Below, piece by piece: positions 1 through 64,000 of a stretch of 64,000 nucleotides of DNA. Every line of letters begins with the position of its first letter. Positions within the stretch are counted from its first letter, which is position 1. The notes beneath the pieces were generated by a model. That model ran no database searches, was not told the DNA's origin, and was given only the letters and a program-made list of their open reading frames with translations. Both the position numbers and the translations under genes were made by a program. The stretch comes from Atractiella rhizophila (taxonomy: Eukaryota), in NCBI GenBank assembly GCA_021432655.1, contig MU271427.1:1-64000 (forward strand), read 5' to 3'.

Positions 1-875
1 AACAACTACTTCGAGTCGATACTTCCTCAGATCATCGAAGCCGGGAATCTGGCACGGGCTGGAAGGCAAGGTTACTAGTGAAATGGGCGGGCTGAACTTG
101 AGATTTGGGAGGTGATGGGATGGAGTGGGTGGAGCAAGGTACCTAGGATTGATCTACATGTTTTTAATGGTGTGTTCATGTTCAATTTCGCAATTTTCTC
201 ATTCATTCTCTCTTTTCACACCGCTATTCTATACTTCATTGGAATTTAATGTTCTTTTCAATGTATACTGAGAAATAGTGCCAACTGGAAGATCGAAGGA
301 AACGGAAGCGGTTACGAAGGGGAGGGCTGATTGTTGCGGCCATAGCTGGCCGGACCAAATGCCAGCGAAACATGAAGACTGCTCAAGATGATGACTGGGG
401 ACCCAAAATTTGAGTCCCTCACGATGTCGTTATTGGCTTCCTCGGCGGGATGTACGACAGGAATACCCGCATAAAATTCAATTTCGAGTTGATCGAAATC
501 GCAAACCGAGCGACGCTGAGATTCCCCTCATTACAGTCCTGAGGTGGATTTCCTAGACTCCAAACTCAACCTGCCGTGTAGTTCAGTATCGCAAACTGCG
601 TGCAGATCAGGCGGCTCATAAATGACCCCTTTTTGATCACACTTGCAATTTGCAATGAGTAATCTTCATTTCAGGCTCATATTCAGTCTCAGGGTGAAGT
701 CTCAGGGTGAATGCTGGCACATCCTCAAATGTTGGCTTACCAAAGCTTTGAGATTTTTCCTCTGCCCTTTCACTGCTGGACCTTTTCGGATCCTTCTAAG
801 AACCGAGGCATCTGTGTCCATAGCCGAGAAAAGGAAATGAAAACATTTCTCCTTGTTTTGCGACCTTTTACAACA

Positions 876-1088
876 TGTTGGAAATCAACGGGCTGATGAG
901 CGAAGCTGAGTACGACTCGGTTACGTTTGGCTGAGCTCATGCAAACAGCAAACACGTGATGAGCACCATGAAATGGAATGTGTGTTTATATAGCTTACAG
1001 CAGTGGCAACTAGAAAGTAGTAGAACATTCCAGAAAACTAAAGAACTTTGCCACTGAGTGGCACGAAACTAGACTGCAAAATCCAACA
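876..1088 (-). mobile_element. Solo LTR of the family of the gag-only element at 5496-7137
   Basis: TGTTG...CAACA termini. The reverse complement is a diverged match to LTR 5496-5702. Flanked by 5-bp TSD CAACA (871-875, 1089-1093). Confidence 0.9.
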
Positions 1089-4000
1089 CAACATCTATCG
1101 AGAAAGGCATTTAAGCACTTTCCGCCGGAGACATCGATGAAAATGATGCAGAACGCCATCCGAGAGGAGGTCATGCGAATGTGTCGTTTCATAATCTCTC
1201 AGCGAGTAGATGACAAATACTTAAGTACGGTCTTTAATATGGGCACGCAAAAAAATTAGAGAATTTCAAGACCGACAAATAACTACCGCTGGGGAGAGGG
1301 GGTTGAGGCGAGAGGAGGCACTTTGACGGACCAGTCAAAAATTCACCTCGCAGAATATCGGCGGTTAGACGGACGTCATCTGGAGGGAAATGCTCTATTC
1401 CTTGGGTGATCGAGCAAATTGCTGGCACTGATCCCAAAGTGCATTCGGGCTTCGATTTCAACCTAAACCCCCCTTCGTCAACTTGCAGACTACGTGCAAC
1501 AGCCTTTCCGCTAACGTGATTCTTGACATCGTCATGATTGACATGGTATTTGGAAGACGCAGTTGTGTCGTGGGAAGCTGCTGTAGGCGAAAGCGAGCGC
1601 CGATTACGTGTATCCACTTTTGGTTTCTTCGCCCTTGGGACTTGATTTGTGCGGTTTTCTTGAGAACGTTGTACAGGACAGCCTGTACTCTTGTTAACCT
1701 GGTGAAAGGGAAGAGAAACATACAAATATTCTCCACCTAAAAAATCAGAAAGATTTTGTAGGGATTCATGGGGAGGGATTTGTCACGGGTAGTAAAGGAC
1801 CCTTTGTCTGATGATTGCAGAGGGGTGAAAAAGTGTGAGAAGGGATAAAGTTGGCATCTATAATGACCGTTACGGTTTCGGCGTGCCGGAGGAGAGCGTG
1901 CAAGAAGTCCTCGTAACTAATGTTGTCACGACGTGAGACGTCTCACAAATCTCATGGAATGCGTGAGGCTGAGTAAGGAGGCTGCTTGGAAGCGGAGAAT
2001 TCAAACCCAACTTCTCTCACGTCACATACGAGACGCATGAACATTGACAACTGTGATTTAGGCCATTCGAAAAAATTCGTTGGATCAAATGATCGGTCAT
2101 TTCTGATGAATAAGGTCATTTCGGTGGGGTGGATGAAACTACCCCCCAATTTGAACGGCCATTCTCATGAACAAGTGTGGATGAAAACTGTCATTATTTC
2201 TGAGAATCAAATTGTTTGATAAATGCGCCGAATCAAAGGGACATTTCAAGGATGGACTGGGTTGGAGTCATTGCTGAACTGACCGCCGTTCAACTAAGAT
2301 TGAAAGTGTACCCTTCGTTTGAACTGTTCGAACAGTCTGTCTTGTCCTGTCTGTTGCTCCAAATTATTCTTCACCATCCAGACCAAACATACACGGAAAG
2401 GATGGATGTGCTTTATTCCTTTCTGTAGGGTGGCCCTTTAAATAACGAGCCCTCTCTGGCATGCGCCTAACTACTAGGGCTAGCATGTCATTACCAGTGC
2501 ATTTGTGATCATCTCAGCGTCCACCAAAATCCACCGGAGGTCTTGTCTATGATCTTTCAGTATGCAATTTGCAAACAAAACACGGGAGAACGTGGTGGAA
2601 TCACTAAATCGTACTCCTTAGTTTGTCAGGCATGGACTGATGTGTTCAAGTAATGTCTTGTCTGCGTCGATAATGTGATGGTTAACTCGGCTTTATAGAG
2701 AGTTTTCTATGCAGACTCATCGTTCGAACACTATGGGCTCCGCAATCCTTCAAGGAGCCGCCAACATGTCGTCGACTAGGGAAATGACTGCTGCGCTGCT
2801 GGTCAAAAAGCTAACACTCGGTGGCTTTCAAACAGAACGCTTCAATCGAACCTCAACATGCGACGCACGTTGACCCCGCCGCCCGGCTCTTACAAGTTCT
2901 AGTTTTTCCTGCTCTTACAAGTCTTGAAGTCACCATCGCCACATCCATTAACGCATTAACACGTACAAAGAGCGATTTGAAAGAATTCTCTTTTGATGCT
3001 GCAAACGGTCATGACACTCATCCCATCCGACATTGAAACGTTCAAGATCTCAATACCAACATCAAGGATATATCACCTTCTTTACGGAAACAGTCACGCA
3101 AGTTTTTTATTTGTCTTACTATGTGGAGAATTTCACACTCACTAGCGCAGCGGGCTCAAGGGTCCCAGACTTCGTGCGGATAACCAATAATCGCGCCAAC
3201 GAAGACAATTATTCGCTTTGTCATCTCCATCTTTATGGTATCCGATTTGATTATTTCCTATTCTGACTCACGTCTGACGAGAGTTGTCTGCATACCCCAC
3301 GAGGGAAAGCCTTGAAGCATTCAGAAACATCTATAACTAACCTGAATGGCTAAGAAATTGCTCCTTGGATTCGGCACATTTCTACACAAAGTTTGACCGC
3401 AGCAATAGGCGTTCATCCAGCAGATGCATTAAGAATGATCGTTTTCATCCAAGCTTGTTCATGCGAATGCCCGGGCCGTTTGAATTGGAGTGATTTCATC
3501 TATGCCATCCACCGATATGACCTTATCCATCAGGAATGGCCGATTGACCCAAAATATTATTCTTCGAAAGTTATCTCGTCAAGCATAAAACAAGCGAAAA
3601 GCTGGGACAAACGTCTCGCACTGAACAAAACGCCTCACACTGGAGAAACGCTTCGCACTTCAATGAGGAGTTCAGGATGGAAACGCAGCCGTCTGACGAC
3701 TTCGAGGGAAGCTTTTGCGGAAAGATTCTTTGGCCCACCATTGTCTCAGTGATTATTGCATTTGTTCTTTGGAGGATAGGAATCCTTCAGGTATGATGTT
3801 TGTTGTATATTATCCTTTCCACCTGAACCACAATCATTGGGATAACGTAGTTTTATCGCTGCTTCCGCATCATCAGCGCAAAGCGACAATCAGTAAGTTC
3901 ACTCCTCAGCATAAGTACTGTGGAGCTGACAGCTATTGGAACAGCGTAGTGTCATCACCGTCGAGCTGTGCATGATGTTCATCCTCGACATCAGTGACAC

Positions 4001-4965
4001 GTTCGTACTGTTCGGTTAGGCAATTCTGAGCAATGATATCGTGCTACAGTGTCGCCAAGATTGTTTGGTTCGCAAGGTTCCTTCGAGACACCATCTCGCA
4101 TGGCAGTTTGGGTTTCCTGTAAGGGTTTTCGTTCATTCTGTCTCACGAGACTGATACAGGCCTCAGTTGGCCAGATCACTCTATCATAGCACTGTTTGTC
4201 TTTCTCTCCTGGAACCGCTTTTGTCGATATCATGTGTTCCAGGTGAGTAACTGGACCCCTTGTAGCTGTCAGCTCTCACCTCCTCTATGCACGTCGAATC
4301 TATTCTATCAGGAAAGGAGGAGGTTCCAAACATATTACCCTTTGGACTACTGCTCTCATAACTGCAGTGCTTCTCTTAATCATTCACTACGTGGCTGCAC
4401 TTATAAGTCAGTTCTCTTCTTCTCTGCCACATTTCCCCCATTTTGACTTCAAGGCATGTAGCTGGCTACATTTCTATCACGAAGCCGAGTCTGTCGTTTA
4501 CTTTTTTGTTTTATTTTTTGGTAACATTGATGCCCTAACTGGGAGGAAAGGCGACAAGTGGATACCTTTGATGATTCCAAGTGAGTGTTCGATCATTTTG
4601 ATGATGATGTAGTGAGCACATTTTAAGGCGCTTCAGTCGAACTCACGGTATCGGCTTTACTGGACTGTATTCTGTGCTTTTTCTTTGTTCTTGCTCTCAG
4701 GAAGCACTGCTTGGTGAGAGGTGACACCAATTTGTCTGTAAGCCTCCTCTTCTCTATGATCTGCATTGAGTTGAGGGATCTGCCAGACCAACAATGTGAC
4801 CATCTTTCGTGTTCATCTTTTTACTCTGGGAAACTGGCATGATGCTCATACTCCTCCACAGTTAATTTACTTTGCCACCTTGACAAACATTGTTATCGCT
4901 TCCCTTCATCTTCTTGAACTCGTTCTCTTGCTCTCTTTTCCAGAAACCACATACCACATCGCAGG

Positions 4966-5008
4966 TACTTCCTACATTCACTTCCTACATTCACTTCCTA
5001 CATTCACT
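4966..5008. repeat. 13-bp tandem repeat, about 3 copies
   Basis: (C/T)ACTTCCTACATT units seen directly. Confidence 0.85.
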
Positions 5009-5495
5009 ATTTATTAATTGTTGGGACTAGTTCTCCTTATTACCCCCAGCGTTTACTTATACGGGTAAGCGAATTTCTATCGTGTGTCTAAATGTTTTTT
5101 GACCTTACATAGCATTGTTATCCTAATTGTCGCAGCCCGACCTCAGCCATCCTCCCAAGAAATATGGCCGGTGGGTATTCCCTTCGAAATCAGGCTGAAC
5201 GTAAGGATGATTCTTCTGGCACGTGGACTGGACTGGACTAATTAGAGCGCCATTCTAGGGGCAGCCTGGGCAAGTCAACAAAAGGATGTGCCAGGATGTG
5301 GAGCATGATTTTAGCAGAACCAACAGCAACGGGATATGTCAGAGGAACGGGAAGGCCACGAAGATAAGGGACACCCCCAAGAACCTGGAATTCGCTGAGA
5401 GACGATTCCTGGACATGTTTGCCGGCATTTCCATAGAGCATACGCTGTCACGACTACACAGTCTTGTGTCCAGACTGAAGGATGCTGAATGGATG

Positions 5496-7137
5496 TGTTG
5501 GATTTTGCAGTCTAGTTTCGTGCCACTCAGTGGCAAAGTCCTTTAGTTTTCTGGAATGTTCTACTATTTTCTAGTTGCCACTGCTGTAAGCTATATAAAA
5601 CACATAGAATTCCATTTCCTGGTGCTCATGCGTTTGCAAGAGCTCAGCCAAACGTAACCAAGTCGTACTTAGCTCCGCTCCTCAGCCCGTCGATTTACAA
5701 CACAAACGCATCCGGTTAGACCACCGTCACCAGTCCAGAAGAGCGGATCTGTACGACCCACGCGCCACCCATGTCGACCCACACTGTTGGAATTCATTCA
5801 CTCATCCGCGAAATTCCAAAGCTCGATGGAACGAACTATGCAGACTGGAAATTTGCTGTTACCCTCGTCCTGAAGAAATGCAATTGCTGGGATATCCTTA
5901 CAAGCACGACAGATGGTGTCCAGACAAGGACTGCATCCGATGAAACAAAGAGACAGCTTGAAGACTCACTTACAATAATTGGACTCAGCCTCGATCCGTC
6001 ACAGTTCATGTATGTTCGAAGCAGCACTACTGGTCCAGAAGCATGGAAAGCCCTGAAGGAGAAGTATGAGAAATCCTCAAAAGCGAACAGAATCACCTTG
6101 AAACGCGCATTTTACACGACAAAGCATGATTTCAGCGCCCCCATTGAACAATTCATCTCCCACGTCCTTGAATCAGCATCAAAAATGAAATCAATCGGCC
6201 TAACCCTGTCAGACCAAGATATTACAGATGTCCTGACATTCAACCTTGCAGAAACATGGGGAAGCCTCGCCAGCACGCTCATGGCCACGAAAGGGGAGCA
6301 GACAATTGATGAAGTCGTTTCAGCACTCAGGGATGAAGAGAGGAGAAGAGGTGGAATACCAGGAGAGATAGAGATAGCTGCAATGGCTAGAGCAGCGCCT
6401 AAATGGGGAAGGAAGGAACAACAGAGGGAGAATAGTCGAAGATTTGAACGATATTCAGAATCCCAGAATAACGGTACCTCACGAGCTTGTTGGATATGTG
6501 GCAATCCCACTCACATTGCTCGAGATTGCGACAGAAAAAGCAAAGCCACAGGAGAGTACACACCTAGCTATCAATGAAGCCTTGATAGATGCAGCTTTTT
6601 TAAAAAGAAGAAAAGAAGATTGAGGGGAGTAATAGTTGAATGGTCTCAAGATCCGGTGAAATTTGGCGAATGGAGGGCCGTGTATCATCTTCAGGCGTAG
6701 GAAGAAGATCTTTCATCGTTGGTGAAGCATCATGGGACAGCTATGACCTCGTATTGATGTGCCTTGAAGCTGGCAGAAGCAAGAAATCGGCGGAAGTTTT
6801 GATGAGTATTAAAGTTTGAGATCCCCTTGTTGAGAATTGAATTGACTCTTGTTTACCTTTCAAAATGACCTTATCGATTAACTTTACTTTCTATTGATTA
6901 CCTCGTGGCACTCCACAAGCCTGGGCGGAAGTGTTGGATTTTGCAGTCTAGTTTCGTGCCACTCAGTGGCAAAGTCCTTTAGTTTTCTGGAATGTTCTAC
7001 TATTTTCTAGTTGCCACTGCTGTAAGCTATATAAACACATAGAATTCCATTTCCTGGTGCTCATGCGTTTGCAAGAGCTCAGCCAAACGTAACCAAGTCG
7101 TACTTAGCTCCGCTCCTCAGCCCGTCGATTTACAACA
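5496..7137 (+). mobile_element. Non-autonomous gag-only LTR retrotransposon (1642 bp, Copia-type Gag)
   Basis: LTRs 5496-5702 and 6932-7137 (TGTTG...CAACA) are near-identical, with one 1-nt indel seen. TSD GGATG at 5491-5495 and 7138-7142; the paralogous site near 21965 has a single GGATG. Purine-rich GGGCGGAAG precedes the 3' LTR. No pol. Confidence 0.93.
5771..6577 (+). CDS. gag: Copia-type Gag (UBN2-like) with CCHC zinc knuckle, 268 aa, intact
   Basis: IPKLDGTNYADWKF N-terminus; AWKALKEKYEK motif; knuckle CWICGNPTHIARDC. Confidence 0.9.
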   Translation: MSTHTVGIHSLIREIPKLDGTNYADWKFAVTLVLKKCNCWDILTSTTDGVQTRTASDETKRQLEDSLTIIGLSLDPSQFMYVRSSTTGPEAWKALKEKYEKSSKANRITLKRAFYTTKHDFSAPIEQFISHVLESASKMKSIGLTLSDQDITDVLTFNLAETWGSLASTLMATKGEQTIDEVVSALRDEERRRGGIPGEIEIAAMARAAPKWGRKEQQRENSRRFERYSESQNNGTSRACWICGNPTHIARDCDRKSKATGEYTPSYQ

Positions 7138-7949
7138 GGATGGAACTGCCTGTATATGATACAGGTGATTACGCTTTCGACCGCATATGCGTCCTCGCGC
7201 TCAGGATCTCCGACGTAACGAACGCGGAATCGTGGGTCGTTTTGACCAAGATGGTACAGACGATGAAATTTGCTATTGAGGTATATGAGTGCGTTTTCTT
7301 AACATTTGTTCAGAATCGATTACAGAGACTACATAGGTGGGAGATGGCCCGGCCGCGAGACCAGAAGGCCAAGCGGCAGATGTTCAATCGATCCAGGGCC
7401 CACCAACATCTACTTAAGGTAATGGATAATCTGGACCTTCGATGGAAAGAAAAGAGGAATACCGAATTGAAACTAATTCAAGACTTTCAGATGTTTGAAT
7501 CAACTTTTGTTCTAGGCCCAAGACTATATCAAGCCTGTAGACAATGTGCGTTTACCATTTGGTTTTGCAGGACTGCAACTGATAGCACCGAGTTTCACCT
7601 CATATCCTGCTCATTTTCAGTATGGAGCCATCAAGCATCAAATCAATAGGAGATTTGGGACAAAACTCATGGATGCAGGTGCAGCATGCCATTGCTCACC
7701 CCAACCTATACAACAGTGACTTCGGTACCTACAAGGATGGCTGTACTTATGATTCTGGTAACAATCGTAATCGTCATACCTTGCACCGAACTACTTATAC
7801 ATTCACAGCTTTCATAGCTAATGGTCAACTCGACAAAAAAACGTGATACAACATCACCGATTCGAGAAATGCTTAATGGCTTGAAATTGCATGACACCAC
7901 CGTGTGCACGCCTTTGTCACAATCAGATCATAATCACAAAGCAACCAAA

Positions 7950-9644
7950 TGCCGGGACTGTAAAATGGTTTCTGGCAGCTGAGTTCGTCCTGATTTTGCT
8001 TCTTCCTCGCGGATTTGCTCCATGAGCAGCTTTGCTTTTGTTGAAATCCAACCAGCGGAAGCCATGCGATCAAAATATGCAGATATCCAGCGATACTTTT
8101 AGTTTGTAGTCATCAGTGCAGTGTTTCTGGTTAGAGACGACATACATCTTGTGGGTTTGAAGCTTCCAACCCTGCAAAAAGCAAGCACCAAGGGAAGATA
8201 TGATGTGAAGGGTCTTCGCCTGATTGAGCGATTGTCACTCCAATTGTTACGATTTCGGAGCCGTAATGACTTTCGGGTCGACAGTGGATAATTCGGGTAA
8301 GGTAAATGATGAGAGAATTGACAAAAACAGATTTGTACAGGAGATTGAGCAGGTCAGGGCTAAAGTTGACGAAAATGGCCGGAATGCCATCAATGCAATA
8401 CGACAGACGAAAATCATGGCCGCCATCCAGTTGCTCCTTGAAAGAAATTATGCGTTGAAGGATCACCCTGCCTCCTTCAATAGCTGTGTCAAATTGCTCC
8501 GTAATAGCAAGAGAGCTTCGAAAGGCCTACAGTTCATGGTCCAGCGTTGACACCTGAGCAGCAAATTGATAGAGCCTACACCGCAGCTCTTGTATCCACG
8601 TTGAATAAATAGAAAGAGGGCTCACCGTAGCCAGTCCACATACATGGAAGGAAGGGCCACACTAAGGTTATCTCCAAGGGAAGGACCGAAAGTCGACTCC
8701 AGAAGCCAATGCAAGAACTTTGGCACTCGGGCTCCAAAGGAAGAGGAAGTAAAGCAAATTCGAGCGAGAATGATAGCACAGGATTGTGCGGTAGAGGGTA
8801 AACTCGCGAAGGTCTGGTTGGTAGAGGTCACTGCTTCTCGTGCCATGTCGAAGATGAGGTCCATCGTTTGTGAAGTTGTCCCGTGACTGACCTCCCATAG
8901 TGCGTAAACAAGCAAGGTAGCAAGAATAATGTCGACTCTGGGGTGGACAGCAGAGCTGTCCCAAGGATACTCGAGAAGCATCGTGGACCTTTGATGTTTA
9001 GAATGGGCGATAGTAAGGAGATCCGGTCGGTCAATTTGTCTGCTCAGATGGAGCGCGGCATAAGCCATGAGGCCTATCCCAAAGTTGAGGCAAGACAGTA
9101 ACGGTGTTAAACTTTCTCTCACCTTCATAGAGTGGCGCAGAAAAGAGGGATTTTAGGAACAAATCGAGTAAAAAGTTCGGCTGTTGGGGCTCAATGGCTT
9201 TGGATGTTGGCGCCAGTACTTCCACAAAGTGTCGGATGAAACTTTCGTCCTGCAACGATAACTGGATGGGCCGTTGCGGAGGGAATGTAGTTCGTTGCTT
9301 GAGAATTTCCAATTTGGATTGATTCAAGGACGACGGTGTGCCTGATGTGATTTCCGGTTGGTTAATTGGTGGAGGCGTAATCGAGGAACGTTCGGCTTTG
9401 GGCGTCCTCCTGCTTAGAGCTCTAGAGGGCATTGCTCGGAATGATGAGAGATACTGGGGTTGTGTTTGCGATGTGGTTTGAGAATTCTGTTCAGGAGATG
9501 GGTGAGAAGGGGTCGTGGGATAAGAATCCAACGGTTGGTCCTGAACAGTGTGATGTGCTGCTATATGGTCTTTTGCGTAGACACAGTTGAGGTACAGCCG
9601 TCCGCAATTAGCACACACAGGCTGCTCCTCGCCACATTTCACAC
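7950..9644 (-). CDS. Zn(II)2Cys6 transcription factor with fungal-specific C-terminal domain; 5' end cut by the gap, possibly degenerate
   Basis: VKCGEEQPVCANCGRLYLNCVY gives the last four Cys of a GAL4-type cluster, followed by a Ser/Pro linker and helical segments (ILATLLVYALWEVSHG; 8131-8466 frame). Exon structure and 3' end are approximate. Confidence 0.8.
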
Positions 9645-9669
9645 NNNNNNNNNNNNNNNNNNNNNNNNN
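9645..9669. other. Assembly gap (25 N)
   Basis: Run of 25 n. Confidence 1.
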
Positions 9670-9855
9670 GAGTTTTTTCTCGGAGAACGAGCATCGAGAT
9701 GACGACTTGATTTTCTGCACAAAGGATACTTCATTAACAACTTACCTATTAACTCTGGGAATTACTCCATAAGGCCCATATGGTTTGGGGACTGTTAGGC
9801 TCCATCCGTGTTTTAGTGCGCTACAATTTCTAGATACATTTTAAAGTTGGAATCC

Positions 9856-9882
9856 ACAATTCAAAGACCCATGGTGTATCAT
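9856..9882. repeat. Second TIR plus TA of the pogo element, displaced inside the reversed block
   Basis: The complement of 9856-9882 is TGTTAAGTTTCTGGGTACCACATAGTA, identical to 16359-16385. After reversal it becomes the inverted partner at about 12868-12894. Confidence 0.9.
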
Positions 9883-10561
9883 CCAGCAAGAGAAAAGCAT
9901 AGAGTGTGAGAGTGGTTGTTTGATGGAAACTCTTGGCTAGCACAAGGAACTAAGATGTACACGACCGTTAATCTCAGCGTATGCGTATTCATTGCTCAAA
10001 GTGTTGGTAAGTCTACAACTTTCAGATCGTGAAACAGCCTCCCACCCCGCCACGTCTCCTTCCCTTCCACGCGACGCTGGCAGAGGTCCTCAGTCCTCTG
10101 GCGGCGCAAGTTTAGAACGAGCGGTGAACAGCGTTTAATTAAGCTTTGGAACACGTTTAACTAAATAATTCGTCGCCTGTGGCATTACTCCGGCTCTACG
10201 CTTTCGCACGCTTGCCCGGCCGTAGATCGACTTGGAACTGACTTGGTACCGTGTACACGCAGTAGTATCTCGGCTCTTGTCCTTACGCTGGACTATGAAT
10301 CTTGGTCATGCAATGAAAAGACATTTCACATTTCGACATGTCTCTCCATGACGCACTTCCTTACGCGAGCGCGTCAGAGCCGGAGCCGGCGAGGCGGACG
10401 GAGCGGAAATGTCGAAAACGGGGAAAGTTTTTAGCTGCTGCTGAACTAGACATTTCTCATAGCGGGAATTTTTTACCTCGAGCAAGCTGCCGTGGGAGGG
10501 AAAGGGTGAGAGGAGAATGTAGGTTTGGTGGACGTGGTGGGAGGAAGCAATTAAAGTTCGG

Positions 10562-11669
10562 TACTCAGCGTTGGTCTGACTTACCGAGAGCCTACGTACC
10601 GACCTCGTCCTACGAGGGTCAAACTAGGCACTACGTCTGGAGTAGTTCCACACAGGGAAAAGGAGAGGGGGAAAACGGAACGGGAAATGAGACTACGATT
10701 ACTTGAAAATGTCGAGGAGGTACGCGAGGGAGAACTCGTCGCTTGCTTGCAGAAGCGAAAGATGGAACGGAGGGAGCTATTGCCGCGGCGTGTAAGGTGC
10801 AGGGTTAGTGGAGGGAGAAGGTGGGAGAGGAGGGGCCAGTTCCACTTCGTTCTCCTACTCCCTTTCCTCGCACAGCAGTAACTGGATCTTCGAGGCAAGG
10901 GCTACGTCAAGGGATGCGTCAAGCGGTTGCTCGTACTCCTACAGTTTGGTAGGGAGCGACAACTCTGCCTAGGGAACCTTTCACTACTCCTCCTCCGGCC
11001 AAAGAACTCCCTCCTTTAGTTGCCCTTCTCTACAGGAAAAGCTTTATCACACCCAGGAGGCACACCTCCTCCAAAATCAATACTTCGCTAAACCCGGCCA
11101 TACAAAAAAGGAAGTACATTCCTCCTATCCTTGCCTTCGACTCTCGCTACTTCCCCGTGGGGTTCGTCGTGAGAGACGAAGTGTCGTTGTCGGTAAAGTA
11201 CCCGACGCTCTTGATGAGACTGGAGCTGGGGGGAATGAGCGTGTACAAGTGAGCATAAGGGCGAGTGTAGCTGGACTTCTCCGAACCTGCCGTGAACCTA
11301 GTTGACGGCTTCCGAGAGTGGAAGAATCCACTCAAAGAAAAGAAAAGAAAGTTCAGTTGTAGACGACTATAAGTATGTCCCAGAAGTAGTAACTTTCCCT
11401 TCCCATTTCGACGTGGCTGGTGGAGGCGAGCGATATGGGGCATGGGAGGGAGGTCGCCGTCCAGGAGGTCGTCCCGGAGGTGGAGACGGAGGTGGTAGGG
11501 TAGGAGTAGATCGAGAGGATGGGAGTCGTCGGGAAGATAATCGGCGAGCTGGTTCGCATGGGCTGTACCTCGTTGATGCCATTTCCTTTCCGACCTTCGT
11601 GAACTTCTCTCTAAATAACCGTACCTGCTCTTTAACTGAGACGACAATCTATGGTACCATCTTTTTATT
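10562..11669. CDS. Hidden 4-exon gene of unknown function, readable only as the left-to-right complement
   Basis: ATG at 10562 (MSRNQTEWLSDAWLEQDAPSLIRDADLIK). Intron 10649-10713 GTGTGT..GCTAAT..CAG; intron from 11099 GTATGT..GCTGAG..AAG (frame needs a 1-nt indel in a G run or another acceptor); intron 11329-11379 GTGAGT..GCTGAT..CAG. Ends VKERLEALEERFIGMDEKLTLLLDTMVEK, TAA at 11667-11669. Confidence 0.8.
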
Positions 11670-12168
11670 ATCTGAGAAATTAGTATTACAATAAACAAAG
11701 AACTAATGGACGAACCTCTATTGCTCTCTTAACCACTTAACACAGGGTTTCAATACCAGGTCTCTTTCAATTCCGTAGGCGTTATGATTTTGAATTTTGA
11801 TTCACATTTTTGAGACGTTGCAGCGTGTACTAAAAACGTAATGTCTTAAGGCTTTCTCAAATTGTCGGTAAGTTAACCTAACTTAACTTTCCTCACACTA
11901 GAGTTCTACCTGTTTTCTGGTCTAAGTTGTCCACACGCGGAGAGTAAACCCTTTACAACCCCGCCATAAGTAAAAAGACACTAATGTCTTGAAGGACAAG
12001 TTTAAGGAGTTGTAAATAACTTACGGAACCTCGGTCTGTGGGGGTCCTGTACACTCGTGTTTGTATTTAGTACTTTCGGCCGACTTTAACTAACGTCACA
12101 GATGGAGACAGATGAAAGGCTTACGTTATTTTAGGATAATATGGAGCGAGTTGTTGGGGAGGGGGGTT

Positions 12169-12875
12169 TACAGTTTGCTCCGGACCTAGTATAGAGGGGG
12201 GTCGCTGTTTAGTTTGGGCTTCGGTAGGGTTTAAGGAGCTGAGAATCGAGCTTCTTGACGTGGACGGGGGCGACGGTACCGTTCGAATTGGTCATAACGG
12301 CGAGGGAGGAGGTCGCCGTGTGTTTTAATCAGTTCGTAATCCTGGCAGCCAGTAGTAGCTACCTCAACTAGACCGACGGGTTCGACTAGTGGATCGTCGA
12401 CGTTTAGGTGGGAGCATAGGAGGAGGACCAGACAGATAGAATCTGGGGTACCCGCGGAGAGAAACAGCTAATGTCAGTTATGTGACCAAAGCTGGCGATG
12501 GAGAAGCCTTTCCTAAACCTGGAACTCCGCAAGTTTTCTTGGTTCCTGCTTTTTAGGGACCCGTGGCCTAAGATAGTACACCGGTTGTCAGAAACGGCTA
12601 GTCACCAGTACTAACACCACCATTTTCCACTACACACCGGTATAGACGGGTAGCTGTTACCCTCCTGCGGAACCCAAGTACAAACATGACTTTTCTTCTG
12701 CCTGAGTTTCCCTTTCGCCATACTCCAATCACTACTACACTCAAATGCCCAAAGATCGTATAACGTAACACAACTTTCTGAGTGTGCGTAGGTAGGTGTT
12801 AAATGCCATCCTTGCTCAAATGGTCGCGATGACTCTTGATGACAATCGCGCACTTTCCTGATCAAGCGAAATTGA
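12169..12875. pseudogene. Second hidden, frameshifted ORF in the reversed block
   Basis: Complement read gives MSNEAWIISPPSDK...; WAPLFVDYSQYTGFDRYLFGKDLDLEAFKR...GRTPWVHVCTEKKTDSKGKRYEVSDD, then a GTGAGT...TAG intron (about 12738-12810). Two frameshifts and one internal TGA. Confidence 0.5.
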
Positions 12876-13080
12876 TTGAAGACCAACACAACCTTTAAAC
12901 TGGGTTTATCCTTGGTTTATCAATGATTAAAATAGTATTATAAAGGTATAAGTACTTGGCTTCCGATATTAAAGCAAATTAACGAGAAATTAGGTCCCTT
13001 CCTTTGCACCTGCTGCCAGCTGCCTTACTTGCCTCTGTTGCTCCTCGTGCATATTTTGTTGGGTTTTGAAGCTAGTTCTG

Positions 13081-15906
13081 GAGAGGATTGTCAATTGGAT
13101 CAATAGTATAATGATATTGAGGTGCCAGGAGACTGGGCCTTTGCTGTTGAGGGTGTGGGATTGATAGAACCTGTGAGTGTAGATCCTGAATCGATTCGGT
13201 GCGGTGATGTGGCAGGAATGGGCGTTTTGGGGTGGGGAGTGATGCGTCAACCTCGACTCGTGACATTGGCCGCTTTCGTGAGGTATTCGATGCAAAAATA
13301 TGGTCTGAAGGATCAGGTTATGTCACTGCTCTCAGTTTGTCTTAACACTCTGTTAGTATCAAATGTAACGTACTAAATAGATCCATGCATTGGTTGAGAC
13401 TCTCCCATTGTATTGTATGAATGGATTGTAGTTGTTCTGTGGCTAATTGGTCACTGAAAACAGGATTGTGTCCCATGAATGACAGATTTTGGGGTTGCCC
13501 AGAGTGTAGTTGTGGAAAGCTTGCTGGAATTGACTGCTGAGGTCCGAAGAAAAGAGAAGGGAGGCTGGAGGTTGAGGGGACCGCTTCCGTTGTATGAGGT
13601 GATGATGGCTGCTGCACTAATTGTTAGCAAGGAGCGGAGGAAGAGATAAAGTAATCGGAATGGTGAATTACGGGGAGATGTAGTCTATTAGTACCTCCAC
13701 CTCTTTTGCGTGGAGGTTTGTTCTTCTCAGCTTCCTCCTTCTCCCTCCGCTTCATTTCCCTCATATTTGCCTTCACTTTTTTCTCTTGTTCCTTCTCCTC
13801 TTTCTTCTTAGCAGTCTCTGCTCTCTTTCTTGCAGTCTCCACTTTCTTGCATGCTTCCCCGGCTGTTTTTTCTTCAGCTGCTTGCTCATTCTCCAACATC
13901 TTCTCATAGGCTTCTACACCACTCAACAACCGTGCTGTCGTCGTCAATTCTGTTTTCTTTCCCGGTTTCTTCTTTGACTCCAGGGCATTTCGCAACTGTC
14001 CATTCTCCCTTGTCAGCATCTCCACTGACGCTCTTAGTGCCCCTTCTCGATGTTGATCTTCACTCCGCACTGTATCCATTGCGGACAAGGCACGAAATAA
14101 CAACATCGATGGGCTTTTGGCAGAGCCGTGGATCCTCTGCCCCTCTCGATTGTGGAAGATGGTTAGTGGCTTCTTTGGATAGAAGTGATTTGGGTTGATC
14201 GGAGTATGCAGGGTCACCGTTAGAGCGTCGGATGAAGGGAGTCTCATCGGAATGGGGAGAACCGGAGCAGAAGAAGATGTGGAGATGTCTTGTTCTAGTG
14301 GAAGTTGAGCAGCCTGTAACTGTGTCGAATTAAGCGTCAGAGGAGGCACCTCTTCCATGCGTAGAAGGCAGGTTTCGGCATCAATGAGCTGAAAGCCCTC
14401 CTCAATTGTTGGAGGTTCCCCAGAATCTGAGAGAGAGTCATTGAAGTCGTCGTCAGAGAGTGGGTCAGAGCTGTTAGCGAGGGGGTCTTCTAAATGAGCG
14501 CTTTCGGCGAGGTCAGGAGGAATACAGTTGGGTAGCTGAGTGTGTGTTGAAGTCTGCCTTGCCTGTGCAAAATCAGCCTCCGTAAAATGGTCCCGATCCA
14601 CAAAGGTGATTCCTGAGTAATCATACACCGTCAGGCCTGTAGCTGCCCATGCACTGACAATTGTTGTGGGCTTCATTCATTCCGCCCAGCATATTAGGTA
14701 CCTCATAATGAGGTTCTTCTTGGAAATATCAAACCCATCCTCCAGCATATCATCAGTGACCTTACTCCAAGCTTTACCAACCGGTCCGAAAACTCCAACA
14801 TCTAATGGCTGGAGTTTGTGTGTGGTATGAGGAGGGAGGCAAATGATGTGAACAATGTTGCGGAGGTAATCCCAGACATAACGGATGATGAGAGCAGAAG
14901 CATGAGAACCGTGGCCATCAACAATGAGGAGAGCTGGACGTGTCGGATCGGGCCGCTTTTGGATGTAAGGGACATAAATTGATATGAACCACAGATAGCC
15001 CAAAACCTCATCTGTCCATCCATTTTTGGAGAGGGCAGTGCTAAGATCAGTCATATAAGTAAAAGAAAAGGTTTTCAGATTGAAAAGGACAGACAAGATC
15101 TCTTTTCTTTGATCATCCGATAGCCCACTCAACCAACTCTTCTGGAATCGTTTTCCTGAGAAGATAAAAAGAGGTGGGAGAGAGCTGCCACTCGCAGTAA
15201 CACATTCGATAAGGGTTACCAGTTCAAGCTTGTCTGACTTTGCTCGATAAATGGCTCTTCTCTCAGCAGGCCCAATTACGCGACGGACTCCTATCTTCCG
15301 GCCGCCTCCCAGCTGCAAACCCTTCTCATCCATATTTGCCACATCATCCCATAAAATTCCGTATTTTCTCATGGCCCCCTCAAGAAGATCAAAATAGGAG
15401 TGGACATTTGTCCGATTGAAAGCTTTTGCACGCTTGGGATCCAAAGGATTTGCTTTGAAACTCCGAATCTCTGTTCCATGCCGCTTCATGAAACGATAAT
15501 ACCAGCCTTTCCCTGGCGGCCTCCCCACAATCTTCTTCACAACCAGGTATAAACCCCTCCTATGAAGAGGAAGCCCTGAATCTCCAACCCACCGAATCCA
15601 GCTCACCAGTCCTGCTGCCTCGCCTTTACTCAACAAGCGCTGATGTTGATGACTTTCTACCCGGTTTAACCCTCCAAGACACCGGTACCTAAGAGTACCA
15701 TAATTCATGAAGGTAAAACCTCCATTTCCATTTGGATAGGAATACCGTGAAGCAAGTTCTCTATAGGAAATGGCGCACTGTGGGTCCTTGGTTCTCTCGG
15801 CCTCTTCTTGGAGCTTCCAATAAATCTCCACTGCTTCCACAAAGTCCTTCTCCCTTTTAGCCAACACCTCTTTTTTACTAAGGTCCTTCTTCTTCTTTGG
15901 TGGCAT
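13081..15906 (-). pseudogene. pogo/Fot1-type (CENP-B HTH + DDE_1) transposase with a long C-terminal extension
   Basis: Starts MPPKKKKDL at 15906. Motifs NMDEKG, LLIVDGHGSH, LPPHTTHKLQPLDVGVF. An in-frame TGA at 14677-14679 separates ORFs 14677-15975 and 13624-14676; a Lys/Glu-rich coil and intron-split tail follow. Confidence 0.9.
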
Positions 15907-16358
15907 TCGGAGGAGGGCTGGAGCTGTGGGGACACGTTGGAAGTTGCGTTGGTAAGGACGTGTCGACTCAAGCACGTGACCAGAAAAGCATGTGGAATTG
16001 CTGACTTGAACCTTAAATTGCGGATTTTGCGCAACATGCTAACAAGGGGGCACCAGACTTTAACAAGTGGTCTCTCATCAAGTTGTAGGCTGATCTGAGC
16101 AAAACTTAGACAGTGGAATAACTAGATGTTTCTCTTGTTTATTCCCAAAAAAAATCACAGTAATCAGATATCCTTACTGAGAAATACATAAATTCATTAC
16201 TGCTATATTTTCGAAGATATCTCAAAGGGAGTTCCACCAATTTTGTTGCTGAATAGAGAGGAAATATGCGCACATGCAAGGAGATTCTGAATCCAAATTT
16301 TCTAAGGGATCGAATTTGATTTGGGCGACTTTATTATATGGTGTTAAAGATCTGGGTA

Positions 16359-16385
16359 TGTTAAGTTTCTGGGTACCACATAGTA
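16359..16385 (-). repeat. pogo element terminal inverted repeat (25 bp) plus TA target
   Basis: Minus strand reads TA-CTATGTGGTACCCAGAAACTTAACA upstream of the transposase. Sub-terminal TGTTAAAGATCT occurs near both ends. Confidence 0.88.
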
Positions 16386-16740
16386 CATTCACAAGTTCCA
16401 TCCACAGCCATACTGGACGTACGTGGCAGAGCAGGGATTCCAAATAGTCTTCACACGTATCTTGGGCGACGCATAGCTGTACTCTCAAGCTGCGTATGAG
16501 GAAGCAGCAAAAATAGCTTGTGACGAGCTCCCGAACGTGATTCCCAATTGACGATCATAAGCCTTTGTCTCCTTGCTCTTGACAAAAGCTACCACGCCGA
16601 CCCTTGATTCATTTAGATTGCATCTATCTAACCTACAGAAGCGCTGACGAAATTGGTCTTAGAAGCCATTTGACTTCACAAACTTTTCTTCATCCTTCAG
16701 GCACCTCCAGCCTTGTAGTTCAATTTCTCACTTTATCTAC

Positions 16741-17045
16741 ATGTCGAAAAATCTGGTCAAGGTCTTTAAAGTCTCCGAAAATATCAAGAAGGCGAATCCG
16801 TTAGGATTGTGGGTTCTTTGCATCGACAATGGTGGCATCCGCTCCTTTTCCACTCCATACATGCTTGAACAGATAACCCTTCAAGCCAGTCACCTTCTCA
16901 AAGTGCCAGAAGACGAAGATCTCCGTCCCTGCGATATTTTTGATCTTATCTGTGGGACTTCCACAAGCGGATGGATCGCACTTATGCTCGGGAGGCTGGG
17001 AATGACTGTTCGTCAGTGCATTGCGGCGTATGAAGAGATCGGACG
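16741..17045 (+). pseudogene. Patatin-like phospholipase, N-terminal fragment
   Basis: VLCIDNGGIR (DGGGxR-like), RPCDIFDLICGTSTSGWIALMLGRLGMTV. Similarity stops near 17045. Confidence 0.85.
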
Positions 17046-17728
17046 AGAGGCGACAATCGCTCGGACAGAAAAGGGATCGGATGCGAGGGAAGGACCCCTA
17101 GGTGTCACAGAACAGGTATCCAACGTGAGGGAGGGTTGTGCATCTCCTCCAGGGTTGGCATCCAAAGGGTGGGAAGAAGGTGTATCGTCCCCAAAAAAGG
17201 CTTCGAAACTGCAAGGCATGATTCGGTGGTTCCGGTACATTTCACCTCACAGTCTGGTACAAACTAATCTTCCGTTGCAGTCAGTAGATAGGCGAGCGCC
17301 TCACCGTTCTATGTCTCTTTCAATCAGCGGAGAGGCTCAGCGCTGCAAAGTAGAAAAGCCTTAGTTGGTCTTGGATTCGGTGTGTAAGGAGCAATATATC
17401 AAGTTATATCCCACCTGCTCTGCAGGTGTTGTTTTCTCAGGGCTTTTCAGTGGAATCTTTTTGGTATATGTTGACTTGAACAATGCAACTCGCACTTTTT
17501 GTTTAGCCACCAGAAGGCCGCTGGCTGAAAGTGGTTTTGCGCTTCAGTTTTGAGAACATTTACACAGGACCCCCGATAATTTGAAGACGAGGAAGCATGG
17601 GAGAAGAGAGCCATAGAGGAAGAGTATGGCTGCCCATTTACCCCTCGGGGATCTGCTAGTTCAACAACCTATGTGGCATTACACTTGGTCACGGAAGAAA
17701 CCTCTTAGCAGAGTTCGCAAAAGAAGGT

Positions 17729-17760
17729 ATACTGTACCCTCAGATCTGAGGGTACAGTAT
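17729..17760. repeat. Perfect 32-bp palindrome
   Basis: ATACTGTACCCTCAGA-TCTGAGGGTACAGTAT; extends to 17725-17764 with one mismatch. Confidence 0.95.
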
Positions 17761-17939
17761 GCCTGTGCAACCCCTTTCCTAACTTACAAGTGTGTCCGTG
17801 CCCTCATCCCTTTAGGGTCATTCTACCCTCATTCAGGACCCAGGTGTAGGCCTAGCGGGGGTAGTTCCCGAACTGAGCCGTTTTAGACAGTTTAGTACGT
17901 GCCTATTTTGGACACATAAGTGTGTCTGCGGCCTTCGTC

Positions 17940-18100
17940 CCTAAGGCGGGCTATCTTCACCACGACATCAGCGACAGTAATATAGCTTTAAGCTTTCCAG
18001 ATAAAGGAGGGCCTGTGCGGTTTATTGCAAGATTTGATTTCGCCATAAAGCCATCTGGAAAAAGGGACCGTGGCCAACGAAGAACGGCGCAGCATTCGAT
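17940..18100 (+). pseudogene. Fungal FunK1-type protein kinase fragment
   Basis: GYLHHDISDSNI...RFIARFDFAI resembles the LHRDISxxN...LIDFDxA motifs. Confidence 0.55.
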
Positions 18101-19684
18101 TGTTTCCTCAAGCGGATGGCTGATATATAAATCGACATAGGGGACGTGATCACGAACTATCCACGATATCGAGTCCTGCTACCACATCTTAACAATTTAC
18201 ACTTATTTTCACCTCAGCAATCTGTTGAGACTAGGATTCTTCCTATCACACTGGGAAGCGTGAAGGGAAAAAATCCTTGTGAGGGGGGTATATGTGTATT
18301 TTACATTGCGGGGCATTGTGGGGCACTCATGTGACCATAATTGTCACTGTTTGTCGCTTATCTCCAACACAATCATGATAGCCGGCGACAAAACGATTTT
18401 CTTGAACATTACTTCGGAAAGACGTCGGCGGCAGCCAAGGAAGTGGAAATCTACGCCAGCCATCAGGGGTACCGAGAGGAGGATGTTCGGGACATACCTG
18501 TTCCGGGAGATCTCATCTTGTTATTCCGATAATTTTTGGGGGCTCGCTATGAAAAAAAGCCGGATATCCTGCATTCTTTGGCGTCAGTCCGTAAGCAGAG
18601 GATTAAGGATTTATGCTCTAAGCGGCGACTTAAATGTTGGTAACTGGCTGGAGTGCGACATTATGAACGATGCCAGATTCGAGGAACGCCCAAGAATCCG
18701 TCCTTGAATTCTTAATAGAGGTTCTACAGTTGATAATCAACGGTTGAGGCGGCGAATTGAAGTAAATGACAGTGTTAAAGGTGGAAAATCGTGTGGATGA
18801 GTATCCAAGGCTGAAAAGGAAAGGGTTGGATTGCAAAGCGATTGAAACAAGAAGAGGAAATTGGGTGCTGAGTGATCAAAGAGTTCAAATTGAATAGGCT
18901 GCAACGTCGCGATGTTCTACTTCGCTTTATTTGCTTCCTAGCTTCAAGGATGTGGTAGGCATGGTCTTTCTCGTCCAGAGGTAGACCCTCAATCCTTTTA
19001 GTAGTAATCGTATCTCGTATCGTGGCTCCGACACCCGGTCCTCCCCTGAACAATCTGTCCTGCTTACACTACTTTATGGTGCAACCCGGCCTCTGAGAGG
19101 AACAGGATCCTGGCCAAAGCATCGCCTGCTGGTGAAGCAGGGCACAACCTTGCCCCTGATGGGAAAACGACCCAGGTGAAAAATCCTCCCTTAATCCTGC
19201 TTATCGAATATCTCTGCTGCACTAAATTCATTGCAACAGGCATGATAGAGATAAGTGATTAGAATTAATAGAAGCACTAGATATGGTACTTTTGACGTGG
19301 GGACGTTCCTAGATTCAACGATTGAAGTGTCTTTCCTTCCTTTCGTACTCCAGCTTCCTCCAGATGTCCTTCAACAGCACAAATATCCGATCCTGGCTCT
19401 TCGAGTGTTTTAGGTATGTTTGTCTCGCTTATACTTATGTCTCATGCTATTGTTCTTATACTTTGCAAACTCATGTTTTAGATTATCTTATTCGAACTCC
19501 CGCCACTATCAGGAGCCTTGCCAGCTTCTTGTAGTCGCATTACAGTACCCAACACAATCTCTTCTACCTTCCTAGGTGTCTCAAGTAGTTTCTGCTCATG
19601 TACAACAAAGGTTCAGTAAATTGGATTATGATGATGATGGTGGATACAAGGACTCAGTGTTCATTAATAGTAAAAGTACCACCC

Positions 19685-20900
19685 TCAGTCACGCACCTTG
19701 GGATCAACTCCCAATTCCCTTCCCAAGTATGAATCACACTGCAGGACAATTGATCCTCTCCACCCCTTGACCTCCATATTACAGTGGAGCATCTTCGTCG
19801 AGGCAAACGTTACCTGTGCCCAGCAAGCAGCTCTAATCTCAAACACTGCTCTGGTAGCAGAAGATCCCCTCCTTCCCACCCTCCTAGCTGTTCACCACCA
19901 TGAAAGGGGATGACTACGCACAACTTATGATCCTGTTTGTCCACATGAAGCCAGGTGGAGACGCCGTAGTTGAGAACGACCCCAGTGAATATACCGCTTA
20001 GGCCCAGACCTTCCACGGTCCCTGGTACATTATCCCATAAATCCCTCATGGATTCAGTTTGTTCCGGGAAGTGTTCTTCCAGCTGATGGATGTGATACCA
20101 TCAAGTCTTGTCACCAACAACGGGATGTGCTCACCTTCCTGACAACAGCACTCCAGCAAGGTTCTAGGTGTTGGACCATAGCTCTAAACCTAGGCTTCAA
20201 TTCTTGGAATTCGCGTGACTCATACACGCCCATCTGAGATCACGATAGTTAAGTAGTCTTCCCATGTCATCATGACTTATACCTGATGTTCCCCTTGATA
20301 AGCATGCGATCGTATCTGACCTCAGCCATTTGATCTGGGTCGATACCATTGCGTTGATACAGCTGGAAGTGACAAGCAGAAAAAGGATGATCCAATTCAC
20401 TGGACCCTTCTGGTGGTGACGGCGGTACTTCTAATAGTATCCTTCTGGCGTGTTGACCTGTCACCTACCATCAGCATCTCTTGGCACAGCTCTATTATAA
20501 TTTGTAACTCACTGATCTTCTGATTTCCCACATGCCTGAGCACGGAGTTGCAAAATCGATGAAGAATTGGGACATTGTTTTGGTCCGTAAATGTTGCTTC
20601 CGCCCTAAACACCAGCAAATCTCAGTTGGAACCAAGACCTCTTTTTGTCTGCAAACAAGAAATGTAAAATCCCCTTACTCTTCAAATAAGGACGCCCAAA
20701 AGTGCAAATACGGCGCATCCGCGCTTATTAGGTATGTTCCTTGGTCGTCCTTGGATAATATGTTGTCCACTTTAGCCCATTTGTCTAGTTCTACGCTGCG
20801 GCGTTGAGCATCCTGCCGACATGCCTGAGTTTTCTCCAACTTCGCTCTTCGTCCTCCGGGCATGCGTTCGACCGTATGTTGGTTAACGTCGAACTCAATG
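19685..20900 (-). pseudogene. TET/JBP-type 2-oxoglutarate Fe(II) dioxygenase, frameshifted
   Basis: FTGVVLNYGVSTWLHVDKQD (HxD, His at 19945-19947), GGWEGGDLLLPE, then after a frameshift VTFASTKMLHCNMEVKGWRGSIVL (distal His, RxS). Upstream extent is approximate. Confidence 0.78.
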
Positions 20901-21063
20901 AATCGCAATCTAACACAGCGGAGCTGAATACTCCGATTTCTATCCTTGTGATTCAGGACTGAGGTGCGATGGTGAAGAGATCCGAACCTTCCATCCTCGG
21001 TTTGGGGAACTACTCAGCGTTGAGGCTGATTTTCCTTGGCTGGACTGTTTCCTACAAGCGAAG

Positions 21064-23240
21064 TTAGGCCATTGAAGGATACCTGCGACTGCGGGACAGG
21101 CCCGCAGCGTCTATAGGTGCTGTCGAAGTCGTCCAACGTCCCGAGCTCAGGCTTCCTATCCGAATCGTACGCCACCAGTTCTGATCCTTGATGGTATCCA
21201 ATCCGTTGACGCGATCCATAAAAGTTATGGTCAAAGTATCCTGTAGCTGATGCAGCACCAGACTAATCTCCTCTTGGACAATAGCTATATGAAGCTCTGT
21301 TGAGGACCTTGTATTCAGACCGTCCGAGTGACGAAATGCACATACGAGCCAAAGTACAGCCATCCTTGTAGGTACCGAAGCCACTGTTGTATAGGTTGGG
21401 GTGAGCAATGGCATGCTGCACCTGCATCCATGAGTTTTCTCCAAAATCTCCTATTGATTTGGTGCTTGATGGTTCCATACTGAAAATGAGCAGGATATGA
21501 GGTGAAACTACATCTCGGTGCTATCAGTTGCAGTCCTGCAAAACCAAACAGTAAACATACAATGTCTACAGGCTTGATATAGTCTTAGGCCTAGAACAAA
21601 AGTTGATTCAAACATCTGAAAGTCTTGAATTAGTTTCAATTCGGTATTACTCTTTTCTTTCCATTGAGGGTCCAGATTATCCATTACCTTAAGGAGATGT
21701 TGGTGGGCCCTGGATCGATTGAACCTCTGACGCTTGGCCTTCGGGTCTCACGGCCGGGCCATCTCCCACCTATGTAGTCTCTGTAATCGATTCTGAACAA
21801 ATGTTAAGAAAACGCACTCATATACCTCAATAGCAAATTTCATCGTCTGTACCATCTTGGTCAAAGCGACCCACGATTCCGCGGTCGTTACATCGGAGAT
21901 CCTGTGCGCGAGGGCGCATCTGCGGTCGAAAGCGGAATCACCTGTATCATATACAGGCAATTCCATCCATTCGGCATCCTTCAGTCTGGACACAAGACTG
22001 TGTAGCCGTGACAACGTATGCTCTGTGGAAATGCCGGCAAACATGTCCAGGAATCGTCTCTCAGCGAATTCCAGGTTCTTGGGGGTGTCCCTTATCTTCG
22101 TGGCCTTCCCGTTCCTCTGACATATCCCCTTCGCCTGTGTAAAGTCTTTCCATCCCCTCGACTTGGGAATCTGGTCCCTTTCCGAGTTGTCCAGCTTCTG
22201 GCGTTTCCTCTCCGAACGCGCTGATTTCTGAGACCTGCGGCGCTTCAGTATTCGTCCGGATGGGTGACACTTTTCTTGCTTCTTCAAGCTGAGCCCATCC
22301 GGTTCTTCCTCCTCTTCGTCAGAACCACCTTCATACTCCTCTTCCGACAACACCAGAAAATCTCCCGAGATGGGCGCTTCCGCCAACCGTTCCGCTGTGT
22401 CCACATCCATGTCGTCGTTGTCTTCACCCTGAGCTACTTCATCGACGTCCCTCTCATTCGCAAAGTTTTCCTCCTCTTCACCGTTGTTACGCTCCTCTCC
22501 TGCGCGTCAGGACTCGTCATCGCTCTCACGAGCGTAGGGAGAAGTTGCCAAAAGTGAGTCTCCTCCTCGGAAGCAGTTGTGTTCTATGCCCATTTCCCCG
22601 TGCCACAATCCTCCCTCTTCCGATGTCGTCCCGCTGGCTCCCGCCGCCGGATCATCCTTCCCCACCACGCCGTAGGGTTTCCTGCCAGCGCGTATCTCTG
22701 GACTGAGTGGCGTTGCTTCAACATGCCGTGGCTTGGTCAGGCCAGCTAGGTCGATCAGATTTTGAGCAAGTATTTGCAACTTAGCTCACCTTAAGCACTT
22801 AAACTTATGATATTCGCAATACGCTGATAAATCCTTTGCTGATAGAGAGGAAGTGAGAGGCGGTCCCGGAGGTTAAGTTCGGTCAGAATTACCATATTAT
22901 TTGCTCTATATACGTCAGTCCCATAGTCTAACGGTTCTTGTTTTCCTTGTGGTGAAAGAAAAGTGATGGCAGAGTGATGACTCGCCATGACTCCCATTCG
23001 GATAAATGATTTGCTTCCGTATGGAAGTCATGTTTTTGAATGCGTTTTTGCGAAGGCCGAATCCCACACGCTCCCATTTCTTTTCTCTATTCTCCCGTCA
23101 CTCCTTCCGTTCGAGGCTTGTAGTTTGACGGGAAAAGATGTCCTCTCACTGGCTTCTCGCCCCGTAGCCCAGCGCATTCTCTCCAACTTCTCGTCGCTTC
23201 CCGCAACTCCAAGCCAAGCAACCTTCTTCGCCTTCTAATG
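21064..23240 (-). pseudogene. Long decayed multi-exon ORF (acidic/basic linker plus helical domain) upstream of the TET/JBP-like domain
   Basis: Co-oriented ORFs 22791-22997, 22507-22779, 21748-22410 and 21263-21478; a GTGAGC..CTGAT..TAG intron near 22747-22790; partial second copy at 5331-7748. Confidence 0.55.
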
Positions 23241-25449
23241 TCGTACCCTCTCCTGCTTTGGCACCGGCCGCCGCCCAACGTAACTGACTTTCTTTCGAGC
23301 GTCACCCCTCTGTGGACGGCCCCCTTCTCTCCCGTTGCCTTAGTTAATCTACTCGGCGCCAACATATTGATCGGCGATATCGACAATGGCTCGGCTCACT
23401 TGAACGAAGTTAGGAGATGCACTCTTGCAGACATCTACGTAAAACGTAGGAGCTGGGTGCGCACGCATATGTGGGGATCTAACGGACAGGGAAGGTCGAA
23501 GGAAGGGGGCCGCGGAAGAAGAACCAGAGGAGGCAGCGAGAAAGGGGCTGAGTATAAGTCGTTTGTGAAGGGCGTCGGAATAAGGGACTGTGAATTAGTC
23601 GTTCGAGATTGGAAGATGGAAGTCGAAGTCGAAGAGACCATGAAACGCCCATCATCGTCAATCCTTCGTTTCTTGACGCTCGCGCTTCATTTCCATCATC
23701 GCAGGCAACCGCCGTCAGAACGACTGAACCGCAAAGTTCTGCACCGAACGGACTCAAAGGCTTCAAACTTCAGTCTCTCTCCATGGCTCCCTCCCCTTCC
23801 CCACCCTTAAGCGCGCACCCCGTTGTTTGAGCGTAGATATGAAGTCCCCATTGCCCTCTTCGAGTGAGAGGCGGAGAAGTGTGGATCTTCGAAAGGGGAC
23901 GGGCGTGGGATGGAGGTGGAGGGACGAGCGGTTGCGTGACCGGATTGGGAATGGTAATACAAATGGCTGAAGGGATGACTAGAGAGGAAGAGGAGTACGT
24001 ATTCCATTCGTCCTTCTTCAAACGGCTAATCCTGCGATAGTTGGGGGAGGAACGGTCATCCTGAAGCGTGAATCTCGCTTTGTTCCCTCAACGAATCCCC
24101 TATCCATTATCATGCTCATTCCCATGCACTTAATGAGGTAGTCGACAGTGTGTACTTCTTGCACCTGTTCAGTGTCTCCCCAGTGCTTTTGTGGGAATAG
24201 AATATGATTGTTACTGGTATCAGGCGGGTGCAATCTCATTCTTACCTCAGTGACTGAAATCAGCCCCCCACAAGCGCTGTGCTTGTGCACCCGTCGTCAA
24301 TCGAATGTTTCTTGCTAAAAATATGTGTCGATTCACTCGAGTAAGTCCCGTAGCTATACGACGCTTACACTTCTTCCTTCCACCAGCCCTCCGCCCCTTC
24401 CTAGTCAGCCCTCCATCTGCCTGCCTAACGTCGTTGCCGTAGTTGTCGTCCATCTGTAGCTCCCGCTGTCACAGCCGCTTATCAGGTCTCAAGCGGGAAA
24501 GTGAAGTTGGTCATGTGGCGGTAGGGGAACGTCCGCAAAATCGGTGGGAGGGGAAGTGATTAGGATTTTGATTGTGCCCGGCGGATCCAAGGGATGGGCG
24601 GTTGCTGTGTAACGTGGTTTGATGGATGTAAAGGTTTGTAATAAGAACGAGGGTTCAGGATGATCCGAATTGTCACGGGAACGCAGATTTAGGATTTTGA
24701 TCCAAGTTGTTGAAGAGATCCGAGGTGGGCTTGGATGGAACGAATCCAGGAAATGACTGAGGAAAGGGTTGGATTTAGGATTTTGATCCAAATTGAAGAG
24801 ATCGGAGGCAGTTTTTTATGCCAGATGCAGAAAATGAGGCGTCATTATCAGGGACAAATTACGTCTTAAAATTCAGGCGCCTTAGTAGTTACCACACGTG
24901 CGACCAGCCGTTTCAAAGAATAATTTGGATCAAACGATCAAAGAGGCTTTCCTCGGTCATTTTGATTGACGATATGGATCAAACGCATCCGAGTTGCAAA
25001 AGTTACACGAGACTTTCAATCCTTCTTTGACGTTCTCCGCTTTGCTGCTTTAATCGCTGCATTCCTAGCGTTCCTATTGAAATCAGGGGCGGGTTTGCAG
25101 TCACGGAGATGCCTCCATATCTTGCCTCTTCTTCGTATCTGGGATCCTTGTCGAAGTCGTGAGACCAAAATATTATGTCGACTTATTCTCGGCGTCGCGC
25201 CACCAGGCAGCCAACAGGAAATAATCCTCTGTCGAATTTCATCAGAAATACTGCCCCCCTCAGACAAGTTTTCGTTGCCCTTGCAGTTATCGCGACTTAT
25301 GTCGCCTCCCATCCTAGCGTTTCTGAGAGCGGGGGGAGAGCGTCGATTGACGCTGGCTTTTTACTTGCTGCCACTGAATATGTTTAGGGTTAGTGCGTTG
25401 GACAAGGGAGCAGAGCAAGCTTTAGAGGCTCTCCAAGGCTCAAACCAGA

Positions 25450-26351
25450 TTCGGACGACCCGAAGATTTGGGGTAAAGAGATAATGATCCTTAACTTCAG
25501 TCACAGACAACTTCGCTTCGTCCGCTTTCGATATCCCCAGCAGTTTGGTGTCCTGGCTAATCAGTTCCTCTGCGAACTCAGTTCCTGTCCAACGCCAGCT
25601 TCACCTTCACGAACCCCAACATTGTAGCAAGTGGTTCGGTTCGGCGAGATGTGCTTGTGTAGGTACTTTAACCTCTCTCAAGCTATCTCTCCGCCCCGAA
25701 TTCTTCTATTCCTACTCTCTCATACATGCTTCTCGAATGCCGCTTCGCTCCAAATGACTATGTTTCCGGTTCCTCCAACCAACGACGTTGTCAGCCTAGT
25801 TCGGTAACTATGTCGACTAGACGAGTTATGATTTCTAATGTTCATGAAATCACAATGTTTTTGATGCTCTAGCAGCCCACTCCTACTTATCTGGTAGATC
25901 GTGGCGCCGCCCTCGCGGGTCGACGTGCAGCAACGATGTGTTCGAGAGCAGTCGTAGATTTTTACTTCGAGGAATCGCACGAATCAATATCTTTTTTCGT
26001 TAAAATCAAATGAACAAATAAGTTGGCGCTGTGAGATGCCAGACCAGCAGGCTTCCGGAAGGCAGAGGCAGGAATGTCGCATATAAGGGCAATAATGAAG
26101 ACATATTCGAGTTTATATCGCTCCCTTTCCGAAAGGTTCATAGAGGATGCCTTATTAGAATAAGGGTTGAACCAGTCTGCAAATAAACCAAACACCAAAT
26201 TATTGGGACTGAGTATAAATATTCCTAGTAGAGTCTGTAAACTTCTTCTAAGCAGGCTTATGCTGCGCATAATGCCATCTTCAGCTTTACGATGCTGGCA
26301 TTGTCGTAGAGCTTGTTCAATGTCAGTTCGAACCAGAAAGGATTTAACCAA
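25450..26351 (-). mobile_element. Heavily deleted CACTA/EnSpm-like transposase remnant
   Basis: NLVFGLFADWFNPY, NLSERERYKLE, ALICDIPA..RKPAGLASHS motifs, compressed by deletions. Confidence 0.65.
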
Positions 26352-26999
26352 GACTCAAAAGACTGAGTTGTATAATAGAAGCGAGGGACTAGGTGGGACC
26401 CTTCGCCTTTCCGAGGCGCTTCTCAACAAGGATCACTTCTCGCTGTCGCACGATGAACACAGGCTGTTGGAGTGTTTTAGCCGTAGACTTGGACCGGAGT
26501 CGTTCTGACTGACGAAATTTTGCTTTCCCAATAGTGAACTAGAAACAGGCAAAAATTTATGAAGAACATGGGGAAAAGAGGTCGAGAGGAATTGGAAGTA
26601 AGGCACCCCCTTAGATACTCCGAGTCACCATTCTCAGCTAGTTCTCATTTGCGCCATGAGCCTCCTCTCACAGTTCAAACATGGCGATGGTGAGAAGAAA
26701 AACAAGAACAAGAATAATCTGATCCACTGTCTACCTGAATTGTACCCAATGTGCGGCTTGCTTATATCAAGTGGTACAGGGCTGTTCGAGCAACACCTCA
26801 GTGCCTTTCAACATGTCACGTTTGCAGGCACATTTGTGAATGCACCAAAGCCTTTTCAGTAAATATGCGTTGTGATGATACTATGGGCTCAACAGAATGC
26901 ATTGCCACAATAAAATGGAGTCTTTTTTCCATCACACAAGTGGAGAACAAGAAAGGATGCAGAATGACCACTGAGACTATTCGCCACAGCAAAACAAAC

Positions 27000-27200
27000 A
27001 AACTGAAAAAGAATCCGAATGTCGACACCTCTTTCCTCCACCTTGCCGTACGCGCAAAGCTGTTTCCTTCGTGCACATGACAGACTTTCGATGACCAGAT
27101 CCGTCCCAGTACGAATACGTGATTTCTGCGGGTTCGGCTTTGATGAGTTCTTGGTTGGCGAGGAACTCGAGACGCAGCTCTCCTTTGATCGCTCGTTCTT
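27000..27200. pseudogene. Scrambled XAP5/FAM50-like gene fragments
   Basis: Plus strand 27000-27038 KLKKNPNVDTSFL; minus strand about 27198-27061 ERAIKGELRLEFLANQELIKAEPAEITYSYWDGSGHRKSV. Confidence 0.8.
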
Positions 27201-28389
27201 TCGCCTATATTACTGGCGGCAAGTCCGCGAATTGTCTGTCATCAAAAACAAACAAAGGTGTGCTCTGGCACCTCCTTTCAGTTTTAAAATTTTATTGTGG
27301 GAGACAAGAGTGATTGAAGGCAGAAATCTGTCAAGGGAGGATGGATTGGATACATATGAGGCAGACAGGATTCAAAATTAATACCGAGTGAAGAGGAAGT
27401 CTTAACTCCAATACTCAATAAGCGTTGATTGTTGGTTCGGAGCCTTACTTATGTCATCAGTGCCATTTGTGGGCTGGAGGAGAACTAGCCTTGGGTCTCA
27501 GTAGCAAACTTGCGGCCAGTCTGTACACGGAGTGCCATCTCCACAAAGTTAGGTTCAGTGGAAGTCTGGCGTACCACCTCTGTTTCGAAATCTGGAGCCT
27601 AGAAGAAGAAAAGCATATGTTGTGCTGAATCCTATTGTTGGGGCTCCCGATTGATCCATTGTCGTGAGATGACGAGCTCCATGCTCGTGCTTGGGTGATG
27701 ACGGCAAGATGCCTGCTGAGGGTTGAGATTGAGCTTCATTGGTTAAAACAAGGCAAATCAATACTTGCCCAATTATATACGTCTTCGAGATGAAAATGGG
27801 AACTAGCCCCATGTGAGTCAGGTCTCGATCAAAGGACGCGACGTACTTGCAAAATGATAGGCCGTATCCGGTGAAGCCAAGAAGAGGATGAGTTCAAGGA
27901 TTTGAATGAATGATGTGAGCACGTTGGCTCCGACGCCAAATTGGATTAACTGCTTCAGCGATATTTGCACTTCCTACACTACAATAACCAAGCAAGAAAC
28001 CTACACGCAATATCAGGTCTGTCGTTGCCTGAAGTTATATCAGCGCGGACAGACATGGGTAGAAGGAGACCGACAGAGAAGTCGGAGCTGCTCAGATGCT
28101 TCTTGAAAGCCAGCGTGAAAAAGAGTGCAAAAAGGCAGTCGACAACGGCGGATCCACCAGGCTGCACCGAAGCACCCGTTTCCATCTCACCAAAGTGATT
28201 TCGAAAACCATCCCAATAAGTCTCATTTTTTGTTACCTTTAGGACAAATTTGGGACCTCCTCCAAAAACTCACAAAACCTCCCAAACTCCCAAAACGAAG
28301 TTGACAGGGCCTCAACTCGGGGTTAAGGTTCTAGCTTCAGAAGAGTCAGCTTGACACAAACCCCTAGGGGGAGAGTACTCTTTCGTCTT

Positions 28390-28540
28390 TAGGGATGGCT
28401 ATCGTACCGTATCGTCGTCTCAGCACCACTTCCGGACGGTACGTGTCCCTGTCTCGGCTCGTATCGTACCGTAACAAATTTCCATTGTCAGATACGTACG
28501 AGTACGGCGGAAAACGGGAGAATACGACGGATTACGGGTT
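28390..28540 (+). mobile_element. hAT-like terminus with sub-terminal repeats
   Basis: Begins TAGGGATGGC, followed by clustered TCGTAC/CGTA/TACG motifs. Confidence 0.5.
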
Positions 28541-31403
28541 ATATGGCAATAGCAATTTCATCACGTCTTAAGTGTCACGTGTCACAGTTTCGTCGCTTCT
28601 GACCAGCTCTGCAACGTCATCCTCCAATTTCATCAGCTCTATTTGCAAACTCTGTAAGCTGAGATTTCCGAAGGAAGCGCGCAATGTGATCCTGAGCATG
28701 ATAAGGTCGTGTATCTCAGTATCTAGACAATGACAGCAAATATAAAAGCCCAGAAACCAAAATTCTGGTCCTAGTCCAACGCACGTGAGTAAGTCACTGA
28801 GTCGCGCCGTGATCACCAACACTCATCAACCAACCGCTCTCCCGAGCTCTCCCAGAGCTCTTCTTTCAACTCTCTTCGACCGCATCCTCTCTTTGCCACC
28901 AACTCCCCAACCCGAGAACACATTCTCTAACTGCAGCCACACCCACCAAAGCCAACGCATGACCTTCTTGAAGGAAATGGCACTAGAAGGCGGTCAGATG
29001 AGTAGCAACACCTTGCTAGACATGAATTTGGGTCTTGACAAATGTGCGAGCGCTGCGAAGTGCGAGATAACAAATAAGTGTGTGTTGCATTTAGTATGTA
29101 AGGGAACTACATTACCTGCGAAGTGCGAGATAACAAATAAGTGTGAATCTCGCACTTGCAGGTGAAAGGGTTTTATAGCTAAGGTCCCTGTGGCGAAAGA
29201 GAAGTTGCCACAGTTCCAGAACACGCTCGACGAAAGTGGAAACGCGCAAGTGCGCAAGTGGCGAAAGGAGGAGGCGTACGATTTTGTCAAACTCCCCCTC
29301 GCATCCTACTTTCCACTCATTCCAATTTCCTGCATAGCTCCATCTATCTTCAATCTCGAAACCCCCTTTGTAAGCACATCAGCAGGTAAGTCCTTCGTGT
29401 CCATATAGTGGATTTGGATTTTGCCGCTGATAACGCATTCGCGAGTGTAATGATAAGGGATGTCGATGTGCTTTGTTCGTTGACGGAAGATGGGGTTGTT
29501 AGCGAGCTGATGAGATCCTAGGTTGTCGCCGAAGATAGTTATTGGAGCGTCGATAGGGAATCCAAGGTCGTCAAGGAGAGTGCGGAGCCACGACGCTTCT
29601 CGAGCTGCAAATGAAAGGGTGACGTACTCGGCTTCTGTGCTCGAAAGAGTAACTATCGACTGCTTCTTGCTTCTCCATACGACAGCGCCGCCTGCGTTCG
29701 TGAAGAGTGTCCCGGAAATCGATTTCGATCGTGGCTGGCGGCGAAGTCTGAGTCGGAGTACCCAGTAAGTTCATTTCCTTCTCTGTGGTAGGTGATTTTG
29801 AAGTCCGTTGTGCCGCGTAGGTAACGGAAGATCCTCTTGATGGCTTTCCAATGCTGAGGTGAGGGGTTGTCCGAGAATTGGGCGACTTGGCTGACGGCGA
29901 ATGCAAGGTCCGGTCGTGTCGCTATCATGAGATAGAGGAGGGAGCCGACTGCTTCCCTGTACCGACCGTTCCAGGATTTTGGTATGTGTGCTCCTTCGTT
30001 TCCGCCTTCCCCTTCATTCGTGGCTGGTTCTAACTTCCCTCCAAGCTCGAATGGCGTTGCGGCGGCGTTGCAGTTTTTCATTTCAAACTTCTCCAGCAGG
30101 CGCTCTGTGTAAGCTTGTTGATCGATGGAGATTCCATCGTTAGACTGCGTGATGCGAATGCCTAAGAACTGGTGAGCTCTTCCTTCGTCCTTGAGTTTGT
30201 AGTGTTTCTGAAGCGCTTCCTTCACAGCTGCTGCTTCCTCATCATCCTCGGCCATGATGAGGATGTCGTCGACATATAGTCCTACGAGCTAGTACTTTCC
30301 TGTTTTCCCATCTCGTCTCGTGTAGATTGTGGCCTCTGACCTGCTTTGTCTGAATCCCAGCCTTCTCAATTTCTTATCGGCATCCCCGTTCCATACCCGT
30401 CCACTCTGGTGCAAGCCGTAGACGCCTCTCGTCGCTTTTATCACCCAATCAGGGTGTTCTGGGTCTTCCCAGCCAGGAGGTGGTCGAAGATAGACCGGTT
30501 TCTCAAGTTTACCATAAAGGTATGCCGTTGATACATCTACCATGTGTCCTGGCCACTTATTCTTTGCCGCAATGGATAGGATAAGGCGAAATGAGGGCAT
30601 GGAGAGGACTGGGGAGAATATCTCGTCGTAATCAACGCCTTCGCGCTGTGTGTACCCTTGTGCAACTACCCTTGCACGATATCTGACAGTCTCTCCCCCT
30701 GGACCTAGCTTTTCCCGCAGCACCCATCGTGACCCAATCACATTTTCCCCCTTTGGCAACGGCACCATCTCTCCAACGTCCCTTTCCCTCCACGACTCCC
30801 TTTCCTCATCAAAGGCGGCTTGCCATTCGACGGCATTCGGACCAGCGACAGCCTCTTCGTATGTCGGAGTGAGGTTGCGAGAGGAGGAGGCGACTGTGAT
30901 GCAGGCTACTGTGTCAGATAAGGGTGAGTTGCCGAAATACTTTGCTCTATTGTCTTTCTGAGCTTCCGCAGGTGTGCGCCATGTGCGCTGTGGGCGTCCT
31001 GGAGGCGGCAATGGTTCTGTTTTCGCTTTCGACGGCCCTTCGGTGGGTTTCTCCCCCTCATTAGGTTGTTCTCTTGTTACGACTGGAATTGATGCTGTTT
31101 CGGGAACAGGAGGCTCCGCTGGTTCGCTCGTTTGGACTTCGACAGGCTGTAGGAGCGTTGCGGGGTGCGTTTCATCGAATTGAACGTGTAGGTGCTTGGT
31201 CACTGATCCGTTCTTGGGATTGTAGATCCGATATGTTTTGCTTTCCCAATCGTAGCCGACCAACCTGCCCTCCGTTGATCGTGTGTCGAGTTTCTGTCGG
31301 TTTGGTTCAGGAGGGATCAGACTGTGTGAGTTCTGCATCCCAATACTCGCAGGTGGTCCACTGACGGTTTCTCACCGGTCCAGGCCTCGTACGGTGTCTT
31401 TCC

Positions 31404-32823
31404 TGTCAGAGTTTGGCACCGTTTTAAGCTGCATTCGTGCCACTGTCATTTGTGGCTCTAGTTTTCTCTCCCCTTTGCCGTTTCTCTCTTTTTGCCGAGT
31501 TCCTTAAGGTATAAAAAGTCCATTATAACTTCATTGTAATTCATTCCTTTCGACCCTTGGAATCAACAAATGGTAGCGAGAGAAGTTCGATTTACAAGCA
31601 CCTGCCCACTCGTAGCCACTTGATTAATACAACCATGTCCAATGCCAACCTTGACTCTCTCATTCAGTCAGTTCCCAAACTTACGGAAACCAATTATTAC
31701 GACTGGAAATTCGCTGTCTCGTTGGTGTTGAAGAGAGGTGGTTGCTGGGAAGAAGTGAGTGGAGTGGTGGAGGAGCCTTTGGCAGAGGAGACGAAGAAAC
31801 TGAAGAACTGGAAAGATGCAAACGAGGTTGGGCTGACGATCGTCGGATTAAGTGTCGATCCATCGCAATTCATCTATATCCGAGATTCAGCTACCGGGGG
31901 CAGCGGCATGGAAGGCTTTGAAAGACAAGTATGAGAAGAACAGCCGCGCAAACCGTATCACGCTTAAACGCCGTTTCTATAACGCGAAAACACGACCCCT
32001 CGAAGCCAATTGAGTCCTACGTTCAAGAAGTTTCTGCTAGTGCGTCGAATCTCAAATTGATCGGGCTCCAGATCTCCGATACCGATATTACGGATGTCCT
32101 CATTTTCAACCTCGCGGAGGACTGCGGGAACCTTGCTGGAACATTAATGGTGACTAAGGAAGAGTTATCCATTCAAGATGTTATTGGTGCTCTCAGGGAT
32201 GAGGAAAGGGAGAAGAGGAGGTTCAGGGGAGTCAAGAGGAGGAACTGGGGAGGCACTCCTCACGAACGCGAGAAAGGTTCAGAAGGCGTGATCACTCAAG
32301 TTCCGATCGACAAATCAATTGCTGGGTCTGTGGAGACTCCGGACATCTGGCACGAGATTGTTCCGAGAAGGCATTAGCGAAGAAGGATAGGTCGGAAGCG
32401 CGCATTACTGAGGCATTTTAATTGTGGAGACCTCAAGATCTGTCGAAGTTTGGCGCAAAAAGGCGGCTGGGAATCAATTGCAAAAGTGTGGCTTTGATCC
32501 TTCGACGTTGTGGCATCTGGGGTAAAGAGAATTGCTGGAATAAGGGGGAGTGAGGAGCTTTCAATTGTTATTGGAGTGTGTTTCTTTTTTTAAAGTTAGT
32601 TTCTTTCGTTGGGTACCTTTAGTTCCATCGTGGCACCTCATTTGCTCAAGGGGGAGTTTGTCAGAGTTTGGCACCGTTTTAAGCTGCATTCGTGCCACTG
32701 TCATTTGTGGCTCTAGTTTTCTCTCCCCTTTGCCGTTTCTCTCTTTTTGCCGAGTTCCTTAAGGTATAAAAAGTCCATTATAACTTCATTGTAATTCATT
32801 CCTTTCGACCCTTGGAATCAACA
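31404..32823 (+). mobile_element. Second gag-only LTR retrotransposon (1420 bp), nested antisense in the Copia pol
   Basis: 165-bp LTRs 31404-31568 and 32659-32823 look identical. TSD TTTCC (31399-31403, 32824-32828); PBS TGGTAGCGAGAG at 31571; PPT AAGGGGGAG; no pol. Confidence 0.93.
31635..32420 (+). pseudogene. gag: Gag with CCHC knuckle, frameshifted; homologous to the Gag at 5771-6577
   Basis: VPKLTETNYYDWKFAVSLVLKRGGCW; SDTDITDVLIFNLAE; ALRDEER; knuckle CWVCGDSGHLARDC near 32320-32361 in a shifted frame. Confidence 0.85.
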
Positions 32824-35309
32824 TTTCCTTCAAGGGCAGAGGTTGGGCGCCGGTTAATGATGTGGATGGCGGCCATGGCGAGCTCCCCCCACAACTTCTT
32901 GGGGAGGTCGGACGTGTGTAACGTGGAGCGGATGAGGGCGGCGATCGTGAGATTGAGGCGTTCGGCAACGCCGTTCTGCTGGGGTGTGTAAGCAGCTGTG
33001 TGCTCGTGTTTGATGCCGTGCAACTTGAGGTATGTCTTGAACTCATTGCTTGTATATTCGCCGCCGTTGTCTGATCTTATTGTTTTGATCTTCAGGCCAG
33101 TTTTGAGTTCGACTTTCGCTTTGAATTCCTTGAACGCGGAGAATACATCGGATTTGTACTTCAGTAAGTAAATCCACGTTCTTCTTGTTGCGTTGTCCGT
33201 AAAGCTGAGCCAGTATTCAGCTCCTCCGAACGATTTGACGGGCGCAGGACCCCATACGTCGGTGTGAATCAGTTCGAGCTTTTCCTTTGCGCGTTCGGTA
33301 GGGCCGGAGGGGAATGGGAGCTTTCGTTGCTGGCCAAGGAGGCATCCAGCGCACGGTGAGTGGTGATCCTCCTCTCCTATCTCTAGCCCTCTAACCATTT
33401 CCTCTTCTTGTAGAAGCTTGAGGCTCCCGCTTCCGATGTGATCTAAACGGTAGTGCCAGACGTGTGAGGAGGCAGGCTTTGTGGCAGCGGTAAAGTTTGT
33501 GCTTGCACCGTCGTTTGTAGTGATTATTGATGCATCTAGCCTTCGCAGTCCACCCTCTGCCACAATCTCAGCCACCACCGTACCATCTCCCTTCGCCACA
33601 TTTCCTCGCCTGTGTGCTGAGAACACGACGTCGAAGCCTCGAGCATTCAACTTGTCGGTGGAGAGGAGAGCACAATCGATTTCGGGGTCATAGAGAGTGT
33701 CAGTAATTTCAATTTCTCTTTCTATTCCTTTGATCTTTGTTAATGCTTTGACAGTGCCGATGCCAATTGCTTGCGTGACGACGCCGTGGGAGGAGTGGAT
33801 GCGACGTGTGTGGGGCTTGAGTGAGGAGAACCAATTTGCGAAGGGCACGATGTGGTCCGTGGCAGCGGAATCGACATAGATCCCATCACGGTGTGTCCCT
33901 TCCCCTGTAACCGTGTGGAAAGCCTCTGAGATCTTGGCTTCTCCAGGCTTCTCTCCTCCTTCTCTCTTCTTCTTGCGGCAATCCCGCTCCCAATGTCCCT
34001 CGATGCCACAGTAGTGGCACTTTCCCCGCTTCTTCTTGCTCTTTGACTTCACTCCACCACTCCCACCGTTCGGTTTGGTGAAGTGCTTCCCTCCTCGCCC
34101 TGTTTTCGTTACTAACGCTTCTGAGGTAGTCTTGGACTCAGGATTCCTACGGTCCGCTTCGAGCAGGAGACGGGAGGCGACATATGAGGATGTGAAGTCA
34201 GAGGGTGGCGACGGCGTTGAAGGGGGAGACGACCTCGATCCAGGATTGTGGGAGTGAGATGAGGAGGAGCATTGCGATATCCTCATCGTCAGTCTTGTCT
34301 CCCATCGCTTTCAACTCCTGTCCCATGGTTCTGATTCGGTTTACGTGCTCCCGCATAGATTCACCTTCAACATAACGCACCGTGTAAAGCTTCTGGCGGA
34401 GCAGTACGCGCGCTTGTCGGTCCTGAGTCTGGTAGAGCTCCTTGAGCTTGTCCCAGACCTCTTTAGGTTTCTCAACTTCGATGTCCCGGATATCTGTGAG
34501 TACATGGTCCTTGCATGCTTCGATGATGATTGAGTAGGCTAGGTATGCTCGCTTCGTCCAATCCCTCTGTGACGCTTCGATTGTGTCAACTCTCGCGACA
34601 TTCTCCGGTTTCGCAGCCTCCGCTCCCTCGAGACTCGCTGGCTTGGGATCCGTTCCTGCAACGATCCCCCAGCAGTTCCTTCCGAGGAGCTTAGCCTGGA
34701 CTCGAAAGTACCAGGTATGGTAATTTTCCCGTCTTTCGAGTTTCGCGATAGTCGATGCAGCAATGAACGATGTGTCATTACCTTCAGACATCCTGGGCTC
34801 GTGAAGCGACGGAGAATTTGGCTAGATATGAATGTATCTCTCGCTACCAATTGACAAATGTGCGAGCGCTGCGAAGTGCGAGATAACAAATAAGTGTGTG
34901 TTGCATTTAGTATGTAAGGGAACTACATTACCTGCGAAGTGCGAGATAACAAATAAGTGTGAATCTCGCACTTGCAGGTGAAAGGCTTTTATAGCTAAGG
35001 TCCCTGTGGCAAAAGAGAAGTTGCCACAGTTCCAGAACACGCTCGACGAAAGTGGAACGCGCAAGTGTGCAAGTGGCGAAAGGAGGAGGCGTACGATTTT
35101 GTCATATCAGACATAGCATCAACATTCAATCATTCAATTCACAAGTGTAGACTGAGACCTCCAAGAGTGAGGAAAGCAAATAGGCACGTGCAAGTGAAAC
35201 CCATCTTTGAAACCACCATCCTTATAGAAAAAGCACGACGGGTTTGACCATGACTCACGCATGTACTTTTGAGCACTTCTCTCACCACTCACAACACCCC
35301 TGCCAGTAA

Positions 35310-35550
35310 TCTGAGCATACCATCAGAATACGCGTGTCGGCGCCTTTCGAACCGTATACAACAAAGCCTATTTGAAAGACGAAAAAAAGTTGTTTTCCTT
35401 ACTGACTCAATTGACTCCTTGGTCCACAACAACCCCATCAAAATTCTGAGCATACCGCCAGAATACGCGTGTCAGCGCCTTTCCAATCGTATACAATAAA
35501 GCTTATTTAAATATAAAAAATACTTGTCTTCCATGACTGAGTCAAGTGAC
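35310..35550. repeat. Diverged direct repeat (~135-bp period) upstream of the Helitron ORF
   Basis: CTGAGCATACC..CAGAATACGCGTGTC.GCGCCTTTC.AA.CGTATACAA.AAAGC.TATTT at about 35311 and 35446. Confidence 0.75.
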
Positions 35551-35621
35551 TGACTGCGGCACTTTGACAAAAATTTCCTTACCTACTCAAATAAGCCCAC
35601 AAAGTGAAGAGTTTGCGTGAT

Positions 35622-35706
35622 GGTGTAGTTGGTGTATGGTTAGTAGTTGAGTCTTAACTGATTGGTGCTGGTGTGGGTTTGAGTCTCAGTTATGTCACAT
35701 TTTTTT
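35622..35706 (+). ncRNA. Decayed tRNA-like (Pol III A/B box) sequence
   Basis: A-box-like TGGTGTATGGTTAG, B-box-like GGGTTTGAGTCTC, ends pairable via G-T wobble, followed by a T7 run. No anticodon can be assigned. Confidence 0.35.
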
Positions 35707-36179
35707 ACTGCCCAATCCTGTTGTGCGCAAACTCAATTTCTTCAGGGCTTTCTGTGATTTCTCAGGTTGTGCGCCAAAAACTATTGTTTGCCAACTATGA
35801 GGGAAAGTGAGCAAGCATTCATGCAAGTGAAACAGTTTCTTTCACCACAAATATGCTTCCTAACAGTCTACCATAGTATCCCTGAGCCTGTTAGCATCAA
35901 ATCAAATCAAGCAAAAAAAGCATAGGTGTGTGGACTCTGGCTTATATATTCTTCACTCATATCATTTTGTTATGTGCGGCAAGCTACACTCTCATGCCAC
36001 GTGCAATTCAGAGAAATCAAACGAGAAATCAAGAGCGCCGATCCGAATGGCATCAATCTCTGCAGCAGGAGGCACCACTACACCACGGTCGACCTGTAAG
36101 AGAGAGGCGACGCCCTGCACGCTTTAATCCTACTCCACCTACTCCACCTCAACATGAGACAAGATGGTACGGGGCCAAG

Positions 36180-39100
36180 AGTTTATATATGATCATCGAT
36201 GGGTAGTGCCTTTTAATGCTTGGGTCCTGAGGAAGTTTCTGGCTCATATCAACACTGAGATCTGTATCTCAATTCGTTCAGTCAAGTATATATTCAAATA
36301 CGTATACAAAGGGCCGGATAGAGCACAATTAGTCATAGAATCAGATTTCAGTGGAGCAAGAGAGCCAGTGGATGAGATTAAAGAGTATTTAGATGCACGA
36401 TATGTGGGTGCTTCAGAAGGTTTGTTCAGTCCATTCCTCAAAGGTTAAGGATTAAGTATGATTATAGCATGCTGGCGGATTTTCCACTTCAAGCCTCATG
36501 ATCACTCTCCAACTGTCATTCGACTGAGCATTTATCTTCCAAATCAACAGATGGTCATTTTTAATGCAGATGATGGTCAACCTGAAGATATACTTTCACG
36601 AAGAAATGTCGGAAAAACAATGCTTAGCAAATTTTTCCAATTCTGCTGTGATTCTCCCCAGGTCTCCCGATCGTGGACCTATTCTCAAGCCCCTCGACAT
36701 TTGGTCTGGCAGAGTAATCCAAAGTGCTGGAAGATACGTGAGAAAGGCAATGCTATTGGTCGGATATTTTACATTGCGCCGTCACAAGGGGAGCTCTTTA
36801 TCTTCGACTACTTCTTCACAAGATCCCAAGTCCTAAATCTTTTGAGGACATTCGTACAATTGATGGTCAAGTTTACGAAACATTCAAAGCAGCCTGTGTG
36901 CGATCAGGTCTACTGGAAAGTGACGAAGAATGGGATTTTTGTCTGGAAGATGCAAACGCAATCAAATGAGGATCAGCAATTCGTTCTCTTTTTGTCTACA
37001 TTTTGGTCTTTGGAGTTCCAAGCGAACCATTACAACTGTTTCGAAGACACTATGACAAGCTCAATGACGATTGTGCACATCTTCTGCAAACAGTTTATGG
37101 AATTGCTGCACCTTCTGAAGACCAGATCCGAGACTTATGCCTTATTGAGCTAGAGAACCTGCTATGTGGTCTAGGCAAGACACTAGAGGAGTATAGGTTG
37201 CCGTTACCTGCTCACAGGTTTGCACGATGAGGTGGAGAGACAAGAATAATTGGAGAAGAGCTGGCATACAACATTACGGAGTTAGAGCAATGTCTTGATA
37301 GGGATCTTCCTCTTATGAATGAGGATCAACGACATGCATACGATACAATCATCGAAGCCTGGCAGAATGGCACCAGAGGACTCTTCTTTCTTGATGGGCC
37401 TGAAGGAACTGGAAAGACTTTTGTTCAGAATCCTATACTGGCAAGAGTAAGATCATCCAAGAAGATTGCACTAGCAGTAGCCTCTTCTGGAATTGCTGCT
37501 ATTCTGCTTGAAGGTGGTCGTACTGCTCATACGCAATTCAAGATTCCCCTAAATGCAGATGCGCAATCAGTTTGTGGTATTTCCGCTCAAAGTGATCATG
37601 CAAGGCTATATGTCGAGGCAGAAATTATCCTGTGGGATGAAGCCATTATGAGTGATCGCCTGTCTGTCAGCTGTGTGGATCGGTTGGGGCAGGACCTTAA
37701 AAAGGATTCAAGACCATTTTGGAGGAACACTTACGGCTTTCTGTGGTATGATACTTCCCTTTAAGTAGTTCTTTATTAACATACTCTTCACAGGCGATGG
37801 CAGACAGTGTCTTCTGGTAGTGCCAAATGGAAGCCAAGCTCAGATTGTGGATGCTTGCATCATTAATTCTTACTTCTGGCCGAATGTTCAAGTCCTGCAT
37901 TTGAAAACCAATATGCGCCTTCTTCGCGGCCAACAGGAAATGACACCAGCCGAATTTCAGCATGCGACCAGATTTGCCCAGTGGCTCCTTGATGTTGGAA
38001 ATGATCTCACTGATAATCCATCGGACAATGGATGTGGAGCCTTAACGATACCAGATGGGTCTATTATTCCATCCCATGAAGGACTAGATGGTCTGTTACG
38101 CTCAATTTACGGACAACTAGGTTCTCTACCAAATATCCCTGCTCTGAGCTTCCTTCAAGAATACTTCTGGGTTCATATGATTCCAGCAGCAAAGAATGTG
38201 GATGTGGATGGCATCAACGATCGCTTGATTCGGTGGCTCGAATCCACAGGAGATCGGGTATATTATAGTGCAGATCAAATTATAGATGACGAGGGAGATC
38301 TCAGAAATCGCTTCTCTGTTGAGTACCTGAATACCCTGGAGATCTCTGGATTCCCTTCACATTGTTTACACCTCAAGACCGGTGCACCCATCATTCTTCT
38401 GCGAAATCTCAATCCATCTGCTGGCCTGTGCAACGGCACGCGGCTCATTGTCACTCAGCTTCTCCAACGAGTCATCGAAGCAACCATCATTACAGGTGCA
38501 CACAGCGGCGAATCAGTTCTCATTCCTCGAATCGGCATTGACAGTGTAGTATCAAACTAGCTTCCTTTTCAATTCAGGCGCTTTCAATTCCCTGTGCGCT
38601 TAGCGTTTGCCTTAACTCTGAATAAAGTGCAAGGAAAATCTGTTGGACATGTGGGTTTGTACTTAGAGTCCTCTCCTTTCTCTCATGGGCAGCTTTATGT
38701 TGGTCTTTCACGGGTTTCAAATGCGAACAATTTATGAGTATTGGTCAAAACAAAGCAAGGAGAGGAAAAACAAGCAAACAGATAGTGTAGTTTAAAAAGA
38801 TGAAGAATGGGACTTTTACCTTGAGGAAGCCAGCTCAGTCAATAATGGTCACACTATGCGGTCTCTTTTTGTCTATATCCTTCTTTTTGGTGTCACAAGT
38901 GAACCAAGAAGGTTATGGGACAACCATCATCAATGACTTAGCGATGATTGCAAAGGCTTACTGCAGACAAAGTACGGTATAGCCAATCCGCACGAAGAAC
39001 AAATCATCAGTCTCTGTCTCCTCGAGATTGAAGATCTCTTACAGGCTCACACAAAGTCTCTTTCGGATTTTGGACTACCCCAACCGACAGAGAGGTTAGA

Positions 39101-40681
39101 AAGGTGGGGGGGTGAGACAAGAATAATTGGTGAAGAGCTGGCATATGATCGTCTGCAACTTCAAGAGCATCTCAACAGGGAGGTGCTGTTGCTTAATCAG
39201 GATCAACGTCATGCTTATGACACCATCATAGCAGCTTGGGAAGAGGGAAGTGGAGGTCTGTTCTTCATTGATGGGCCAGGAGGGACAGGAAAGACTTTTG
39301 TTGAAAACTTACTACTTGCCAAAGTTCGTTCAACTGGGAAGATTGCACTCGCTGTGGCCTCCTCAGGCATTGCTGCTATCCTGTTGGAAGGGGGACGAAC
39401 TGCCCACACATGCTTTCGAATACCATTGGACCTTGAAGCAGATTCAATCTGTGGTGTTAAGGCTCAGAGTGATTATGGACGACTTTGCTGTCAGGCAGAA
39501 TTGATAATATGGGATGAAGTGGGTATGAGCCATCGTTGGTGCTTTGAGGCAGTCGATCGGATGCTGAGAGATATGAGTAAAGTAGATGCGCCTTTTGGCA
39601 GAGTAATTTTTGTTCTAGGTGGTAAGTGGGATAATTCAAATAGTTCACCTCTGATAAATAGATTAGGTGACATGCAACATTGCCTCTCTGTCATTCCCAA
39701 GGCTTCACGTGCACAGATTGTTGATGCATGTGTCATCAACAGTCCCTTTTGGCCAGCAGTTACGATCCTTCCTCTCACGGTCAACATGCGTCTTCTCCGA
39801 CATCTATCCTGGGCTTAACACCATAACTGAAGACCTATATTGTGATCAACTGAGGCAATACTTCCAAGAGTGCATGGTCCTCACTGCTCGAAATGTTGAT
39901 GTCGACCTGATAAACAATCAGCTTATCCGAAGATTTATCTCCCGACAGGAACGAATTTATCAGTGCTGATCGTTTCATGGATGACAATGAGAATGTTCAG
40001 CAAGGCTTTATGGTCGAGTACCTTAATACTGTCAATGTTACAGGCCTTCCTCTTCATCGCTTGCATCTCAAAGTCGGAGTCCCATCATCCTCATTCAAAA
40101 CCTCAACCCTTCTGCTAGGCTCTGTAATGGTACATGTTTGATCGTCACCCAGCTACTCTCTTGCATCATCGAGGCGACAATTGTCACAGGTGCATTCGCA
40201 GGCAACTCAGTTCTCATTCCACGCATCGCTTTGGATAGCAAAGTCTTCAATTCATTTCCCTTTGTCCTACGTCGGTTTCAATTCCCAATCAAGTTAGCAT
40301 TCTGCCTCACTATCAACAAGTCACAGGGTCAGTCAGTTGAGACTGTCAGCCTATACTTGGACACCCCTGTGTTTGCTCATGGACAACTTTATGTCGGATT
40401 GTCAAGAGCTTCAAATGTGAAGAATCTTAGAGTTTATTTACATCAAGTGGAAGGGACTGATAATAAGAAAACTGAGAATGTAGTATATTGAGAAGTTTGA
40501 ATCTACAAGAACGTATGCAAATAGACTGACAATACTCTTCACACTTGACAATTGCAGGACAGGTGTAACTCTGATCTCGCCAAAGGCGAGGCCCCACGCA
40601 GTGGCTGCCGGAGGCTGGGGTCCAAGGGGTGAAGCCCCTGGTGGGGGGGATGCCCGAGGGACAAGGGCACTGACACACTTG
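36180..40681 (+). mobile_element. Helitron remnant: Rep C-terminal region, two PIF1 helicase modules and a 3' hairpin end
   Basis: WVVPFN..LRKFLAHINTEIC..SVKYIFKYVYKGPD; DEIKEYLDARYV; FFLDGPEGTGKTF (37315) and FFIDGPGGTGKTF (39183); LRNLNPSAGLCNGTRL; TINKSQGQS; HGQLYVGLSR. GC hairpins precede CTTG|T at 40678-40682. Confidence 0.92.
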
Positions 40682-41652
40682 TAAAGGACAGATGGGACTG
40701 TAAGAACTTTTCGTCCTGAAACAGCAACACGAAGAGGATTTGTAAATGGTATAGGCAGGGCCATACGAAATAGCTTACCATCTCAAATAAAATGTGAGCT
40801 GCGTGGATAAAATGTTTCCAGATGACTATTCATACGCTCCGAGCAGTATGCACCTACCCACCAGCTCTCGAATGGAAGACTCGTACATGCACTCGGGAAG
40901 GGAGAGAGTATGTGAGCACGAGCCTGAATTCCCTAATAAGAGGATGCGGTCATACCATTCCCCTCATCCAAATTCAAATCGGATGCCACTCAAACCTGAA
41001 GGGAGCCGCTAGGACTCGTACAGCTGTCCATCTCTGCCATCATTGGTGGGTTATGGAAGAGGATACAGCTCAGGTGTTTGGGAAAGGTGGAGGCAGTTAG
41101 ACCTTGGCGAGCACTGCTTCTTATCGTAGAGTTCGAACAGCGGCGCAATAAAGATTCGTCTTTTGAACGTCATAACTTCATACCCCGCCGGAACACGAAT
41201 CAGTGTCATTATCCATATTCTATCCAACGTCCACTTCGAGTAATGAACACCTCTGACATCATGCTACAGCAACGAGGTTTCTTGAAGTGTTTATCACTGA
41301 GGGAAAGCGGCTTCAAGCAAAGTCGATTGCTAAGCCTGACGACTTCCAATTTCGTCCGACGCCGACGATCTCCAACATGCCTTTCAAACTAGGCCTTCAG
41401 GAGGTGGACCCTCCACAATCCGACCATGACGAACCTCCTTCCCTTGTTACCTCTCATGTCATCCCAGACAGCCGTTCACCGGTCACGCTTGAAGATCCTC
41501 AACAAACGCTCACGCACCCACTCATCTCTCGGGCATGCAGACAACGTCTTTGATAGCGCAATTAATCCCGCTGAACCTGATCTAGTTATACATTACAATT
41601 CATCTGTTGTCCCCATTTGGAACACAGACTCCACGAACCTGTTTGATATCCT

Positions 41653-42363
41653 ATGACTACCCTAACCCTAAGCCACTATTCGGACACTTCGAGCGCTATA
41701 CAGGAGACTAGCAGCTCTCTAATGGAAGGCTTACACTCACGTTTCGGAAGGGAAAGAGAGTGGGAGCAAGATGTTGGACTCCCCATTCAAGGCACTCAGA
41801 AGCTTGGTGCGACTGGACTACTTCATCTCATCACCCCCGGAATGCTTGTCTATGGGTTCCAGCTCTCCATACTTCCTTCCTTTTTATCTTGCCTGCATCT
41901 ATCAGTTCACAGGCTCCAGATCGCGTTTATCTTGCTTCATGACAGGGTTGAGGACCTTTTTAAGTCAGCACAGGCGAAATTGTGCTATTTCCCACTTGAA
42001 GGTCTTGAAAATTGTGCCGAAAGCGACGGTGTGGCGAAGCTGTGGATAAGCATCAACTGGGATATCACGGTAAAATTTTGGACAGCGGATAAATGGCATT
42101 CATATTTGAATTCCAATGCAGAAGACCAATGGGAAACCATTACCTACTTGTTTCCTGTGCCAGAAGACCGCTCTCGAGCTATATTCGCCTCCATCGCTGA
42201 ATACAGGGCGGAGGGGAAGGCGCTGCGAAGCAAGGGGCGATGCATCGCCATTCCAATGATGTATAGTATCCCTTCGGACAGATATCTGCCTAATATTCGT
42301 GCGATCATCCAGCTCTCACTCTCCACAGCAACACGTTTCATCGCAGACCTACAGGATGGGTAG
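41653..42363 (+). CDS. Hypothetical protein
   Basis: 236-aa ORF, probably containing an in-frame intron (GTCTAT...CACAG, about 41848-41912). No family recognised. Confidence 0.35.
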   Translation: MTTLTLSHYSDTSSAIQETSSSLMEGLHSRFGREREWEQDVGLPIQGTQKLGATGLLHLITPGMLVYGFQLSILPSFLSCLHLSVHRLQIAFILLHDRVEDLFKSAQAKLCYFPLEGLENCAESDGVAKLWISINWDITVKFWTADKWHSYLNSNAEDQWETITYLFPVPEDRSRAIFASIAEYRAEGKALRSKGRCIAIPMMYSIPSDRYLPNIRAIIQLSLSTATRFIADLQDG

Positions 42364-42900
42364 GATGGACTATTTTGATGATCGGTACATCAATGACTAT
42401 CCCTCACTTTCTGATCTCTCTACTGTCTGCCGGCTCTGGAGGGTAGTCTCAACGCCTTATTGGAGACAACCTGAGGATTTCGAAGGGATGTATAACCGCT
42501 TGAGACAGTACCCTGCTGCTGGACGTATATGGAACACTCTTCGCATGTATCATCCTGAGGATATTACTGCTAGGATGCTGAAAGAGATAATCATGCACTC
42601 CCCGAACGTCACGTCTGTCTATTTAGAGTTATCTTCATCTTGGGGTGGTGAAGGAAAGGACATTTTAAATGCACTTGGGCCTGAAAAGGCTGGACAAGGT
42701 CGGTCTTTACGGCTTCCAGAGTTGGTCGTGGAGAAAGGAGGACGTGGAATATATCATTCAGACAGAGCGCTCGACATTTATTTTGTGGCAGACTCTTCTC
42801 CATCATTGATACTTTCGGCATCCACAGGGCTTCCATTACCTTTGGGCCTCCAGTACCCCAGTCTTGAATGAACTTCATACTCAGAAGATTCTTACAGCTT
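42360..42900 (+). pseudogene. F-box/LRR-like protein fragment
   Basis: YPSLSDLSTVCRLWRVVSTPYW resembles an F-box C-terminal half; followed by SPNVTSVYL. Confidence 0.45.
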
Positions 42901-43329
42901 CTGGGACCTGTCGCTAAGGGATCTGCCTCCGCATCCTTGCTCCCTCTCGACTTCTGCATTGCCGCCGTTTCTTCAAGACCTTAGGATCCATCGCAAAGGC
43001 AATAACAGAGATAAATATTCAGTATTATGTGGTGGATTTTGGTTTCCCAGGTTTCACATTTCCGGATTTTATCCACTGGTTCTTTGGGAACAGGGGTTAA
43101 ATGAGAACAGGGATACTAAGGATCGTTCTGAGAAGAGGAAGAGTGACAGGCGGAGTAAGTTGCAGCTTACACTTCATTTATTCTTTGGAGAGTTGAGATC
43201 TTGATTGCAAGGAATGTGATAGAGGAGTATATTTTACATCAGTTTCACAGGATGCTTGTATGGGTTACAGAAGGATAATCAGATTCAGTTAGTGTTTGGT
43301 CCTGATGTCATGTCTTCCTACTAACAGTA

Positions 43330-43605
43330 CTTTAGGGTTCAACCTTGCCTCTGTCAGGAACGAGATCCTGGCTGAATGCTTGCCTCCTGGCTGCCCAGGG
43401 TACAACCCTGCCTCTGTCAGGAACAGGATCCTGGCAACATCCTTACCTCCTCACCGCCCAGGGTACAACCCTGCCTCTATCACGAACATGATCCTGGCTA
43501 TATCCTTGCCTCATTGGCACCCGGGGTACGACCCTGCCTCCAATAAAAACAGCATCATCATGACACTGTTAGCTCTTAGTCAACCAGGGTAGAATCCTGC
43601 CATGG
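43330..43605. repeat. 63-bp tandem repeat, about 4.5 diverged copies
   Basis: Core CAGGGTACAACCCTGCCTC recurs with anchors at 43334, 43397, 43460, 43523 and 43586. Confidence 0.9.
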
Positions 43606-44129
43606 ATAAGAATAACAATCCAGTCAAAATGTCATGTGCACATAAACACCAGCAGGTACAGGCAATTTCCTCTCTAAGACACATCTTAAACCACTTATCC
43701 ATTGAAATCCTTGCTTCATTAGACTGCTCTGGTTCATATTTAGCATGTATCTCCAATTAAACAAAGTACATTCAAAGTTGCAAAATTAATTTATAACGGT
43801 TGAGACATATGTTTTTATACATTATTAACTCTAAGTACAATTTTGGCGAAACTGTGCCAGGTTGATAGGTTATCGACCACAGTTGAAGAGGGGTTTGAGG
43901 AGTACAATTTTATTGAAACTGGCCCATGTTGATAGGTTATCAACACCAGGTCCGGCGCTGGAGGAGAAAGATCCGGAGCCCTATGTCATCAAAGGCATTG
44001 TGTTACTTGACGCAGAAGCACGCAAATGAGGGATGGCTAACCTTTTTCTTTGGCAGGTGTCTTAACTGCGAAAGGCTTTGTGCAACTCGAAGAATCTTGG
44101 AAGCCAATCTCAACTCTTCATGCTCAGTG

Positions 44130-45580
44130 TAAAGGACGACGAGTTGTGACGGTCCCAGTAGTCCTGTATGCCGATGATACATCCGGAAACTGTTCAAAGA
44201 AGTGGAATATGCATCAGAGCTTCCTTGCAACTCTTGCCGGTATTGACTTCTGTTCTCTTTTTTTTATCTTTATGTCCTGATTCAATTCCACCTAATCTAG
44301 GTCTCCCGAATGAGCTCCAACAAGAAGAATTCTGTATACAATTTCTTGGAACGACAAATGTCGGATCAGTTTTAGAATTGCTAGAGGGCATGGTTAGTCA
44401 GATTTTGTACGTCCTCTGCAACATTTCAATGTACGGGAAAGCTCATTGCAGTTATGCAGGGAAGCATGGAAGCATGGAAGGAGCTAGTGGTGGCGTTCGA
44501 CTGTCTTACAGAAGAAGAGATTATTTTCTTCGGTCGCTTCCTCTCCTGTTTGAAGGGGACAATCCTATGCAATCCGAATTTTGCTCCACTGCAGGGCTTG
44601 CCTCGCTGAAGTTCTGCCATGTTTGCAAAGTCAGTGCTGAATCAAAGGCAGAGGAACAGACTGAAGAGAGCATACATCAGTTTTTGAAGGTGCAGAATCT
44701 TTGACATCATAGGCCTTTCAACAGTGATTGACCATATGAGTGTGATAGTGTGGCGTACCACGAAGACCTCTCGAAACACTTGCATCCCTCCATTGCTCCG
44801 TTGCTATTGCAGCTGACAAGATCCTACCAAAAGGCCAAATCGATGTGGAATGAACCGCAACTGGCGTAAAGGACACGGTCACTTCATACAACTCTTACAG
44901 CTCTGGAAAGACTTTCACGAATCGAACGAGGCCCTCCAAACAGAAATCTCTAAGCTGAAGGAAGAACCTCAATCTTGACAGTTTCAGCATAATCCTGCAT
45001 TTCAACTCTTGGGTCTGGATTTAGACTTCCATCGAGATACCCCTTTTGAAATCCTGCATGGAATTCCGCTCGGATTTGTCAAGTATTTTTTGCGTGATAA
45101 CATGAAGCGGCTTTCTCCAACTCAGAAGTCTTTGGTCCTCCGAAAACTGGATTCCTTAGAGGTTTCACGCTTGAACACAACACGGATCCCTGGCACTCAA
45201 CTTGTCGACTACGCCCACAGCTTGGTGGGCAAAGGTTTCAAGTTGCTCATGCAAGGTGCACTGTTCACTCTAGATGGAGTGCTGGATAACGAATTTTTGT
45301 CAATTTGGGTCGCTCTTGGACGCTTGGGCTCACTTGTGTGGCGCCCCAAAGTCACTTCGAAGGACACTTATTTGGTTTGTCTTTGACTGTTAACAAGTAG
45401 GAGCTGATGAGCTCCACCAGAACGATTTAGAAGCTGTGATCGCTCCCTTCTTGGATTCAACTGCAACCCTGACGACACAATAGTTCAATAAACGAAAGTT
45501 TCATCTCCTCGTACATCTCGTGGACAATGTGCATTGATTCGGGTTCCTATAAACTATGCCGCCGAGAAATTTGAAGGCTA
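44130..45580 (+). mobile_element. Decayed fungal DNA-transposon transposase (CMC/EnSpm- or Plavaka-related; family uncertain)
   Basis: VPVVLYADDTSGNCSKKWNMH; EGDNPMQSEFCS..FCHVCKV; DTPFEILHGIPLGFVKY; SLVGKGFK; KFHLLVHL. Stops, frameshifts and introns present. Confidence 0.6.
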
Positions 45581-47552
45581 ACCAAAATGTGCAGACAAAT
45601 CCCACATTTATCCTTGGGCTATAGGTAAAACTTTCATTCTAAGTCTTCTCGCTCCCTTTCCAGAATGCTGAGTGTATTGATGTCAGCTGTTCACCCTCAG
45701 CGACGAATTGAGTAACTGCGTTGCCTTGGATGGGATGAAGAAGTGGGTATCAAGCCTCCAATGTACAGGTTGGTCAAATTTTCTTCCAACCAAAGAATAT
45801 ATGCACCGTGACCCCAATGGCTGGCGCATATTTACGATTTACAAATATTTATCACGAAATGAGCCATTGACCACTGGATACCTACTAACTCCCCCGTCTC
45901 TCTACACCTCTCCTGTCAGCTCCAAGCGTGTACGATCGATCGGGAGAAAAAGAGGAAGGTAACTGCATGGTATCTTAGCCTTATCCAGAAGCTGGAAGGT
46001 CGATTCCCTGGTGAGACTCATTTGATACCCTTCAGCTTCCTCTTCGTTCCATGCTTTCAGATCATTCCATATTTCTATCTACTCAAGTATTACAGGTTTT
46101 CTCGCGATGTTGTTTGATCTTTTACCCGATTCATTGGCCTATAAAAGAGGCCTCACTTGTTGATGTAAATCCATCTTATTCCTCATCATCTTACTTCGCC
46201 TTCCCAGTAGAAAGCGCAGTAAGAATCAAGGTAAGTTCCCCAGGCCGTAGAAGTGCCCCTGTAAAATCCATTGTCTTATTTCTGAGACCAGATAGCTTGA
46301 TAAGCGGCCCTACACTTCAGTGTGGCTAGCATAAGCTGGTTCTTGTCTTTCCTTTTTGTTTAAGCTCTCATTTATTGATCGAGCCTCTTAGTCCTCGCTC
46401 TAGTCGAGCTAAAGGAACTCACTTTTTGCAGTAGAGTCTCACAGATCTTATCTCCTATCAATGCTGTAGCGTCTAGTACAGTCGCTCTAATCACAAAATG
46501 CTAGGGAAGGCATATAGCAATGCGCTTGTCACGATTGAAATGGTGGGCGCACAAGAAGGTACTCGTTTACCATTGCGATCTGGTTTCTCGTCTCAAACTC
46601 TCCTTCCTTCCTTCCCGTCCCATATCCCAACCTCTCTGCTTCCGAAACTCGAGTCGAACTCGTCAACTTCAACCTACTCCGCCTCCCACCTCTCCAACCA
46701 CATCCGTATCCATCATCATCTCAGCAAAGGAAGGCGATGTCGTCCCTCGCACATTTGGGAAGAACACGAATGGCGCAGTTGTGTTGCGTTTGGGGAAGGG
46801 AAGCAGTACACTGCACGGAGCGGATGGATGGATAGAGATACGAATGGATAGGATGGAAAAGAAATGGATTGAGCGGGTTTGGATTGTGTTGACTGGTTTG
46901 GGAGAAAGGTAAGAGAAGTCGAGTTTCGCTTTGAGGTTGGGATCCTTAGAATTAGGTATCGACCTCGAATTCTGTCGGAAATCAGGGTCAGGAGACAAGC
47001 GAGGAAAGAGTGACGAGGGTGATTCATGGATGGACGGGTTGGAAAACAAGTTAAGGAGGGGTGGAGATCGTTACGGAAGGGGTAGCGTGAGTTACAGGAA
47101 GTATGTACGTGCGAGGGAAAACACTAGACATCAATGTTCAATATCACCGTCAATTTACCCAAGGAATCAACAGTATTATTTAAGCAGTCATGAGGACATT
47201 AATTACAACGAGTTGAAGTATTTGTATTGTACTAGTAGAAACAGAAGGCATATGGGCACAGAATGAAGAAAGCTCAAGTCCTCTAAAGCTGGACATTAAT
47301 GTCCATAAACGGTGCCGAAGGAATAAACATATAATTACGGTGATGGTGAGGATCAAAAGCTGTGGGCGTTGGCCAGATGATACGGAATATGCGCAGCAGA
47401 AACGGTTGGCAACCGCGGTATGACGTCTTCTAGAAGACTAGGCAGACGTAGCCTGTCGTATGAGACTGGACATGCGATTTGAACATGCGATTGTAGAGCA
47501 GATGTTAATTGGAAGTCTACAAGACAGTGAGTAGTCGCCTGCCACTTCAAGT

Positions 47553-48185
47553 CTAAAACTCACGGTCAGGGAACGGAGGTGAAATAGAGCCCACCAAGCT
47601 TTGACCATTCAGATGGTTGTCCAATGGGAACGGAGGGAACATCCGTGCTCGCATGGCTTGTGGGTAGACGTGAAAAGGCATACTCCATGAAGGGTATACG
47701 GCGTTGACGGAGTTGGGAGGCTGAAAGAGGAATCTATGTGGTCCATTGACGATCAACATCGAAAACCGAAAGGCTAGCGAGGACATACTTGACAGGCTCG
47801 GCTTGCTTTGTCACTTTATCACTTGAACGAGGTTTACGGACATAGGTGGTTTCCCAGCTGGACCACCAAGTGAGAAAGGGAACTGATGTCCTGCAAAGAA
47901 GCATACATACCAGATCTCCCTGTCGCTGCAACCCTTGCATTTGCCCATCTCACTCTCCTTCTCACACTTCCTCCTCCATTTGCGCACGCCTAACGAATGA
48001 CAAATGGCATTAAGAGAATGGGAGGGGGGAGAAGGGAAAAGACCAACATCACAAGCCAAATACTTCCTGTTACGAGTAATCTTGGTCTTGTTCTGTTTCT
48101 TCGGAGCGGTCGTTGACACTGCGGAGGAAGGAGGTGAAGGGGTCTGAGAGGTGCTAGCAATTTGCTCTGCTGTTTGTGATTGCAT
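47553..48185 (-). CDS. Small Zn(II)2Cys6-type factor split by two introns, with one apparent 1-nt frameshift
   Basis: RNRKYLACD | intron GTTGGT..TAG | AC(R)KWRRKCEKESEMGKCKGCSDREI | intron GTATGT..CAG | CWETTYVRKPRS. Confidence 0.62.
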
Positions 48186-49171
48186 GTTAATTGAGAATGC
48201 AAGAATATGGTGGCGATCAAAGGATTATATGTGCTTTGAAAGGGATGAGAACAGTCTTCACACTTACTACCTTACGTTACCTTACTTTACCCTTTACTTT
48301 ACCATTATTTTACTCATACAGTACCATCTGATTTTGATAAGAGAAATAAGGTTTCCAGTTTCCGGCCGCCCAAACACTGCAACACTGCAAAATGCTTGAA
48401 TCCTTCGAATCAACTGGAGAAGATCAAGAGTGCTGAAGGAAAGGAGGCACATAGGTTTGTGGTGCAATGGTCCTTCTTGACAACAGTTTCTGACCCTCTT
48501 TCTAGTACTACCCGTTGTTGATTCCAGGGTCTGAAGGAATGCACTGAGTGTGAGATGGAGAAGCTGGTGACTAGAAGAGTTATCCCTGCAACCCTGACCC
48601 TGACCCTCCCCTCCAAAAGCCTGCACATCTCCATTATCCGTCGCATTCGAAATGATCGGAAAATCTCCATTCTCGTCAACTATTCCGGTAGATGTGGCAG
48701 AAGCGCTGGTGAGTGTGTCGAAGTTAGAGTGACAGAGAGAGCTCGTCTTAGGGTAGAGGAGAGGCAGCGACAGAAATGGTTGTTCGTTTCTCTTCGTCGA
48801 TTCTGGATGATGACGGGAAAGGTTGACGAAGAGGAATGAAGTTAAGCCCTGGGGGCTTCCGCTGGAGATCAGTTCATTGATTCTGTTCCATCCGCTGAGG
48901 CGCTGTAGTCGCCTGTAGGAGGAATCCGAGAGCCACTGAGCATGACCTGCAGAAAAAGAGAGGAATTGTTGGATCTCCGTGCTGGGCAGATTGCCTCAGA
49001 GTTGTGTGGTGGGCTCTTGGGTCAGCCTTCATGACGCGTGAGTGACGCGCCGAGTCCAACATTCAAACATTGCAGCAGCTTAAAAGGCAGCGGTTCTTTC
49101 CAGTAACCGCCATCGCAACAACCCGTAAACGACGAGGGTTCCAGAACTTGTACATCCCAGCACACAGAAGA

Positions 49172-49636
49172 ATGTTCGGTCTCTCCTCCAGCCGTCGTAC
49201 CATCACCCGCGTTGGACCTCGCTCACACCATTCTCACCGACGAGGACTCGGAGGACTGTTTCATAAATCGCACAACAATCGCTCGCATGCTGAGAACCGA
49301 GCCGCACGTTATCAGGTTCGTTCCTCTTCTATTCATTCGTTGTCGCAGGAGACAGAAACTGAGGTGGCAATTCGAACAGGCTGCTATGAACAATTCGAAT
49401 GTTGGAAGGGCAGGAAGGAGGCATGCGAAGAGAGAGTTGAGGATGATGGTTCGTCTCTCGCCTTCTCTCTGAACATTGGGCAATGATGTCCAGGATCTAA
49501 CTTGGTTTGAGGTGGATAGGGACGAGAGCCGAACCATGAGGAGCTCTCGACGAGATTTAGGAGTCTGTTTCATCTGGGAGGGAGGAGGGAGAATAGAAGG
49601 TACCACACTACGACTACGACGAGGACGAGTTATTAA
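49172..49636 (+). CDS. Small basic Arg/His-rich protein, 109 aa, 3 exons, intact
   Basis: Exons 49172-49315, 49380-49448 and 49520-49636 splice in frame over GTTCGT..AG introns: MFGLSSSRR...NRAARYQAAMNNSNVGRAGRRHAKRELRMMGREPNHEE...TTRTSY. Resembles a small basidiomycete hypothetical family (from memory). Confidence 0.85.
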
Positions 49637-50825
49637 AGATTGTCGGTTTTTGGTATCAGGAAAGGGCGGAATGTGTGAATACCAATTTGTGAATAGCTTT
49701 GTTTTCTTGCTCACGCGGCATACGCTTTTTGCTGGCTTTTCTGGAGTTGGCTGTTGTCTAACATAATATAACCTATCCATGAAAGATTTTGCACAATACA
49801 GCCGCGAGAACAGACAGGACTTTGCGCGTAATATGCGGTTAGATGGGATCTAGGATTAACACTTTATTCCGCCGCATAGGTGTCTAATGCTCAGGATTGA
49901 AAAAATTTTCTTTGACACGAACCTCTAGCAAATTGAGGTACGAACAATACATTTCGTCGATGCCGTATTGCCAACGTGATGTCAGCCATTCAGCTTATCA
50001 GTACAACAACGCGCATGAAAGAACGGTTTACGTGCAACAAGCAGCATGATCAATCACGCATGTAACTCGGCAGCCGCATTCTTCGTCGTTCTTCGTCTCT
50101 CTCTCTCAAATCACAAGGTTCAACGGGCTCCTGCCAATATAAAAATGGTTTGAGGAATGGGCCAACTGCCACGGCGTCGCCTTACGTGACAGATATATCC
50201 GGATTTAACTCGTTCCCCTTGTTTGCCCTGTTGTATTCTGTAAAATTTCTTATTCAAAATGGTCACAATAAATTGCATGACGTGATGAACACAATCTACG
50301 GCTGAGGGAGTCACGAGCTCTTAAAGTGCCAACATTTCGGAAGGCTGGAGGCCCGAAAGCATCAACAGAATATAAAGGTGCAGTCTCTCTCTTTCTGATC
50401 GGAGAAAAGAAATTGACTGGATTGGAACACTGATTGAAGATGGCCTCGGCGTTGGTTGTCGGCCTCAGTCATGGCAAATCTGCTGCAAGCTCCTACCCCT
50501 CATCAACCTGTGATTGTGATTGTAGTATGGACCTCTTTTGAATTGAGTTGTAGCCGTCTGACTTTGTTGAAGCTTACAGGAGCTACCATTACTATCACGA
50601 GGTAAATGGCACTAAAGCTGCTGCTATAACAGCAGCCTTTGTGGTGCTCTACATCTCTGCCTTGGTTCGTTATCAGTATCTGGATGGACAGGGAAACTGA
50701 TCCCGCTTAACTTGCAAGGGTGGAATGATTTTTACTTTGAGACGATGCATCAAGAAGAGGCGAGCGGAACAGGGCATGTTGTTGTTCCTGTTGTCATATT
50801 TCAGAGCTTTTTACGGCCAATTGCT

Positions 50826-51066
50826 CATGACGCTCTTCTCCTAGTTGCATCAAAAATCTTTGTTGACTGATCACCGCCTGTCAGGGACTGATATGAGCGT
50901 ATCATGACAAACTCATGAACAATTCACATGATAATTACATTTCCGACTCATGTTCATATCATGTTCATACGATCAAATCATGATTCAGTCATGAAAACAG
51001 ATGAATGAGTTGTGAATTTCATGATAAATCATGAGTAATAACATCAGAGTATGATTCATGACACTG
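50826..51066. repeat. Dense TCATGA palindrome cluster, probably a DNA-transposon end
   Basis: About eight TCATGA plus near-matches in 240 bp. The minus strand starts CAGTGTCATGAATC at 51066. Confidence 0.6.
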
Positions 51067-51099
51067 TATATGAATTACCCAGCCTTCCTACATTCTTTT

Positions 51100-54000
51100 G
51101 TACGGCTCTTGAGAATGGAGAGTAGCGTTGAATTGTGCTCCAGTAGCCGTCCAGCATTATACCACAACCCAAGTGTAATTCTAGCCCTGAATTTGTCTTC
51201 AGAGAGGTTGTGGTGCAGATAAGGGATGGAGAGTCGGCCGCCGCTAAAGGAGCGCTCGCAATCTGTACCTATGGCTACTCCTTGTTTCAGTCAAGCCCAT
51301 CAACTATGACCAGTGCGTACTAGGACAGGAATGTACTGCTAATGCGAGGCGGGCAAGATCAGGATATGAGGACCCCCTTGCTTTCTTCTCCCACCATCCT
51401 AACAAATCAAAAACTTGTGTTGAAGGACAAGGTGGACTTGATCCTTGATTAATCTTGATTGGTGCCACCTTCCGTTTACATTTCTTCCAGTAACCCAAAT
51501 CCTCTGAGAATTTAAGCAGAGAAGAATAAGGTATAAACCAGAGGCCACAAACATCTTCTTCGTCCAAGTCCTCCACATATTTGGGTGGCTAAGAGTGGTA
51601 ACAGAGAGTGTCTCCATAACTCTAGGAGCAAATGCCTCAACTCATCACGAAGTGTTGTCTCCACATCCTCCACCCAGATGTCCAACCATTCCCATGCATG
51701 GAAATACTCAAGTTTATGGAAAGGATGAAGCACTTTCTTCCAAAGTCAATGTAGTAATAAAAGTGAAAGATCAAAACCGTACCAATTGCCAATTTATACA
51801 CAGAAGACTCCCTGCAAACCTTTGTATAGTAGCAGTTCAGAGCCTGTAACCTTTCCATGCCCCAAATATGGAGAGAGGTCAGATCGATAATGGTAATCAC
51901 TCAACTTGTAGTAACAGTCAAGAAGAGATTGGCGGTACTCTTCTCCAGAAAGGTATCTGAGAGCTTTGAGATTTCTTGTTTTAAGAATCCAAGGAGCGAG
52001 TGGTAGATACCGAGTGTTTGAAAGAGGCAGGAAATCTTGCTCATTGACATATCATATGTCGGTCTAAATACATTTCGATACTTTGTATCTGAGGCTGAGA
52101 TCTAGCATGTCATGGGTTGATCCCCACCTTGTCCAAATATCAAGGATAAGCATGCGAAGAGATTCATCTGAGAGGCTTTCAAGCTTCTTCAGAGCATCCT
52201 CCAAAAGATCCAACCAACTCTTTTGACGTTGAGGAGATCCACGGACATGTTTGATGATAGCTCACAACTTTCATTGATTAGCTTTGATAGCAAGCAGACC
52301 AGTGAGCAAGCATACCTTAGGTAATGCTCCCATGATCTCGTTCAAGTCTGTTTCTATTTTGTTCAGTTCCTCCTCACCCAGCTTTGCACCATTATCCTCG
52401 GCAAGGCTGGGATCCTCTGTCACGCATTCATGGTAGTTTGCATCCCTTGTGACTATGCCAACTTCGCACTGCTTTGTTTTGCAGGCAGACTTGGGCCAGA
52501 CATTGAGGAAGTCAAGCAGGGCAATGACAGCAAGGTGGATGATATGCGGCATGCAAAGAATGTGCCTTTCAACTGCATCGAAATTGATGCCTCGCTTCTT
52601 CAGCCGCTGCTCAATTCCACTCATTGTAGTCTTGTTGTTAGAAGCACCATCTGTAGTAAAGCAACCGACCTACAGTCATTGTAAGAGAATCTTGAGCAGT
52701 TGAATGAAGTAAATGCGTACCAGACTAGCAAGTCCAAATTTGTCCACCACCTTCATAATCACATCGGCCATATTCTCCCCTGAATGTGCTCCTACAAGCT
52801 CTTCAAACCCCAAAACAACCTCTACTAGCTCCCAGTCCTTGTTGATGAATTGGCCAATAAGGCAGAGGAATGCATAGTGATTCTCAGAAGTCCAGTTGTC
52901 AAGAGAGAGGTGAACTTTTGACCCGGAGTCCTTCTTCCAGAATCAGAAGATAACACCATGATCAAGGAGAAGGAACTGACTTTCAACATTTGCACAACGT
53001 CCTGGCTGCTCGTCTCCGCAAACGTGTGAATTCGGTCCTTGAGAACCTGACGGCTCGGTAGCTCCAGTAATATTTTTGAAGAACCGTCATCCACAAAGCG
53101 CATGCCCCCTTTTTCAAGATCTGTAATCTGAATTTCATTTGCAGAAGGCAGTGTCCACTGGAGGTAGATAAAAAGTTCTTGCAGAGCTGGACTATCAACA
53201 ATCGAAAAGGGGAGGTCTTCTTCCACAATGAGACGGTTGAGAAGATCAGCAAAGATGGTTGGCTCAAAGGTCTACAAACTTCTTAGTATGAGTTAACATT
53301 ATTCCGCGAAAGTCATACCTACGATTCATATTTCTGTGCCACCCTCCGCAGAATTTCATCGATTCCTCTGGCCTTCTTTCTCGAGTTTTGCCCGTCTTTT
53401 CGTTTGATCTATTCTCAGCTTGCATCAGAAGGTACTATCTGCTCCATTGATATGAAGACACAAACCGGTACTGTTCCCGCTGCCTTCCGAAGTTCCTCCT
53501 CTGTAATCTCCATCTTGCTTGCTCGCTTCTCCTTTAGGAGGGCAAAGAACCGAGCTACCGTTCTCCCATGGTGGTCAGATAGATGATGGCAGAGCGTCTT
53601 CGTATTTCCATTGCTGGCCATGCTGGATCGAAGGACCGTGACACAGTGATTACAGCGAAAATATTTGTCGCCCGTCTTGTGTTTTGTTTTGAGATAACCA
53701 GGAACCTCACTCCAATTGATGGAATGGTAGAAATAGTGGACACCGTGGGTTGTGCGTGATCAACGGGAATCTGTTATAAGATTAGAATTACATAGTGACG
53801 GCAGGGATGTAAGGACATACGGGGTCTTCGTTCTCTGGTACATCTGGTACTGGTATGTTGGCCATAAACGTCGATTTTGTAACTGAATCTCCACCAGAAT
53901 TAAGCTGTTACAAACCAAGGTCTCATCAGTTACTTCACACATATGTTGTAGAACATACCTTCCTCCGCTTGTTCTTCTTTGATCCTTCTATTTTCAGAGG

Positions 54001-55108
54001 CAATATCTCTGCAATTTCGTCCCCATCAATTGCATCAGGCACCAGCTCCATCCTCAGGTCTTCTCTTTTGTCCTCATCCTGCTCCTTTTGATCCGGCATA
54101 AAGAGCTGGTCAGGTCCCATCAAATCAACTAAACCTTCGGAAAGTAGAGTGGCATGGATGTGTTCTGCTGCAGCACAGAGGCAGGCTTTGCGAGCACACA
54201 AAGTCACCTCAGGGACGGAGGAAACTTGCTGAAGTCGTTTCCAGAGGGTTGCAAACGCTTTGAGCTCATCTTGATATCCAATGTTGATAGAGGATGAAGG
54301 GTGCCATCCTGAGAATGTAGCATGGAAGGGATCATCATTATCTTCTGCCTGGGCATCAAGCTGATCCAAAAGAGCGACAGTTTTCTTATACAGAGCTGAT
54401 GTTTTCTATGGAACTATTAACATTGATACAGATACTCATACAGTGGAAAGAGACTAGCGTACAGTGTCAGCATACCGAGGGACTAGCAGAGACCAAAGCT
54501 TCGATGAATTCGTATCCAGGGATTTCGTGCAACCTTTAACTCCAATTCAACCACTACCAGCCACAGTCACTGGCACTCACTTCTCCTCCAAATCTTTCTT
54601 CTGCTGCTGCTCACTCAATGCAGTGCCATCCTCGTTATTCCACTTTGACATGTCTTTCAAAGTCCGCTGTCGCTGAGTCCTTCTGTGGCCTTGTGGAGCC
54701 ATTTTGAAGTGGATGATGATGGAGGAGGGTCGGTGGCTTTTATGGATCGGAATGTGGGAGATATGTTACAGTATTGTTTCATTTAACTGCAACTCAATGT
54801 ATTCATATTTCCTGAAGATCAGAGCATCCAAGAGTACTCACTTTCATCTGGCTTGACAGAAGCACGAGCAAATTCACTAGAACTTGTTCGATCAAAATCC
54901 CACAAATGGGCCAAACCTTTGAGCAATCTTATGCAGCCTAACCTGCTCCAGCTACCATACTACACAGATCTTCTCGGTAGAAATGCACGGGATCGTAAAT
55001 TGAGGTCGTATCGTATCGTAACGTCGTGGGTGGTCAGACATCAAGGAGAGCCGGGTACGAGAACACGTATCGTACGCCCTGGTCATGACGGGACGATCTC
55101 TATCTCTA
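51100..55108 (-). mobile_element. hAT transposon, decayed intron-containing transposase
   Basis: BED-finger-like NGNTKTLCHHLSDHH; EEDLPFSIVDSP; HILCMPHIIHLAV; LHPFHKLEYF; dimerisation motif DLLGWW...YPDLARLALAVHSCP...CERSFS. Terminus TAGAGATAG at 55108 with CGTA/TACG sub-terminal repeats. Confidence 0.88.
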
Positions 55109-55109
55109 G

Positions 55110-56770
55110 GAACAATATTGCTAAAACAATGTTGACAGAGTTTTCACATATTGTCAGGAAAACCTCAACATTACTGCAGACCTTATTTATCCTAAGGCTC
55201 CTCAATTCCTTACCTGGAAGTCAGGCTCCTACTGTTGGAAAATCCGGGAGAGGCAAGAAGCTATTGGCCGTATCTGCCATGATGTGGTGTCACAAGGGGA
55301 GTTATTGTATATTCAAATGGTTCTGCATCAAGTCACCAGCCCAAAATCTTTGAGGATATCCAGACAGTAGAGGGAACTGTCTGTTAGACGGTCAAGGCTA
55401 CATGTGTGGCTCTTGGGCTGTTAGAAAGTAACAAAGAATGGGATTATTGTCTCAATGAAGCCAGCACATTTAAAATGGCTTGTGATGTAATCTCTGTTTG
55501 TCTACACTCTGCTATTCAGAGTTGCCAGCAAACCCAGAAGATTATGGAACAGCCATCATGAGCGACTTAGTGAGGATCGTAAATACCTTTTACGGACAAA
55601 ATATGGTATAGACAATCCAACAAACGAGCAAATTATCAGCTTCTGTCTCCTCAAAATTGAAGGTCTTGTCCAGGCTCATGGTAGATCCCTAGACTTTGGA
55701 CTACCACAACCCGCAGAGTGACTAGAAAGATGGGGAGGTGAGACAAGGATTATTGGAGAAAAACGTGCATATGATCGACCACTACTTCAGGTATGAATTC
55801 AGACAGAGGAATCTGGACCAACATCATGCCTATGACATGATTGTAGAAGCATGGCAAAGTGGAAATGGTGGATTATTTTTATTGATGGTCCAGGAGGGAC
55901 TGGAAAGACTTTTGTTGAAAACCTACTACTTGCCAGGAGTCCTCCCTCTCACAGTGAATATGCTCCTGCTCCGTTGTCAGGCCGAAATGAGCAGCCCAGA
56001 CTTTGCTATTGCCTCTGGCTTTGCTGAATGGTTGTTGTCAGTTGGTAATGCACCAACCGATAACCCGGAAGACTGTGGCTGTGGTTCATTGACTATGAAG
56101 GACCAAACAATAGTCTGGCGATCCTATGGTCTGGACGGTCTCCTTGACTGACATCTACCCTGGACTGAGCACCATAACACAAGATGTCAACGCAATCGAG
56201 TTGAGGCAACTTTCAAGAGCGCATGGTCCTTACGGCCCGGAATGTTGATGTTGACATCATAAACGATCAGCTTATTTGACAATTCGTCTCCTGACAGGAA
56301 TGAATCTACCTTACTGCTGACCGATTAATGGATGACAGTGAGAATGTTCAACAAGGCTTCACAGTTGAATACCTCAATACTCTCAATATGATGGGTCTCC
56401 CTCTTCATCGTCTTCATCTCAAAGTTGGAGCCCCTATCATTCTAATACACAACCTCAATCCTTCAGCTGGGCTCTGTAATGGTACATGGTTGATCATCAT
56501 CCTGGTGCCCTTATAAATCATTGAGGCTACCATCATTACAGGCTCATTCACAGGCACCTCAGTCCTTATCCCACGCATTGCATTGGATAGCAAGTTATCC
56601 AATTCATTCCCGTTTACCTTACAGCGGTTTCAATTCCCTGTCAAATTGGCTTTCTGTCTCACCATGAACAAGTCACAAGGCCAGCTGGTGGAGACTGTTG
56701 GATTATATTTGGGCACACCAGTTTTTGCATATGGACAACTTTATGTAGGACTTTCTAGAGTTTTCAAGAA
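55110..56770 (+). mobile_element. Third Helitron helicase remnant, internally deleted
   Basis: AYDMIVEAWQSGNGGLF; LHLKVGAPIILIHNLNPSAGLCNGT; QFPVKLAFCLTMNKSQGQ; YGQLYVGLSR. Most similar to the 38960-40490 module. Confidence 0.88.
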
Positions 56771-57099
56771 GGTCATCAGCCAAAGGTCCAATGAACAGTA
56801 CAACCCCATCAATGTCAGACTTAGGTGAACATGCGTACAGTCACCCTTCACCAGGCACAGGTACGGAGGGAAATGGGATAAGAGACCCTGTTGGTGTGTT
56901 GCTGATGACAGGTTCACCACTTGCTGTACTCGGGGTGCCTGGGTTTGCATTGATGGTAAATGTGCTGATGTGCGACTCGTTCCGTCCTCATATATTGTGA
57001 TCGCCTGAGTATCAACATTCGAGAACTAAAGACACTGACTAGTCCAATAAAATGGCTAATCCTAGTTGAAGGGGTGATAGGCAGCTCCACCATGGTCAA

Positions 57100-60000
57100 G
57101 CCGTCCGTTAAGGTGACTGGAGGGGAGAGAGGAGAGTTTGAGAGGAGCTCGATGGATGAGGTGGTGGTAGTGTAGGCGAGGAGGAGGCGGCCTGTTGGAT
57201 GGAGACGGTGGATAGGATGTCCGAGAGATCCCCGGATGATGAAAGTCCAAAGTTCATTCCATCCGCGACATAGGTAAGGAGAGAATAGACGGACCAGGAC
57301 ACTTTAAGCTGATCCCTGTGGTAAAGACAGTCCCGGAGGTAGGGAAAGTGATATCAGGCGAGTACGATGTAATCTACCTTCCCTTCAGGTCTGCCCGAGG
57401 ATAATGCAGAAAGTCTCTCTCATTGTTGAGGATGAATGGAGATCCCATAACGGCACCACAGCAAGCGAAGAGAGAGGGCACAAACATCAACATAGCCACT
57501 GCCACCTCCGATGGTATATTGCTGTAGCAAGGAGTTAGAAATGGCTGCGGTTCCCTCATTGGTGCACACAGCTCCAAGGTGGTGCCTCTCCATGCATCAA
57601 ACTTTATCTCCACTATCTCTTGCATCAAGATCTTTAACCCCTTCTCCTCCGTTTTGATTGATTACTGACTCCCTCATCCATCAAGATAGCATGGCACTAA
57701 GAAGGGATTCAGCTGTTCAACTTGAGGCTCGCACCTCCTGATCGTCTGATGCTCTGTTTAGAAGTCTCCCACTGTACCAGCTATGTACCCATTGTACTTC
57801 TTCTCTTGAGGAATCTGTTAAACCCAAGTAAGCTGCCTCATCGGCCTCCGATGAAGACAGGGGTTCATTGCATTTGTTGAGGTGACTCCACCAAGAATAA
57901 TCACAACAACCACCACCAACGGCCGCTGTGAAAATGTGAACGACATGAACCTGCTCCCATTGCATCCTGCAGCTCCTAACCCTCTCGGCTAGGGTTAAGA
58001 AGGAGATCCGTGGATGGGTTATAGTACGTCAAATGTGAGGCATTGAGATGAGTGGGAATCTGTCAAAAAGTTCCAGTAAGTTCTGGCGACTTGTGGCCCA
58101 TGTCGAGTCAAAGAGCGCATCGCATTGAGGCAGAGTAGTTTTGTTAAGGAAGAAGGAGGTGTTCAAGGTATTATCCATGGTAGATGTCGGAGTCCGGCCA
58201 TGGAATACCTGGCTGCTGGATTGAGGGATCCGTATGGCCCATATTCAACAACACAACCTCAGCCCGAGACTGAGATATAAAAGGGAAGATGGTGTCCCAT
58301 TCCTCTCACTCATATCTGCTACAATCTGAAAACTTTCGCATACTCTAACCAGTGGAGAATTGTTGTGAATCCCTTTCAGGCTCCTTGCTTCTGGTACTTG
58401 TCTGACTGTACTATGTAAGCAAAGGTGGAACATCGCTACATCATTGAGGTGGGTGGAGAACAATACACCCTTCCTGAACAGCTTGTCTTTGCTGTCCTTG
58501 GAAGATTGCTTGCCCGTTCGTTCTTTTGGCTTCATCTGTCCTGATAGCAAGTGTTGATGGATGGGACAAGGTGTCATTAACATCCATCCTAGTTTGTGAA
58601 GCATGTCCAGCTCCTTGGCCTTCCATTGTCATAGTAGAGACAAGTTCATCACTCCCTTTTTCGAATCACATGAAGGACATGTTTCTCCTCCCTAACTTCT
58701 GATGTTTGATCTCCAGAAATGGACAATCGGATGTCAATGAATTTGCTGTTTTTTTGCACCTCTCCTTGATTAGCCAGGATGTCCACCGCTCCTTTCCTCC
58801 TTTTTAGTCTCCCAAGAGAGTGAATACAATCACGATACAATATGAGTACATCAGTAGGTTTCCAATTTCAAATTTCAAATCCAATGAGAGCGAGCCTTCG
58901 CAGCAAAATAAATCTAACGAACCTTCAGATCTGCTTCTCTGTTCTTCACTGACACTCCCTCTACTTTGAAAAATGTCCCTTAGATCACATTCAGAATGAA
59001 CTCTTTCCTAGCCACAAAATTTGGATCAGTGAAGCTTTGAAGGAACACAAGCATTCGTTGTATTGTTGAGCTGAAGGTTGAGAGGGATGAAAGGTGTCCT
59101 TAAGGCAACTAAGTAACTTGTGAGTAGACATTCGTGGGATTTCAACAAGTAGGAAGGATCAACATCGAAGGATTATTATCTGCACAGTGCTCAGTATGCA
59201 TGAAAGCGCTGAAGATCTAGCTTGTAGATCGTTCGATCCAGCGCATTTAGAATTACGGTCTGATCCAGCGCATCGAAAAACGCCCGTTTGGCCCTCGGTA
59301 AAATGAAGAGTATGTCCCATCACTCCCAGCACCTGTGGACTTCAGCTTAACATCTATCCATTGCACAAACTTTTAATACAACATGGAAGCATCACTCAAC
59401 ACACACACAAGCCAGTGGAGAATTGTTGTAAGTTTTCGTCATCAGTTATGGGCAGTGGAATTGGATGGGGACAAAGGATGGGGGCTGGAACTGGGAAACT
59501 CTCACAATACACATCAATCAATCAGGGGGTGGTAACGATGGAGCTTTCATAAGGGAAGCAGCAAAAAACTGGTCGCCATTCCGTTATTCTTTGAGTACAC
59601 TCATGAGTACGTTTCCATCTCAGACGATGTATACAACATTGAAGAAATGAATCTAAACTCAATTCGGGGAGCCTACGTTTCTTGACGTTCCGAAAAAATG
59701 CTGTGGTATCCGATTGTGTCATTCCTTGAAAAAGGCATGGGCAGCCATTTCATAGTCGAATTCGCTTTTGAATGGATGATAGGGAGGAAGAGTCAGAACT
59801 TCACTAGCAGAGGGCGTGATAGATGGACGGTCATGACGTGAATCTGGGTGATGGTACTGGAAGTATGGGCTGCCGAGATGTTCTTTCAGATCTCTATCTT
59901 CATCCTCATTGGAACTGAAGCTGGATGGAGATAGGGATGATAAGTTGTCACCTAAGGTAGATAGGATACCAGATGGAAGTGGTGTGGAGGAGAACTGCCT

Positions 60001-60450
60001 AGAGGCCAACTGTTGACCAGGGTGCCGAAATCTCGCCCTTGATTCAGCAATTCGATCACTTTGTTTTGGATTTCGAATGGTTTAATATCAGAACACAGAC
60101 AGACCTTGAGTATCTTGCATGGCAGTGTATGGGGATGTGTCAATGCCATCTTTGCATTCTTCTGAGAAGTCTGATTCTGAGATCATATGCTCTGTCTTGA
60201 AAACTCTTCAGCATCTCGTCCTAGCTTAATCAGCAATATGCCCACATCTTCATTCCTTCCTGCCATTCTTCCATTTACTTTTACCGCCTTCCAACCTGCT
60301 GCATGTAGAACAATTGGATGTTGGCTCGTACGACGTTTCTTGAGCCAGCCTTTGGCAGGCAAGAAGACTTGATGGCAATCAGGGCATTCCACTTGATTGC
60401 TTGGTAGTTTCTTGATCGCATTGATTCTAGTGTAGCGAGGAGCCTTTTGA
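57100..60450 (-). mobile_element. Probable Plavaka-like transposase remnant, very decayed
   Basis: N-terminal C2H2-like CPDCHQVF....LKKRRTSQH, then PYHPFKSEFDYEMA. The rest is fragmented and limits are approximate. Confidence 0.42.
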
Positions 60451-61847
60451 TTCGAACCAGCACTGAAAATGTAGAAAGAGCTGAAAAGACAATGAGGAAG
60501 TTGTTGTTTTGATAGACGCGTGACGTGTTGCATGACTTCACAATGTTTACTTTGGCACAGCAGGCTTGAAAAGCTGATCCCTTCTGCTTTCCTTGCACTT
60601 GAACAATGTGACTACTCGTGCTTCTCAATATTTCTGAGAGCCTGAGGGAATCATGTCAGACCAAGAAAATAATACAAGAAGAGCTTATAAGAGGAAGTAA
60701 AGAATGTTGAAAGCTCAAGTGTGTCGTCTTCCCTTATTATGAAAGGAAAGGTTATAGGGCAAGGCATAGCTGGCCGAGGAATAAAAGAGCTCAGTCTGCT
60801 CCAGAACATTGTATCAAGGGGCAGTGGGAAGAAGAGCATGCTCAACTGTAAGAGCAACTGGCTGCTCTGTAAGAAGCTGTGCACTTTGCCAGCAATGAAA
60901 CTCCCTCAAAACGACATCATTCTACTCGTGTTATGCCTACAGCACCCACTAGGCTAGCAAAGATCTAAGCATATCACGCTGGAAAGGCATCTGTCCTTTT
61001 GTATCACCCTTGGGTGATGAGGTTCGAAAACATTTTTCCTGCAACGATCAGAGGTTACAGAATGTGAGGAGGACAGAGAGATTGATGGTGTTTCAGATAA
61101 TGAGGAAGGCGACCAGGATGAGGATGAGGATGAGATCAGGGAGAAGAAGAGAAGAAATCAGATGTGGGAGGTTTGTCGTCAATATTATAAATCCAACCTT
61201 ATCAAGTTCATCCTTGGCCGCATACTGCTCAATTCTGGTTCGTTCCTTTATTTATCCCTTCATGCTAATTTTCAAGGATAAGTAGGCACGTTATGCCTTA
61301 AGCGCTGACTCCATCTTTGCGGCCGAAGGAAGAGTGCCAATCCTTTCAATGCATAACGGGTGAACAATTGTCCGGACTATTTTCAACGCACCATCACACA
61401 CTCAAAAGCATTCAGGGTCGACATGCCGACAAGTTCCATCATCTCTGGAACCGGGAAGTATTCCCTTGTGATGATGCAAGAGAAAACGGTATTACCCTGC
61501 ATGACGAAACTGCCGACAATAAAGATATTTTGGATGGATTCGGTATGGATTTTACAGAGGAGCGAGGTGGGGAGAATGTAGAGTAATAGATCACTTCTAA
61601 CATAATGGAACATTCTTGTGCATAGATCATGAATTGCAAGTGTCTCAATTTAAGACATGGCAAGGATCTACCCACAAACATCTATGCATTGCTCAGCACT
61701 CCGTCCAATATCTCCCATTTTTACCGAACTTCTATTTCTAATTTGAATCAATGCATGGGAGGAGTGATGGAGATGGACACATACTTTTAGTAAATAAGCA
61801 AGTCCCTCACGCTTACTCCTCTGATGAGCAGTTAACCCCTAAGGTTT

Positions 61848-64000
61848 TTGTGCTCAAATAATTCGACCATCAGTCATATAATATCCTACGAGCTCTATAA
61901 AGATTTGAGTTCCTTTCTCAATGCTCACTCCAATTATGATATTTTCAGCCTTCAAAAGGTCAAGGACCTCATTCAACAGCGTAGTCGCATCATTCCTGAA
62001 TCTTACGACATATGTCCAAATTCTCAGATTGCCTATGCTGGAGTTTGGAAAGATCATCCAGCTTGCCCCAAATGTGGACTGTCCCGAACGATCAAGAAAA
62101 GCAAGAATGGACAGGCATTTGAAGTTTCTCGTCAGAAATACTATGTTGTCCCTTTCGAAGTCCCCCTGCAAGCGGCAGAAGGTGCAAAGCTGGCAAAACA
62201 TCGTGCACAAAGGACAGAGGCGCTGATGGCAAGATCAAGTCAAACTGCCTTCAGGGTGGATGTCATAGATGATATTTATTGTGGACGAGATTACCTCCAA
62301 GCTGTCTACTACCCCAAGATTCTTCCCACAGATTGTGTCCTCGGCTGTTCTCTGGATGGAGCTCAAATTTACGACAAAATCAAACCATCTGATTCAATCT
62401 TCATTATCATGATCGACTACAACCTCCCTCCCGAAATCCGCTACAAGCAACAATTCATCATTCCCATTGCCATCATTCCGGGGCCTCTCAAACCGTAGGA
62501 CCAGAACTCGTTCCTACTTCCGATTTTTGAACGAGTTAAACGTCTTTACACTACTGGATTTCCCTTATATAATGGAGAAGAGAATCACTGATTCCGATCG
62601 AGGCCCTTTATTGCACTGAGACTCTTTGATACTCCCTGTCAAGCTGAAATGGGAGGGGACGTCGGCCCAACAGGACGAGTAGGTTGCCACATCAATGGCT
62701 GCAAATGTGTTAGTGTCCATGTGCGTGGTGGTTCCATTTAGTACTTCCCACTGCGAAGACCAATAAACAACGCGGAACCTGAAGATATTCAACCGGATTA
62801 CGATCCTTGGAACCTTCCAACTGAGAGCGCAGCTGAATTCTAAGCCCATGCAGAAGAGGTAGTGAGAGCAAGAGCTGCTGCGCGAGAAACCGAAGCTAAC
62901 CACCTCCAGAGAGAATATGGAATTGTAAGGGTAGTCTATTCTCCCAAATTGAAACCCTTGGCGGAGGTCCTCCATTTCGCTTTGTGATTAATGGCATGCA
63001 CCACCCCAACTTCAATTTCTCAGAACTTTGGAGAGGCGAGATTCGGCCAACAGATAAAAGTCAACGTCAGGCCTGGGAAAGCGTCAACATGGTCAGGAAG
63101 CAGTTGGAGCTGAAATTGTTGACGAGATTCCCCCTGATGACCGCCTGCCATGGGAGGTGCTAGTTGGTGAATGTTGGAGAAAGCACGGTATTGATGTCTC
63201 AAATACTCACTGCTACATTCCTTCATCTTGGGACAAATTCCTCCGAAATATCGATATCAAATATTCAGCATATCGAGCTAAGGAATGGGAAACTTATTTC
63301 TATGGTCTTGGGCCCAGTCTACTTCAAGGGATTCTGCCTGCGCCGTATTTTCAGCATTACGTCAAAATTGTGCACTGTATGTGGGTCTTACGCAGGCACG
63401 AAATAACCCAGGACCAGCTGGATGAAGTGGAGAAGCTAATTGTAGAGTTTGTTGAAGAATTTGAACGAGAATACTATCAGCATGACTCCCGACGACTTCA
63501 TTTCTGCCGAATATCTCTCCACAAGCTCTTTCATCTATGTGACCAAACCAGACGTGTCGGCCCTTTCATTTATATCACTCAACGGACCCTAGAGCGAACA
63601 ATCGGCCTGCTTGGTTCTCGCATACGTGTGTCTCCCCGTGCTTTTCGATGGAGGCGACGCTCGGAATCGTGCAGGAAAACCTGGCGAACTAGAAACGGAT
63701 CGAGACCGAACCTTAATTCTCATCGATAAGGCACATGTGCACATTTGCCGAAGTTATAAACAACGGATGGCTGTTCGAGAAAAGACCCCGTCAGACGTGC
63801 GCTTTCCACCATATTAACGACTACCACACTGCTCTTCAGCTATGAATGCCCTATCGAAGTTCCTCCAAGCTTCATCCTCCAGGTCAGCCATTCTCCCTCG
63901 AAACGAGGAATTGAGCGCGGTGTGACTGCTCCACAGAACCTTTGTGACATCACTAGTCGAGTCTTCGAGCTCAAACACGACAAAGTCTGTAGAACTGTAC
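61848..64000 (+). mobile_element. CACTA/EnSpm transposase (Transposase_21-like), decayed, runs off the window
   Basis: YDICPNS..Y...CPKCGLSR; DDIYCG; SLDGAQIY; NLPPEIRY...IIPGPLKP; YRAKEW...LLQGILP; LHKLFHL...GP....QRTLERTIG. Confidence 0.88.

Follow-up and report, generated by a model that had tools for sequence, protein, structure and literature searches.

A candidate self-priming site in a gag-only, Copia-type LTR retrotransposon from the fungus Atractiella rhizophila

Introduction

In Tf1 of S. pombe and related elements of the Gypsy group, the mRNA's 5' end anneals to the primer-binding site (PBS) and itself primes reverse transcription, and to our knowledge self-priming has been demonstrated only in Gypsy elements of this Tf1 type. 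Among Copia elements, we know of it as a computational prediction in one plant lineage. A survey of plant elements notes that self-priming had been proposed for two Ty1/copia families, Houba and Osr-1, and gives the TAR lineage as one in which it is predicted (PMC6317226), and given these precedents the first-pass annotation of the DNA described here was wrong to treat self-priming as undescribed for Copia lineages. Fungal Copia elements of the GalEa type are described as having a Conserved Hairpin Site instead of a primer-binding site, and the 9 bp that directly follow the LTR form a conserved motif (PMC5445492). Our search of the literature found no case of self-priming in a fungal Copia-type element and no relevant match to the literal sequence studied here.

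The element that we describe lies in a 64-kb window, by which we mean the whole stretch of DNA analysed (positions 1 to 64,000 of contig MU271427.1, assembly GCA_021432655.1). Tf1-like self-priming, with reverse transcriptase and RNase H provided by an unseen partner, is in our judgement the best reading of this locus, and one that we hold to be somewhat probable.

Results

A recently mobile element that codes for Gag alone

Judged by its sequence, the element is a non-autonomous, gag-only LTR retrotransposon of Copia type. Its features, together with those of a solo LTR of the same family elsewhere in the window, are the following.

876-1088, minus strand: solo LTR of the same family, about 88-89% identity
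5491-5495, no strand: target-site duplication, 5' copy, GGATG, read from the sequence
5496-7137: the whole LTR element, 1.64 kb, coding for a Copia-type Gag alone
5496-5702, plus strand: 5' LTR, 207 nt, TGTTG...CAACA (TGTTGG...TTTACAACA), one of the repeat pair
5592-5600, plus strand: TATA box TATATAAAA in the LTR, from the sequence
5628-5636, plus strand: candidate self-primer ATGCGTTTG, the putative start of R; exact reverse complement of 5703-5711
5629-5656, plus strand: predicted local hairpin, 5629-5637 with 5647-5656, in both the minimum free energy (MFE) and centroid structures
5662-5757, plus strand: predicted interrupted U5:leader helix, 5662-5693 with 5727-5757, with the primer site in the enclosed loop, from folding
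5703-5711, plus strand: candidate primer-binding site CAAACGCAT, from the first base after the LTR onward, by sequence and complementarity
5771-6577, plus strand: gag ORF, 268 aa, with a CCHC knuckle and without pol, from ORF call and Pfam
6923-6931, plus strand: polypurine tract GGGCGGAAG, adjoining the 3' LTR, read from the sequence, with a presumed function
6932-7137, plus strand: 3' LTR, 206 nt, with a second copy of the 9-mer at 7063-7071, the other of the repeat pair, by BLAST
7138-7142, no strand: target-site duplication, 3' copy, GGATG, directly after the 3' LTR

The marks of a Copia-type LTR element are present (TG...CA ends, a target duplication of 5 bp and, just ahead of the 3' LTR, a polypurine tract), and the protein matches PF14223 Retrotran_gag_2 in Pfam at E 5e-26 (91.6 bits against a cut-off of 27), in agreement with the first-pass annotation, which had named a Copia-type Gag between LTRs that begin with TGTTG and end with CAACA. 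The zf-CCHC match within Gag falls slightly below its Pfam cut-off (E 0.001; 19.5 bits against 20.8). From the gag stop to the 3' LTR there are just 354 bases, all non-coding, and pol, in which integrase would precede reverse transcriptase, is absent; because the element is a gag-only derivative, its superfamily placement comes from Gag alone. The nearest Gag relatives are 39-51% identical and are named from Agaricomycetes. The relatives P0001, P0002, P0005, P0008, P0009 and P0011 are coded on short contigs (1.0-1.9 kb), and a search of 2113 candidates for longer proteins with a related Gag gave none at E 1e-5 or better, a result that counts as weak evidence. A Gag profile (A1) gave 55 pattern matches in viral_contigs and 42 in genome_contigs, none of which was confirmed.

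The element was also compared with contigs from four runs. X1 is a DNA run, and X2, X5 and X8, which carry three organism codes and come from three studies, are RNA-like by our guess. The comparison is with contigs only, and the differences, loose ends and contig pieces given below are those among the matches listed. Relative to contigs of all four runs, the window copy of gag has one extra A near 6535, past which the next frame continues for about 20 more residues. As a separate observation, the depth of X1 over 5710-5895 is 2-3 times that over the rest of gag, a hint that the leader is common to other elements.

The two LTRs are 99.5% identical over 206 nt by BLAST, the single gap lying in the A-run after the TATA box, and the empty site is seen in X1, where one contig runs from 5490 straight to 7138, the two sides having 5 letters in common at the joint. 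This contig shows that the insertion is polymorphic and, with the 5-bp GGATG duplication, bears out the earlier claim of recent movement. Since the element moved recently, its primer site must work.

A 9-nt complement at the expected start of the transcript

The first-pass annotation had singled out an exact 9-nt complement directly after the 5' LTR, and the sequence confirms it: the LTR is followed without a gap by 5703-5711, the exact reverse complement of 5628-5636 (9/9 bp), and 5628-5636 begins 36 nt downstream of the first T of the TATA box at 5592. Pairing ends at 9 bp, where 5627 and 5712 are both C. In dinucleotide-preserving shuffles of the LTR, a complement of at least 9 nt at offset 0 arose 21 times in 20,000, rising to 37 in 20,000 when offsets 0-3 were allowed and to 234 in 20,000 for at least 8 nt. 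Calculated analytically, the expectation over the whole LTR is 0.0009, and over the interval 20-50 nt after the TATA box it is 0.00014. These estimates agree with the rough chance of about 0.001 that was first put forward. The window's two elements with tRNA-type sites, taken as controls, reach just 5 and 6 nt (offsets 0-6). The same 5' segment has a second partner inside the LTR, which the first-pass annotation did not mention: 5629-5636 can pair with 5649-5656 over 8 bp, including one G-U pair.

Every copy observed over the primer site has nearly the same sequence at that place, and no differences are listed in 5703-5711 for the crossing contigs of X2, X5 and X8 (records 9, 17 and 25). Loose ends of X1 contigs point to an LTR subfamily with other intervening letters, in which the TATA box and the 9-mer are about 34 nt apart by manual count. 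A diverged relative, X8 record 23, has 27 differences and 4 gaps over 5560-5725, with none listed in 5623-5657; differences apparently go unlisted within about 30 nt of aligned ends, a zone that in this record takes in 5703-5711. The solo LTR at 876-1088 has TGTTG on either flank and differs at the 9-mer, with insertions precisely at that site.

If the element self-primes in the manner of Tf1, transcription would start some 30-36 nt after the LTR TATA box and the RNA would begin at or just before ATGCGTTTG (5628-5636), the 5' end then folding back on CAAACGCAT (5703-5711), from the first base after U5. The U5:leader helix (5662-5693 with 5727-5757) would hold the primer site in a loop, RNase H acting in trans from an autonomous partner would cut the RNA after the duplex, and the freed 3' OH at G5636 would be extended across U5 from A5702. 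Plus-strand strong-stop synthesis would later copy the primer back into DNA, and with the primer recopied in this way the exact complementarity would be renewed in each cycle.

A host RNA as a possible primer

The alternative that survives best is that a host RNA, either an internal part or half of a tRNA or some other small RNA, primes at 5703 onward and that the match to 5628-5636 is coincidental. We consider this unlikely, if far from negligible. It has precedents: in the plant survey, half-tRNA sites are limited to Ty1/copia lineages (PMC6317226), and the fungal Copia element FunCo1 is reported to use an internal region of tRNA-Lys (PMC5445492). Against it, the complementarity would have to be a coincidence, for which the chance is about 0.001, falling to about 0.00014 when only the expected start window is counted.

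A conventional tRNA site is absent. No TGG follows the 5' LTR, as had been observed from the outset, and there is no site there for a tRNA 3' end. The window's two other Copia-type elements both have TGGTAGCGAGAG two bases after the LTR, so we know which primer site is usual in this host, and the gag-only element lacks it. The 64-kb window contains no tRNA genes, and Rfam searches with models that included tRNA returned no family match on 5600-5850 or 5703-5745; these were also run with 5703 as the end of the searched stretch, which lets a cut tRNA align, and even then the site had no match. The exact 17-mer 5703-5719 occurs at 20 loci in a metagenome collection, none of which (0/20) contains a tRNA or an Rfam family or has flanks in common with the element, in a scan that is insensitive to complementarity shorter than 17 nt. 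Four of the 20 loci have a common unrelated sequence of 58-59% G+C. On 5600-5850 Rfam gave only a sub-threshold match, snoRNA-like and on the minus strand at 5640-5675, which scored 17.4 bits where the gathering score is 50 (E 0.34) and was rejected as chance.

Transfer RNAs have U33, a purine at 37, a pyrimidine at 32 and a G10:C25 pair. By these rules, no register of the site's complement fits an anticodon arm cleanly, and the idea that the complement is a tRNA 5' half running from the D-arm to the anticodon was set aside, as its register is atypical and Rfam lends it no support. What keeps a host primer in play is scope: the tRNA search covered the window, Rfam and the metagenome loci rather than the host's tRNA set, and because differences near the aligned end of X8 record 23 are unlisted, that diverged relative gives no reading beyond 9 nt there.

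RNA folding, transcript starts and other possible roles for the complementarity

When 5628-5715 is folded alone, the MFE structure is the duplex of the 5' end with the primer site, a duplex whose own energy is -10.5 kcal/mol. In the nested fold of 5628-5775, the 5' 9-mer instead pairs locally with 5649-5656 and the long-range duplex has a pairing probability of 0.0; forcing that duplex costs 6 kcal/mol (-27.0 versus -33.0). The local hairpin, which competes with the long-range duplex, has a pairing probability of 0.99 for a start at 5628. The duplex energy of the U5:leader helix is -27.5 kcal/mol; shuffles average -19.3 (sd 3.7), and a fraction of 0.01 of 500 shuffles did equally well. The helix is predicted to cross the duplex of the 5' end with the site. 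In the diverged relative (X8 record 23), the arms of this helix are strongly altered or missing. The third duplex of a Tf1-like 'pretzel', in which sequence just upstream of the primer site would pair with the LTR, was not seen in the predicted folds.

Among the contigs listed for X2, X5 and X8, five RNA-like ones start inside the LTR, two of them at about 5643 and the others at about 5632, 5640 and 5642. Past the end of the LTR, four of the five (records 10, 15, 16 and 24) pass into unrelated flanks, and record 9 continues into the element's leader. This is the pattern expected of transcripts that start inside LTRs, and starts at 5632-5643 fit a transcript start near 5628, although contigs cannot prove a start. 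Coming from the 5' LTR side, none of the RNA-like contigs listed spans the complete 9-mer, as the earliest starts at about 5632 and none extends over 5628-5631. One of the five carries 20 loose letters fused at 5643, which we take to be a sequencing adapter. Should transcription in truth begin at 5643, the 9-mer would belong to U3 and the self-priming model would fail. The LTR subfamilies also re-converge at 5640, so assembly breaks could mimic transcript starts.

It is conceivable, but in our view improbable, that the complementarity serves a regulatory or architectural contact within the RNA and that the primer is something else. Such a contact might occlude the primer site, or, if transcription begins after 5636, the 3' copy of the 9-mer (7063-7071, in U3) and the 5' site might circularise the RNA. 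Contacts between the 5' and 3' parts of the RNA are known in Ty1 and Ty3. Several observations lean in this direction: the adapter-fused end at 5643, together with starts at 5640-5643, would leave the 5' 9-mer outside the RNA; X2 record 14 crosses the 3' copy; and the second partner of the 5' segment, 5649-5656, suggests a structural switch. Against it, some other primer would still be needed for a site that starts exactly at the first base after the LTR, and one RNA-like contig starts at about 5632, within the 9-mer.

Finally, that the match is pure chance and this copy arose with no functional primer site, for example by recombination or segmental duplication, is very improbable: although 1-in-1000 events will turn up when many LTR elements are scanned, a clean duplication of 5 bp, LTRs that hardly differ and a contig with the empty site are the marks of integrase-mediated insertion, and the same gag-only structure with its primer site is present in runs of four organism codes.

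Discussion

Self-priming, as the first-pass annotation had proposed it, remains the best reading in that the site abuts the LTR, its complement lies at the start expected from the TATA box, RNA-like contigs begin at 5632-5643 and no tRNA-like match turned up in the window, in Rfam or at the 20 metagenome loci; the transcript start itself is a predicted one. More tentatively, and with slightly more doubt than belief, we suggest that a gag-only, Copia-type lineage in mushroom-forming fungi self-primes with a 9-nt primer, independently of the Tf1/sushi group and of the plant TAR lineage. If so, the gag-only element would rely on its partner's RNase H to recognise and cleave an RNA duplex that is not encoded by the partner, and as the duplex is in cis and the enzyme in trans, cis structure and trans enzyme would have to co-evolve across two elements.

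Were self-priming to be borne out, a recently active fungal Copia-type element would represent a third, probably independent, origin of the mechanism, and at 1.6 kb, with Gag as its only product, it would offer a compact system in which to ask which requirements of self-priming lie in cis and which in trans. The matter has a practical side too: fungal elements of this kind would be overlooked or wrongly judged by LTR-annotation pipelines in which a tRNA-type primer site is obligatory.

How does the locus compare with described systems? The half-tRNA-primed Copia elements (Drosophila copia, Ty5, Osser and Bianca) are, like this one, of Copia type and without a TGG site, but here no tRNA-like complement was found in the window, in Rfam or at the 20 metagenome loci. 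GalEa offers a closer likeness, as it too is a fungal Copia element without a tRNA-type site and with a 9-bp motif after the LTR; in its description, however, that motif forms a palindrome when the final A of the LTR is included, and no complement to it was found in the LTR (PMC5445492). A hairpin site of the GalEa type can be rejected here, since A plus CAAACGCAT (10 bases) is not palindromic and a complement to the site is present in the LTR. The plant TAR lineage belongs to the same superfamily, and its self-priming is a prediction of the same type, made from complementarity between LTR and primer site (PMC6317226); the host here is a fungus, and the element has no reverse transcriptase or integrase by which its lineage could be placed.

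The closest parallel in mechanism is with Tf1 and Tf2. Membership of the Tf1/sushi group itself can be set aside, as the element has no Ty3/gypsy chromovirus pol with a chromodomain integrase and its Gag is of Copia rather than Gypsy type, although it may work alike. It differs further in that, with no pol, RNase H must come in trans; in that the duplex is 9 bp rather than 11, with no third duplex found and a competing local hairpin present; and in that cleavage and priming are here predictions only. The likenesses are nonetheless specific. Tf1 RNA forms a three-duplex 'pretzel' in which one flanking duplex, between U5 and sequence after the site, crosses the central one, as the U5:leader helix is predicted to do here (PMC10085805), and in the Tf1/sushi group of Ty3/gypsy chromoviruses, where self-priming has been shown by experiment, the primer site likewise abuts the 5' LTR and complements the expected 5' end of the RNA (PMC10085805, PMC7175516).

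A recently mobile gag-only Copia-type element

The element under study, a 1.64-kb unit at 5496–7137, is organised as follows.

5496–5702: 5' LTR, TGTTG to CAACA
Between the 5' LTR and the ORF: leader, 68 nt
5771–6577: ORF of 268 aa, with a Copia-type Gag (Pfam PF14223, E 5e-26) and a CCHC knuckle
6932–7137: 3' LTR, TGTTG to CAACA

The Pfam match bears out the assignment of the Gag to the Copia type in the first-pass annotation. Beyond the ORF lie 354 non-coding bases terminating in the purine run GGGCGGAAG. The element, which is non-autonomous and gag-only, lacks protease, integrase and reverse transcriptase. The A-run at 6533–6538 is one A longer here than in contigs of all four sequencing runs compared, so that Gag stops just past the zinc knuckle; the neighbouring frame continues for ~20 residues through a C-terminal motif resembling that of related Gag proteins, and the extra A may be a genuine mutation or an assembly error in the homopolymer.

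That the element moved recently had been proposed from its near-identical LTRs (99.5% over 206 nt, the sole difference being one base in the run of A that follows the TATA box) and the clean target duplication GGATG at both flanks, and is now further supported by the DNA sequencing run X1, one contig of which joins 5490 to 7138, skipping 1647 bases with 5 letters shared at the joint. This is the empty target site, and the insertion is therefore polymorphic. A second element-free form in X1 joins 5495 to 7164 with 22 other letters in between; together with the clean empty site it implies at least three alleles or haplotypes at the locus. The LTR family has many copies, since the LTRs in X1 have a summed depth some 10–30 times as high as the gag body or the flanking sequence. 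Recent movement requires a functional primer site at 5703 or next to it.

Complementarity between the leader and the LTR

The bases at 5703–5711 (CAAACGCAT), which begin immediately after the LTR, are the exact reverse complement of 5628–5636 (ATGCGTTTG), a 9-mer within the 5' LTR that starts 36 nt past the first T of TATATAAAA at 5592. The complementarity ends at 9 bp, and no TGG follows the 5' LTR, both the exact match and the missing TGG-type site being as originally read. The original chance estimate of about 0.001 also holds up: when the LTR was shuffled with dinucleotides preserved, 21 of 20,000 trials produced a complement of at least 9 nt at offset 0 and 37 of 20,000 produced one at any of offsets 0–3, and the analytic expectation is 0.0009 for the whole LTR and 0.00014 for the region 20–50 nt past the TATA box.

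Two other Copia-type elements in the window serve as controls, and a solo LTR of the target family is also present.

31404–32823: second gag-only LTR element, identical 165-nt LTRs, target duplication TTTCC
About 29036–35104, minus strand: degenerate full-length Copia, ORFs matching gag, zinc knuckle, integrase and RVT_2
876–1088, minus strand: solo LTR of the target family, 88–89% identical, TGTTG on either side

The second gag-only element is nested within the degenerate Copia; in the present copy, stops interrupt its gag frame, and along two short segments its gag has ~68–74% DNA identity to the target gag. The degenerate Copia has LTRs of about 253 nt and a frame split over at least five ORFs, and no clean target duplication was seen at its drawn ends. 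Both of these control elements carry TGGTAGCGAGAG two bases past the 5' LTR (as the classical TGG-type site at 31571–31582 and at 34838–34849, respectively), a classical site for a tRNA 3' end, which we take to be that of initiator tRNA-Met. The ordinary host primer site is thus visible in the window and absent from the target element. The longest complements between post-LTR bases and LTR in the two controls are 5 and 6 nt. The solo LTR has lost its internal part and has insertions exactly at the position of the 9-mer. Further diverged direct repeats (64–77% identical) lie at 38387–38686, 40081–40380 and 56433–56732, at 37293–37532 with 39170–39409, and at 35290–35551; the window contains 25 N.

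The main rival to self-priming, in our judgement an unlikely one, is that a host RNA serves as the primer. There is no tRNA gene in the window, and Rfam returned nothing tRNA-like in 5600–5850 and nothing in 5703–5745, whose limits would let a tRNA truncated on its 3' side align at the end of the stretch. An exact scan of a metagenome collection for the 17-mer at 5703–5719 gave 20 loci, none of them with a tRNA, an Rfam family or the flanks of the target element. These results disfavour a widely conserved RNA with at least 17 nt of complementarity, although the scan leaves room for an RNA specific to the host or one with a shorter match. Four of the loci (L002, L008, L018 and L020) share one sequence of 58–59% G+C around a chance 17-mer match, unrelated to the target element and with neither a tRNA nor an Rfam family.

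Transcript ends, conservation and RNA structure

Runs X2, X5 and X8, which we guess to be RNA and which carry three organism codes from three studies, cover the target element from within the 5' LTR to within the 3' LTR and leave its flanks uncovered. Five of their contigs start at about 5632, 5640, 5642 and 5643 (two contigs), and four of the five pass the LTR end and enter unrelated flanking sequence, the pattern expected of read-out from solo LTRs. In one X2 contig 20 loose letters, presumably sequencing adapter, are fused at 5643, pointing to the end of a discrete molecule. The first bases of an RNA are commonly lost during library preparation, so starts at 5632–5643 fit an RNA start a few bases upstream if these runs are RNA, and such a start also fits the usual spacing from TATA box to start. 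Contig starts are weak evidence, as contig ends cannot prove a transcript start, no contig covers 5628–5631 from the 5' side, and contigs could break at 5640 through graph branching, where the subfamily of the solo LTR re-converges with the target LTR. Were the true start at 5643, the 9-mer would fall in U3 and the self-priming model would fail. X2 and X5 each contain one 53-nt contig that jumps from 5784 to 6488 with 703 gag bases absent; the two sides share 7 letters at the junction, and the contig could stem from a deleted copy, RNA splicing or faulty assembly.

Crossing contigs of all three runs (records 9, 17 and 25) preserve both the gag-only structure and the primer site. Over 5560–5725 a diverged relative in X8 (record 23) shows 27 differences and 4 gaps, of which 19 differences and 3 gaps are listed within 5658–5691 and none within 5623–5657, the block that contains the 9-mer and a local hairpin; the 8 unlisted differences probably lie within ~30 nt of the aligned ends (5560–5588 or 5697–5725).

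When 5628–5775 is folded, the 5' 9-mer pairs preferentially with 5649–5656 nearby (8 bp, one G-U), and a long interrupted helix is predicted between U5 (5662–5693) and the leader (5727–5757), leaving the primer site in a loop. The fold as a whole is not unusual (z -1.53; 11 of 200 shuffles fold equally well). In a nested model the duplex between 5' end and site can be forced only at a cost of 6 kcal/mol, because it crosses the U5:leader helix; with 5628–5715 folded alone, that duplex is the MFE structure. The U5:leader interaction reaches -27.5 kcal/mol, matched by a proportion of 0.01 of 500 shuffles. As U5/leader stems are also present in tRNA-primed retroelements, the predicted helix does not discriminate, and self-priming would be compatible with it.

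Relation to known elements

At E 1e-5 or better the Gag has 18 relatives, all stand-alone proteins of 175–321 aa, several on contigs of just 1.0–1.9 kb; those with a named source come from Agaricomycetes (Agrocybe, Ephemerocybe and Trametes) and are 39–51% identical. These sources point to an Agaricomycete as the probable host. No longer protein carrying this Gag, and none fused to Pol, came up in the search, a weak form of evidence. Seen here only as stand-alone proteins, the family hints at a long-lived gag-only lineage in Agaricomycetes, where such units seem widespread.

On balance we lean, by a modest degree, towards Tf1-like self-priming as the best-supported mechanism for the target element. 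According to PMC10085805, Tf1 self-priming requires a three-duplex "pretzel" in which the central duplex pairs primer with primer site and two flanking duplexes pair site-adjacent sequence with LTR sequence downstream of the primer. In the target element the central duplex is predicted to be possible, together with one flanking duplex that crosses it; a third duplex was not found. The first-pass annotation knew of no self-priming in Copia lineages; this claim of novelty fails because, as described in PMC6317226, Houba and Osr-1, two plant Ty1/copia families, were earlier proposed to self-prime, and self-priming has been predicted for the whole TAR lineage and 12% of surveyed plant LTR elements. 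No report for a fungal Copia-type element appeared in the literature searched, whose coverage mostly excludes subscription journals. The interest is moderate and lies in the fungal Copia-type setting and in a gag-only, trans-dependent element. The fungal GalEa Copia elements, according to PMC5445492, are without a primer site and have instead a hairpin site that is palindromic and has no complement in the LTR, an arrangement that differs from the one seen here.

Follow-up and report, generated by a model that had tools for sequence, protein, structure and literature searches.

The DNA analyzed here is a stretch of 64,000 nucleotides from Atractiella rhizophila (contig MU271427.1, positions 1 to 64,000 of the forward strand; hereafter, the window), and the question it raises is whether the sequence directly to the right of its one assembly gap reads in the direction in which the fungus carries it. 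A first-pass annotation, made from the letters alone, had claimed that a kilobase-scale block adjoining a 25-N spacer is reversed without being complemented. The spacer is where that annotation placed it, and three independent tests, based on composition, a transposon terminus and a mirrored gene, support the claim of reversal. We conclude that about 3.1 kb next to the gap is very probably genuine fungal DNA that entered the record reversed and uncomplemented (Table 1).

Table 1 Features around the gap, in positions of the window
Feature	Positions	Strand	Remarks
Zn2Cys6 transcription-factor gene, 5' end cut by the gap, first exon missing	7937-9644	-	tblastn
25-N spacer	9645-9669	.	Only N run in the window
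Mirror-image block	9670-12794	.	Very probably real DNA, letters reversed without complementing
Missing transposon terminus	9823-9882	.	Readable in the complement only
Predicted spliced gene	10562-11669	. (would be minus after repair)	Complement reading only
Transposon body and right end	12795-16385	-	Correct as given; DDE_1, public contigs
Right transposon terminus	16342-16385	+	Two terminal-motif copies, final TA

Reversing a sequence swaps CA+TG with AC+GT, GA+TC with AG+CT, AT with TA, and GC with CG, while the ratios of these pairs (CA+TG/AC+GT, GA+TC/AG+CT, AT/TA and GC/CG, in this order hereafter) are left unchanged by reverse-complementing. In the block the ratios are 0.77, 0.95, 0.68 and 0.80, all four close to the reciprocals of those in the remaining 60,851 nt of the window (1.33, 1.10, 1.56 and 1.27). 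Among 19 chunks of the same size used as controls, the minima of the first three ratios were 1.11, 1.03 and 1.33, and GC/CG ranged from 0.90 to 1.97, with the block's value only narrowly outside that range. A k=4 reversal score, computed leave-one-out in 500-nt windows, averaged +39.9 (sd 19.7) in 120 control windows, two of which were negative (-17.2 and -6.9). Across 10001-13000, the six windows scored -13.9, -44.0, -25.4, -34.1, -58.6 and -20.3, five of them lower than every control. Because the sign of this score flips exactly on reversal, these values are those expected of mirrored real DNA, and from 10000 to 12794 the reversal-sensitive statistics run opposite to those elsewhere in the window.

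The first 330 nt of the block (9670-9999) have a k=4 score of +13.8, with z(real) -0.9 and z(mirrored) +2.7. Part of this unmirrored composition comes from the transposon terminus described below, which alone scores +8.9 despite being certainly in mirror form; 9670-9822 and 9883-9999, where the composition test is ambiguous, were assigned to the block by position only. Two further measures were close to neutral: codon-usage log-odds were 39 as given and 41 mirrored, from a model trained on only 4,993 codons, and a loose intron-pattern count was non-discriminating in the controls (1.45 per kb real, 1.6 per kb mirrored).

The second line of evidence comes from the transposon to the right of the block. 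Its DDE_1 domain (PF03184) was recognized on the minus strand at 14680-16038 (E 1.2e-16; 61.2 bits, cut-off 22), in a reading frame that runs from 16038 to 13072. Stops interrupt this frame at 14677-14679, 13624-13626 and 13342-13344, with at least one more within 13318-13341, indicating that the copy is degenerate. The first-pass annotation had taken the complement of 9856-9882 for the terminal inverted repeat that this element lacks, and the two agree: the complement equals 16359-16385 at 27/27 positions. In a BLAST search of the complemented block against the remaining window, this 27-nt terminus was the sole significant match (E 2e-7), the block as given reaching a best E of 7.8; tblastx of the block against the remaining window, in either reading, found nothing below E 0.02 except the terminus. 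Gapped alignment adds a second subterminal motif and raises the score to 58, compared with 15-19 for the other three readings and a maximum of 25 in 200 shuffles. Window-wide, the motif TGTTAAR..TCT is confined to 16342 and 16359 on the plus strand and, in the complement reading, to 9823 and 9856; the minus strand and the reverse reading of the whole window have none.

When the block alone is reversed, the 27-nt termini become inverted, with TA at both ends. The element then resembles pogo/Fot1-type fungal DDE_1 transposons in its domain, its short terminal inverted repeats and its TA ends. It differs from them in its length (about 3.8 kb), in a frame of about 990 codons broken by stops and, as deposited, in the absence of one end. 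The TA at the ends may belong to the repeat or may be the duplicated target site. A metagenome scan for a 24-nt piece of the terminus gave no matches, and neither did a search with the 81-aa transposon tail against 1.84 billion representative proteins, made to check the proposed continuation of the tail ORF. No longer proteins were found for the tail among 48 candidates, nor for a 350-aa segment among 8,000 candidates scored, a search that was probably crowded by a K/E-rich stretch.

The third line is the gene with canonical introns that the first-pass annotation had read in the complement of the block. Under a strict splice rule (GT[AG][ATG]GT...[CT]AG, introns of 45-85 nt), the complement reading holds a 320-codon ORF, from ATG to stop, at exactly the interval proposed, with two introns at 10649-10713 and 11050-11129; an alternative second intron, read by hand at 11099-11169 (GTATGT...CAG), also preserves the frame. 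The same rules applied to the strands as given yielded at most 122 and 98 codons. Control chunks reached a maximum of 182 codons when mirrored (n=16) and 116-496 codons when real. The ORF and splice statistics thus predict a real gene in the block, legible in its complement.

The block ends earlier than first proposed. The first-pass annotation had set its limits at 9670 and 13080, and the left limit, at the gap, is kept; on the right, the cumulative k=4 score drops from 9935 and reaches its minimum at 12800. The last 330 nt before 12795 (12465-12794) are mirrored (z(real) -3.7, z(mirrored) 0.0), and 12795-13080 is normal in composition (z(real) -0.1, z(mirrored) +3.3). Public contigs cover this last interval as given. 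One of them, X1 record 3, matches 12795-12992 with 1 letter different and then runs 99 letters past 12795 in a sequence unlike the window; another, X3 record 19, matches 13042-13237, bridging 13080/13081 with 39 letters to the left and 157 to the right. The right boundary of the block is about 12794/12795, ~286 nt short of 13080. Reads that align along the block as given and span 13080/13081 had been named as evidence against an artefact; the spanning was found, in one public contig, and it shifts the boundary without making genuine sequence of the block as given.

Left of the gap, tblastn with the Atractiella rhizophila protein P0001, which carries PF00172 and PF11951, covers 9642 down to 7937 and is 98% identical to the window over a 173-aa exon. 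The intervals 8096-8145 and 9073-9121 are absent from public contigs, which are spliced there. The window exon aligns with Zn_clus positions 12-34 only; at 19.6 bits it misses the cut-off of 21, the domain being truncated and its first cysteines lying in the gap. One X3 contig extends 27 letters past 9644. Manual translation of these letters on the minus strand yields GCLTCRQRR, the start of a zinc cluster, in the same frame as VKCGEE. At least this much is therefore concealed by the gap, and about 36 codons more if P0001 is taken as the guide. The N-termini of four related Atractiella rhizophila proteins (P0001-P0004) were absent from every reading of the block in tblastn. The expected first exon turned up beside the gap in none of the readings, which means that over 25 nt must be hidden there and that the gap side lends no support to the placement of the block.

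The best public runs share 0.43 of sampled words with the window, and no RNA runs sharing window words were listed. At sites where all four runs agree with one another, their mismatch to the window is still about 1-2% (for example, at 8941 and 9278), and for this reason they are not the window's own reads. None of the four gives cover in bins 9853-12705; a hole in cover proves nothing and the runs are not from the window's strain, and so this is not counted as evidence.

Most likely, the true plus strand would read from the gap through bases 12794 down to 9670 and then from 12795 onward. Reversal in place would give the DDE_1 transposon its inverted terminus and complete it at about 3.8 kb (3591 + 213 nt), and it would leave the 320-codon gene lying between the zinc-cluster gene and the transposon, all three in the same orientation. 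It is this transposon geometry that suggests that the block belongs beside 12795.

The best surviving alternative, which we consider distinctly improbable, is a different repair, in which the block would be complemented where it stands, 9856-9882 then being the right end of a second copy lying in the gap, or would be a piece from elsewhere. The composition and ORF tests are blind to the difference between reversal and complementation, only the geometry of the transposon places the block beside 12795, and the absence of the zinc-cluster first exon beside the gap is compatible with such a repair. However, it requires a second copy concealed in the gap and leaves one element lacking its left end, whereas an element repaired by reversal in place is complete, its termini properly inverted, each end carrying TA and the tail measuring 213 nt, and the 99 letters that X1 record 3 adds beyond 12795 are what a continuing element would be expected to give. 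The word depth of that contig (1024, against 234 and 379 for two flanking-gene contigs) is a weak hint only in the same direction, as contig depth gives no copy number.

Reversal in place with the original right limit is less probable still, and we give it very little credence. In that model, the whole of 9670-13080 is mirrored, the transposon ORF runs on past the 13081/9670 join, and a Zn2Cys6 start lies in the complement of 13026-13080. The frame does stay open for 21 more codons after the 13081/9670 junction, an RSR tripeptide does fall next to the gap, and the gap does conceal a GC..C zinc-cluster start. Yet 21 stop-free codons arise by chance about 1 time in 3, (61/64)^21, a stop codon interrupts the proposed start, and P0001-P0004, whose N-termini appear in no block reading, begin quite differently, with SRSKK or TACAP before GC. 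With the composition of 12795-13080 normal and public contigs fitting there as given, one of them across 13080/13081, both the continued ORF and the zinc-cluster start depend on a wrong junction and are coincidences.

That the sequence is correct as given, through a chance complement match or a genuine in vivo mirror copy, has a negligible probability, since nothing positive speaks for it beyond as-given ORFs of up to 193 aa (a Pfam search at E up to 0.01 assigned no family to the two longest in the block, of 193 and 101 aa, which is weak evidence), and against it stand the terminus match at E 2e-7 with its second motif, three of four dinucleotide ratios far outside the 19 controls (GC/CG narrowly, 0.80 vs 0.90), and the antiparallel arrangement of DNA strands, which no known process writes backwards uncomplemented. 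To our knowledge, neither replication nor repair nor recombination reverses a sequence without complementing it, the strands being antiparallel, and a true in vivo mirror copy is highly improbable.

A genuine biological inversion was also considered and rejected. An inversion produces a reverse complement, which leaves ordinary inverted repeats at its edges; for this reason, it fails here, where the composition is mirrored, as is impossible for a true inversion, and where self-BLAST of 12795-16385 showed that the window as given carries the terminus nowhere as a reverse complement.

The mirrored block, to be read from 12794 down to 9670, is an artefact of processing and not biology. In this the first-pass annotation was right, and the stage it blamed, gap extension or later processing, is still the one we infer. 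The block is equivalent to minus-strand sequence that had been complemented but never reversed, an error whose source is software, and the likeliest faulty step would be one that lengthened the contig ending at 12795 into a scaffold gap without closing it.

The case resembles orientation misassembly at scaffold gaps, in which software places a piece in the wrong direction and so disrupts the genes and repeats at its edges. Ordinary misorientation, in contrast, is a reverse complement, readable by six-frame translation and BLAST, whereas the block here is reversed only and is noise to standard tools. Our literature search returned no description of reversed but uncomplemented assembly blocks or of such a bug, the phrase matches concerning synthetic regulatory DNA. 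The PBJelly suite, a long-read gap filler, has a default minimum gap size of 25 (PMC6240028) and extends into gaps from their flanks without closing them, which gives overfilled gaps (PMC9635638). The locus is similar in that sequence was apparently added to a flank and the gap left open, with a spacer of 25 N. It differs in that a reversed, uncomplemented fill appears in neither paper, as far as the portions consulted of PMC6240028 and PMC9635638 go. This assembly may be linked to PBJelly, as the shared size of 25 and the open gap could suggest. It is conceivable, if somewhat doubtful, that the block is one case of a systematic bug, in which event mirror-form fill may adjoin 25-N gaps at many other places in this assembly, and perhaps also in other products of the same pipeline.

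The mirrored block itself has no biological meaning, and its importance lies in database quality control. BLAST, six-frame translation and gene callers are all blind to about 3.1 kb of real sequence; in the record, the transposon looks truncated and a predicted gene of ~320 codons is lost, and the neighboring zinc-cluster gene has lost its first exon to the gap. The four-ratio dinucleotide test, in which the ratios flip to their reciprocals, flags mirrored blocks without reads and can be applied assembly-wide. If the error were systematic, genes and transposon ends would have been silently removed from public records.

The stretch at 9670–12794 of this window of fungal DNA is a real mirror-image artefact, reversed but not complemented, which is statistically very clear and somewhat smaller than the 9670–13080 claimed in the first-pass annotation. 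In double-stranded DNA a word and its reverse complement occur about equally often, which does not hold for a word and its unmodified reversal; reversing exchanges CA+TG with AC+GT, GA+TC with AG+CT, AT with TA, and GC with CG. All four dinucleotide ratios of the block were approximately the reciprocals of those in the rest of the window, with GC/CG setting the block apart only narrowly because the controls spread widely (0.90–1.97).

Dinucleotide ratios of the block, with the rest of the window (60,851 nt) as reference and control minima from 19 chunks
Ratio	Rest of window	Block 9670–12794	Control minimum
CA+TG / AC+GT	1.33	0.77	1.11
GA+TC / AG+CT	1.10	0.95	1.03
AT / TA	1.56	0.68	1.33
GC / CG	1.27	0.80	0.90

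Longer words were compared with a reversal score, log f(word)/f(reversed word) at k=4, whose sign inverts exactly upon reversal of the sequence and which was trained leave-one-out with 120 control windows of 500 nt. The six 500-nt windows of 10001–13000 scored −13.9, −44.0, −25.4, −34.1, −58.6, and −20.3, against a control mean of +39.9 (sd 19.7; 2/120 negative), and scores with k=3, 5, and 6 agreed with this pattern. Further runs of negative windows were not found elsewhere in the 64 kb. The two negative controls, 17501–18000 (−17.2) and 28001–28500 (−6.9), are isolated and short, and we therefore read them as noise, not as more mirrored pieces.

A gene search in the block gave the same picture. 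Under strict splice rules (GT[AG][ATG]GT...[CT]AG, introns of 45–85 nt, at most two introns), we reproduced the coordinates of the gene that the first-pass annotation had placed in the complement reading (bases complemented, still read left to right), whereas the longest ORFs on the as-given strands were 122 and 98 codons. Because 16 control chunks yielded 116–496 codons in their real form and 43–182 when mirrored, the block is mirrored-like as given and real-like once un-mirrored.

Predicted coding features of the block and its flanks
Feature	Position	Strand or reading	Evidence
Retroelement fragment, left of the zinc-cluster gene	5720–6577	plus	285-aa ORF; gag domain of copia-type LTR retrotransposons (PF14223, E 5.9e-26); DUF4219 and zinc knuckle matched weakly, each under cut-off
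Predicted spliced gene	10562–11669	complement reading	320-codon ATG-to-stop ORF, strict splice rules
DDE_1 transposase	14680–16038	minus	PF03184, E 1.2e-16
ORF immediately right of transposon end	16663–17364	plus	233 aa; weak match to patatin-like phospholipase PF01734, E 4.5e-05, 24.2 bits (cut-off 27.7)

The transposase frame runs from 16038 down to 13072 on the minus strand in a single phase (~990 codons), broken by in-frame stops at 14677–14679, 13624–13626, and 13342–13344 and at least one more in 13318–13341; the copy is probably inactive, although these stops could also be located in introns. No inverted partner of the right transposon end, 16359–16385, was found in the window as given, but the complement of 9856–9882, read left to right, equals this end at 27/27 positions. 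Compared with the remainder of the window, the complemented block had the transposon terminus as its single significant match (E 2e-7); the best E value for the block as given was 7.8. In a gapped alignment the similarity also took in another, subterminal TGTTAAR..TCT motif; the score was 58 in the complement reading, 15–19 in the three remaining readings and no higher than 25 across 200 shuffled sequences. Counted over the whole window, this motif is present twice on the plus strand (16342, 16359) and twice in the complement reading (9823, 9856); neither the minus strand nor the reverse reading (reversed without complementing) has a copy.

The right limit of 13080/13081 proposed earlier was wrong. 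The cumulative reversal score bottoms out at 12800, 12465–12794 is mirrored-like (z against real −3.7), and 12795–13080 is real-like (z against real −0.1, against mirrored +3.3). Contigs from public sequencing runs agree: record 3 of run X1 matches 12795–12992 with one differing letter, followed by 99 letters unlike the window, and record 19 of run X3 matches 13042–13237, spanning 13080/13081 with 39 letters on one side and 157 on the other. The suggestion that the transposon ORF continues across 13081/9670 therefore falls, and the as-given frame stops two codons past 13080/13081, at 13072–13074. At many positions in 7000–9644 and 12795–16500, the four public runs share one letter unlike the window (e.g., 8941 G>A, 8983 G>A, 9278 G>T); since they agree with each other against it, they are not the window's own reads, and the window represents another strain, another haplotype or a near-identical duplicate relative to those runs.

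At the left, the composition of 9670–9999 is ambiguous (k=4 score +13.8; z against mirrored +2.7). The terminus at 9823–9882 scores +8.9 despite its certain mirror form, so its sequence is atypical; from position only, we infer that 9670–9822 and 9883–9999 are mirrored too. The window's single N run (9645–9669, 25 letters) separates the block from a zinc-cluster (Zn2Cys6) gene 98% identical over 173 aa to P0001, a related A. rhizophila protein. This gene does lack its start, as first noted, and 27 letters of an X3 contig past the gap edge encode GCLTCRQRR, in frame with VKCGEE (hand-read). The start proposed at the complement of 13026–13080 is not tenable: that stretch is correct as given and contains a stop codon, and P0001 and its relatives P0002–P0004 start quite differently, with N-termini absent from every reading of the block. 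In the genome from which P0001 and P0002 come, at least two closely similar copies of the gene sit on separate contigs (300,625 and 85,302 bases), and P0002 looks like P0001 minus several internal stretches; the copies could be allelic, could stem from a recent duplication or could reflect gene models that differ.

Reversing 9670–12794 in place, the most likely repair, would turn the terminus into a properly inverted one, 213 nt past 12795. The element would then measure 3591 + 213 nt and carry TA at each end, and the 320-codon gene would be a minus-strand gene lying between it and the zinc-cluster gene. It is improbable that the block should instead be complemented in place, for which the gap would have to conceal a second element, or that it is a misplaced piece. 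The error stems from strand handling in software. Because the block has the 25-N spacer at one edge and an apparent former contig end at the other, the faulty step would fit an extension that ran into a gap without closing it, and the error may also have entered in later processing. A passage in PMC6240028 gives 25 as the default minimum gap size of the PBJelly suite, and one in PMC9635638 describes PBJelly extending into gaps without closing them; spacer size and gap extension would make this program a candidate. A literature search found no published account of a reversed-not-complemented bug. The mirror-image block is not a biological feature.
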